Assembly (NCBI RefSeq): GCF_963921235.1
Contig: NC_086097.1
Location: 100,132,001-100,196,000 of the forward strand
Direction: 5' to 3'
DNA length: 64,000 bases
From: Mobula hypostoma
Taxonomy: Eukaryota
Within the stretch, counting starts at the first letter, position 1; every line of letters starts with the position of its first letter. Shown here piece by piece: positions 1 through 64,000 of the stretch. The notes beneath the pieces are model-generated. The model was not told where the DNA came from and did no database searches. It worked only from the letters and a program-made list of their open reading frames with translations. The translations under genes and the position numbers were made by a program.

Positions 1-3000
1 ACTCAACGTTTCCTCAACAGCCCTCTCTCTACTCAATATTTCCTCAACAGCCCTCTCCCTACTCAACATTATTTCAACAGCCCACTCCCAACTCAATGTT
101 TCTTCGACAGCCCTCTCCCAACTCAATATTCCCTCAACAGCCCTCCACTACTCAACATTCCCTAAACAGCCCTCCCCTACTCAACATTTCCTCAACAGCC
201 CTCTCCCTACTCAACATTCCCTCAACAGCCCTCCCCTACTCAAAATTTCCTCAACAGTCCACCCAACTCAACATTTCCTCAACAGCTCTCCCCGTACTCA
301 ACAATCCCTCAACAGCCCTCCCCACTCAATATTTCCGCAACAGTCCACCCTACTCAACATTTCCTCAACAACTCTCCCCCTACTCAATATTTCGTCAACA
401 GCCCTCTCCCTACTCAACATTTCCTCAGCAGCCCTCCTCTACTCAACATTCCCTCAACAGCCCACTCGTTGCTCATTTCCTCAACAGACCTCTCCCTACT
501 CAACATTCCCTCAACATCCCTGTCCCTGCTCATTTCCTCAACAGACCTCTCCCTACTCAATATTTCCTCAACAGCCCTCTCCCTACTCAATATTTCCTCA
601 ATAGCCCTCCCCTACTCAATATTTCCTCAACAGCCCTCTCCATACTCAACATTCCCTCAACAGCCCTCTTCCTACTCAACATTCCCTCAACAGCCCTCTC
701 CCTACTCAACGTTTCCTCAACAGCCCTCTCCCTACTCAACATTCCCTCAACAGCCCTCTCCCTACTCAATGTTTCTTCGACAGCCCTCTCCCAACTCAAC
801 ATTCGCTCAACAGCCCTGTCCCTGCTCATTTCCTCAACAGACCACTCCCTACTCAATATTTCCTCAACAGCCTTCTCCCTATTCAACATTACTTCAACAG
901 CCCACTCCCTGCTCATTTCCTCAATAGCCCTCCCCTACTCACTATTTCCTCAACAGCCCTCTCCCTATTCAACATTACTTCAACAGCCCACTCCCTGCTC
1001 ATTTCCTCAACAGACCTCTCCCTACTCAACGTTTCCTCAACCGCCCTCTCCCTACTCAATATTTCCTCAACAGACCTCTCCCTACTCAACATTACCTAAA
1101 TAGCCCACTCCCTGCTCATTTCCTCAACAGCCCTCTCCCTACTCAATATTTCCTCAACAGCCCTCTCCCTACTCAATATTTCCTCAACAGCCCTCTCCCT
1201 ACTCAACATTATTTCAACAGCCCACTCCATGCTCATTTCCTCAACAGCCCTCTCCCTATTCAACGTTTCCTCAACAGCCCTCTCTCTACTCAATATTTCC
1301 TCAACAGCCCTCTCCCTACTCAACATTATTTCAACAGCCCACTCTATGCTCATTTCCTCAACAGCCCTCTCCCTACTCAATATTTCCTCAACAGACCCCT
1401 CTCTACTCAACATTACCTCAAAACCCCTACTCAAATTCCTCAACACTCCCTGCTCATTCCCTTCTCCTCAAACAGCCCTCTCCCCTCTCCCTCAACAGCC
1501 CTTCCCTCTCATTTCCTCAACAATCAACAGCCCACTCCCTGCTCATTTCCTCAATAGCCCTCCCCTACTCACTATTTCCTCAACAGCCCTCTCCCTATTC
1601 AACATTACTTCAACAGCCCACTCCCTGCTCATTTCCTCAACAGACCTCTCCCTACTCAACGTTTCCTCAACCGCCCTCTCCCTACTCAATATTTCCTCAA
1701 CAGACCTCTCCCTACTCAACATTACCTAAATAGCCCACTCCCTGCTCATTTCTTCAACAGCCCTCTCCCTACTCAATATTTCCTCAACAGCCCTCTCCCT
1801 ACTCAACATTATTTCAACAGCCCACTCCATGCTCATTTCCTCAACAGCCCTCTCCCTATTCAACGTTTCCTCAACAGCCCTCTCTCTACTCAATATTTCC
1901 TCAACAGCCCTCTCCCTACTCAACATTATTTCAACAGCCCACTCTATGCTCATTTCCTCAACAGCCCTCTCCCTACTCAATATTTCCTCAACAGACCCCT
2001 CTCTACTCAACATTACCTAAATAGCCCACTCCCTGCTCATTTCCTCAACAGCCCTCTCCCTAATCAATATTTCCTCAACAGCCCTCTCCCTACTCAACAT
2101 TCCCTCAACAGCCCTCTTCCTACTCAACATTCCCTCAACAGCCCTCTCCCTACTCAACATTCCCTCAACAGCCCTCTCCCTACTGAATGTTTCTTCGACA
2201 GCCCTCTCCCAACTCAACATTCGCTCAACAGCCCTGTCCCTGCTCATTTCCTCAACAGACCTCTCCCTACTCAATATTTCCTCAACAGCCCTCTCCCTAC
2301 TCAATATTTCCTCAACAGCCCTCTCCCTATTCAACGTTTCCTCAACAGCCCTCTCCATACACAATATTTCCTCAATAGCCCTCCCCTACTCAATATTTCC
2401 TCAACAGCCCTCTCCCTATTCAACATTACTTCAACAGCCCACTCCCTGCTCATTTCCTCAACAGCCCTCTCCCTACTCAATGTTTCCTCAACAGCCCTCT
2501 CCCTACTCAATATTTCCTCAACATACCTCTCCCTACTCAACATTACCTAAATAGCCCACTCACTGCTCATTTCCTCAACAGCCCTCTCCCTACTCAATAT
2601 TTCCTCAACAGCCCTCTCCCTACTCAACATTATTTCAACAGCCCACTCCATGCTCATTTCCTCAACAGCCCTCTCCCTACTCAACGTTTCCTCAACAGCC
2701 CTCTCTCTACTCAATATTTCCTCAACAGCCCTCTCCCTACTCAACATTATTTCAACAGCCCACTCCCAACTCAATGTTTCTTCGACAGCCCTCTCCCAAC
2801 TCAATATTCCCTCAACAGCCCTCCCCTACTCAACATTCCCTAAACAGCCCTCCCCTACTCAACATTTCCTCAACAGCCCTCTCCCTACTCAACATTCCCT
2901 CAACAGCCCTCCCCTACTCAAAATTTCCTCAACAGTCCACCCAACTCAACATTTCCTCAACAGCTCTCCCCCTACTCAACAATCCCTCAACAGCCCTCCC

Positions 3001-6000
3001 CACTCAATATTTCCTCAACAGTCCACCCTACTCAACATTTCCTCAACAACTCTCCCCCTACTCAATATTTCGTCAACAGCCCTCTCCCTACTCAACATTT
3101 CCTCAGCAGCCCTCCCCTACTCAACATTCCCTCAACAGCCCACTCGTTGCTCATTTCCTCAACAGACCTCTCCCTACTCAACATTCCCTCAACATCCCTG
3201 TCCCTGCTCATTTCCTCAACAGACCTCTCCCTACTCAATATTTCCTCAACAGCCCTCTCCCTATTCAACATTACTTCAACAGCCCACTCCCTGCTCATTT
3301 CCTCACCAACCCTCTCCCTACTCAACGTTTCCTCAACAGCCCTCTCCCTACTCAATATTTCCTCAATAGCCCTCCCCTACTCAATATTTCCTCAACAGCC
3401 CTCTCCCTACTCAACATTCCCTCAACAGCCCTCTCCCTACTCAATGTTTCTTCGACAGCCCTCTCCCAACTCAACATTTGCTCAACAGCCCTGTCCCTGC
3501 TCATTTCCTCAACAGACCTCTCCCTACTCAATATTTCCTCAACAGCCCTCTCCCTATTCAACATTACTTCAACAGCCCACTCCCTGCTCATTTCCTCAAT
3601 AGCCCTCCCCTACTCACTATTTCCTCAACAGGCCTCTCCCTATTCAACATTACTTCAACAGCCCACTCCCTGCTCATTTCCTCAATAGCCCTCCCCTACT
3701 CACTATTTCCTCAACAGGCCTCTCCCTATTCAACATTACTTCAACAGCCCACTCCCTGCTCATTTCCTCAACAGCCCTCTCTCTACTCAATATTTCCTCA
3801 ACAGCCCTCTCCCTACTCAACATTACCTAAATAGCCCACTCCCTGCTCATTTCCTCAACAGCCCTCTCCCTACTCAATATTTCCTCAACAGCCCTCTCCC
3901 TACTCAACATTATTTCAACAGCCCACTCCATGCTCATTTCCTCAACAGCCCTCTCCCTACTCAACGTTTCCTCAACAGCCCTCTCTCTACTCAATATTTC
4001 CTCAAAAGCCCTCTCCCTACTCAATATTTCCTCAACAGCCCTCTCCCTACTCAACATTCCCTCAACAGCCCTCTACCTACTCAACATTCCCTCAACAGCC
4101 CTCTCCCTACTCAACGTTTCCTCAACAGCCCTCTCCCTACTCAACATTCCCTCAACAGCCGTCTCCCTACTCAATGTTTCTTCGACAGCCCTCTCCCAAC
4201 TCAACATTCGCTCAACAGCCCTGTCCCTGCTCATTTCCTCAACAGACCTCTCCCTACTCAATATTTCCTCAACAGCCCTCTCCCTACTCAACATTATTTC
4301 AACAGCCCACTCCATGCTCATTTCCTCAGCAGCCCTCTCCCTACTCAACGTTTCCTCAACAGCTCTCTCTCTACTCAATATTTCCTCAACAGCCCTCTCC
4401 CTACTCAACATTATTTCAACAGCCCACTCCATGCTCATTTCCTCAACAGCCCTCTCCCTACTCAACGTTTCCTCAACAGCCCTCTCCCTACTCAATATTT
4501 CCTCAACAGACCTCTGCCTACTCAACATTACCTAAATAGCCCACTCCCTGCTCATTTCCTCAACAGCCCTCTCCCTACTCAATATTTCCTCAACAGCCCT
4601 CTCCCTACTCAACATTATTTCAACAGCCCACTCCATGCTCATTTCCTCAACAGCCCTCTCCCTACTCAACATTTCCTCAACAGCCCTCTCTCTACTCAAT
4701 ATTTCCTCAACAGCCCTCTCCCCACTCAACATTATTTCAACAGCCCACTCCATGCTCATTTCCTCAACAGCCCTCTCCCTACTCAACGTTTCCTCAACAG
4801 CCCTGTCCCTACTCAATATTTCCTCAACAGCCCTCTCCCTACTCAACATTATTTCAACAGCCCACTCCATGCTCATTTCCTCAACAGCCCTCTCCCTACT
4901 CAACGATTCCTCAACAGCCTCTCTCCCTACTCAACATTTCCTCAACAGCTCTCTCCCTACTTAATATTTCCTTAATAGCCCTCCCGCTACTCAACGTTTC
5001 CTCAACAGCCCTCCCCTTACTCAACATTCCCTCAACAGCCCTCTCCCTAATCAACATTTCCTTGACAGATCTCGCCCTACTCAATATTCCCTCAACAGCC
5101 CTCCCCTACTCAATATTCCCTCAACAGCCTTCTCCCTACTCAACATTTCCTCAACAGCCCTCCCCACTCAACAGTCTCTCAACAGCACTCCCGTACTAAA
5201 TATTCCCTCAACAGCCCTCCCCTACTCAATATTCCCTCAACAGCCCTCTCACTACTCAATATTCCCTCAACAGCCCTCTCCCTACTCAACATTTCCTCAA
5301 TAGCCCTCCCCTACTCAATATTTCCTCAACAGCCCTCCCCTACTCAATGTTTACTCGACAGACCTCTCCCTATTCAACATTCCCTCAACAGCCCTCTCCC
5401 TACTCAATATTTCCTCAACAGCCCTCCCCTATTCAATATTTCCTCAACAGCCCTCCCCCTACTCAACATTCCCTCAACAGCCCTCCCCCACTCAACATTC
5501 CCTCAACAGCTACTCCTTGTTCATTTCCTCAACAGACCTCCCCTTACTCAACATTCCCTCAATAGCCCACTCCTTGCTCATTTCCTCAACAGCCCTCTCC
5601 CTACTCAACGTTTCCTCAACAGCCCTCTCCCTAATCAACATTCCCTCAACAGCCCTCTCCCTACTCAACATTCCCTCAACAGCCCTCTCCTATTCAACAT
5701 TCCCTCAACAGCCCTCTCCCTATTCTACATTTCTTCGACAGCCCTCTCCCTACTAAACATTCCCTCAACAGCCCTGTCCCTGCTCATTTCCTCAACACCC
5801 CTCTCCCTACTCAATATTTCCTCAACAGCCCTCTCCCTACTCAACATTACTTCAACTTCCCACTCCTTACTCAACGTTCCCTCAACAGCCCTCCCAATAC
5901 TCAATGTTTCCGTAACAGCCCTCTCTCTACTCAAAGTTTCCTCAACAGCCCTCTCCCTACTCAACATTCCCTCAACAGCCCACTCCCTGCTCATTTCCTC

Positions 6001-9000
6001 AACAGCCCTCTCCATACTCAATATTTCCTCAACAGCCCTCTCCCTACTCAATATTTCCTCAACAGCCCTCTCCCTACTCAACATTTCCTCAACAGCCCTC
6101 CCCTAGTCAACATTCCCTCAACAGCCCACTCCCTGCTCATTTCCTCAACAGCCCTCTCCATACTCAATATTTCCTCAACAGCCCTCTCCCTACTCAATAT
6201 TTCCTCAACAGCCCTCTCCCTACTCAACATTCCCTCAACAGCCCTCTCCCTACTCAACATTCCCTCAACAGCCCACTCCCCGCTCATTTCCTCAACAGCC
6301 CTCTCCCGACTCAATATTTCCTTAACAGCTCTCCCCTACTCAATATTTCCTCAACAGCCATCTCCCTACTCAATATTACCTCAACAGCCCTCCCCCTACT
6401 CAACATTCCCTCAGCAGCCCACTCCTTCCTCATTTCCTCAACAGCCCTCTCCCTACTCAACGTTTCCTCAACAGCCCTCGCCCTACTCAACATTCCCTCA
6501 ACAGCCCTCTCCCTACTCAACGTTTCTTCGACAGCCCTCTCCTTACTCAACATTCCCTCAACAGCCCTGTCCCTGCTCATTTCCTCAATAGCCCTCCCCC
6601 CACTGAATATATCTCCAACAGCCCTCTCCCTACTCAACATTCCCTCAACAGCCCTCCCCCTACTCAATGTTTCCTTAACAGCCCTCTCCCTACTCAACAT
6701 TCCCTCAGCAACCCTCTCCCTACTCAATATTCCCTCAACAGCCCTCCCCCACTCAACATTCCCTCAACAGCCCTCCCCCTACTCAATATTTCCTGAACAG
6801 ACCTCCCCTACCCAACATTTCCTCAACAGCTCTGCCCCTACTCAATATACATTCAACAGCCCTCTCCCTACTCAACTTTTCCTTGACAGAACTCTCCCTA
6901 CTGAACATTTCCTCAACAGCCCTCTCCCTACTCAACATGCCCTTAACAGCCCTCTCCCTACTCAACATTTCCTCAACAGCTCTCTCCCATCTTAATGTTT
7001 CCTTAATAGCCCTCCCCCTACTCAACGTTTCCTCAACAGCCCTCCCCTTACTCAACATTCCCTCAACAGCCCTCTCCCTAATCAACATTTCCTCGACAGA
7101 CCTCTCCCTACTCAACTTTTCCTCAACAGCCCACCGTACTCAACATTCCTTCAACAGCCCTCTCCCTACTCAACCTTCCCTCAACAGCACTCTCCCTACT
7201 CAGTATTCACTCAACAGCCCTCTCCATACTCAACGTTTCCTCGACAGACCTCTCCCTACTCAACCTTCCCACAACAGCCCTGTTCCTGCTCATTTCCTCA
7301 ACAGCCCACTCCCTACTCAACATTTCCTCAACAGTCCTCTCGCTACTCAACTTTTCCTCGACAGACCTCTCCCTACTCAACATTCCCACAACAGCCCACT
7401 CCCTGCTCATTTCCTCAACAGCCCTCTCTCTACTCAATATTCCCTCAGCAGCCCTCTCCCTATTGAATATTTCAGCCTCCCCTACTCAAAATTCCCTGAA
7501 CAGACCTCTCCCTACTCAATATTTCCTCAACAGCCCTCCCCTATTCAACATTCTCGCCACAGCCCTCCCCTACTCAATATTCCCTCAACAGCCCTCTCCC
7601 TACTCAACGTTTCCTCAACAGCCCTCTCCCTACTCAACATTCCCTCAACAGCCCTCTCCCTACTCAACATTTCCTCAACAGCCCTCTCCCTACTCAACAT
7701 TCCCTCAACAGCCCTCTCCCTACTCAACGTTTCTTCGACAGCCCTCTCCCTACTCAACATTTCCTCAACAGCTCTCCCCGACTCAATATTCACTCAACAG
7801 CCCCTCCCTACTCAACGTTTCCTCGACAGAACTCTTCCTACTCAACATTTCCTCAACAGCCTTCCCCCTACTCAATATTTCCTGAACAGACCTCCCCTAC
7901 CCAACATTTCCTCAACAGCTCTGCCTCTACTCAATATACATTCAACAGCCCTCTCCCTACTCAACTTTTCCTCGACAGAACTCTCCCTACTCAACATTTC
8001 CTCAACAGCCTTCTCCCTACTCAACATTCCCTTAACAGCCCTCTCCCTACTGAACGTTTCCTCGACAGACCTCTCCCTACTCAACATTCCCTCAACAGCC
8101 CTCTCCCTACTCAACATTTCCTCAACAGCCCTACTCAACGTTTCCTCAACAGCCCACCCCCTACTCAACATTCCCTCAAGAGCCCTCCCCCTACTCAACA
8201 TTTCCTCGACAGCCCTCTCCCTACTCAACATTTCCTCAACAGACCTCCCCCTACTCAACATTCCCTCAACAGCCCTCTCCCTACTCAATGATTCCTCAAC
8301 AGCCCTCCCCTTACTCAACATTCCCTCAAGAGCTCTCTCCCTACTCAACATTCCCTCAACAGCCCACTCCCCGCTCATTTCCTCAACAGCCCTCTCCCGA
8401 CTCAATATTTCCTTAACAGCTCTCCCCTACTCAATATTTCCTCAACAGCCATCTCTCTCCTCAACATTCCCTCAACAGCCCTCTCCCTGCTCTACATTAC
8501 CTCAACAGCCCTCTCCCTCCTCAACCTGCCCTCAGCAGCCCTCTCCCTGCTCAATATTACCTGAACAGCCCTCCCCCTACTCAACATTCCCTCAACAGCC
8601 CACTCCTTCCTTATTTCCTCAACAGCCCTCTCCCTACTCAACGTTTCCTCAACAGCCCTCTCCCTGCTCATTTCCTCAATAGCCCTCCCCCCACTCAACA
8701 TTTCCTCAACAGCTCTCCCCGACTCAATATTCACTCAACAGCCCTCTCCCTACTCAACGTTTCCTCGACAGAACTCTCCCTACTCAACATTTCCTCAACA
8801 GACTTCCCCCTACTCAATATTTCCTGAACAGACCTCCCCTACCCAACATTTCCTCAACAGCTCTGCCCCTACTCAATATACATTCAACAGCCCTCTCCCT
8901 ACTCAACTTTTCCTTGACAGAACTCTCCCTACTCAACATTTCCTCAACAGCCCACTCCCTACTCAACATTCCCTTAACAGCCCTCTCCCTACTCAACATT

Positions 9001-12000
9001 TCCTCAACAGCTCTCTTCCATCTTAATGTTTCCTTAATAGCCCTCCCCCTACTCAACTTTTCCTCAACAGCCCTCCCCTTACTCAACATTCCCTCAACAG
9101 CCCTCTCCCTAATCAACATTTCCTCGACAGACCACCCTACTCAACGTTCCCTCAACAGCACTCTCCCTACTCAGTATTCACTCAACAGCCCACTCCCCGC
9201 TCATTTCCTCAACAGCTCTCTCCCGACTCAATATTTCCTTAACAGCTCTCCCCTACTCAATATTTCCTCAACAGCAATCTCCCTCCTCAACATTCCCTCA
9301 ACAGCCCTCTCCCTACTCTACATTACCTCAACAGCCCTCTCCCTCCTCAACATGCCCTCAGCAGCCCTCTCCCTACTCAATATTACCTTAACAGCCCCCC
9401 TACTCAACATTCCCTCAACAGCCCACTTCTTCCTTATTTCCTCAAAAGCCCTCTCCCTACTCAACATTTCCTCAACAGCCCTCTCCCTGCTCATTTCCTC
9501 AATAGCCCTCCCCCCACTCAATATTTCCTCAACAGCCTTCTCCCTACTCAACATTCCCGAACAGCCCTCCCCCTACACAATGTTTCCTTAACAGCCCTCT
9601 CCCTACTCAATATTTCAGCATCCCCTACTCAAAATTCCCTCAACAGACCTGTTCCTACTCAATATTTCCTCAATAGCCCTCCCCGACTCAATATTTCCTT
9701 AACAGCTCTCCCCTACTCAATATTTCCTCAACAGCAATCTCCCTCCTCAACATTCCCTCAACAGCCCTCTCCCTACTCTACATTACCTCAACAGCCCTCT
9801 CCCTCCTCAACATGCCCTCAGCAGCCCTCTCCCTACTCAATATTACCTTAACAGCCCCCCTACTCAACATTCCCTCAACAGCCCACTCCTTCCTTATTTC
9901 CTCAAAAGCCCTCTCCCTACTCAACATTTCCTCAACAGCCCTCTCCCTGCTCATTTCCTCAATAGCCCTCCCCCCACTCAATATTTCCTCAACAGCCTTC
10001 TCCCTACTCAACATTCCTGAACAGCCCTCCCCCTACACAATGTTTCCTTAACAGCCCTCTCCCTACTCAATATTTCAGCATCCCCTACTCAAAATTCCCT
10101 CAACAGACCTGTTCCTACTCAATATTTCCTCAATAGCCCTCCCCAACTCAATATTTCCTCAACAGCCCTCCCCTACTCAACATTTCCTCAACAGCTCTCC
10201 CCGACTCAATATTCACTCAACAGCCCCTCCCTACTCAATGTTTCGTCGACAGAACTCTCCCTACTCAACATTTCCTCAACAGCCTTCCCCCTACTCAATA
10301 TTTCCTGAACAGACCTCCCCTACCCAACATTTCCTCAACAGCTCTGCCCCTACTCAATATACATTCAACAGCCCTCTCCCTACTCAACTTTTCCTTGACA
10401 GAACTCTCCCTACTGAACATTTCCTCAACAGCCCTCTCCCTACTCAGTATTCACTCAACAGCCCTCTCCATACTCAACGTTTCCTCGACAGACCTCTCAC
10501 TACTCAATATTCCCTCAGCAGCCCTCTCCCTATTGAATATTTCAGCCTCCCCTACTCAAAATTCCCTGAACAGACCTCTCCCTACTCAATATTTCCTCAA
10601 CAGCCCTCCCCTATTCAACATTCTCGCCACAGCCCTCCCCTACTCAATATTCCCTCAACAGCCCTCTCCCAACTCAACGTTTCCTCAACAGCCCTCTCCC
10701 TACTCAACATTCCCTCAACAGCCCTCTCCCTACTCAACGTTTCCTCAACAGCCCTCTCCCTACTCAACATTCCCTCAACAGCCCTCTCCCTACTCAACAT
10801 TTCCTCAACAGCTCTCCCCGACTCAATATTCACTCAACAGCCCCTCCCTACTCAACGTTTCCTCGACAGAACTCTTCCTACTCAACATTTCCTCAACAGC
10901 CTTCCCCCTACTCAATATTTCCTGAACAGACCTCCCCTACCCAACATTTCCTCAACAGCTCTGTCCCTACTCAATATACATTCAACAGCCCTCTCCCTTC
11001 TCAACTTTTCCTGGACAGAACTCTCCCTACTCAACATTTCCTCAACAGCCCTCTCCCTACTCAACATGCCCTTAACAGCCCTCTCCCTACTCAACATTTC
11101 CTCAACAGCTCTCTCCCATCTTAATGTTTCCTTAATAGCCCTCCCCCTACTCAACGTTTCCTCAATAGCCCTCCCCTTACTCACCATTCCCTCAACAGCC
11201 CTCTCCCTAATCAACATTTCCTCGACAGACCTCTCCCTACTCAACTTTTGCTCAACAGCCCACCGTACTCAACATTCCTTCAACAGTCCTCTCCCTACTC
11301 AACGTTCCCTCAGCAGCACTCTCCCTACTCAGTATTCACTCAACAGCCCTCTCCATACTCAACGTTTCCTCGACAGACCTCTCCCTACTCAACCTTCCCA
11401 CAACAGCCCTGTTCCTGCTCATTTCCTCAACAGCCCTTTCCCTACTCAACATTCCCTCAACAGCCCTCCCCCTACTCAATGTTTCCTTAACAGCCCTGTC
11501 CCTACTCAACATTCCCTCAACAGCCCTCTCGCTACTCAACGTTTCTTCGACAGCCCTCTTCCTACTCAACATTCCCTGAACAGCCCTGCCCCTGCTCATT
11601 TCCTCAATAGTCCTCCCTCCACTCAATATTTCCTCAACAGCCCTCTCCCTACTCAACGTTTCCTCAACAGCCCTCTCCCTAATCAACATTCCCTCAACAG
11701 CCCTCTCCCTACTCAACATTCCCTCAACAGCCCTCTCCTATTCAACATTCCCTCAACAGCCCTCTCCCTATTCTACATTTCTTCGACAGCCCTCTCCCTA
11801 CTAAACATTCCCTCAACAGCCCTGTCCCTGCTCATTTCCTCAACACCCCTCTCCCTACTCAATATTTCCTCAACAGCCCTCTCCCTACTCAACATTACTT
11901 CAACAGCCCACTCCTTACTCAACGTTCCCTCAACAGCCCTCCCAATACTCAATGTTTCCGTAACAGCCCTCTCTCTACTCAAAGTTTCCTCAACAGCCCT

Positions 12001-15000
12001 CTCCCTACTCAACATTCCCTCAACAGCCCACTCCCTGCTCATTTCCTCAACAGCCCTCTCCATACTCAATATTTCCTCAACAGCCCTCTCCCTACTCAAC
12101 ATTACTTCAACAGCCCACTCCTTACTCAACGTTCCCTCAACAGCCCTCCCAATACTCAATGTTTCCGTAACAGCCCTCTCTCTACTCAAAGTTTCCTCAA
12201 CAGCCCTCTCCCTACTCAACATTCCCTCAACAGCCCACTCCCTGCTCATTTCCTCAACAGCCCTCTCCATACTCAATATTTCCTCAACAGCCCTCTCCCT
12301 ACTCAATATTTCCTCAACAGCCCTCTCCCTACTCAACATTCCCTCAACAGCCCTCTCCCTACTCAACATTCCCTCAACAGCCCACTCCCCGCTCATTTCC
12401 TCAACAGCCCTCTCCCGACTCAATATTTCCTTAACAGCTCTCCCCTACTCAATATTTCCTCAACAGCCATCTCCCTACTCAATATTACCTCAACAGCCCT
12501 CCCCCTACTCAACATTCCCTCAGCAGCCCACTCCTTCCTCATTTCCTCAACAGCCCTCTCCCTACTCAACGTTTCCTCAACAGCCCTCGCCCTACTCAAC
12601 ATTCCCTCAACAGCCCTCTCCCTACTCAACGTTTCTTCGACAGCCCTCTCCTTACTCAACATTCCCTCAACAGCCCTGTCCCTGCTCATTTCCTCAATAG
12701 CCCTCCCCCCACTGAATATATCTCCAACAGCCCTCTCCCTACTCAACATTCCCTCAACAGCCCTCCCCCTACTCAATGTTTCCTTAACAGCCCTCTCCCT
12801 ACTCAACATTCCCTCAGCAACCCTCTGTCTACTCAATATTCCCTCAACAGCCCTCCCCCACTCAACATTCCCTCAACAGCCCTCCCCCTACTCAATATTT
12901 CCTGAACAGACCTCCCCTACCCAACATTTCCTCAACAGCTCTGCCCCTACTCAATATACATTCAACAGCCCTCTCCCTACTCAACTTTTCCTTGACAGAA
13001 CTCTCCCTACTGAACATTTCCTCAACAGCCCTCTCCCTACTCAACATGCCCTTAACAGCCCTCTCCCTACTCAACATTTCCTCAACAGCTCTCTCCCATC
13101 TTAATGTTTCCTTAATAGCCCTCCCCCTACTCAACGTTTCCTCAACAGCCCTCCCCTTACTCAACATTCCCTCAACAGCCCTCTCCCTAATCAACATTTC
13201 CTCGACAGACCTCTCCCTACTCAACTTTTCCTCAACAGCCCACCGTACTCAACATTCCTTCAACAGCCCTCTCCCTACTCAACGTTCCCTCAACAGCACT
13301 CTCCCTACTCAGTATTCACTCAACAGCCCTCTCCATACTCAACGTTTCCTCGACAGACCTCTCCCTACTCAACCTTCCCACAACAGCCCTGTTCCTGCTC
13401 ATTTCCTCAACAGCCCACTCCCTACTCAACATTTCCTCAACAGTCCTCTCGCTACTCAACTTTTCCTCGACAGACCTCTCCCTACTCAACATTCCCACAA
13501 CAGCCCACTCCCTGCTCATTTCCTCAACAGCCCTCTCTCTACTCAATATTCCCTCAGCAGCCCTCTCCCTATTGAATATTTCAGCCTCCCCTACTCAAAA
13601 TTCCCTGAACAGACCTCTCCCTACTCAATATTTCCTCAACAGCCCTCCCCTATTCAACATTCTCGCCACAGCCCTCCCCTACTCAATATTCCCTCAACAG
13701 CCCTCTCCCTACTCAACGTTTCCTCAACAGCCCTCTCCCTACTCAACATTCCCTCAACAGCCCTCTCCCTACTCAACATTTCCTCAACAGCCCTCTCCCT
13801 ACTCAACATTCCCTCAACAGCCCTCTCCCTACTCAACGTTTCTTCGACAGCCCTCTCCCTACTCAACATTTCCTCAACAGCTCTCCCCGACTCAATATTC
13901 ACTCAACAGCCCCTCCCTACTCAACGTTTCCTCGACAGAACTCTTCCTACTCAACATTTCCTCAACAGCCTTCCCCCTACTCAATATTTCCTGAACAGAC
14001 CTCCCCTACCCAACATTTCCTCAACAGCTCTGCCTCTACTCAATATACATTCAACAGCCCTCTCCCTACTCAACTTTTCCTCGACAGAACTCTCCCTACT
14101 CAACATTTCCTCAACAGCCTTCTCCCTACTCAACATTCCCTTAACAGCCCTCTCCCTACTGAACGTTTCCTCGACAGACCTCTCCCTACTCAACATTCCC
14201 TCAACAGCCCTCTCCCTACTCAACATTTCCTCAACAGCCCTACTCAACGTTTCCTCAACAGCCCACCCCCTACTCAACATTCCCTCAAGAGCCCTCCCCC
14301 TACTCAACATTTCCTCGACAGCCCTCTCCCTACTCAACATTTCCTCAACAGACCTCCCCCTACTCAACATTCCCTCAACAGCCCTCTCCCTACTCAATGA
14401 TTCCTCAACAGCCCTCCCCTTACTCAACATTCCCTCAAGAGCTCTCTCCCTACTCAACATTCCCTCAACAGCCCACTCCCCGCTCATTTCCTCAACAGCC
14501 CTCTCCCGACTCAATATTTCCTTAACAGCTCTCCCCTACTCAATATTTCCTCAACAGCCATCTCTCTCCTCAACATTCCCTCAACAGCCCTCTCCCTGCT
14601 CTACATTACCTCAACAGCCCTCTCCCTCCTCAACCTGCCCTCAGCAGCCCTCTCCCTGCTCAATATTACCTGAACAGCCCTCCCCCTACTCAACATTCCC
14701 TCAACAGCCCACTCCTTCCTTATTTCCTCAACAGCCCTCTCCCTACTCAACGTTTCCTCAACAGCCCTCTCCCTGCTCATTTCCTCAATAGCCCTCCCCC
14801 CACTCAACATTTCCTCAACAGCTCTCCCCGACTCAATATTCACTCAACAGCCCTCTCCCTACTCAACGTTTCCTCGACAGAACTCTCCCTACTCAACATT
14901 TCCTCAACAGACTTCCCCCTACTCAATATTTCCTGAACAGACCTCCCCTACCCAACATTTCCTCAACAGCTCTGCCCCTACTCAATATACATTCAACAGC

Positions 15001-18000
15001 CCTCTCCCTACTCAACTTTTCCTTGACAGAACTCTCCCTACTCAACATTTCCTCAACAGCCCACTCCCTACTCAACATTCCCTTAACAGCCCTCTCCCTA
15101 CTCAACATTTCCTCAACAGCTCTCTTCCATCTTAATGTTTCCTTAATAGCCCTCCCCCTACTCAACTTTTCCTCAACAGCCCTCCCCTTACTCAACATTC
15201 CCTCAACAGCCCTCTCCCTAATCAACATTTCCTCGACAGACCACCCTACTCAACGTTCCCTCAACAGCACTCTCCCTACTCAGTATTCACTCAACAGCCC
15301 ACTCCCCGCTCATTTCCTCAACAGCTCTCTCCCGACTCAATATTTCCTTAACAGCTCTCCCCTACTCAATATTTCCTCAACAGCAATCTCCCTCCTCAAC
15401 ATTCCCTCAACAGCCCTCTCCCTACTCTACATTACCTCAACAGCCCTCTCCCTCCTCAACATGCCCTCAGCAGCCCTCTCCCTACTCAATATTACCTTAA
15501 CAGCCCCCCTACTCAACATTCCCTCAACAGCCCACTTCTTCCTTATTTCCTCAAAAGCCCTCTCCCTACTCAACATTTCCTCAACAGCCCTCTCCCTGCT
15601 CATTTCCTCAATAGCCCTCCCCCCACTCAATATTTCCTCAACAGCCTTCTCCCTACTCAACATTCCCGAACAGCCCTCCCCCTACACAATGTTTCCTTAA
15701 CAGCCCTCTCCCTACTCAATATTTCAGCATCCCCTACTCAAAATTCCCTCAACAGACCTGTTCCTACTCAATATTTCCTCAATAGCCCTCCCCGACTCAA
15801 TATTTCCTTAACAGCTCTCCCCTACTCAATATTTCCTCAACAGCAATCTCCCTCCTCAACATTCCCTCAACAGCCCTCTCCCTACTCTACATTACCTCAA
15901 CAGCCCTCTCCCTCCTCAACATGCCCTCAGCAGCCCTCTCCCTACTCAATATTACCTTAACAGCCCCCCTACTCAACATTCCCTCAACAGCCCACTCCTT
16001 CCTTATTTCCTCAAAAGCCCTCTCCCTACTCAACATTTCCTCAACAGCCCTCTCCCTGCTCATTTCCTCAATAGCCCTCCCCCCACTCAATATTTCCTCA
16101 ACAGCCTTCTCCCTACTCAACATTCCTGAACAGCCCTCCCCCTACACAATGTTTCCTTAACAGCCCTCTCCCTACTCAATATTTCAGCATCCCCTACTCA
16201 AAATTCCCTCAACAGACCTGTTCCTACTCAATATTTCCTCAATAGCCCTCCCCAACTCAATATTTCCTCAACAGCCCTCCCCTACTCAACATTTCCTCAA
16301 CAGCTCTCCCCGACTCAATATTCACTCAACAGCCCCTCCCTACTCAATGTTTCGTCGACAGAACTCTCCCTACTCAACATTTCCTCAACAGCCTTCCCCC
16401 TACTCAATATTTCCTGAACAGACCTCCCCTACCCAACATTTCCTCAACAGCTCTGCCCCTACTCAATATACATTCAACAGCCCTCTCCCTACTCAACTTT
16501 TCCTTGACAGAACTCTCCCTACTGAACATTTCCTCAACAGCCCTCTCCCTACTCAACATGCCCTTAACAGCCCTCTCCCTACTCAACATTTCCTCAACAG
16601 CTCTCTCCCATCTTAATGTTTCCTTAATAGCCCTCCCCCTACTCAACGTTTCCTCAACAGCCCTCCACTTACTCAACATTCCCTCAACAGCCCTCTCCCT
16701 AATCAACATTTCCTCGACAGACCTCTCCCTACTCAACTTTTCCTCAACAGCCCACCGTACTCAACATTCCTTCAACAGCCCTCTCCCTACTCAACGTTCC
16801 CTCAACAGCACTCTCCCTACTCAGTATTCACTCAACAGCCCTCTCCATACTCAACGTTTCCTCGACAGACCTCTCCCTACTCAACCTTCCCACAACAGCC
16901 CTGTTCCTGCTCATTTCCTCAACAGCCCACTCCCTACTCAACATTTCCTCAACAGTCCTCTCGCTACTCAACTTTTCCTCGACAGACCTCTCCCTACTCA
17001 ACATTCCCACAACAGCCCACTCCCTGCTCATTTCCTCAACAGCCCTCTCTCTACTCAATATTCCCTCAGCAGCCCTCTCCCTATTGAATATTTCAGCCTC
17101 CCCTACTCAAAATTCCCTGAACAGACCTCTCCCTACTCAATATTTCCTCAACAGCCCTCCCCTATTCAACATTCTCGCCACAGCCCTCCCCTACTCAATA
17201 TTCCCTCAACAGCCCTCTCCCTACTCAACGTTTCCTCAACAGCCCTCTCCCTACTCAACATTCCCTCAACAGCCCTCTCCCTACTCAACGTTTCCTCAAC
17301 AGCCCTCTCCCTACTCAACATTCCCTCAACAGCCCTCTCCCTACTCAACGTTTCTTCGACAGCCCTCTCCCTACTCAACATTTCCTCAACAGCTCTCCCC
17401 GACTCAATATTCACTCAACAGCCCCTCCCTACTCAACGTTTCCTCGACAGAACTCTTTCTACTCAACATTTCCTCAACAGCCTTCCCCCTACTCAATATT
17501 TCCTGAACAGACCTCCCCTACCCAACATTTCCTCAACAGCTCTGTCCCTACTCAATATACATTCAACAGCCCTCTCCCTTCTCAACTTTTCCTCGACAGA
17601 ACTCTCCCTACTCAACATTTCCTCAACAGCCCTCTCCCTACTCAACATGCCCTTAACAGCCCTCTCCCTACTCAACATTTCCTCAACAGCTCTCTCCCAT
17701 CTTAATGTTTCCTTAATAGCCCTCCCCCTACTCAACGTTTCCTCAACAGCCCTCCCCTTACTCACCATTCCCTCACTCACCATTCCCGCAACAGCCCTCT
17801 CCCTAATCAACATTTCCTCGACAGACCTCTCCCTACTCAACTTTTCCTCAACAGCCCACCGTACTCAACATTCCTTCAACAGTCCTCTCCCTACTCAACG
17901 TTCCCTCAACAGCACTCTCCCTACTCAGTATTCACTCAACAGCCCTCTCCATACTCAACGTTTCCTCGACAGACCTCCTCTCCTTGAACATTAACTCAAC

Positions 18001-21000
18001 TCAACACCCCTACTCAGCATTCCCTCAACAGCCATCTCCCTAATCAACATTCCCTGACTCAACCTTCCCACAACAGCCCTGTTCCTACTCATTTCCTCAA
18101 CAGCCCTTTCCCTACTCAACATTCCCTCAACAGCCCTCCCCCTACTCAATGTTTCCTTAACAGCCCTGTCCCTACTCAACATTCCCTCAACAGCCCTCTC
18201 CCTACTCAACGTTTCTTCGACAGCCCTCTTCCTACTCAACATTCCCTGAACAGCCCTGCCCCTGCTCATTTCCTCAATAGTCCTCCCTCCACTCAATATT
18301 TCCTCAACAGCCCTCTCCCTACTCAACATTCCGTCAACAGCCCTCTCCCTACTCAACATTCCCTCAACAGCCCTCCCCTACTCAATGTTTCATTAACAGC
18401 CCTGTCCCTACTCAACATTCCCTCAGCAGCCCTCTCCCTACTCAATATTTCAGCCTCCCCTACTCAAAATTCCCTCAACAGACCTCTTCCTACTCAATAT
18501 TTCCTCAATAGCCCTCCCCAACTCAATATTTCTTCAACAGCCCTCCCCTACTCAATATGCGCTCAACAGCCCTCTCCCTACTCAACATTCCCTCAATAGC
18601 CCTCCCCTACTCAATATTTCCTCAACAACCCTCCCCTACTCAACTTTTCCTCGACAGCCCTCTCCCTACTCAACATTCCCTCAACAGCCCTCTCCCTACT
18701 CAACATTCCCTCAGCAGCCCTCTCCCTATTGAATATTTCAGCCTCCCCTACTCAAAATTCCCTCAACAGACCTCTCACTACTCAATATTTCCTCAACAGC
18801 CCTCCCCTATTCAACATTCTCTCCACAGCCCTCCCCTACTCAATATTCCCTAAACAGCCCTCTCCCTACTCAACGTTTCCTCAACAGCCCTCTCCCTACT
18901 CAACGTTCCCTCAACAGCCCTCTCCCTACTCAACGTTTCTTCGACAGCCCTCTCCCTACTCAACATTTCCTCAACAGCTCTCCCCGACTCAATATTCACT
19001 CAACAGCCCTCTCCCTACTGAACGTTTCCTCGACAGAACTCTCCCTACTCAACATTTCCTCAACAGCCTTCCCCCTACTCAATATTTCCTGAACAGACCT
19101 CCCCTACCCAACATTTCCTCAACAGCTCTGTCCCTACTCAATATACATTCAACAGCTCTCTCCCTACTCAACTTTTCCTCGACAGAACTCTCCCTACTCA
19201 ACATTTCCTCAACAGCCCTCTCCCTACTCAACATGCCCTTAACAGCCCTCTCCCTACTCAACATTTCCTCAACAGCTCTCTCCCATCTTAATGTTTCCTT
19301 AATAGCCCTCCCCCTACTCAACGTTTCCTCAACAGCCCTCTCCTTACTCAACATTCCCTCAACAGCCCTCTCCCTAATCAACATTTCCTCGACAGACCTC
19401 TCCCTACTCAACTTTTCCTCAACAACCCACCGTACTCAACATTCCTTCAACAGCCCTCTCCCTACTCAACGTTCCCTCAACAGCACTCTCCCTACTCAAT
19501 ATTCCCTCAACAGCCCTCTCCCTACTCAACATTCCCTCAACAGCCCTCTCCCTACTCAACGTTTCTTCGACAGCCCTCTTCCTACTCAACATTCCCTCAA
19601 AAGCCCTGCCCCTGCTCATTTACTCAATAGTCCTCCCCCCACTCAATATTTCCTCAACAGCCCTCTCCCTACTCAACATTCCCTCAACAGCCCTCTCCCT
19701 ACTCAACATTCCCTCAACAGCCCTCCNNNNNNNNNNNNNNNNNNNNNNNNNNNNNNNNNNNNNNNNNNNNNNNNNNNNNNNNNNNNNNNNNNNNNNNNNN
19801 NNNNNNNNNNNNNNNNNNNNNNNNNNNNNNNNNNNNNNNNNNNNNNNNNNNNNNNNNNNNNNNNNNNNNNNNNNNNNNNNNNNNNNNNNNNNNNNNNNNN
19901 NNNNNNNNNNNNNNNNNNNNNNNNNNATTACCTCAATAGCCCTCCCCTACTCAATATTTCCTCAACAGCCCTCCCCCTACTCAACATTCCCTCAACAGCC
20001 CTCCCCTAGTCAATATTCCCTCAACAGCCCTCTCCCTACTCAACATTCCCTCAACAGCCCTCCACTACTCAATATTTCCTGAACAGCCCTCCCCTACACA
20101 ACATTTCCTCAACAGACCTCTCCCTACTCAACATTCCCAAAACAGCCCACTCCCTACTCAACATTTCCTCAACAACCCTCTCCCTACTCAATATTTCCTC
20201 AGCAGGCCTCCCCCTACTCAATATTTCCTCAACAGCCCTCTCCCTACTCAACATTCCATCAGCAGCCCTCCCCTAATCAATATTTCCTCAACAGCCCTCT
20301 CCCTACTCAACATTTCCTGAACAGCCCTCTCCCTACTCAACATTCCCTCAGCAGCCCTCCACCTACTAAATGTTGCCTTAACAGCCCTCTCCCTACTCAA
20401 TATTTCTGCCTCCCCTACTCAAAATTCCCTTAACAGACCTCTCCCTACTCAACATTTCCTCAATACCCCTCCCCACTCAACGTTTCCTCAACAGACCTCC
20501 CCTTACTCAACATTCCCTCTACAGCCCACTCCTTGCTCATTTCCTCAACAGCCCTCTCCCTACTCAACGTTTCCTCAACAGCCCTCTACCTACTCAATAT
20601 TTCCTCAACAGCCCTCTCCCTACTCAACATTACTTCAACAGCCCACTCCCTGCTGATTTCCTCAACAGCCCTCTCCCTATTCAATATTTCAGCCGCCCCT
20701 AATCAAAATTCCCTCAACAGACCTATCCCTACTCAATATTACCTCAACAGCCCTCCCCTACTCAATATTTCCTCAACAGCCTTCCCCTACTCAACATTTC
20801 CTCAACAGCTCTCCCCCACTCAACATTCTCTCAACAGCCCTCTCCCTACTCAACATTCCCTCAACAGCCCTCTCCCTACTCAACATTCCCTCAACAGCCC
20901 TCTCCCTACTCAATATTTCCTCAACAGCCCTCTCCCTACTCAATATTTCATTAACAGTCCTCTCCCTACTCAACATTACCTCAACAGACCACTCCCTGCT

Positions 21001-24000
21001 CATTTTCTCAACAGCCCATTCCCTACTCAACATTCCCTCAACTGCCCACTCCTTGCTCATTTCCTCGACAGCCCTCTCCCTACTCAACATTCCCTCAACT
21101 GCCCACTCCTTGCTCATTTCCTCGACAGCCCTCTCCCTACTCAACATTACCTCAACAGACCACTCCCTGCTCATTTTTTCAACAGCCCTCTCCCTACTCA
21201 ATATTTCCTCAACAGCCCTCCCCTACTCAACATTCCCTCAACAGCCCTCTCCCTAATCAACATTCCCTCAACAGCCCACTCCCTGCTCATTTCCTCAACA
21301 GCCCGCTCCTACTCAATATTTCCTCAACAGTCTCTCCCTACTCAATATTTCCTCAACAGCCCTCTCTCTACTCAACATTCCCTCAACAGCCCTCTCCCTA
21401 CTCAACATTCCCTCAACAGCCCTCCCTCTACTCAATGTTGCCTTAACAGCGCTCTCCCTACTCAATATTTCAGCCTCTCCTACTCAAAATTCCCTTAACA
21501 GACCTCTCCCTACTCAACATTACCTCAGCAGCCCACTCCCAGCTCCTCTCCTCAACAGCCCTTTCCCTCCTCCATATTTCCTCAACAGCCCACCCCCACT
21601 CAATATTTCCTCAACAGCCCTCCCCCTACTCAACATTCCCTGAACAGCCCACTCCTTGCTCATTTCCTCAACAGACCTCTCCCTAATCAACGTTTCCTTG
21701 ACAGCCCTCTCCCTACTCAACGTTTCCTCAACAGCCCTCTCCCTACTCAACATTCCCTCAGCAGCCCTCTCCCTACTCAATATTTCGGCCTCCCTACTCA
21801 AAATTCCCTCAACAGACCTCTTCCTACTCAATATTACCTCAATAGCCCTCCCCTACTCAATATTTCCTCAACAGCCCTCCCCCTACTCAACATTCCCTCA
21901 ACAGCCCTCCCCTAGTCAATATTCCCTCAACAGCCCTCTCCCTACTCAACATTCCCTCAACAGCCCTCCACTACTCAATATTTCCTGAACAGCCCTCCCC
22001 TACACAACATTTCCTCAACAGACCTCTCCCTACTCAACATTCCCATAACAGCCCACTCCCTGCTCATTTCCTCAACAACCCTCTCCCTACTCAATATTTC
22101 CTCAGCAGGCCTCCCCCTACTCAATATTTCCTCAACAGCCCTCTCCCTACTCAACATTCCATCAGCAGCCCTCCCCTAATCAATATTTCCTCAACAGCCC
22201 TCACCCTACTCAACATTCCCTCAACAGCCCTCTCCCTACTCAACATTCCCTCAGCAGCCCTCCACCTACTAAATGTTGCCTTAACAGCCCTCTCCCTACT
22301 CAATATTTCTCAACAGCCCTCCCCTACTCAAAATTCCCTTAACAGACCTCTCCCTACTCAACATTTCCTCAATACCCCTCCCCACTCAACGTTTCCTCAA
22401 CAGACCTCCCCTTACTCAACATTCCCTCTACAGCCCACTCCTTGCTCATTTCCTCAACAGCCCTCTCCCTACTCAACGTTTCCTCAACAGCCCTCTACCT
22501 ACTCAATATTTCCTCAACAGCCCTCTCCCTACTCAACATTACTTCAACAGCCCACTCCCTGCTGATTTCCTCAACAGCCCTCTCCCTACTCAATATTTCA
22601 GCCGCCCCTAATCAAAATTCCCTCAACAGACCTATCCCTACTCAATATTACCTCAACAGCCCTCCCCTACTCAATATTTCCTCAACAGCCTTCCCCTACT
22701 CAACATTTCCTCAACAGCTCTCCCCCACTCAACATTCTCTCAACAGCCCTCTCCCTACTCAACATTCGCTCAGCCGCCCACTCCTTGCTCATTTTCCTCA
22801 ACAGCCCTCTCCCTACTCAATATTTCCTCAACAGCCCTCTCCCTACTCAATATTTCATTAACAGTCCTCTCCCTACTCAACATTACCTCAACAGACCACT
22901 CCCTGCTCATTTTCTCAACAGCCCATTCCCTACTCAACATTCCCTCAACTGCCCACTCCTTGCTCATTTCCTCGACAGCCCTCTCCCTACTCAACATTCC
23001 CTCAACTGCCCACTCCTTGCTCATTTCCTCGACAGCCCTCTCCCTACTCAACATTACCTCAACAGACCACTCCCTGCTCATTTTCTCAACAGCCCTCTCC
23101 CTACTCAATATTTCCTCAACAGCCCTCCCCTACTCAACATTCCCTCAACAGCCCTCTCCCTAATCAACATTCCCTCAACAGCCCACTCCCTGCTCATTTC
23201 CTCAACAGCCCGCTCCTACTCAATATTTCCTCAACAGTCTCTCCCTACTCAATATTTCCTCAACAGCCCTCTCTCTACTCAACATTCCCTCAACAGCCCT
23301 CTCCCTACTCAACATTCCCTCAACAGCCCTCCCTCTACTCAATGTTGCCTTAACAGCGCTCTCCCTACTCAATATTTCAGCCTCTCCTACTCAAAATTCC
23401 CTTAACAGACCTCTCCCTACTCAACATTACCTCAGCAGCCCACTCCCAGCTCCTCTCCTCAACAGCCCTTTCCCTCCTCCATATTTCCTCAACAGCCCAC
23501 CCCTACTCAATATTTCCTCAACAGCCCTCCCCCTACTCAACATTCCCTGAACAGCCCACTCCTTGCTCATTTCCTCAACAGACCTCTCCCTAATCAACGT
23601 TTCCTTGACAGCCCTCTCCCTACTCAACGTTTCCTCAACAGCCCTCTCCCTACTCAACATTCCCTCAGCAGCCCTCTCCCTACTCAATATTTCGGCCTCC
23701 CTACTCAAAATTCCCTCAACTGACCTCTTCCTACTCAATATTACCTCAATACCCTCCCCTACTCAATATTTCCTCAACAGCCCTCCCCTACTCAACATTC
23801 CCTCAACAGCCCTCCCCTAGTCAATATTCCCTCAACAGCCCTCTCCCTACTCAACATTCCCTCAACAGCCCTCCCCTACTCAGTATTTCCTGAACAGCCC
23901 TCCCCTACACAACATTTCCTCAACAGACCTCTCCCTACTCAACATTCCCATAACAGCCCACTCCCTGCTCATTTCCTCAACAACCCTCTCCCTACTCAAT

Positions 24001-27000
24001 ATTTCCTCAACAGGCCTCCCCCTACTCAATATTTCCTCAACAGCCCTCTCCCTACTCAACATTCCATCAGCAGCCCTCCCCTACTCAATATTTCCTCAAC
24101 AGCCCTCACCCTACTCAACATTCCCTCAACAGCCCTCTCGCTACTCAACATTCCCTCAGCAGCCCTCCACCTACTAAATGTTGCCTTAACAGCCCTCTCC
24201 CTACTCAATATTTCTGCCTCCCCTACTCAAAATTCCCTTAACAGACCTCTCCCTACTCAACATTTCCTCAACACCCCTCCCCACTCAACGTTTCCTCAAC
24301 AGACCTCCCCTTACTCAACATTCCCTCTACAGCCCACTCCTTGCTCATTTCCTCAACAGCCCTCTCCCTACTCAACGTTTCCTCAACAGCCCTCTCCCTA
24401 CTCAATATTTCCTCAACAGCCCTCTCCCTACTCAACATTACTTCAACAGCCCACTCCCTGCTGATTTCCTCAACAGTCCTCTCCCTACTCAATATTTTCT
24501 CAAAAGCCCTCCCCTACTCAATGTTTCCGTAACAGCCCTCTCTCTACTCAACATTCCCTCAACAGCCCTCTCCCTACTCAATATTTCAGCCTCCCCTAAT
24601 CAAAATTCCCTCAACAGACCTATCCCTACTCAATATTACCTCAACAGCCCTCCCCTACTCAATATTTCCTCAACAGCCTTCCCCTACTCAACATTTCCTC
24701 AACAGCTCTCCCCCACTCAACATTCTCTCAACAGCCCTCTCCCTACTCAACATTCGCTCAGCCGCCCACTCCTTGCTCATTTCCTCAACAGCCCTCTCCC
24801 TACTCAATATTTCCTCAACAGCCCTCTCCCTACTCAATATTTCCTTAACAGCCCTCTCCCTACTCAACATTCCCTCAACAGCCCACTCCTTGCTCATTTC
24901 CTCGACAGCCCTCTCCCTACTCAACATTCCCTCAACTGCCCACTCCTTGCTCATTTCCTCGACAGCCCTCTCCCTACTCAACATTACCTCAACTGCCCAC
25001 TCCTTGCTCATTTTCTCAACAGCCCTCTCCCTACTCAATATTTCCTCAACAGCCCTCCCCTACTCAACATTCCCTCAACAGCCCTCTCACTAATCAACAT
25101 TCCCTCAACAGCCCACTCCCTGCTCATTTCCTCAACAGCCCGCTCATACTCAATATTTCCTCAACAGTCTCTCCCTACTCAATATTTCCTCAACAGCCCT
25201 CTCTCTACACAACATTCCCTCAACAGCCCTCTCCCTACTCAACATTCCCTCAACAGCCCTCCCTCTACTCAATGTTGCCTTAACAGCGCTCTCCCTACTC
25301 AATATTTCAGCCTCTCCTACTCAAAATTCCCTTAACAGACCTCTCCCTACTCAACATTACCTCAACTGCCCACTCCTTGCTCATTTCCTCGACAGCCCTC
25401 TCCCTACTCAAAATTCCCTCAACTGCCCACTCCTTGCTCATTTTCTCAACAGCCCTCTCCCTACTCAATATTTCCTCAACAGCCCTCCCCTACTCAGCAT
25501 TCCCTCAACAGCCCTCTCCCTAATCAACATTCCCTCAACAGCCCACTCCCTGCTCAACATTCCTCAACAGCCCGTTCCTACTCAATATTTCCTCAACAGT
25601 CCTCCCCTACTCAATATTTCCTCAACAGCCCTCTCTCTACTCAACATTCCCTCAACAGCCCTCTCCCTACTCAACATTCCCTCAACAGCCCTCCCTCTAC
25701 TCAATGTTGCCTTAACAGCGCTCTCCCTACTCAATATTTCAGCCTCTCCTACTCAAAATTCCCTTAACAGACCTCTTCCTACTCAACATTACCTCAGCAG
25801 CCCACTCCCTGCTCCTCTCCTCAACAGCCCTTTCCCTACTCCATATTTCCTCAACAGCCCACCCCTACTCAATATTTCCTCAACAGCTCTCCCCCACTCA
25901 ACATTCTCTCAACAGCCCTCTCCCTACTCAACATTTGCTCAGCCGCCCACTCCTTGCTCATTTCCTCAACAGCCCTCTCCCTACTCAATATTTCCTCAAC
26001 AGCCCTCTCCCTACTCAATATTTCATCAACAGTCCTCTCCCTACTCAACATTCCCTCAACTGCCCACTCCTTGCTCATTTCCTCGACAGCCCTCTCCCTA
26101 CTCAACATTCCCTCAACTGCCCACTCCTTGCTCATTTCCTCGACAGCCCTCTCCCTACTCAACATTACCTCAACTGCCCACTCCTTGCTCATTTTCTCAA
26201 CAGCCCTCTCCCTACTCAATATTTCCTCAACAGCCGTCCCCTACTCAACATTCCCTCAACAGCCCTCTCACTAATCAACATTCCCTCAACAGCCCACTCC
26301 CTGCTCATTTCCTCAACAGCCCGCTCATACTCAATATTTCCTCAACAGTCTCTCCCTACTCAATATTTCCTCAACAGCCCTCTCTCTACACAACATTCCC
26401 TCAACAGCCCTCTCCCTACTCAACATTCCCTCAACAGCCCTCCCTCTACTCAATGTTGCCTTAACAGCGCTCTCCCTACTCAATATTTCAGCCTCTCCTA
26501 CTCAAAATTCCCTTAACAGACCTCTCCCTACTCAACATTACCTCAACTGCCCACTCCTTGCTCATTTCCTCGACAGCCCTCTCCCTACTCAAAATTCCCT
26601 CAACTGCCCACTCCTTGCTCATTTTCTCAACAGCCCTCTCCCTACTCAATATTTCCTCAACAGCCCTCCCCTACTCAACATTCCCTCAACAGCCCTCTCC
26701 CTAATCAACATTCCCTCAACAGCCCACTCCCTGCTCATTTCCTCAACAGCCCGCTCCTACTCAATATTTCCTCAACAGTCCTCCCCTACTCAATATTTCC
26801 TCAACAGCCCTCTCTCTACTCAACATTCCCTCAACAGCCCTCTCCCTACTCAACATTCCCTCAACAGCCCTCCCTCTACTCAATGTTGCCTTAACAGCGC
26901 TCTCCCTACTCAATATTTCAGCCTCTCCTACTCAAAATTCCCTTAACAGACCTCTTCCTACTCAACATTACCTCAGCAGCCCACTCCCTGCTCCTCTCCT

Positions 27001-30000
27001 CAACAGCCCTTTCCCTACTCCATATTTCCTCAACAGCCCACCCCTACTCAATATTTCCTCAACAGCCCTCCCCCTACTCAACATTCCCTGAACAGCCCAC
27101 TCCTTGCTCATTTCCTCAACAGACCTCTCCCTAATCAACGTTTCCTTGACAGCCCTCTCCCTACTCAACGTTTCCTCAACAGCCCTCTCCCTACTCAACA
27201 TTCCCTCAGCAGCCCTCTCCCTACTCAATATTTCGGCCTCCCTACTCAAAATTCCCTCAACAGACCTCTTCCTACTCAATATTACCTCATAGCCCTCCCC
27301 TACTCAATATTTCCTCAACAGCCCTCCCCCTACTCAACATTCCCTCAACAGCCCTCCCCTAGTCAATATTCCCTCAACAGCCCTCTCCCTACTCAACATT
27401 CCCTCAACAGCCCTCCCCTACTCAATATTTCCTGAACAGCCCTCCCCTACACAACATTTCCTCAACAGACCTCTCCCTACTCAACATTCCCATAACAGCC
27501 CACTCCCTGCTCATTTCCTCAACAACCCTCTCCCTACTCAATATTTCCTCAACAGGCCTCCCCCTACTCAATATTTCCTCAACAGCCCTCTCCCTACTCA
27601 ACATTCCATCAGCAGCCCTCTCCCTATTGAATATTTCAGCCTCCCCTACTGAAAATTCCCTCAACAGACCTCTCCCTACTCAATATTTCCTCAACAGCCC
27701 TCCCCTACTCAATATTTCCTCAATAGCCCTACCCCTACTCAACATTCTCTCAACAGCCCTCCCCTAGTCAATATTCCCTGAACAGCCCACTCCCTACTCC
27801 ATTTCCCTCAACACCCCTTTAGCTACTCAATATTCCATCAACAGCCCTCTCCCTACTCAACATTCCCTCAACAGCCCTCTCCCTACTCAACATTTCCTCA
27901 ACAGACCTCCCCTACTCAACATTCCCTCAACAGCCCTCTCCCTACTCAATGTTTCCTCAACAGCCCTCCCCTTACTCAACATTCCCTCAACAACCCTCTG
28001 TATAATCAACGTTTCCTCGACAGCCTTCTCCCTACTCAACATTCCCTCAACAGCCCTCTCCCTACTCAACATTTCCTCAACAGACCTCCCCACTCAACGT
28101 TTCCTCAACAGACCTCCCCTTACTCAACATTCCCTCTACAGCCCACTCCTTGCTCATTTCCTCAACAGCCCTCTCCCTACTCAACGTTTCCTCAACAGCC
28201 CTCTACCTACTCAATATTTCCTCAACAGCCCTCTCCCTACTCAACATTACTTCAACAGCCCACTCCCTGCTGATTTCCTCAACAGTCCTCTCCCTACTCA
28301 ATATTTTCTCAAAAGCCCTCCCCTACTCAATGTTTCCGTAACAGCCCTCTCTCTACTCAACATTCCCTCAACAGCCCTCTCCCTACTCAATATTTCAGCC
28401 TCCCCTAATCAAAATTCCCTCAACAGACCTATCCCTACTCAATATTACCTCAACAGCCCTCCCCTACTCAATATTTCCTCAACAGCCTTCCCCTACTCAA
28501 CATTTCCTCAACAGCTCTCCCCCACTCAACATTCTCTCAACAGCCCTCTCCCTACTCAACATTTGCTCAGCCGCCCACTCCTTGCTCATTTCCTCAACAG
28601 CCCTCTCCCTACTCAATATTTCCTCAACAGCCCTCTCCCTACTCAATATTTCATCAACAGTCCTCTCCCTACTCAACATTCCCTCAACTGCCCACTCCTT
28701 GCTCATTTCCTCGACAGCCCTCTCCCTACTCAACATTCCCTCAACTGCCCACTCCTTGCTCATTTCCTCGACAGCCCTCTCCCTACTCAACATTACCTCA
28801 ACTGCCCACTCCTTGCTCATTTTCTCAACAGCCCTCTCCCTACTCAATATTTCCTCAACAGCCCTCCCCTACTCAACATTCCCTCAACAGCCCTCTCACT
28901 AATCAACATTCCCTCAACAGCCCACTCCCTGCTCATTTCCTCAACAGCCCGCTCATACTCAATATTTCCTCAACAGTCTCTCCCTACTCAATATTTCCTC
29001 AACAGCCCTCTCTCTACACAACATTCCCTCAACAGCCCTCTCCCTACTCAACATTCCCTCAACAGCCCTCCCTCTACTCAATGTTGCCTTAACAGCGCTC
29101 TCCCTACTCAATATTTCAGCCTCTCCTACTCAAAATTCCCTTAACAGACCTCTCCCTACTCAACATTACCTCAACTGCCCACTCCTTGCTCATTTCCTCG
29201 ACAGCCCTCTCCCTACTCAAAATTCCCTCAACTGCCCACTCCTTGCTCATTTTCTCAACAGCCCTCTCCCTACTCAATATTTCCTCAACAGCCCTCCCCT
29301 ACTCAACATTCCCTCAACAGCCCTCTCCCTAATCAACATTCCCTCAACAGCCCACTCCCTGCTCATTTCCTCAACAGCCCGCTCCTACTCAATATTTCCT
29401 CAACAGTCCTCCCCTACTCAATATTTCCTCAACAGCCCTCTCTCTACTCAACATTCCCTCAACAGCCCTCTCCCTACTCAACATTCCCTCAACAGCCCTC
29501 CCTCTACTCAATGTTGCCTTAACAGCGCTCTCCCTACTCAATATTTCAGCCTCTCCTACTCAAAATTCCCTTAACAGACCTCTTCCTACTCAACATTACC
29601 TCAGCAGCCCACTCCCTGCTCCTCTCCTCAACAGCCCTTTCCCTACTCCATATTTCCTCAACAGCCCACCCCTACTCAATATTTCCTCAACAGCCTCCCC
29701 CTACTCAACATTCCCTCAACAGCCCACTCCCTCATTTCTCAACAGACCTTCCTCAACGTTTCCTTGACCCCTCTCCCTACTCAACGTTTCCTCAACAGCC
29801 CTCTCCCTACTCAATATTTCCTCAACAGCCCTCTCCCTACTCAATATTTCATCAACAGCCTCTCCCTACTCAACATTCCCTCAACTGCCCTCTTCCTACT
29901 CAATATTCCTCACAGCCCTCCCCTACTCAATATTCCCTCAACAGCCCTCCCCCTACTCAACATTCCCTCAACAGCCCTCTCCCTACTCAATATTCCCTCA

Positions 30001-33000
30001 ACAGCCCTCTCCCTACTCAACATTCCCTCAACAGCCCTCTCCCTACTCAACATTTCCTCAGCAGCCCTCCCCGATTCAACATACCCTCAACAGCCCTCTC
30101 CCTACTCAACATTCACTCAACAGCCCACTCCCTGCTCATTTCCTCAACAACCCTCTCCCTACTCAATATTTCCTCAACAGTCTCTCCCTACTCAATATTT
30201 CCTCAACAGCCCTCTCTCTACACAACATTCCCTCAACAGCCCTCTCCCTACTCAACATTCCCTCAACAGCCCTCCCTCTACTCAATGTTGCCTTAACAGC
30301 GCTCTCCCTACTCAATATTTCAGCCTCTCCTACTCAAAATTCCCTTAACAGACCTCTCCCTACTCAACATTACCTCAACTGCCCACTCCTTGCTCATTTC
30401 CTCGACAGCCCTCTCCCTACTCAAAATTCCCTCAACTGCCCACTCCTTGCCATTTTCTCAACAGCCCTCTCCCTACTCAATTAACGCCCTCTCCTCTCAA
30501 ATTTCCTCAACAGCCCTCTCCCTACTCAACATTTCCTGAACAGCCCTCTCCCTACTCAACATTCCCTCAGCAGCCCACTCCTTACTCATTTCCTCAACAG
30601 CCCGCTCCTACTCAATATTTCCTCAACAGTCCTCCCCTACTCAATATTTCCTCAACAGCCCTCTCTCTACTCAACATTCCCTCAACAGCCCTCTCCCTAC
30701 TCAACATTCCCTCAACAGCCCTCCCTCTACTCAATGTTGCCTTAACAGCGCTCTCCCTACTCAATATTTCAGCCTCTCCTACTCAAAATTCCCTTAACAG
30801 ACCTCTTCCTACTCAACATTACCTCAGCAGCCCACTCCCTGCTCCTCTCCTCAACAGCCCTTTCCCTACTCCATATTTCCTCAACAGCCCACCCCTACTC
30901 AATATTTCCTCAACAGCCCTCCCCCTACTCAACATTCCCTGAACAGCCCACTCCTTGCTCATTTCCTCAACAGACCTCTCCCTACTCAACGTTTCCTTGA
31001 CAGCCCTCTCCCTACTCAACATTTCCCTCAACAGCCCTCTCCCTACTCAACATTCCCTCAGCAGACCTCTCCCTACTCAATATTTCGGCCTCCCCACTCA
31101 AAATTCCCTCAACAGACCTCTTCCTACTCAATATTACCTCATAGCCCTCCCCTACTCAATATTTCCTCAACAGCCCTCCCCCTACTCAACATTCCCTCAA
31201 CAGCCCTCCCCTAGTCAATATTCCCTCAACAGCCCTCTCCCTACTCAACATTCCCTCAACAGCCCTCTCCCAACTCAACATTTCCTCAACAGACCTCCCC
31301 TCCTCAACATTCCCTCAACAGCCCTCTCCCTACTCAACATTCCCTCAACAGCCCTCTCCCTACTCAACGTTTCCTCAACAGCCCTCTCCCTACTCAACAT
31401 TTCCTCAACAGCCCTCCCCCTACTCAATATTTCCTCAACAGCCCTCTCCCTACTCAACATTCCCTCAGCAGCCCTCTCCCTGCTGAATATTTCAGCCTCT
31501 CCTACTCAAAATTCACTCAACAGACCTCTCCCTACTCAATATTTCCTCAACAGCCCTCCCCTACTCAATATTTCCTCAATAGCCCTACCCCTACTGAACA
31601 TTCTCTCAACAGCCCTCCCCTAGTCAATATTCCCTGAACAGCCCACTCCCTACTCCATATTCCCTCAACACCCCTTTCGCTACTCAATATTCCATCAACA
31701 GCCCTCTCCCTACTCAACATTCCCTCAACAGCCCTCTCCCTACTCAACATTTCCTCAACAGACCTCCCCTACTCAACATTCCCTCAACAGCCCTCTCCCT
31801 ACTCAATGTTTCCTCAACAGCCCTCCCCTTACTCAACATTCCCTCAACAACGCTCTGTATAATCAACGTTTCCTCAACAGCCCTCCCCCTACTCAACATT
31901 CCCTCAACAGCCCTCTCCCTACTCAACATTCCCTCAACAGCCCTCCCCTACTCAACATTTCCTCAACAGCCCTCCCCTATTCAACATTCTCTCAACAGCC
32001 CTCCCCTACTCAATATTCCCTCAACAGCCCTCTCCCTACTCCACATTTCCTTAACAGCCTTCTCCCTACTCAACATTCCCTCAACAGCCCTCTCCCAACT
32101 CAACATTTCCTCAACAGACCTCTCCCCGCTCAATATTCACTCAACAGCCCTCTCCCTACTCAACATTTCCTCAACAGACCTCCCCCTACTCAACATTCCC
32201 TCAACAGCCCTCTCCCTACTCAATGTTTCCTCAACAGCCCTCCCCTTACTCAACATTCCCTCAACAACCCTCTGTATAATCAACGTTTCCTCGACAGCCT
32301 TTTCCCTACTCAACATTCCCTCAACAGACCTCTCCCTACTCAACATTTCCTCAACAGACCTCCCCTACTCAACATTAACTCAACAGCCCTCACCTACTCC
32401 ACGTTTCCTCAACAGCCCTCCCCTACTCAACATTCCCTCAACAGCCCTCTCCCCACTCATTTCCTTAACAGCCTTCTCCCTACTCAACATTCCCTCAACA
32501 GCCCTCTCCCAACTCAACATTTCCTCAACAGACCTCCCCTCCTCAACATTCCATCAACAGCCCTCTCCCTACTCAACATTCCCTCAAGAGCCCTCTCCCT
32601 ACTCAACGTTTCTTCGACAGCCCTCTCTCTACTCAACATTTCCTCAACAGCCCTCCCCCTAGTCAATGTTTCCTTAACAGCCCTCTTCCTACTCAACATT
32701 CCCTCAGCAGCCCTCTCCCTGCTGAATATTTCAGCCTCTCCTACTCAAAATTCCCTCAACAGACCTCTCCCTACCTAATATTTCCTCAACAGCCCTCCCC
32801 TACTCAATATTTCCTCAATAGCCCTACCCCTACTCAACATTCTCTCAACAGCCCGCCCCTAGTCAATATTCCCTGAACAGCCCACTCCCTACTCCATATT
32901 CCCTCAACACCCCTTTAGCTACTAAATATTTCCTCAACAGCCGTCCCCTACTCAACATTTCCTCAACAGCCCTCGCCTACTCAACGTTTCCTCAACAGCA

Positions 33001-36000
33001 CTCCCCTTACTCAACATTCTCTCAACAGCCCTCTCCCTACTCAACATTCCCTCAACAGCCCACTCCCCGCTCATTTCCTCACCAGCCCTCCCCACTCAGT
33101 ATTTTCTGAACAGCCCTCCCCTACTGAATATTCCCTCAACAGCCCTCTCCCTACTCAACATTCCCTCAACAGCCCTCCCCACTCAACATTTCCTCAACTG
33201 CCCTCCCCTACTCAATATTTCCTGAACAGCCCTCCCCTACACATTTCCTCAACAGCCCTCACCTACTCCACGTTTCCTCAACAGCCCTCCCCTACTCAAC
33301 ATTCCCTCAACAGCCCTCTCCCCACTCATTTCCTTAACAGCCCTCTCCCTAATCAATATTTCCTTAACAGCCCTCCCCTACTCAGTATTTCCTCAACAGC
33401 GCTGTCCCTCCTCAACTTTCTCTCAACAGCCCTCTCCCTACTAATCATTCCCTGAACAGCCCTCTCCCTACTCAACGTTTCTTCGACAGGCCACTCTCTA
33501 CTCAACATTCCCTCAACAGACCTGTCCTTGCTCATTTCCTCAACAGCCCTCTCCCTTCTCAACATTCCCTCAACAGCATTATCCGTACTCAACATTCCCT
33601 CAACAGCCCTCCCCTACTCAATGTTTCCTTAACAGCGCTCTTCCTACTCAACATTCCCTCAGCAGCCCTCTCCCTGCTGAATATTTCAGCCTCTCCTACT
33701 CAAAATTCCCTCAACAGACCTGTCCCTACTCAATTTTTCCTCACCAGCCCTCCCCTACTCAATATTTTCTCAACAGCCCTCCCCTACTCAACATTCCCTC
33801 AACAGCCCTCCCTACTCAATATTCCCTCAACAGCCCTCTCCCTACTCAACATTCCCTCAACAGCCCTCCCCTACTCAACATTCCCTCAACAGCCCTCCCC
33901 TACTCAATATTTCCTGAACAGCCCTCCCCTACACAACATTTCTTGAATAGCTCTCCCCCTACTCAATATTCACTCACACAGCCCTCTCCCTACTCAACAT
34001 TTCCTCAACAGCTCTCTCCCTAATTGTTTCCTTAATAGCCCTCCCGCTACTCAACGTTTCTTCAACAGCCCTCCCCTTACTCAACATTCCCTCAGCAGCC
34101 CTCCCCCTACTCAATGTATCCTTAACAGCCCTCTCTCTACTCAATATTTCCTCAACAGCCGTCCCCTACTCAACATTTCCTCAACAGCCCTCGCCTACTC
34201 AACGTTTCCTCAACAGCACTCCCCTTACTCAACATTCCCTCAACAGCCCTCCCCTAGTCAATATTCCCTCAACAGCCCTCTCCCTACTCAACATTCCCAT
34301 AACAGCCCACTCCCTGCTCATTTCCTCAACAACCCTCTCCCTACTCAATATTTCCTCAACAGGCCTCCCCCTACTCAATATTTCCTCAACAGCCCTCTCC
34401 CTACTCAACATTCCATCAGCAGCCCTCTCTCTATTGAATATTTCAGCCTCCCCTACTCAAAATTCCCTCAACAGACCTCTCCCTACTCAATATTTCCTCA
34501 ACAGCCCTCCCCTACTCAATATTTCCTCAATAGCCCTACCCCTACTCAACACTCTCTCAACAGCCCGCCCCTAGTCAATATTCCCTGAACAGCCCACTCC
34601 CTACTCCATATTCCCTCAACACCCCTTTAGCTACTCAATATTTCCTCAACAGCCGTCCCCTACTCAACATTTCCTCAACAGCCCTTGCCTACTCAACGTT
34701 TCCTCAACAGCACTCCCCTTACTCAACATTCTCTCAACAGCCCTCTCCCTACTCAACATTCCCTCAACAGCCCACTCCCCGCTCATTTCCTCAACAGCCC
34801 TCTCCCTACTCAATATTTCCTTAACAGCCCTCTACCTCCACAACATTCCCTCAACAGCCCTCTCCCTACTCAACATTCCCTCAACAGCCCTCCCCTATTC
34901 AACATACCCTCAACAGCCCTCTCCCTACTCAACATTCCCTCAACAGCCATCTCCCTACTCAACGTTTCCTCGACAGCCCTCTCCCTACTCAACATTCCCT
35001 CAACAGCCCACTCCTTGCTCATTTCCTCAACAGCCCTCTCCCTACTCAATATTTCCTTAACAGCCCTCTACCTCCACAACATTCCCTCAACAGCCCTCTC
35101 CCTACTCAACATTTCCTCAACAGCCCTCTCCCTACTCAACATTTCCTGAACAGCCGTCTCTCTACTCAACATTCCCTCAACAGCAATCTCCCTACTCAAT
35201 GTTTCCTTGACAGCCCTCTCCCCACTCAACATTCCCTCAACAGCCCACTCCTTGCTCATTTCCTCAACAGCCCTCTCCCTATTCAATATTTCTTCAACAG
35301 CCCTCCCCCACTCAATATTTCCTCAACAGCCCTCACCCTACTCAACATTCCCTCAGCAGCCCTCTCCCTACTCAACATTCCCTCAGCAGCCCTCCCCCTA
35401 CTCAATGTTGCCTTAACAGCCCTCTCCCTACTCAATATTTCTGCCTCCCCTACTCAAAATTCCCTTAACAGACCTCTCCCTACTCAACATTACCTCAACA
35501 ACCCAATCCCTGCTCATTTCCTCAACAGCCCTCTCCCTACTCAATATTTCCTCAACAGCCCTCCCCTATTCAATATTTCCTCAACAGCCCTCCCCCTACT
35601 CAACATTCCCTGAACAGCCCACTCCTTGTTCATTTCCTGAACAGACCTCTCCGTACTCAACATTTCCTCAACACCCCTCCCCACTCAACGTTTCCTCAAC
35701 AGACCTCCCCCTACTCAACATTCCCTCAAAACAGCCCTCCCCCTACTCAACATTCCATCAACAGCCCTCCCCTACTCAACATTCCATCAACAGCCCTCTC
35801 CCTACTCAACATTCCCTCAACAGCCTTCTCCCTTCTCAACATTCCCTCAGCAGCCCTCCCTTACTCAACATTTCCTCAACAGCCCTCTCCTACTCAATAT
35901 TTCCTCAACAGCCCTCCCCTACTCAGCATTTCCTCAACAGCTGTCCCCTACTCAGCATTCCCTCAATAGCCCTCTCCCTACTCAACATTTCCTCAAAAGC

Positions 36001-37691
36001 CCTCCCCACTCAACATTCCCTCAACAGCCCTCTCCCTACTCAATATTTCCTCAATAGCCCTCCCCTACTCAAAATTCCCTCAACTGCCCTCTCCCTACTC
36101 AATATTTCCTCAACAGCCTTCTCCCTACTCAACATTCCCTCAACAACCCTCTCCCGACTGAATATTCCCTCGGTAGCCCTCTCCCTACTCAATATTTCCT
36201 CAACGGCTCTCCCCTACTCAACGTTTCCTCAACAGCCCTCTCCCTACTCAATATTTCCTCACAGTCCTCCCACTACTCAACATTCCCTCAACAGCCCTCT
36301 CCCTACTCAATATTTCCTCACAGTCCTCCCACTACTCAACATTCCCTCAACAGCCCTCTCCCGACTCAATATTTCCTCAACAGCCTTTCCCTACTCAACG
36401 TTTCCTTGACAGCCTTCTCCCTACTCAACGTTTCCTCAACAGCTCTCTTCCTACTCAATATTTCTTCAACAGCCTTCTACCTACTCAACAATCCCTCAAC
36501 AACCCTCTCCCGACTGAATATTCCCTCGGCAGCCCTCTCCCACCTCAATATTTCCTCAACAGCTCTCCCCTACTCAACGTTTCCTCAACAGCCCTCTCCT
36601 ACTCAACATTCCCTGAACAGCTCTCTCCCTACTCAATATTTCCTCACAGCCCTCCCCACTCAACATTCCCTCAACAGCCCTCTCCCTACTCAATATTTCC
36701 TCAACAGCCCTCCCCTACTCAACGTTTTCTTGACAGCCCTCTCCCTATTCAACGTTTCCTCAACAGCTCTCTCCCTACTCAACATACCCTCAACAGCCCT
36801 CTCCCTACTCAATATTTCCTCACAGTCCTCCCACTACTCAACATTCCCTCAACAGCCCTCTCCCTACTCAATATTTCCTCACAGTCCTCCCACTACTCAA
36901 CATTCCCTCAACAGCCCTCTCCCGACTCAATATTTCCTCAACAGCCTTTCCCTACTCAACGTTTCCTTGACAGCCTTCTCCCTACTCAACGTTTCCTCAA
37001 CAGCTCTCTTCCTACTCAATATTTCTTCAACAGCCTTCTACCTACTCAACAATCCCTCAACAACCCTCTCCCGACTGAATATTCCCTCGGCAGCCCTCTC
37101 CCACCTCAATATTTCCTCAACAGCTCTCCCCTACTCAACGTTTCCTCAACAGCCCTCTCCTACTCAACATTCCCTGAACAGCTCTCTCCCTACTCAATAT
37201 TTCCTCACAGCCCTCCCCACTCAACATTCCCTCAACAGCCCTCTCCCTACTCAATATTTCCTCAACAGCCCTCCCCTACTCAACGTTTTCTTGACAGCCC
37301 TCTCCCTATTCAACGTTTCCTCAACAGCTCTCTCCCTACTCAACATACCCTCAACAGCCCTCTCCCTACTCAACATTCCCTCAGCAGCCCACTCCCTGCT
37401 CATTTCCTCAACATCCCTCTCCCTACTCAATATTTCCTGAACAGCCCTCTCCCTACTCAACATCCCCTCAACAGCCCTCCTCTACTCAACATTCCCTCAA
37501 CAGCCCTCCCCTACTCAATATCTCCTCAGCAGCCCTCCTGTACTCAACATTTCCTCAACAGTCCACTCCCTGCTCAACATTTCCTCCACAGCCCTCTCCC
37601 TATTCAACATTTCCTCTGCAGCCCCTCCTACTCAACATTTCCTCAACAGACCTCTCCTTGCTCAACGTTTCCTCAACAGCCCTCTCCCTTC
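1..37691. repeat. Large tandem satellite array, ~30-bp monomer CTACTCAACATTCCCTCAACAGCCCTCTCC with 27-bp and 29-bp variants; runs off the left edge of the window
   Basis: Continuous tandem monomers from base 1, decaying over the last few hundred bp and ending about 37,691. The + strand is C-rich and nearly G-free. Periodic 10-aa translations in all frames confirm the 30-bp period. Confidence 0.98.
19727..19926. other. Assembly gap (200 N) inside the satellite
   Basis: Exactly 200 N; a round number typical of a scaffolding join of unknown true size. Confidence 0.99.
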
Positions 37692-38464
37692 TTGATAGTT
37701 CCCCTAATAAGTACTTCTTTCAGTTAAACAACCTGATAGTTAACTTTAGTTTATATAGTACTCTGTCCAGTAATTACGATAGTCTCAGATTTTTCACAAG
37801 CATACTGTGTCCCACAGTGAGCAATCTGTCCAAGTAAAATCCCTTTTCCTCCTTGTCTGCAAGTCCAGTATTTCAGCAGCTGGAGTATTTAACAACTATT
37901 TTTATTTTCTTAGCTTCCCAAGCTAGAGGACATAAGAAACACTATGAAACCAGCGATCCTAGAAGCATAGCATGTGAAACATCACTCAAGGTAACTAGCT
38001 TAATTTTCCCTTGCCTCATATAAGCAAACATTAATTTCAGTTTAAATTTCCCTTAAAATATTCCCCACTAACTTCTAACACACCAAAGCTAACCACGAAC
38101 GTGTCTAATCTGAGTATACATCCAGCTCAGCAGGCTAATCAAACTTCACATTCACTCTCTTCAGAGTTAACATAATACTTTTGTAAAAGCTTAGTAACAT
38201 TATTCAGAATGCAAATAAGAATCCCTAAATAGGCATGTTGCTTTTAGTTAATAGCATTATTACTTTAATCTTAACTAATCAAATTCTTCATGTGTTTGCA
38301 ATTTAAAATTCTACTTCAATTAGGAATTTATTAAATTCTGCAATATTACCCTAAATGAAATCATCTTCATGTATTGCAAAGCTTTCTGATAGTTAGCAAT
38401 GAAACATTGTGGGATCCGATTTTAACACAACATGTTTCCAGCTAAGCTGATCCAACAACAACCT

Positions 38465-38756
38465 GGGTGGCTCAGTAGCATAGCAGTTAGTGTATGACTG
38501 TACAGTGCCAGCATTTAGAAGATGAATGTTCAGTTCCCACTGCTGTCTGTTTATTTAGAATTTGCATGCTCTTCCCTTGACCATGTGGGTTTCCTTTGGG
38601 TGCTCTGGTTTCTTTCCGCATTAAAGATGTACGGGTTAGAGTTGGTATGTAGTGGGCATCCTATGTTGGAGCCATTGTGGACTGTCCACAACACATTTTT
38701 GGATTGTGTTTGTCATTGACCCATGGTTCGACATACAAGTGGGAAATAAAGCTAAT
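38465..38756 (+). mobile_element. tRNA-derived V-SINE, degenerate
   Basis: tRNA-like head (TAGCATAGCAGTTAG ... GTTCAGTTCCC), V-domain-like core TTTGCATGCTCTTCCC...GTGGGTTTCCTTTGGGTGCTCTGGTTTC, and an AATAAA-containing tail. Confidence 0.7.
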
Positions 38757-39264
38757 TTCCTTGACACCCTGAAAGTTTCATTCATGATCTCTATAATTTC
38801 TTTTTTAGGGAAATTTGTGTCTGACTAATGATCGCATTCCTTGATGCAAGGAGAGCCAAGGAGGACAGTGTATTTCATATAGTCTAAAAGAACTTTAGGA
38901 AGTCTTTTGACTTAGCAGGATTGATTAAAAACCCATTAGATCCAAAATTGGCAATGAAATTAACGGGTATTGCTTGATGGGTATTTTTTGTTTCCACAGT
39001 GTTTTGTGTTTGGTTCCTTGAGTTCTGCAGTCTATATGTATTGCTTTTGATAAAGAAGATAGTATATGACTCAAACACTGGCCATGTAGTCAATAGTGTG
39101 CAGGAAGGCTTTGGTTTGCAAGAAGACAGATGGCAGAGTCATTTGGGTAGAATAGCGGTTAGTAGAATTTTACCTAAATAAGTATGAAGCCATAAATTTG
39201 GGGATGTGCAACAAGGCACAGGAATGTATAATAATTGAGATGAGGTTTGGTGCAACTTACGACT

Positions 39265-39722
39265 TTTGCAAGTCTTTAACTGTACAGGACAGCTCAAGAA
39301 GAGTTGTGAACACAGCCCAGTACAAGCAATACGTCTCCCGTCAATTAATCCCTTCTGCATTTCCCGCTGCCTCAGGAAAGCGGGCAACATCACCAAACTT
39401 CTTCCATCCTGGTCACTCTCTCTTCTCCCCTCTCTTGTTGGGCAGAAGATACAAAGCCTTGAAGGCACACACCACCAGGCTCAAGGTGTTCTATCCTGCT
39501 CTTATCAGACTCACATCAGCTAAAAGATGAACTTTTGATCTCTGATATCCCAGTCCTCACACTTTATTTGTCTACCTGCACATTACTTTCTCTGTAACTG
39601 CAACTCTACACTCTGCATTCTGTTCTTTTTACTACCTTGATGTTCTTCTGTATGAAGTGATCTGTATGGACAGAATGCAAACAAAAGCTTTCACTATACT
39701 CTCTGCTTGTGACAATAATAAA
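39265..39722 (+). mobile_element. Rex1/Babar-like LINE 3' end fragment
   Basis: Degenerate ORF2 C-terminus (CISRCLRKA..I, HP.HSLFSPL..GRRYK.LKAHTTRLK..FYP) followed by a 3' UTR ending GACAATAATAAA; related copies elsewhere in the window. Confidence 0.7.
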
Positions 39723-39799
39723 GCAAAACGAATATAAGTGAATGTCGTTCAGCTGGCTGGGGAAGAGTATACAGTAAGAACAGGGATCTTATACTAATA

Positions 39800-40005
39800 T
39801 TACATGTAACATCTGTTAGACTTGAGCATTGCGTACAGTTCTGGTGAACATATTTCAAGAGAAGTGTGATTCCGTGGAAGAGAATGCAGAGGATATTAAC
39901 ACCGTTGTTTCCAGGAGTAGAAAACTAACTTTGAGTAAAGATTGGATGGGTTGGAGTTACTTTCTTTGGAACAAAAGGAACTGAGAGGAGACACTAAGTG
40001 GTGAA
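39800..40005 (+). mobile_element. CR1 LINE ORF2 C-terminal fragment
   Basis: Degenerate LEHCVQFW...RMQR...LFSLEQ..LRGD motifs typical of the CR1 ORF2 end. Confidence 0.65.
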
Positions 40006-40245
40006 GGATATGCATTTTATGCATTATTCCTACTTGCCAGTGATTTTTCTTGTCCCCCCCCCCCCAACCCCCAGCTCTCCTAATTCCCTCCTTGAGTTCT
40101 TCTATATATTCTTCTTGGCTTCTATATATTCCTGTCATGCCAGTTCATCTCAGTTTTGTAACCACTATGGGGATGTTGCTTTTGCTGTACCTAATGCTTT
40201 CGATATCACATGCATTGAACCTTTTGTGATGGTAGGGTTCTCAAG

Positions 40246-40613
40246 TGTCATGGAAGGCATTGGCACCAACTGAACCCAGGTCCAGAGGAACGGCAGACTG
40301 CCATGTAGAGATGGAAACAAGAGTTTAAACAGAGAAATTCCTACAGAATATCGGTGGCTTACCCGAGTGACACCTCAAGATGAAACATTCTCAAAACAAG
40401 GGCCCCACAATAAGCGCTAATCAGGAGTCTGTTTTAAATAATTATGGCATGCAGAAAACCCATGCCAGTCAAAATAAACTTGACAAGGTTAAATAGGAAG
40501 CACACGGATTTAACAACCCTAGTTAAGACAAAAATTAAGAAATACAGGTGCTCTAAAAGCCTCGGAACCCAGTGCTCTACAATTAGCCACACAGGCCTGA
40601 AGGGCTCATGACG
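40246..40613. mobile_element. Probable solo LTR
   Basis: Termini TGTCATG ... CATGACG (inverted, last base mutated) flanked by a near-identical 5-bp duplication, TCAAG (40,241-45) and TCAGG (40,614-18). Confidence 0.55.
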
Positions 40614-40960
40614 TCAGGAGAAATTGTTCTGTTGCGTATCAGGATTTGCACTTCGTGCATAGAAGGAGCAATCAAACATGCGATTATCTCACTGCATTCA
40701 TCAATGGGAACCCAAGTTGTTGCGTAATAGCTGTTGAAGATGGACTCAAACCCAACAGTCAGGATTACTGATAGTGAGTAAAATATGGTCGTGGAAGGTC
40801 ATGTGGCTTTGGAAGCTCTTGCTGCTTCACCTTTCTTGTTCTGGTTTTGTTTAGTTTGAATTCCCATGATTATGACAGGGGAGCAACAATCCAGGCTACT
40901 TTCCTGTTTACTTATTGACCAATATATGGTGTGTGAGTGAATGTATACCTTTGTCTAACT

Positions 40961-41090
40961 TTGTCCTGATGAAGGGTTTCGGCCCGAAATGTCGACTGTG
41001 CTCTTTTCAACGGATGCTGCCTGGCTTGCTGAGTTCCTCCAACATTTTGTGTGTTTTGCTCGGATTTCCAGCATCTGCAGATTTCTTGTC
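40961..41090 (+). mobile_element. Penelope-like element terminus with hammerhead-like core
   Basis: GTC-CTGATGA-A-GGGTTTCGGCCC-GAAA-TGTC-GAC followed by the family tail GATGCTGCCTGGC..GCTGAGTTCCTCC...TTTCCAGCATCTGCAGATTT; possible TTGTCTA duplication at 40,951-57 and 41,086-92. Confidence 0.7.
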
Positions 41091-41304
41091 TATGTTTAGC
41101 TTGCCCAGGGGGAGATTGATCTGGGATTTGAAGTGAAAAATATAATCAGGATCAATGTACAGTGACTGATCCTATGTCAGCTCAAAACAGATATAAAGGA
41201 TGAAGACAGTTTTTGTCGATAGTCATACATTATGTATAGGTTATGAATCTCCACCTTGTTAGCACCCAATTCTACTCCATATTTAGATAATAGAGGATAC
41301 AGTA

Positions 41305-41897
41305 GGGGGAGGGTGAGCAGCCAGAAATCTTGGTACAAACTGGCACTAGTGATATAGGCAGGAAGAGCGAGGAAGTCCTTAAGAAAGGATTTGGGAGCTA
41401 AGTAGAAAGCTGAAAAGCAGGACCTTCAAGGGAGTAATCTCAGGATTACTTCTTGTGCCATGCGCCACTGAAGTTAAGAATAAGATGATTTGGCAGATGA
41501 ATACCTGGCTGAGGAATTGGTACAAGGAGCAGGGTTTCAGATTTCTGGATCATTGGAATCTCTTCTGAGGAGAATATGACCTGTACAAAAAGAACAGGTT
41601 ACCCTGAACCCAAGGGGGACCAATATCCTTGCACAAACAAGAGAAAATCTGTAGATGCTGGAAATCCAAGCACACACACAAAATGCTGGAGGAACTCAAC
41701 AGGCCAGGCAGTATCTATGAAAAAGAGTACAGTCAACGTTTCACGCCGAGACCCTTCTGCAGGACCTTACTCCTCATCCTTTGTTTTCTCCAACCCTGCT
41801 GAAGGGTTCCAGTCAAAACCTTGACTGTACTCTTTTCCATTTTGTGTATGTCGCTCCAATATCCTTGCAGGCAGGTTTGCTAGATCTGTTGGGGAGG
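41305..41897 (+). mobile_element. CR1 LINE ORF1 (SGNH esterase-like) fragment, interrupted by a Penelope-like insertion
   Basis: Frameshifted translation GTSDIGRKSEEVLKK...VISGLLLVP...IWQMNTWLRNW...GFRFLDHW.LF....DLYKK...GTNILA|GRFARSVGE, matching the CR1 ORF1 esterase pattern as I recall it. Confidence 0.8.
41634..41855. mobile_element. Penelope-like inverted-terminus insertion with 14-bp TSD
   Basis: CCAATATCCTTGCA at 41,620-33 and 41,856-69 flanks a minus-orientation terminus plus a shorter, degenerate plus-orientation copy. Confidence 0.8.
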
Positions 41898-41899
41898 AT

Positions 41900-43170
41900 A
41901 TAATTGATCATTTAGGAAAGCTGAAGATAATCAAACCAAGTCAACATAGTTTTATGAAAGGTTAAATGGAAGTATTGTCAAAGAGTTGGTAATACTTCAG
42001 GGCCAGCATGTTCTGGTAAGGGTGAAAGGCAAGAATGGTATGAATAGGGTGACAAAGGTATTGATAAGCAGATGTAAATAAGGACATGACAGCTATAGGC
42101 AATTGGCATCCATGAGGGTGTAGAAGACAATGAAGCAATTAAGAAGGTCCATGAAATATCCTTGGTAAGTAAGATTAAGGAGAATCTCAAGGCACATGGT
42201 ACTTGGATAGGAAAGGCTTAACAGCTTCAGAGGGACATGGCCAAATGTAGGCAAATGGAATAGTTTGGATAGACGACTTGGTCAGTGTGGTCAAGTTCAG
42301 CCAATGGGCTTGTTTTCATGCTGTATGGTTGCGTATATCAGAACTAATCGCACTGTCAGGAATGAGTGAGACCAAAGGGGACTGGAACATGATCCCAAAT
42401 GAATACGACTTGTCAGGGTGAAGGGCATTGAGGATAGCAAGTTCAGGGAGGGACAGACTGACAGTCTGGAGCATGTCAGCATAAAGGAAGTGCAGGTGTT
42501 AGATGGATAAATGCTGAGGGCGTCATGAAATTTATCCAGGTTATTGCAGGAAGCAAGGGAGTATTTTCCAACTTCAATAGCCGTGTTCTAACATTGTTCT
42601 TTTATTTAAAATAAAAGCAGCAGGAATAACCCAGGTAATGGTAGATCAATGATTCTTACATCAATAGTAGGGGAAAAGCTGGAGAAAATTCTAGGATAAA
42701 AGTTATGCTCATTTGGGAAGGTAGGGTTTGAGTAGGGATGAGCAGCCTGGCTTTGTGTGGGGAAAATCCTTCATTCCATTGTTCCAGGAGGTAATTAAAA
42801 AGATTGATGAATGTGGGCTTCAGAAAGGCATTTGACAAGTCCTGCATGGTAGCCTGATCCAGAAGGTAAGGATAATGAGATCCAAGGTGAACCACTGTGG
42901 TTTAGCGATGGGAAGCAGAGACTGATGGAGCAATGCCTTTCTGATTCCAGATCAGTCACCAGTGGTGTTCTGCTGGGATTGCTGCCAGAATCCTTGTACT
43001 TAGTGTGATGCAAATAAATAACTTGGATAGGAATGTTGAGGAACGATTAATGGAAAACTTGGTGGTATTCTGGCTGGTGGGGAAGGTTGTCCAACGCTGG
43101 GTTAATGAAATGTGAGGTGTTAGATATTTTGGTGAGTCAGTTAAGGCTAGGATGTATACAGTAAGCACAG
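41900..43170 (+). mobile_element. CR1 LINE ORF2 (reverse transcriptase) fragments, heavily degraded
   Basis: Remnants of SQHSFMKG, NPGN, FRKAFDK and TSGV motifs with many frameshifts; a CR1-like 3' UTR at about 42,200-42,330. Confidence 0.65.
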
Positions 43171-43554
43171 TTCAGATACGTGCTTTGAAGGTGGTGACGA
43201 GGTCCGATGAGTTGGGTGGTATTTGCTCAAGATAGCCTTTCTTGTAGCTGGGTAATTATGTAGATAGTCTCATTAAATTTTTGATCAGTAGTGATCTACA
43301 ATGTGTTAGTCATAGATTTGGCAACATCCTTTGAGTGTCATGGGTGATAGTTAGGCACAGCTGTGGGCCATGACATGTGAGGTACAAAGGTCACATGACA
43401 CTGTAGCCCTGAATCAATCACTATCTGGGCACAGCTGCTTTGTCAGGGAAACTATTGTTGTCTGAGGGCGAAGCAACACTCGTGCTCTCTTCCTGTTGAA
43501 TCAGGAGCTGGATCTTTCCCTCTCTTCTCCTGTTGCCCAGATTCTGGCAAGTGC

Positions 43555-43630
43555 CACACACAAAATGCTGGAGGAACTCACCAGGCCAGGCATTATCTTT
43601 TGAAAAAAGTACAGTTGACATTTTGGGACT
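43555..43630 (-). mobile_element. Short Penelope-like terminus fragment
   Basis: CACACACAAAATGCTGGAGGAACTCACCAGGCCAGGCA...AAAAGTACAGTTGACATTTTGGG; degenerate flanking duplication TTCTGGCAAGTG / TTTTGGCAGGTG. Confidence 0.65.
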
Positions 43631-43719
43631 TTTGGCAGGTGTGCTGGTTAACAATAAATTCAAATTTGTACGTTCAGATTTTAAAAAATGACTTCATGTG
43701 GACTCTAAAAGCTTGTTCT

Positions 43720-44205
43720 AACCTGACCGTGACTGCAATAAATTGTAAGAAAGTTGTGGACTTCCCATCACAAAAACCTGCCTCTCCTCCATCAACTCTG
43801 TCTACACCTCCTTCTGCCTCGGGAAAGCAGTTGACATAATGAAAGGCCCTTCCCAACCCAGACACTCTCCCTTCTCCCCTCTTACATCAGACAGAAAATG
43901 CAGAAGTTTAACAACATGTACCACCCTGCTCAAATTGGTTTCTATCCCATCCCACTGTTACAAGGTTCTTGAATGAATGTCCTGTAGGTCAAAGATAAAC
44001 TGATGATCTTCCAATTTACCTCTTCCTGGCCCTTGCACGTTATTTGTCTACCTACATTTCACTTTCTCTGTAACTGTAACACTGTATTCTGCATTCTGTA
44101 ATTGCTTTTCCCTTTGTGCTACCTTGATGTACGTATGTTCAAAGTGATTTGTCTTGCCAGAATGCAAAGCAGTTCTTTCTTCTTATCTTGACAATAATAA
44201 GCCAA
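43720..44205 (+). mobile_element. Rex1/Babar-like LINE 3' end fragment
   Basis: Colinear similarity to 39,265-39,722 (TTATTTGTCTACCT.CA...ACTTTCTCTGTAACTG...TCTGCATTCTG...GACAATAATAA). Confidence 0.7.
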
Positions 44206-45144
44206 TTACCATAATCGGCTGCCCAGCGACTTCAGCAGTTTGCTTTGGAACCCTGACTGCCATGGATACTGCCTGACCTGACTATTTCCCACATTTCTGT
44301 ACTTTTTAAATATCAGATTTAGAGCTTTTTTGCATGAACTTTGAATTTGCTTTGTAATATTGATGTTGCATCTTTTATGAACACCTCTGTGCTTGTGTGT
44401 GTGTGGTGTGTGTGTGTTAATGGCTTTGTAGAGAGCCAGGTGATAATTGGATGCCCCTTGTTTCCAAGGTATTGCCCTTGAACCTGATGCAGTCTGTCAG
44501 AAATGCTTGACTGACATCATGCAAAAGTTAGCGCTGTCCCTTATCTTTGGGATTTGTTGTCTATTTGTGGCTTGATATCATGGAAGACTTTTGATAAAGC
44601 AAATTCCATATTAACTTTCATTTGGTGAATACTTACAAAGTAATTATGGTGATGGTGGGGGGTTGGGGTGGGGAAAGAGAGTTTATTTAACTAGATAGCT
44701 CCTTTAGAATGGCTCCCATGCGACCCATGGAATGGCAGCAGCTTCAATCAGTAGCACCATAAACTGAAAGAGAATGATGTTTCATGTGTGTAGGTTGAGG
44801 AGTTTTGCAGAGATTGAATGATGTGTGGACTTTCAACAGGTCCAATGAAAGAGTATAATATTTTATCTCGCAAGTTTTAACAACGGGAAAATATTGATGC
44901 ATTAGTCTTGGTTCATAATCGCTCAGCCGGGGACTCTTTAGGCCTATAGTTGTGTGGCACACACGCACAGGTTCAGCACGGGCTACTAGCTGAAGAAGCT
45001 GTGACTGAGCACAAAGACAAGACTATTCAATACAGAGCAAAGTTCAACGTGGAGCCTGTTCAAGCAGTTGCTCAGAGCGAGTGCCATTCCTTTTTGAAGT
45101 GTATGCGACGGAGAACAGTTCGAAAGATTTTAAGATCTGTAAGG

Positions 45145-45430
45145 CCGCTGGAAGTGTGTTTCTGTGATCACATTGGTTTCCTCCAGGTGCTCCAGCTTTC
45201 TTGCCCTGCCACACCCCAAAGACATGTGGTTGGTAAGTCGACTGACTGGCTACGGTATGTTGCTCCAAGTGTAGGTAAGTGATCGAGTCAGGGAGGAGGA
45301 GTTGATGAGAATTTAACAATAAGTAGGACTGATATGGGATGAGTGTAAGTGGGTCGGTGGGTAATCTTCAGTGCAGATTCACTGGCCAAGTGGATCCTTT
45401 GCAAACTGTATCCTTCTGTGACTTGATGAC
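45145..45430 (+). mobile_element. Old V-SINE fragment
   Basis: GGTTTCCTCCAGGTGCTCCAGCTTTC...CACACCCCAAAGACATG V-domain-like core. Confidence 0.5.
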
Positions 45431-45499
45431 CATAACTGCTTGTTGTGCTGCATTCAGACCTTGTGTTTCGTATACAGAAGAGCAACCACTTGCCTACTT

Positions 45500-47300
45500 A
45501 CTGTATCGTTATTTGATCATTTAAACAATATTTTCCTGTTCTCTCTAGCAAAGTGGATGATCTCACATCTCCCCAAGTTCTACTTCTTTGCGCAATCAAT
45601 CCCTTTCCATCCTCCTCCCAACTTGCTGTTGGTCTTTGCATTATCAGCAAACTTGGTAACCCTTGCGTTGCTATTAATGTACCTTGCAAACTGCTGAGAC
45701 AGTGGCATCCAAGTGAATGCAGATGCTGGAATCTGGAGCAACACACAAGATGTTGGAGTCCAGATGAAGAGTTCTCAGCTGTCCATTTCCCTCCACAGAG
45801 TTCCTCCAAAATCCTTTCTGTTGCTCCAACCAATTGCAGCTTGCAGCCTGAAAATGATCCACATATCCCTTTTTTTCTCAGCTGCTTAGCCATTCCTCAA
45901 TCCATTTCCCCAACTCTGAGCTCTTTTTCGAGTAATCTGCCTTGAGAATTCACAAAATGCCTTCTGGAAATTCAAATATACTGCATATACATGTTCCTCT
46001 GCCAGCTACATCCTGGAAGCACTTCAGTAAATTTGTCAACCATGATTTTCCTTTTATGAAATCGTGGATTCTGCTGAATTATGAATTCTTGAATGTCGCT
46101 AATAGATTCCAGTGATTTTCAGTCCATTAGGACTCTTCCAAATCTGATAAATTTTCGAAGGTTGATGATGCTACCACGTGATACGTGCACATCTCGCTTA
46201 AAGTAGACACGAGTTAGACCCACATTCCTGGATCCCCGTCACTTCCTTTGAACTAATTTAACGTTTTGAAGTTACAAAACACAGTAGCATGCATCATCTC
46301 TGTGGCTAGCTTCAAGACACCAGGATACAGGCCATTGTTTTCAGAGGACTCGACCTAATACGTTCTTTCTAGTTATAGTTTTAACTTCTTCCATCCTTTT
46401 TGCTCTCATATTTCTTTTATTATTATTGGACTGCCTTTACAATATTTAGCTATAAAGACGGTTGCAAAACATTTGTTGAAAGTCTCTGCCATTTTCTAAT
46501 TTTCTTTACTCATCTCCCTGTCTCATCCTTGGAGACATTCTTCCTCATTTCTGTTCATGTAGAAATGTTTGGTTTGTTTTTGTTTATAACAAGTCTACTC
46601 TTGTACTTTATTCTTGTTATTCATTGTTGTCATTGAGAATTCCTCTGGCCCACCGGTAAATCTTCTTGACATTCTATCACTTTAGTACCATCTACCATTC
46701 CCTTAGTCACAAATGGTCTGTTCTACTTGTGGAGTACTAATTTCCCAGTGGAATATAATTTTGTTGAAAATTATATATTTTCTTAATGTCTGCCATTGTT
46801 TATTCATGATCTTCCCTTTCCGTTCTATTGTTTTTACCCACCTTAGCCAAGCATGCCATCTCTTCTTGCAATTCCCTTTATTTAAGATATTGGCTTTGGG
46901 CTCAGTTTCATATTTAAAAAAATTGAATTATATTATGTTATGATCGCTGTCACCTATAAGACTTTTACTAAGAAATCTTTAAATTCCTCTGCTTCATTAA
47001 GCTTGCCCAGCTTTTATGTGGCATGTTTCTTAGTTGCACACACAAAATGCTGGAGGAACGCAGCAGGTCAGGCAGCATCTGTGAAATTAATAGGCAGTCG
47101 ATGATTTGGGCTGAGACCCTTCTCAGTTGGTTCTACAATATATTGTTCCAAGAGGCTGATCTGAATACAAGGGAATTTTTCCTCATGCCTACTGTGTAAA
47201 TTTGTCTCGACCACAGAGAAATTGCAGTCACGTACAATTATTATGATACATTTCTTGCAAGACTCTGTTATTTCAAAGTTTATTCTCTGTCCTGGAGTGC
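45500..47300 (-). mobile_element. Degraded CR1 ORF2 region with nested insertions
   Basis: The reverse complement gives YLNFQKAF (45,950-80) and an HDFIKGKSWLTNL-like motif (46,030-66); interrupted by Penelope-like and LTR-like pieces. Confidence 0.6.
46169..46289. mobile_element. Short LTR-like insertion within CR1
   Basis: Inverted termini TGCTAC...GTAGCA interrupting CR1-like sequence; no convincing TSD. Confidence 0.3.
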
Positions 47301-47775
47301 AGCTGATGTTTGAAATCTCCCATCAATAATTTCTCTCAACACACAAAATGCCGAAGGAATTCAGCAGGTCAGGCAGCATCTGTGCAGAGTAATTATTCTC
47401 CCTTGTTCTTTATATCCACCCATACTGGGTTGACATGCTGAACAGAAAAACAAAGCAAGCTGCTGGTGGAACTTAGTGCATCTGTGGAGGGAAGTGGGCA
47501 GCTGATATTTCAGACAACAGAAAATCTGCTGATGCTGGAAATCTGAGCAACACACATAAAATGCTGGAGGAACTCAGCAGGCCAAACAGCATCTAGGAAA
47601 AGAGTACGGTCAACGTTTTGGGCCGAAACTCTTTGGCAGGACATCAAGCCCAGATGAAGGGTCTTAATCGAATACACCCCCTGTCCACTTCCTTCCATGG
47701 ATTCCGCCTAATCTATTGAGTCCCTCCAGCAGATTAGTTTTTGCTTTTGATTCCAGCATCTGTGGTGTCTTGTGT
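47037..47775. mobile_element. Cluster of Penelope-like termini (about 47,037-47,120; 47,337-47,390; 47,447-47,775 with a younger copy nested at about 47,513-47,642)
   Basis: Repeated CACACAAAATGCTGGAGGAAC.CAGCAGG.CAGGCAGCATCT motif; first copy flanked by TTCTTAGTTG / TTCTCAGTTG. Confidence 0.7.
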
Positions 47776-48031
47776 TCTCTTCTGGTTTTATATCTTGATA
47801 TTTCTGCACCTTCTGCCTATCCTTCCAAATCATCTATTGTACAGATTATATGTGTGGAAATTCCCATGATTACATCGTGCCTGATTTTAAAACTTTTGTA
47901 ATGATGCCCCTTGTTGAATTTGAAATCTGGAGTCTGTGAGTACAACCTCTTTCTCTTATAGAGATAACTTGAGATTCAGCTATAAGATTGCTGACTCCAT
48001 GTAATCTTGATTTTGTTTCTTCTCTCTAAAC

Positions 48032-48082
48032 CAGGGGTTCCTAACTTGGGGTCCACGGACCTCTCGGTTAATGGTAGGGGTC
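48032..48082 (+). mobile_element. hAT/Charlie-type MITE, 5' part
   Basis: Starts with CAGGGGTTCCTAAC after the target-like CTCTAAAC; same family as 61,966-62,045. Confidence 0.6.
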
Positions 48083-49076
48083 TCTGCTGTAAGAAATAAT
48101 GTGGACCTTGCATGAGGAAGAATAAAGGCCAGGAGATTACTTGAGGGTTTCCTCCTCTTTCTTTATACAACTACATTTTTGTCTGAATTATGGTGCAGAA
48201 TCTTGTGATTTGTTTTTCCCATGACACAAAGCCATATCAAGACATGGAAGCTAAAAATAAAATAAAATAAAAATTGAAGCAAAAATTCTGTGAGAGCAAT
48301 TTTCTGTCTCAGATTTTTAGGTAGTGGTCTCAGACCGCTGAAACTGCACAACAATTTGTTTTATTGTAGAGTTGACACTTTGTTTTTGATGGATAAAACT
48401 GCACAACAATTTGAGCATAGCTTCAAAGGCTGTAACCATTGTGATGTTCTGTTGGACTGATAATACGTTGCCCTTGTACACACTGGAGTGTTCATTCAGA
48501 TGTTATTATTTATCCTGGAATGTGGTTCGAGACCCAGCAATTTCCCAACAGTTGAACTATTACTGATTGAGAAAAGCCATCGTAAATTACATGAAAACAG
48601 CAGTTTGTCAATATTGAGGATCTCTTAGTGCTCACGTGCCAGTAAACTGGTAAGTTAAATTGGATTATTCATGTCACTGGTAGAGTGAAAGACATGGTCT
48701 TGATGCTATCCATACAGATCATTCTATCACACTGAGGTAGTACAAGGTGAAGCAATAACAGGATGAAGTGTTACAGATGCAGAGAAAGTGCACTGTAGGG
48801 TGCTGTAAGGTAGTCCATTTGACCAATGTTCAGTAGTCTAGTAATAGCAGGATGGAAGTTGTCTTTCTACTAGCGGGTACGTGCTTTCAGGCTTTTGTAT
48901 CTTCTGTCCAGTGGATGGGGGGAGAACACTGAACCCCTGATGTGAGTGGGGGCTTTGATTATTTTGGCTGCCTTACAGAGGCAGAGAGAAGCGCAGGCAG
49001 AGTCTATGGAGGAGACAACATACATCAAAGTTGCTGGTGAACGCAGCAGGCCAAGCAGCATCTATAGGAAGAGGCG

Positions 49077-49114
49077 CAGTCGACGTTTCAGGCCGAGACC
49101 CTTCGTCAGGACTA
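49077..49114 (-). ncRNA. Minimal type I hammerhead ribozyme motif (mirror copy)
   Basis: The reverse complement reads UAGUC CUGACGA AGGGUCUCGGCCU GAAA CGUC GACUG. Confidence 0.7.
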
Positions 49115-49157
49115 ACTGAAGGAAGAGTGAGTCACTCTTACTCACTCTTCCTTCAGT

Positions 49158-49195
49158 TAGTCCTGACGAAGGGTCTCTGCCTGAAACGTCGACTG
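49158..49195 (+). ncRNA. Minimal type I hammerhead ribozyme motif
   Basis: UAGUC (helix I) CUGACGA, AGG-GUCUCUG-CCU (helix II), GAAA, CG, UC | GACUG (helix I partner). Core boxes CUGANGA and GAAA, GUC cleavage triplet and palindromic ACGU at helix III. Activity untested. Confidence 0.7.
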
Positions 49196-49696
49196 CGCCT
49201 CTTCCTATAGATGCTGCTTGGCCTGCTGCGTTCACCAGCAACTTTGATGTATGTTGCTTGAATTTCCAGCATCTGCAGAATTCCTGTTGTTTGCGTCTAT
49301 GGAGGAGAGGCTGGTTTCTGTTATGTGAAATGCTCTGTGGTTTCTTGACATCTCAGACAGAGTAATTGCCGTATCAAAATGTGATGCATCCAATAGGATG
49401 CTTTCCTTGGTGTGTCTTCTTCCCTTGCCACAGTCAACTCATTTCCCGCCTTCCTTTTGGTTAGCTTGTCTCAGAGTTGATTGTCTTCCGCGCAAATATG
49501 GAGAAGTACAGGTACACTGAAAAATGAGCTTGTAGCAACATCATGGACACATGGAGACAGACAACACAGAATGTACGTTTTATATGTCATACAAGACTAT
49601 ATATAGTGTAATGATTTGTTTGATACAGTATGACTGTCAAACTCCACGTGCGTGAGAGAGTTCTCCACTGCATGAAATTCTACCGTGTTTCTGCAG

Positions 49697-49857
49697 ATTG
49701 GGGGAGCAGATCTACAAGGAAGCCATTGAACATTGCCGTAACTACAATGCCCGATTGTGTGCAGAGCGCAGTGTTCGTCTCCCGTTCCTGGACTCGCAGA
49801 CTGGTGTTGCTCAAAACAACTGCTACATCTGGATGGAGAAGAGGCACAGGGGCTCAG
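49697..49857 (+). CDS. DPF3: d4/Requiem-family BAF subunit (DPF3-like), internal coding exon equivalent to exon 2; Requiem N-terminal domain
   Basis: TTTCTGCAG acceptor, 161 bp, CAG|GTAATG donor. Encodes [53 protein letters not shown](G), the hallmark DPF1/2/3 N-terminal domain. Length and phases (2 in, 1 out) agree with the family structure as I recall it. Family certain; paralog (DPF3 vs DPF1) less so. Confidence 0.93.
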
Positions 49858-49959
49858 GTAATGCTCTTTGTTACACTGGAAGTTGGGGTGTTGTTTCTAT
49901 GCTGGAATGTGAATGCATAATGCAGCCATTCGTTCCGTTCATGATATTCATGGTGTTCA

Positions 49960-50277
49960 TGGCGCCATGGCAGTGTAGCAGTTAGCACGATGCCCTTCCA
50001 GCTTGGTGGGGGGGGGGGCGGTTCCAGAGTTAGGAGTTCAGCCCCAGCGCTGTCTGTAAGGAGTCTTTGTGTCTCCCCGTGGAGTGCGCGGATTTTCCCC
50101 GGGTACTTTGGTTTTCTCCCACAGTCCAAAGCCATGCTGGTAGGTTAATTGCTCATTGTTCATTAACTTGTCCCTTCATTAGTTTAGGGTAAATCAGACT
50201 TGTCAGGAGTTGATGGGGCAGCATGGCTCGAAGGACCGAAAGGACCTACTTCACGCGGTATTGGTAAATAAAAATAA
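49960..50277 (+). mobile_element. V-SINE in the DPF intron
   Basis: tRNA-like head GTGTAGCAGTTAGC, core CTGTAAGGAGT...CTCCCCGTG...GGTTTTCTCCCACAGTCCAAAG, CR1-like tail ending TAAATAAAAATAA. Confidence 0.75.
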
Positions 50278-50369
50278 TTTATTTCCACACAATAGGCAAC
50301 CATTTTTCTTTGGGATAGTTTGAAAAATGTGTAAGTTTTAAAAAGAATCTATTTTATAAAGCATCTGGG

Positions 50370-50615
50370 AGAGGAGCTGCCTCCCAACTTCAGAGACCCA
50401 GGTTCAGTCCCGATCTCTGATGTTGTCTGTATCACGTTCTCCCTGTGGCTGCATGGGTTTCCTCTGGGCTCTCACTTTTCTGCCACATCCCAAATAGGTG
50501 TGAATTGGTGGGGGAGCTGACCGCTGTGCAGATAGGAAGATACTGATGTGTGTGTGTGTGTGTAGGGGAATGAATACAGGGCTAATGGTTGGCAAGGACT
50601 CAGCCTGTATCTCTC
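50370..50615 (+). mobile_element. Older V-SINE in the DPF intron
   Basis: GAGACCCAGGTTCAGTCCCG (B-box-like) then CACGTTCTCCCTGTGGCTGCATGGGTTTCCTCTGGG. Confidence 0.6.
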
Positions 50616-50777
50616 TAATGTGTTTGCAAGTCTATGTCACTCTTGTGTGTCCTTTCTAGCTGGACAGTTGAGTATGAAATCTCCCAGCCTTAAAGTAAAG
50701 TCTGCATGATACTGAATAAGTTTGTAATGGTCTGCCTACAAAGCACTCCACTCTAATTCGGGGACTGTGTCTTATAG

Positions 50778-50885
50778 GCTTAGCTCCTGGCCAGTTGTAC
50801 ACTTATCCTGCTCGCTGCTGGCGTAAGAAGAGGCGTCGCCATCCTCCTGAAGACCCCAGGCTGAGACTGTGTGAGATAAAGCTCG
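50778..50885 (+). CDS. DPF3: DPF3-like coding exon equivalent to exon 3, with basic NLS-like WRKKRRR
   Basis: TCTTATAG acceptor, 108 bp, G|GTGAGT donor. Splices in frame to the previous exon across a 920-bp intron: (G)[35 protein letters not shown]. Not in the ORF track. Confidence 0.93.
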
Positions 50886-51164
50886 GTGAGTCTCTTTCAC
50901 CACAGCGTGCAAGGCTGGTGCTGGTACCTTAAAGAATTTGGAGATTATCTTTACATACTCTAAAAGTGAGCTGTGAAGTACTTCAAAGTGTAACTTGTAC
51001 TTACTGGGATGGGCTGCCCAGATAATTTTGCCAGAGGAGGAAGGGGAAGGGAGGACAGGTACATTTGTAAGTTAGTAGTTTGGTTGTAACTTTTCACCTG
51101 ATGTTAGATCTTTGAGAACTTGCAGTGGAGCTACGCTATCCCTGCCAACACAGGCAGAGCAGAT

Positions 51165-51482
51165 TCAGGGTAGAAATACCCAATACTAGAGGGCACATAA
51201 TTAAGGTGAGAAAGGGAAAAGCTCAAAGGAGACTTTCTAGGCTCCCACCACTTTAACCAGAGTTGGGGGGGGGATGCATGGATAGTAATGCTGGGATGGT
51301 AGTAGAGGCAAATGTGATAGAGACATTTGAGATGTTTTTAGATAGTTACATGAGTATACAGAGATCTGAGGGAATGGACTGGTGTATATTGAACTGACTA
51401 GCTTAGTAGGCTTTTAATAACCAGTTCACTTAGTTTGACACCATATTGCCAGCAAAGACCCTGTGCTCTACTGTTCTATGTT
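51165..51482 (+). mobile_element. CR1 3' end fragment
   Basis: ACTAGAGGGCAC (TRGH) motif, CR1-type 3' UTR and terminal CTGTTCTATGTT tail. Confidence 0.65.
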
Positions 51483-52661
51483 AACAAGATTTGAAGGTCT
51501 CCTACCTCAATGCCATATTCCTGCTGTTTCTCTTTGATGTTTTTAATGTGCAGATGTTTATAGATCCCTTTCCTGCTCTCTATGACCAAATGTCTGGGGA
51601 GGAGAATTCCAAAGATCCACCCCACTCTGAGTGGAGAAATTTCTCCTAAACGGCTTCCTTCTTGGATACTTTTGTCTGTTTTTTCCAAATTGCTGTGCTT
51701 TTCCTGATCGGAGCTCTTGGCTGTCTGCGGGATGTAATGGTCATGCACTACTAGCTCATGTGTCCAAAGTATACCTCTGGGGGCAGAGCATTACACAACA
51801 CAGCCCTTTAGCTTACCAGAACAATCCCATTGGTCCCATTCCTTGCTCCGTCCATTTCCCTGCAGCCTTACTGCTCGTCCTTTCTCGTACTTGCCCGGTT
51901 AACTGCCTTCTGATGCTTAAGAGGAGGTAGACTTGTTCAGAATCATGGAGGGCTTTTGATGGATTGAATAGAGAGAAAAAGCTTGTGCCCCTGCGTGGGG
52001 AAGTTGAAGTTGGGGGGGGGTGATGATTTGTGACCAGCTAAGGTAGAATAAAGCGATTGAATGGCAAGGTGGGAAATGTGATTGATGTGGGATGCTATGA
52101 CCTTGACAGGCTGTTATAACAAATTCCAGAGAGGGTAAAACTTATAAGGTTGTAGGGAACCTTATATTAAACAGCTGGCTGAGGACAGGCATCATCTTGG
52201 TGAAAGACACCTTTTTGTCTGCCTGAAGTTGGTTGGTTTACCAGTAACCAATTGCTGGGTAGGTCCATTGGTCATTGTAAATTGTCCCGTGATTAGGTTA
52301 GGGTTAATTGGGTTTGTGGGGGTTGCTGGGGCAGCGTGGCTCGAAGGATTGGAAGGGCCTATTTTGTGTTGTATTGCTATATTAAAAAAACAGCTATGGC
52401 TAATTGGGCCAAACTATACTGGTCCCGATGTATCCCAATTAATTGGAATCTACTCTGTGTGTGTGTGTGTGTGTGTGTTTTTCTCTCTATCCGTATCCAT
52501 ATGGGTGCACACACACACACATCATTTTGACTTGAGGTTTGCAGATGTCAAAAGTGGCAGTGTGCTTGAGAAAGAGGACGGATGCTCAAGTCTGCAGGAG
52601 GATATCAGTGGACTACCTGGGTGAGCACAATCTGACAAGTTCATTCTAGAGAAGTGTAGTA

Positions 52662-52815
52662 CAGGTCCTCCACTGCTTATGACTGTTAACAGTTCCCACA
52701 CTGCAGAAGATACTCACAGCGGTCTTTGAAACCAGACTGCCGGTCTCCTATGTGTCTACACGTCTGACCAGGCTGTGTATTAGCGAGGTGTTCATAACTT
52801 TGGAAGGAGCACCTG
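52662..52815. mobile_element. Tc1/mariner (Tigger-type) MITE nested in a CR1 fragment
   Basis: TA|CAGGTCCTCC ... GGAGCACCTG|TA: TIRs match 9/10, with TA duplication. Confidence 0.65.
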
Positions 52816-52984
52816 TACTGCACTTGGACGAAGAGGGTAAAGAGATGCATAAAAGTTGGAAGTGTAACTGAGGGGTTTTACCACAGACCTCTGAAGGTAA
52901 ATAAGACAGTTATAGAGAGAGATAAGTTGCTTTCAGAATCATGAACATAAGACCAGTGAGGTTATGCTGAGACGGTATACAGAT

Positions 52985-53385
52985 GGGAATTGGTTTACTG
53001 TTTTCACGTGTACTGACATGTGCTGAAAAGCTATTGTTTGCATGCCATCCAGACAGATAATTTCAAAACATAAGTATGCTAAGGTAGTACAAAAGGAAAA
53101 TCAATAACAGAGTGCAGAATATAATATTACAGGTACAATGAAAGTGCAATGTAGTTATACAATAAGGTTGGATGGAAGATCAAGAGTTCATTTTTATTGA
53201 GGTCAAGAGTTATCTTTATCATACAAAAGGTCCATGCAAGAGCCCTGTAACAGTGGGGTAGAAGCTGCCCTCGAACCTGGTGGTGTGTTCTCAAGCTTTT
53301 CTATCTTCTGTCCAATGGAGAAATGGAGAAGAGAGAATGTTAAGGGTGGGAGAGGTCTTTGGGTGTGTTGACTGCTTTCCTGAGG
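52985..53385 (-). mobile_element. Rex1/Babar-like LINE 3' fragment
   Basis: Similar to the reverse complement of the 39.3-kb and 43.7-kb copies (GTAGAAGCTG...CAAGCTTTTCTATCTTCTGTCC...CTGCTTTCCTGAGG). Confidence 0.65.
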
Positions 53386-53474
53386 TAATGGAAGTTAAAT
53401 CGGAACCAGATCCCTGCCTGCAGGGTCGATATGAAACAGACTGCGGAGGAGAGTTGGAATGGCTCTGTGGAAAT

Positions 53475-53662
53475 AAGAAAATGGTGGAGGAACTCAGCAG
53501 GCCAGGCAGCATCTTTGAGTAAAAGTACAGTGGAGGTCTCGGCCTGAAACGATAACTGTTTACTCTTTTCCACAGGTGCCACCGGGCCTGCTGAGTTCCT
53601 CCAGCGTTTTGTGTGTGTTGCTCAGATTTCCAGTATCTGCAGATTTTCTCTTGCTTATGACC
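53475..53662. mobile_element. Imperfect palindromic Penelope-like insertion with TSD
   Basis: TGGAGGAACTCAGCAGGCC arm pairs with GGCCTGCTGAGTTCCTCCA arm; CTGTGGAAAT at 53,465-74 and 53,663-72 (extends to 15 bp with 2 mismatches). Confidence 0.8.
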
Positions 53663-53754
53663 CTGTGGAAATTTGATTTGTGATGAAGAACTATCCGGTT
53701 GAGCGTATTTTCATTGGAACAAAGGAGTCTGAGGGAAGATTTAATTTACAGAAT

Positions 53755-54330
53755 GGTTTAGCCATTCAGCCCATTAAGTTAAGTCTGCGCTGACTCTTTT
53801 GTGAGAACAGACCCACCTGTCCCACTTACTTTCTCCCATAGCTCTGCAAATTCTGATAGTTATCCAGCTCCCTTTTGAACGCAGAAGTTGAAACAGCTTT
53901 CACAACTCAACCAACAGTCCATCCCACACCACAACTACTTGTTGCATAAAAACATTTTTTTCTGAATTCTAGCTTTGATCTTCTTTCCCCACCAAATAAC
54001 ATTGTGTCTCCTAGCTCTTAACATTTCCCTAATAGGAACAGTTTCTGTCCAACTATTCTGTCTGATAGTCATGATGGTAACTACCTGTATCAGATCTGCC
54101 TGCAAGTTCCTGTGTGCTATGGACAGCAGGCTGAGCTCCAGTGCATTCAAATAACTATCCCTTATTCCTGCAATCAGTTTGGTTAATCTGCTCTGCACCC
54201 TCGTCAAAACCGTCACATATCTCCCCAAAATGTGGTGTCCGCAGATGGACACAATATTCCAGTGGCTTTGTAAAAGTTTATCATATTTTTATAGCCTTAT
54301 ACACAATGCATCTCATTATAAAACCCGGCA
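53755..54330 (-). mobile_element. CR1 3' end fragment
   Basis: Minus-strand translation LTRVQSRLTKLIAG...LELSL...RNLQADLIQV...ARRHN, typical of the CR1 ORF2 end. Confidence 0.7.
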
Positions 54331-54336
54331 TCCCAT

Positions 54337-54715
54337 ATTTGGGTGTCAGGGTGGAGATGCGTCTCTACCAAAGGAGGTGTAAGGTGCTCCTTCCCTCTGC
54401 CAGCCTGCAGGTCACCCTTGGGCACAGTGTAACATCTGCTTAGCCCCCGATCAGGGTCATGTGAAGCCCTGGGAGCAGGTGGTGGATGGTCGTGTGAGTA
54501 ACTGGTACATGTCATAAGTCCTGGTTATGTGACCGCTGACGCAAAGCAGACAATCTCTGAAGAGTATTGATAATGGCTGGGGTCACCCAACTTGTAAAGA
54601 CACTGCCCAGACGAAGGGAATGGCAAACCACTTCTGTAGAAATTTCTGCCAAGAACAAGTATGGTGAAAGATCGTGATAGCCTATGTCATACGACAAGGC
54701 ACGTAATGATGATGA
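54337..54715 (+). mobile_element. RTE-related short non-autonomous retroelement inserted in CR1
   Basis: Contains GAAGGGAATGGCAAACCACTTCTGTAG...TGCCAAGAA, resembling the RTE/BovB-type conserved box, and ends in a (TGA)n tail. Confidence 0.6.
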
Positions 54716-55339
54716 GGATCCCCATGCACTTTTATAACCAGTTCCCTGTCCTGCCACAGTCAACAAGCGAGGCTCATACTCTCCAAGATTTTTTGGTTCA
54801 CTTCCCTTTTTGAATTACATTTTAAAAAATACATTTGGCCTCTTCTCTTCCTTCCGAGCAAAATATTGTATCTCCATTCTAATCAAAAGTGAGAGGGAGG
54901 AAGGCTGGAGCCATTCGCTCTTGACAGGCCAATAACTGGGGAGGAAATTTAAACTAAAAGGATTTGTAAAGGGGCGTAAATCACAAAAAGTGGTGGCGGT
55001 CTGAACCTCTGCACGAAATGGTGACCAAGGAAAAAAAGCCTTCATGTCTAAAAATTATCTTTATGACATTCAAAGAGCCGTAGCACAAAGGACTGTGGAT
55101 CAAGAGCTGGGGAATAGATTTTACTTGACTAGATCCAGTTTTTGCTTGTCTTCCTTTGATAGACCAAATTCCACCACCACTGCTGTTTTGAAAACAAACT
55201 ATCAGTGTATTCTCAAAGGTCCCATTTATCTAGCTTTGTTTATGTCTTCAAGGGATTTCTGCTATATTGCTGCTGCAAACTTCAGGTTCTTCTACTCCTT
55301 CCCCAACTTTAAAGTTGCTGTGTCGCGGTGAGCGTTATG

Positions 55340-55800
55340 TTAAGTTTATTGTCAGGGGTACAAGTATAGTGAGGTACAGGCGCAATGAAAATTTTGCTTG
55401 CAGGCATGTAGATACAAACAACACACAAAACATTAATTATTGATGTGAAGAAAAACTTTGCAAACAAAGCCACAAGCAGAGACAAGCCCAATGTAGTGCA
55501 AGAGGTGGTCTGTGTGTTCCATTGCTGAGGTAGGGTAGGATTGTGTGGGTCAGTTCCAGAACATGTAGGCTGTTGCAAAGTAGCTGTCCCTGAACCTGAT
55601 GGTGAGGGGCTTCAGGCTTCTGCATCTTCTCCTGGATGGTAGCAGCAAGAGGAGAGCATGACCGGGGTAGTGGGGATCATAGATAAAGATGTCGTTTTCT
55701 TGATGTAGCACCTCCTGTAGCTGCTGTCAGTGATGGGGAGGGCTGTGCCTGTGATGGACTGGGCTTTGTCCGCTGCTCTCTGCAGCTTTTAGAACTGCTG
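55340..55800 (-). mobile_element. Rex1/Babar-like LINE 3' fragment
   Basis: GTAGCTGTCCCTGAACCTGATGGTG...CTTCAGGCTTCTGCATCTTCTCCTGGATGG, preceded by the reverse-complemented tail (AAGTTTATTGTC). Confidence 0.6.
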
Positions 55801-55949
55801 TACTAGGCCACGATGTGCCTCGTCAAGGTACTTTCCTGGATAAAAATATGAAAGATCGGCAATCTGATTGTCTTTCTTCTCTTTTCACAGATACTCTGTG
55901 GCCTGCTGAGCAGTTTCTGCATTTTGTTTTGTTCTGTCATTGGAAATAT

Positions 55950-56250
55950 GAACAATTAGGAGCAGACGCCAACACTTGCAGCATTCATTTAGGTCACGAG
56001 TGATCTGATTGTAGCATTCCTGTCTACCCACGATAACCTTTCACTCCCCCTGCTTATTAACCACCTCTGCTTTCAGAATATTCAATGACTCACTCCTTCA
56101 GTGAAAGCAAAATTCTAAAGACTGACAGCCCTCTGAGGGGAAAATGCGCCTCATCTTTGTCTCAAATCTGCGACCTTTTATTTTGTAAACAGTGAACTCG
56201 ACTTCTAAATTCTTCCACATCCACCCTGTCGAGATCCCTGAGGAACTCGA
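55950..56250 (-). mobile_element. CR1 3' end fragment
   Basis: Minus-strand translation YKIKGRRFETKMRRIF, similar to the CR1 ORF2 terminus, plus UTR-like sequence. Confidence 0.55.
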
Positions 56251-56657
56251 GTGTTTCAAATCAGTATTATGATGCGAAGCAACCCCTCTCCTCCACACCT
56301 GATCGTATACGGCCTTTTAGTTTATGCTAGTACCTCTCCAGGCAGCCCATTTAAACAGCCAGAGCCATCACGGATCAGCATAATTTTAGAACTAGCCCAA
56401 GAGCAGTAATTGGTGTGGGCAGATTACTGCATGCTGCCGTACCTCCAGTCACAGAGCTGACGTTGACATCCCTGGATCCCCCGTTGTTTTGGTGGAACCA
56501 GACAGTAGCTGCTGCTGTAGAGTTAATTCATCACTAACTTGAAATAGTCAGTTCAATTTTCCACTGGCTAATAATCCTCTTTTAGAATATGATGTTGTTA
56601 TGGGGAAGTTCTGTAGAATAAATTGCAAGAAATTGACATTTTTTTGAGACTAATTGC

Positions 56658-57656
56658 CAGCTGTGCCTACTTTGACAAACTCTGCTGACAGGGCTTATTG
56701 TTGGCCACAACTGGAATTGGATGTAGAAATACCTTCGCCATGGTTGTGCCATTTAAAGGAGTTGATCTGTCCCCTGTTACGTCAACAATGGCATTCAACT
56801 AGAACAATGTCTTTGCTAGTGCAGATATTTGCTTACTGTTTTCTAGTCTTCCAGTTCCTGTCCGTAGGGCCTCGTGCACAACAAAGGCAGGTGATTTTAT
56901 GGTGACCTTCAGAATCCCTAGACCCTGTTTCACAGAGGAATCCAAAGCTGTTAGTCAAGGAAATGCATTTCAGGTACAATATTCTTATGTACTGAGAAAA
57001 GAGCTTAGTAATCTGCAACCTGAAAAATGTTGTGCGTCAGTAACTGGAAATATTATTCTACACTGCAAAGTAAAACTTCAGAGCACGGTTTGACTATCAG
57101 TCATTTCCTTTATTTTTCATAACTTTGCCCAATTGCTTTTGCAGAGACTGAGTAGCATATTTGAATGCCTAGAACTTGTTTCACGATGACAGTGTTGTAA
57201 GGCATTGGAATTTGACTTAGAGTGTCATATAGACCAGGGTTCAATGAATTCCTTTGCTCCTGTGACTCTCAGCAAGTAAACAGTAACATGTGAAACACCC
57301 AAGTGTTGGTGCACTGATTGTAGTTGCAATCTAAAGCAGAGCAAAAAGAAATGCTGAAGTGACAATAATGGAAGAGGTAGAATTAGATTTGAGATGGTGG
57401 CAGCGCCAGTGGGAAGCGGGTGTGAAAGGGCTGATTTGTTCAGAAGTCTGACAGCAGTGGGTCTGGTCACCTGAATGGACTCCAAATATCTGCACTATTA
57501 AAGACATTGTTCCAGTTGAATGCCATTGTTGATGTAACAGGGGACAGATCAACTCCTTTAAACGGCACAACCACGGTGAACGTATTCCTACATCCAATTC
57601 CAATTGTGGCCAACAATAAGCCCTGACAGCAGAGTTTGTCAAAGTAGGCACAGCTG
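56658..57656. repeat. 174-bp inverted repeat pair (56,658-56,831 and 57,483-57,656)
   Basis: Manual alignment gives 11 substitutions and no indels in 174 bp; also visible as the near-identical ORFs 56654+ and 57331-. Confidence 0.92.
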
Positions 57657-60402
57657 AAGTTGTCACTGTTTAAGAGCTGGTGTTGTAATGGAACCACCAC
57701 CACCCCCTGTACCCAAAACTCTGATCTGATCTGTCACTGGCGCTCCTTGCACCAAATGAATCGAGTCATGGTCACCTGAATGGACTGCTGTCAAGTTCTT
57801 CTGTTTATTGCTGGTGTCTATTGTCCATCGCTGACTACCCCTCAGATGCAGAGGTAGTTAAGGATCGACCTTGTTGGTGGGTCTGGGTAAATATAGAAAA
57901 TTTTTTCTTCCTATTCTCCAGACCAATTTAATAATTCCAGAATTATTTATTTCCCAACTGCCTAGGTGGTAATTGAGCTCTCATCTCTGGATTAGAGATC
58001 GTTCGTACTGGCTTAGTGACTTAGCCATTGCCAGTTGTCCCTTCTTGGATATTGTTTCTGTTCTGTTGAAGTTATTCAGAATCAGAATTATTATGTCTAA
58101 GATCACTGATCATTTCTGACTGAGATTTATTTCAACTGTTGCTGGCAGCCAGGAACCAAAAACAGAAGATGCTGGCAATATTTGCACCTATGCATTGAAA
58201 TGTACCTTTTGCCTTTGCATCAAATTAGATCAGTGAGGATCGTGCAGGGCAGCTGCAAGTGTCACCACAATTCCGGCCCCCACGTGGCACGCCCACAACT
58301 CACTGACTCGAATTGTATCTCTTTGGAACGCTGTTTAAATGACATACTCTTAGAAGCAGGTCCTTTGCCCAGTTCACCTGTATTGCCAGTTCGCTAATTT
58401 CATATGCCTGTATTTGGCCCAAAATCCTAGTCCATGTAACTCAGGCCTCCAAGTCCAGGCCACATCCTGGCAAATATTTTCTGCACTTTTTCAAGTTTAA
58501 GAACATTTTTGTATAACAGGCCTCCTACATCTCATACAATGGTGACATTACGTCCCAAACTCTGACACTCAGTGCCCTGACTAATGAAGGCCAGGCCAGT
58601 GTGCTAAATGTGATCAGCCATTGGTGACTGGGTGTGGTTGGGCAGTGGACCTTTGATCTGCCGGTTGTGCGATGACCCTACCTGTTGCAAGCTGTTTAGC
58701 ACATGACCAGCCTCGTGTTGCTTTTCTCCAAGCTGGCACCACTTGAGAACACTTGGTGCTACTTGCAGCTTGCCCCTTCACACCTCATTGAACCAGGCTT
58801 GATCTTGTAACGTGTAGTGAGGGGTATGTCAAGGGATAGGTCACAGATTGTGGTGCCGTACATTTCCGCCGCTGTCAGCGCTCCACAGCAGCCCATGAAT
58901 GCCCAGGTCTTCGTCCACGTTTGTTGTGCATCTGCCCCACTGATCACAATGGAAAGTGATCATGGGAGAGACAAGCACCAACAAGATCTGGCTCTGTACT
59001 TCCCTGGCCTAACTGCAAATAGTGCTGCATTTTAATTTGCAGATTTTAGTAATCGGTGGCATTAGGAAGGGAGTAAATTTTGTGCTGTTATAAAATGGTG
59101 TTTAGAGCTTTCTTACCATCTGCATGGATTTGGGAAAGAGCTGCTCACAGACTTGTTGGGCAACTCGACAAGGCTGGGTTAGCTCTGCTGTGTCATTCTC
59201 TTAGGGCCAAATGTACTGCAGAGAAAGAGACAGACTGCTGGCAGTGCACTAATACAGCTGCTAAAGCCAGCCTGCGTTTGTATCTCACTTGGGATGGAGG
59301 TGGTGTGCGTTGTGACTGCCTACTCATATTCACCAGCCCATTCTGAAGGTCACTTTGTCACTGCAGACTGGAGTATTTGTATTCCAACTTGATGCCTACA
59401 GATCATACCGAATGTTGGTATCTCTCACGGAATCAACGGTTATTATGAACTGAATAGAGTGTCTGTGTTAATGACCTATGAAGTAATTATTTTGCTATCC
59501 CTGTTACTTTATTAGCTGCTTTTGTCTTGCCACTTTACCTTTTGTTGTACGTAGCCAATTTGCTTCGTACTCAGAAAAAAATCCATGCTGTGAACAAAAG
59601 ACAGATTGGTCTGTTTCAGCTGGGTTATTCCAGTACTGAGACCCCAGGGAGAAAGAGATTTGTCGAGAGCTGCTCTGGAGAAGGCGAGAGCGAGCACATC
59701 AGCTTGCAAGTGGACAGCATGTCCTGAAATAAATTCATTCTCGCCTGACACAAAGATCTTTCATTTCCCCCTTCTAACATTTTATGCTATGATTTGCGAA
59801 CAACCTCTCCAAAGAAGCTACATATTTATGCATAAATATTTAATGCTTACAAATGCATGGATCATAGTGGCAAATAGCTGAAGGAATTTAGTGTATGCAA
59901 ATCAGATATTCACTTTCATTGCATAGATTGGAAAGTTATTGCCTTGAATGGAGGATGATCTTGTACTGACATTTTTAACCTATTCTTGAGCAGTAATCTG
60001 CACATGGGTTTGAAAAAAAAGAGCTCCTGTAAACTGCCTGGTGTTCAGTTTTGTATGGGCATTCTTTCAATAATGGCTTGCTCTGAATAAAGCCAAGCAT
60101 GTAATGGGTGTGTTTTAGAAAAGAAATCAGCAGATTTTTTGCCAGTTTTCTCTTCAAATTGTTGGTATCATCTTTGCTTTCTTGATCTTGGCTTCCTTCA
60201 AAATCCAAAGGGGTAGGAGATGCTCCCACCATTCCTCCCTCTTCTCCCCCACCCCAACCCCTACCCATTCTGCCCCTGTGCATTACAGAATACTCAGCCT
60301 CTGCACAGAATACTGGAGCTGTAGTTTTCACAGTTCCTTTTGACTGCAAACTTCAAGCTACTGTCCTCCGCTCACTCTCCATTGCCCATGATCTTTTACC
60401 AA

Positions 60403-60646
60403 TGGGACAGCACGTTGGTGTAATGGTTAGCACAATGGCTTAAAGCATCGGTAACCCAGGTTCAATTCCCACCACTGCCTGTAAGGAGTTTGTATGTACT
60501 CTGGTTTCCTCCTACAGTCCAGAGGTTGATTGTTAATTGAAAATTGTCCCATGATTAGGCTAGGATTAAATCAGGGGATTGCTGGGTGGCGTGTCTCAAA
60601 GAGGCAGAAGGGTCTATTCTGGGCTGTATCTCAATAAATAAATAAA
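60403..60646 (+). mobile_element. V-SINE
   Basis: A-box-like TGGTGTAATGGTTAG, B-box GGTTCAATTCC, core CTGTAAGGAGTTTGTATGT...GGTTTCCTCCTACAGTCCA, (AATA)n tail. Confidence 0.75.
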
Positions 60647-61965
60647 CTGTAAAAGGTAAACCCTAATGCGAAAAAGGAAGGGTTAAAGATGGCCAATTGG
60701 CAAAGTGTAGTGAAACAGTGTTCTCCGGGAATCAGTGATGGGATCACTTTGGCTTGTTCAGGAATCGGAGGTATAATCTGCAGATTTGTTGACCACTCTA
60801 AATTGTGTGTGAATGCAACTTATTTAATTTGGAGCAGGACTGTGGAGATGGGATATTTATATTGATTTCTCTGCCAGTTACAAAAGGATGGGAAGGTGCA
60901 TTTTTTGTAGCTTGAAAAATATAGATGCAAAATTGGGTTCTTCGGTGGCGGGGTGGGGGGAGAGCAGATCATCTGGAGGGCAATTTGTGCATTGATATTT
61001 TGGTAAGGATGGCATTGTACGTGTCACTGTTTAAATGGGATTGGGGCTAGCAGGGAGGATGCTGTGGTTGGCATCGACCAGTTGGCTGAAGGACCTGTTT
61101 CTGCACTCAATGACTCTATGGCATTGGGGAGAATGGGGCAAGGAGAGAACTCCATTAGGTTACCATGTAGTGGAGGAGGGAAGGGGCTTTCAGCAAGATG
61201 TTCTGTCCGTGGATGGTATTTAGGAAGCACATCTCAGCAGGGAGCAATAACTGAAGAGTCCAGATCTGCCAGGGGTGATGGGACAAGAGACAACCTCAAC
61301 AGAGGCAATCAACATGGCAAAAGCCAAGGCACTCAAGATAACAGTTTCTATGTATCTGGGACTTCTTAGGCTTGTGCAAGGCTAGTATAAGAATGAAAAA
61401 CAGAAGTGGGAGCAGGTCATTCATTCTCTCTCCTCTAATAAGATCTTAGTTCACCTTTCACTTTGGCATCACTTTCTTGCTCTGCCACCATGTCCTTAAG
61501 ATCCAAAACTCCGTTAGTCTCCATACCAAGTGAGCATTCACAGCCCTTTTGCGCAGAGAGGTCCAAAGAGTCAGAGCCCTCTTCTCACCTCAGTTTTGAA
61601 TGGCTAACCCCATAAACATGATTCTAGACGTCCCAGCCAGTGGAACTGTCATTTCTGCCTCTCGCCATTATGAGGTCAGGCCGCATCTGCGGGAAGAGAA
61701 GGTCAATGTTCAGGTCATAGAACTTTTGTCAGGAAACAAAAGACGCCGTAAAGCTGCAGGAGTGGTCGTTGTAGGTGGGGTGGGGAGAGACGGGGGGTGG
61801 GGGGGAACGTCTCTGATATAGTGAGACCAGAGTATCATGGGATAAACTGTAAGCAAAGTTACCTGGTTAGTGAGTAAACAGGATCACTCTCTCTCACTTA
61901 CGAAATGCAGAAACAGAAGAACTTCTGCTCCTTTTTCAACAGGATCACCTCTCATTTATCCAAAC

Positions 61966-62045
61966 CAAATGTTTGCAATGTGGAGTCCATGGGCCCCTCA
62001 GTTAATGGTAGGTGTTCATGGCATGAAAAAATTTGGGAACCTCTA
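61966..62045 (+). mobile_element. hAT/Charlie-type MITE, degenerate
   Basis: Body GTCCATGGGCCCCTCAGTTAATGGTAGG matches 48,032-82; ends TTGGGAACCTCT; imperfect 8-bp flanks ATCCAAAC / ATATAAAC. Confidence 0.55.
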
Positions 62046-62609
62046 ATATAAACCATTGGTTCTGGAAGCAGGCCTGAAATCCTCGAGTGGATTGCTATTG
62101 AATCAACACCATCTGCAGACTTGTTAGTGACCTATTTGGTTAAATAGTCGAGCCATCTGAAAAAAGTTAAATCACTGACCTAAGGCCCTGTCTGCTTACT
62201 CTTCTCGTACGACAGACTTAGTGTTCCAGGAATCCAGCTGGTGAACCTTTGCTGTTACTGGCCTTGGACCCTGCAATGGTCAACACTTGGTTGCTCGAGA
62301 GCCTTTGGACTAGGCCTTGTGCAGCAACCATTTTGTGCTGCAAGAGGAGGAGTGTGCTGGTTGTGCTAGACTGAGTGTGCTTGCCATAATGAATGGCAAC
62401 GTGTTCACAGTATGAGCTGAGTTTGAGGCTTGCAGCTGTGAGAAATGTCTCACCGCCTTAATGGATGTATGTGAGGTCCCGGCCCTGACCTGAATGGCAA
62501 CTGTGGGTAGCTGTGTGATGGGGTGGTGGTCACTGCACTGCTGGTATATTGCTTCCAATAAATGTGAGCTTGCAAAGCAGTTAAACTTGTTAATGATAAG
62601 CCTGAGGAG

Positions 62610-62975
62610 TTCTGCAGATGCTGGAAATCCATAGCAACACAGATAAAACGCAGGAGGAACTCAACAGGTCAGGTAGCATCTATGGAAACGAATAAACATG
62701 AAGTTTTAGGCCAAGACCCTTCCTCAGAACTAGAAAGGAAGAGGGAAGATGCCAGAATAAAAAGGTGGGAAAACGGGAAGGAGGACTAGCTAGAAGGTGA
62801 TAGGTGAAGCCAAGTGGGTGGAAAAGGTTAAAGGGCTGGAGAGAAAGGAATTTGATAGGAGAGGACTGTGGTCCTTGGGAGAAGGAGAGGCACTGGGGGG
62901 TGGGGTGATAGGCAAGTGAGGAGAAGAGGTAAGAGGCCATAGTGATGAATAGAAGAAAAGAGAAAGGGGGGGAGC
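62610..62975 (-). mobile_element. Longer Penelope-like 3' terminal fragment
   Basis: Family tail TCTGCAGATGCTGGAAATCC...GGAGGAACTCAACAGGTCAGG, decayed hammerhead region, then about 250 bp of purine-rich body. Confidence 0.7.
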
Positions 62976-63229
62976 GGAATCAGGCATGGTGGTTGTCAGA
63001 GGGCAGCAGAGATCACAGAGAGGGAGCAGTAACAGAGGGTGTCACTGAATTCCTGTCGATAAGAAGACTGAAATTTCAAGCCCTATCCATAGCCTTAGGG
63101 CTTGCCTCCCTGTATTTGATTGACTCACCAGCTCTTGGTCTACCTCACTGATTGCAAGGTCGTTCAGACCTTCTGTCAGTGTGAGTCATACTTCACCTGA
63201 CATACCAAGATTTGAAAAGCCACATCAGA

Positions 63230-64000
63230 AAAGCCATTGCTGAAAAATCCGTCCCTTGTCAGTGGATTGATGGAGTACCTGGTAGGGCACTGAAAACCTG
63301 TGCCAAACACTGCCAGTGGTGTTCAAGGACACCTTCAATCTCTCACTGCTGCAGTCGGAGACTCCCACCTGCTTTGGAAGGGTGACAGTCATACCAGTGC
63401 CCAGGAAGAGCAGTTTGAGCTGCCTCAGTGACCAACACCCAGTTGCACTCACATCTACTGTGATGAAGTCTTTGTGAGGTTGGTCACGGCCAGAATCAAC
63501 TCCTGCCTGAGCAAGGCCTGGAGTTGCTGCAATTCCCCTATCGCCACAATAATCTGCAGTGGATACAATCTCACTGGCTCTCCACCCAGCCTGGAATCAC
63601 CTGGACAATAGCAATGCCTGCCTCAGGCTGCTGTTTATTGACTACAGCTCAGCATTCAACTCAATCGTACCCTCAGTTCTAATCAACAAGCTGCAAAACC
63701 TGGGGCTCTGCAACTGGATCCTTGACTTCTCACTGGGAGACCTCAATCTCTGTGGATCAGAAAGAACATCTCACTGACAATCAACAGTGGTGCACCATGA
63801 GAACGTGTGCTTAGCCCACTTCTCTGCTCTGCTCTCCACCCACAACTGAGGCTAGGCACAACTCAAATGCCATCTATAAGTTTGCTGATGACACAACGAT
63901 TGTTGATGAGGAGGTGCACAGGAGTGAGAAAGATCAGCTGGTTGAGTGGTGTTGCGATAACAATCTTGTACTCAGTGTCAGTAGGACCAAGGAATTGATT
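63230..64000 (+). mobile_element. Rex1/Babar-like non-LTR retrotransposon reverse-transcriptase fragment (frameshifted)
   Basis: FNLSLLQSETPTCF...IPVPRK...PVALTSTVMK...RLLFIDYSSAFNSI...NWILDF...GAP...VLSPLL...YKFADD motifs with stops and frameshifts. Confidence 0.88.

What the first reader, a model, noticed from the sequence alone, without database searches (positions are those of the whole stretch)
49002..49308. Young palindromic retro-insertion carrying a hammerhead ribozyme motif on each strand, 400 bp upstream of a DPF exon
Seen: 117-bp arms with one mismatch, a 7-nt spacer, a 38-nt unpaired tail and a perfect 14-bp TSD. Each arm has a complete minimal type I hammerhead core (helix I AGUC/GACU, CUGACGA, helix II, GAAA, palindromic ACGU, GUC cleavage site at 49,190/49,191 on +). 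Established: Penelope-like elements carry minimal hammerheads in their pseudo-LTRs, often end in inverted copies, and such minimal motifs are thought to cleave as dimers. Inference: either strand's transcript contains a ribozyme plus its own antisense, so the motif in the DPF pre-mRNA would be masked by a long hairpin. That could make it a self-silenced or switchable ribozyme and an ADAR/Dicer substrate.
Basis: partly seen in the sequence, partly recalled or inferred. Interest (0 to 1): 0.7.

Follow-up and report, generated by a model that had tools for sequence, protein, structure and literature searches.

The report
Twin-primed Penelope stub in an intron
This mirror-image insert is one stump among tens of thousands of copies of a Penelope-type jumping gene and its ribozyme is the element's ordinary end motif, so it is unlikely to be a gene switch, but the copies together suggest that the element likely copies its RNA from both cut ends of the target DNA at once.

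Summary
Observation confirmed: 14-bp TSD, 117-bp arms with one mismatch, 7-nt spacer, 38-nt tail and a minimal type I hammerhead on each strand, in intron 1 of a DPF gene.

It is a 5'-truncated, inverted insertion of an autonomous 3.5-kb Penelope-like retrotransposon (RT plus GIY-YIG, Neptune-type linker). One 25-mer of it has 83,715 exact matches in this genome, and 49 of 101 sampled arms lie in inverted units. The shape is published.

In the pre-mRNA the hammerhead is predicted to be buried (68 kcal/mol), with no sign of a switch, and thousands of similar hairpins exist.

The family data bear on mechanism:
- 36 of 37 position-ordered inverted units have exactly one tail.
- Either arm can be longer.
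- 17 of 62 pairs differ at two or more shared variants.
- 5' ends pile up just upstream of the hammerhead core.

This fits priming at both target nicks, from two start sites, with run-off at the RNA start. It does not fit pure fold-back. A cleavage-site signature was inconclusive. The scan has noted this architecture before on other DNA.

The parts
49002..49015 (.). Left target-site duplication (14 bp); the family's typical length
   Evidence: 61 of 64 inverted units have a TSD >= 8 nt, median 14
49016..49132 (-). Inverted, tail-less arm; its outer end is at the family's second (inner) start site, inferred to be a separately primed cDNA
   Evidence: (tail-less ends cluster 35-39 nt short of the full end)
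49078..49113 (-). Minimal type I hammerhead on the minus strand, predicted cut 49082/49081; antisense in the DPF pre-mRNA
49133..49139 (.). 7-nt junction; duplicates nearby element sequence (templated snap-back or slip), not a conserved spacer
   Evidence: centres differ among about 90 short palindromes; this exact centre occurs twice in the genome
49140..49256 (+). Direct arm: 3' end of the pseudo-LTR of the parent element
   Evidence: 152/155 identity of arm plus tail to a long ORF-bearing copy, L067
49153..49159 (+). Initiator-like motif at the upstream edge of the zone where family copies most often begin; candidate RNA start (inferred; motif label recalled)
49159..49194 (+). Minimal type I hammerhead on the plus strand, predicted cut 49190/49191
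   Evidence: motif definition in PMC4209133
49257..49294 (+). 38-nt PLE 'tail', the stretch between the two RT start sites
   Evidence: PMC11167929, PMC8557442
49295..49308 (.). Right target-site duplication (14 bp)
49697..49857 (+). Coding exon 2 of a DPF-family gene (host context; the paralogue looks like DPF3 by recall, not tested)

Best explanation
The 279-bp unit is a dead, 5'-truncated insertion of a very abundant endonuclease-bearing Penelope-like retrotransposon, and its palindrome was likely made at landing when both nicked target strands primed reverse transcription. Shown: the parent element, TSD, tail, copy number and the arm statistics. Inferred steps: (1) the GIY-YIG domain cuts the two strands about 14 nt apart; (2) one nick primes cDNA at the outer start site (giving the tailed arm) and the other at the inner start site 35-39 nt further in (tail-less arm); (3) both cDNAs run towards the RNA 5' end, which likely lies just upstream of the hammerhead, and about half of all cDNAs stop there instead of transferring to the RNA 3' end; (4) the two cDNA 3' ends are joined head to head through microhomology or a short templated snap-back (the 7-nt spacer) and filled in. 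Most pairs fit one RNA copied twice; a quarter or more used non-identical templates. The hammerhead is the ordinary pLTR motif carried along. In the DPF intron it is predicted to be locked in a 117-bp hairpin and is most likely inert.
For: Parent: long copies carry RT and GIY-YIG reading frames and partial tandems. Copy number: 22,424 exact 39-mers and 83,715 exact 25-mers. TSD >= 8 nt in 61 of 64 inverted units, against 10% in the null. Both ends act as insertion ends on their own: of 60 copies examined as solitary, 29 are tailed (18 with TSD >= 10) and 31 tail-less (18 with TSD >= 10; 2 of the 31 proved to carry a tiny inverted tail). Yet 36 of 37 position-ordered inverted units have exactly one tail and none has two; P = 3e-10 for independent choice. 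In 12 units the tail-less arm is more than 30 nt longer than the tailed arm, all with 13-18 nt TSDs; fold-back of one cDNA cannot make these. Arms differ at 54 of 290 subfamily-variant non-CpG comparisons, against 188 of 13,683 background and 52% for random pairs. 17 of 62 pairs differ at >= 2 shared variants, including 6 of 25 young pairs. 5' ends: 21 of 80 arms at risk end 126-140 nt from the 3' end (0.0175/nt, against 0.0005-0.0009/nt at 201-400 nt), and 51 of 98 end within 170 nt. Genome-wide apparent ends number 1,186 at the helix I 5' edge against 547, 293 and 168 at three other positions. In vitro, a PLE protein nicks and extends both strands, uses two start sites bounding the tail and is modelled as a dimer (PMC11167929). 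Penelope has an internal pLTR promoter (PMC2377424).
Against: The mechanism is inferred from genomic scars only. For this one locus the arms are identical but for one private change, so fold-back cannot be excluded here. 14 of 25 young pairs show no variant difference, and at sites >= 387 nt from the end only 2 of 62 comparisons differ, so two RNAs is not the rule; some discordance could be recurrent mutation or gene conversion (sites 77, 225 and 99 show weak linkage). The RNA start was not mapped: this copy reaches 155-158 nt, about 15-20 nt beyond the main pile-up. No extra-G cap signature could be seen in 6 solitary TSD-bearing copies. The four genome-wide end counts use different filters and junction microhomology differs by position. 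Pfam scores for RT and GIY-YIG were below the curated cut-offs.
Confidence: 0.75

Rival explanations
1. Fold-back or self-priming: one nucleic-acid strand folds on itself and is copied back, so both arms come from one molecule (the published proposal is self-priming on an antisense template).
For: Proposed in PMC3846280 (passages). Many short units have near-equal arms and snap-back-like centres. 14 of 25 young pairs have no variant differences. This locus alone fits it.
Against: 12 TSD-flanked units have a tail-less arm longer than the tailed arm. Arms often carry different shared variants. The tail-less end is also the end of solitary TSD-flanked copies. Equal arm length in short units is explained by both cDNAs stopping in the same zone.
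Confidence: 0.15
2. The mini-palindrome is itself a mobile non-autonomous element, re-copied from its own hairpin RNA by the parent's protein.
For: The exact centre occurs in one other insertion, 2.56 Mb away on the same contig, in the same orientation to the tail, with a different 14-bp TSD and only 2 differences in 276 nt.
Against: Only 2 copies share it. Centres of about 90 similar palindromes are heterogeneous. Identical centres recur with the arms swapped or with different variants (L005 against L014/L017; L083 against L099), so they arise independently.
Confidence: 0.08
3. One reading: a self-silenced or switchable ribozyme that regulates the DPF pre-mRNA.
For: The motif is intact, intronic, on the sense strand and 388 nt from exon 2; masking is predicted.
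Against: No alternative fold within 67 kcal/mol. Minimal motifs are inactive as monomers and weak as dimers (PMC4209133, PMC6765202), and one needed the element's protein (PMC11167929). The insertion is young and one of thousands of like hairpins. A contig from another species label stops at the end of the left TSD, a hint that the site is empty there.
Confidence: 0.03

Closest known systems
EN+ Penelope-like element insertions with inverted 5'-truncated pLTR, one-sided 30-40 bp tail and TSD (Pen2a_Av of Adineta vaga, PMC3846280; general scheme in PMC8557442)
   Same: Head-to-head inverted pLTR, tail on one side only, TSD round the whole unit, hammerhead in the pLTR, partial tandems in long copies.
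   Different: Here the unit is only the last 155-158 nt, the TSD is tight at about 14 bp (8-10 bp in the rotifer examples), and copy number is in the tens of thousands, which allows statistics on both arms.
Neptune/Nematis clades of PLEs (CX2-5CxxC linker; PMC8557442)
   Same: The parent ORF has RT, then a CX4CX2C linker, then GIY-YIG with two internal cysteines.
   Different: Clade placement by RT tree was not tested; no microsatellite targeting is seen in the TSDs listed.
PAc, Poseidon of Anolis carolinensis (PMC11167929)
   Same: Two RT start sites bounding the tail, hammerhead just upstream, most copies read through the cleavage site.
   Different: In PAc the ORF starts in helix II; here the first ATG of the long frame lies downstream of the tail. 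The passages read do not link both-strand extension to inverted insertions.
Minimal type I hammerheads of metazoan PLEs (PMC4209133)
   Same: CUGANGA and GAAA core, extra nucleotide before helix II, short helix I, palindromic ACGU in place of helix III; pairs on opposite strands 100-700 bp apart are reported there.
   Different: 10.1-11.1 is G-U in this subfamily rather than G-C (older copies have C).
L1 twin priming (recalled)
   Same: The second target nick primes a second cDNA, giving an inversion within a TSD.
   Different: L1 inverts a different, upstream part of the RNA; here both cDNAs copy the same 3' stretch, so the sequence is duplicated as a palindrome.

Membership tests
EN+ Penelope-like element | Single ORF with RT and C-terminal GIY-YIG endonuclease in the parent | tested here: met
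   559-aa open stretch of L065: RVT_1 E = 4.9e-5 and GIY-YIG E = 5e-4, both under the curated cut-offs; motifs seen directly. The copies seen are frameshifted.
EN+ Penelope-like element | Pseudo-LTRs from partial tandem copies | tested here: met
   L061 and L065
EN+ Penelope-like element | Inverted 5'-truncated copy at the 5' end | tested here: met
   This locus; 49 of 101 anchors
EN+ Penelope-like element | 30-40 bp tail on one end | tested here: met
   38 nt here; 64 of 66 pairs have exactly one tail
EN+ Penelope-like element | Hammerhead motif in the pLTR | tested here: met
Neptune clade | CX2-5CxxC linker between RT and EN | tested here: met
   residues 426-434 of the L065 frame; the motif is shared with Nematis
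Neptune clade | RT phylogeny with reference PLEs | not tested
   no reference set was fetched
Minimal type I hammerhead | Conserved core, extra nucleotide at 9/10.1, palindromic 15.2-16.2 | tested here: met
Minimal type I hammerhead | G10.1-C11.1 pair | tested here: not met
   G-U wobble in this subfamily; G-C in older copies
Minimal type I hammerhead | Helix covariation across copies | tested here: inconclusive
   Helix I is the same in 177 of 204 motifs. Older subfamilies keep the core, with changes at N7, 11.1 and the flanks but no two-sided change among 35 motifs. The patterns used constrain the core.
Minimal type I hammerhead | Self-cleavage as monomer or dimer | not testable with these tools
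   The genomic trace is confounded
Non-LTR retrozyme | Head-to-tail tandem units, each with a hammerhead (10.64898/2026.07.22.740005) | tested here: not met
   Units are head-to-head stumps of a coding element
Non-autonomous palindromic (MITE-like) family | Many copies sharing one centre and both ends | tested here: not met
   2 copies with this centre; heterogeneous centres

The most novel reading that the evidence does not exclude
Penelope-like elements integrate by obligate asymmetric twin priming. A dimeric RT-endonuclease cuts both strands about 14 nt apart and primes one cDNA at each of the two start sites, sometimes on different RNAs. It makes short strong-stop-like cDNAs that run off the RNA start just upstream of the hammerhead and must jump to the RNA 3' end to make long copies; failed jumps on both sides leave palindromes like this one. 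This would explain the tail, the inverted pLTR and the TSD in one model.
Probability: 0.55. Interest if true: 0.6.

Novelty: new member of a known kind. Interest (0 to 1): 0.3.

Why it matters
The locus itself is ordinary. Its family matters because the steps that give PLE insertions their inverted repeats and tail are described as undefined (PMC8557442, passages), and the published proposal is self-priming (PMC3846280). This genome holds tens of thousands of young copies whose two arms can be compared, and they give sharp predictions for the existing in vitro system: one tail per event, either arm longer, mixed arms from two marked RNAs, and a stop at the RNA start. It also means that long intronic dsRNA hairpins with a masked hammerhead are a routine by-product in this genome, not a rarity.

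Tried and rejected
Rfam scan: no hammerhead family; 5 miRNA-hairpin matches below gathering score are generic.

A 100-nt DNA search returned nothing because common words are skipped; uninformative.

Cleavage-site trace: perfect palindromes centred on the cut number 73, against 7 at a control hexamer palindrome. Apparent 5' ends at the cut number 547, against 293 and 168 four nt to either side. But 22 of 30 inspected cases were inverted junctions, many using helix I complementarity as microhomology, and none of the other 8 had a TSD. Inconclusive.

Linkage break at the cut site: not seen (V 0.56-0.78 across it for sites 87 and 98 against 170, 190 and 387, apart from 0.39 for 98-387).

Remnants of a second cDNA at 5' junctions of solitary copies: seen in 2 of 60 clearly, 1 doubtfully.

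Extra-G cap signature: not discernible in 6 copies.

Sequencing runs: no RNA holder listed. Four runs were laid on the intron only, all contigs, so editing, read ends and polymorphism could not be read.

Exon 1 was not found by motif scans but by reading the CpG island.

Rows dropped: L120 (444-nt gap, not a junction) and L157 (mis-paired) from then on; L123 and L151 (fragments without TSD). 27 of the 64 pairs came from a BLAST-ranked search biased to this copy and are kept apart.

Full report
Observation. The hairpin folds at -264.8 kcal/mol (z = -29.8). Each arm holds the minimal type I hammerhead defined in PMC4209133 (parts 1-2 of 4 read): core CUGACGA and GAAA, an extra A before a 4-bp helix II, palindromic ACGU and a 4-5 bp helix I, with the predicted cut at 49190/49191. 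Rfam has no match to it. The neighbouring exon is DPF1-3_N. A first coding exon of the right phase lies in a CpG island 97.4 kb upstream, so the insert is in intron 1, sense to the right-arm motif.

What it is. A DNA search of the own genome gave 1,366 candidates, 40 scored, with many palindromic copies 87-99% alike. Exact patterns give the scale: 22,424 matches to a 39-mer upstream of the core and 83,715 to a 25-mer downstream. Following position-ordered matches upstream led to a unit of about 3.5 kb with RT and GIY-YIG frames and partial tandems. Pfam hits both domains weakly, under the cut-offs, and a CX4CX2C linker precedes the endonuclease, the mark of Neptune/Nematis in PMC8557442 (passages). 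The window's arm and tail match a long copy at 152 of 155. So the finding is the last 155-158 nt of this element, present twice head to head. Inverted 5'-truncated copies, a one-sided 30-40 bp tail and TSDs are the published PLE architecture (PMC8557442; PMC3846280, passages). Opposite-strand hammerhead pairs 100-700 bp apart are reported in PMC4209133.

Not a family of its own. About 90 loci have a centre in the same 15-nt zone (93 forward and 92 reverse matches, a few by chance), with many different junctions. This exact centre occurs twice, and identical centres elsewhere recur with arms swapped or on other haplotypes. 49 of 101 anchors lie in inverted units, 51 do not and 1 is unresolved. 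The twin of this copy, 2.56 Mb away with another TSD and 2 differences in 276 nt, leaves a small chance of secondary mobilisation.

How the palindrome forms. 61 of 64 inverted units have a TSD of 8 nt or more, median 14. Full ends cluster at arm position 149-155 and tail-less ends mostly at 114-125. Both kinds also end solitary, TSD-flanked copies, about equally (29 and 31 of 60), matching the two RT start sites that bound the tail in PAc (PMC11167929, parts 1-2 of 4 and passages; supplements not seen). Inverted units take one of each: 64 of 66 pairs overall, 36 of 37 in the position-ordered set, none with two tails. Among 20 position-ordered units with arms differing by more than 30 nt, the tail-less arm is longer in 12 (all with 13-18 nt TSDs), the tailed arm in 7 (5 with TSD), and 1 has no tail. 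Fold-back of one cDNA cannot give a longer tail-less arm. Arms differ at subfamily-variant non-CpG sites in 54 of 290 comparisons, against 1.4% background and 52% for random pairs. 17 of 62 pairs differ at two or more shared variants, and in 9 of 16 long pairs both arms have a closer relative elsewhere (one doubtful). Against two RNAs as the rule: 14 of 25 young pairs show no difference, and beyond 387 nt only 2 of 62 comparisons differ. I read this as two separately primed cDNAs, mostly from one RNA and sometimes from non-identical templates.

Why the arms are short and equal. Prompted by earlier notes, I measured 5' ends in 98 anchors taken by position. 51 end within 170 nt; the rate peaks at 126-140 nt (21 of 80 at risk, 0.0175/nt) and falls to 0.0005-0.0009/nt beyond 200 nt. 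Genome-wide, apparent ends at the 5' edge of helix I number 1,186 under a stricter filter, against 547 at the cut site and 293 and 168 beside it; roughly normalised with assumed base frequencies these are 4,229, 1,234, 736 and 469. The peak lies on the far side of the structure, just downstream of an initiator-like motif, as expected for run-off at an RNA start. Penelope has an internal pLTR promoter (PMC2377424, passages). The start was not mapped, and this copy extends 15-20 nt beyond the main peak, into a zone of lower but raised rate.

The ribozyme. The core is kept in older subfamilies while flanks change, without two-sided covariation. A genomic trace of cleavage is suggestive but confounded by helix I microhomology, and most copies read through the site, in line with uncleaved RNA being the main substrate in PMC11167929. 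In the DPF pre-mRNA the hammerhead fold costs 67.6 kcal/mol against the hairpin. Minimal motifs are inactive singly and weak as dimers (PMC4209133; PMC6765202, passages). Masking is therefore expected and switching is not. Contigs confirm the left junction in the probable source sample. One contig of another species label stops at the end of the left TSD, a hint of an empty site. Editing could not be assessed.

Prior art. Searches for Penelope with hammerhead and inverted, twin priming, Neptune, TSD and tail, dimers, elasmobranch terms and mechanism since 2023 listed no paper whose listing or read passages propose twin priming for PLE inversions. The library lacks most subscription papers, and unseen supplements may bear on this. 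The retrozyme preprint (10.64898/2026.07.22.740005, part 1 of 5) concerns tandem units, which this is not. The scan's own notes hold 568 findings with these words in at least 44 genomes, several with the same twin-priming reading and one in this genome; they are not independent support.

Verdict. A real, correctly described, but ordinary stump of a known kind of element; the regulatory reading is unlikely. The value lies in the family statistics, which make the open question of PLE integration testable. Interest 0.3.

Noticed in passing
window 1-37689 (begins in L226, just upstream): A 30-bp C-rich tandem array of about 1,288 copies (78% matches, higher-order blocks) fills about 38 kb of the 97-kb first intron of the DPF gene.
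   Followed up: partly
G000:C1:102738493-102738768 (L002): Only other insertion with the same 7-nt junction; same haplotype and orientation, different 14-bp TSD, 2.56 Mb away.
   Followed up: partly
window 40960-41089 and 41634-41765; 47048-47126; 47511-47642; 53535-53656; 62605-62746: Older, 73-79% alike copies of related PLE ends in the same gene, one pair head to head.
   Followed up: partly
window 56658-56831 and 57483-57656: 174-nt inverted repeat, 94% complementary, 651 nt apart, of another repeat family.
   Followed up: no
L191-L195 and 68 further loci: 73 perfect palindromes centred exactly on the predicted hammerhead cut, against 7 at a control hexamer; cleavage or microhomology not separated.
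   Followed up: partly
L132 (G000:C1:8655150-8656250): An inverted unit with two tail-less arms inside a 14-bp TSD, the one exception among 37 position-ordered pairs.
   Followed up: partly
window 49250-49256 and 49287-49294: The two family end sites finish in similar UG-rich words, and the inner one lies at the base of a small predicted stem-loop, which may be what the RT recognises.
   Followed up: no
L234 4100-4600 (G000:C1 about 100,046,100): A second CpG-rich stretch 38 kb upstream of DPF exon 1, probably another gene's promoter.
   Followed up: no
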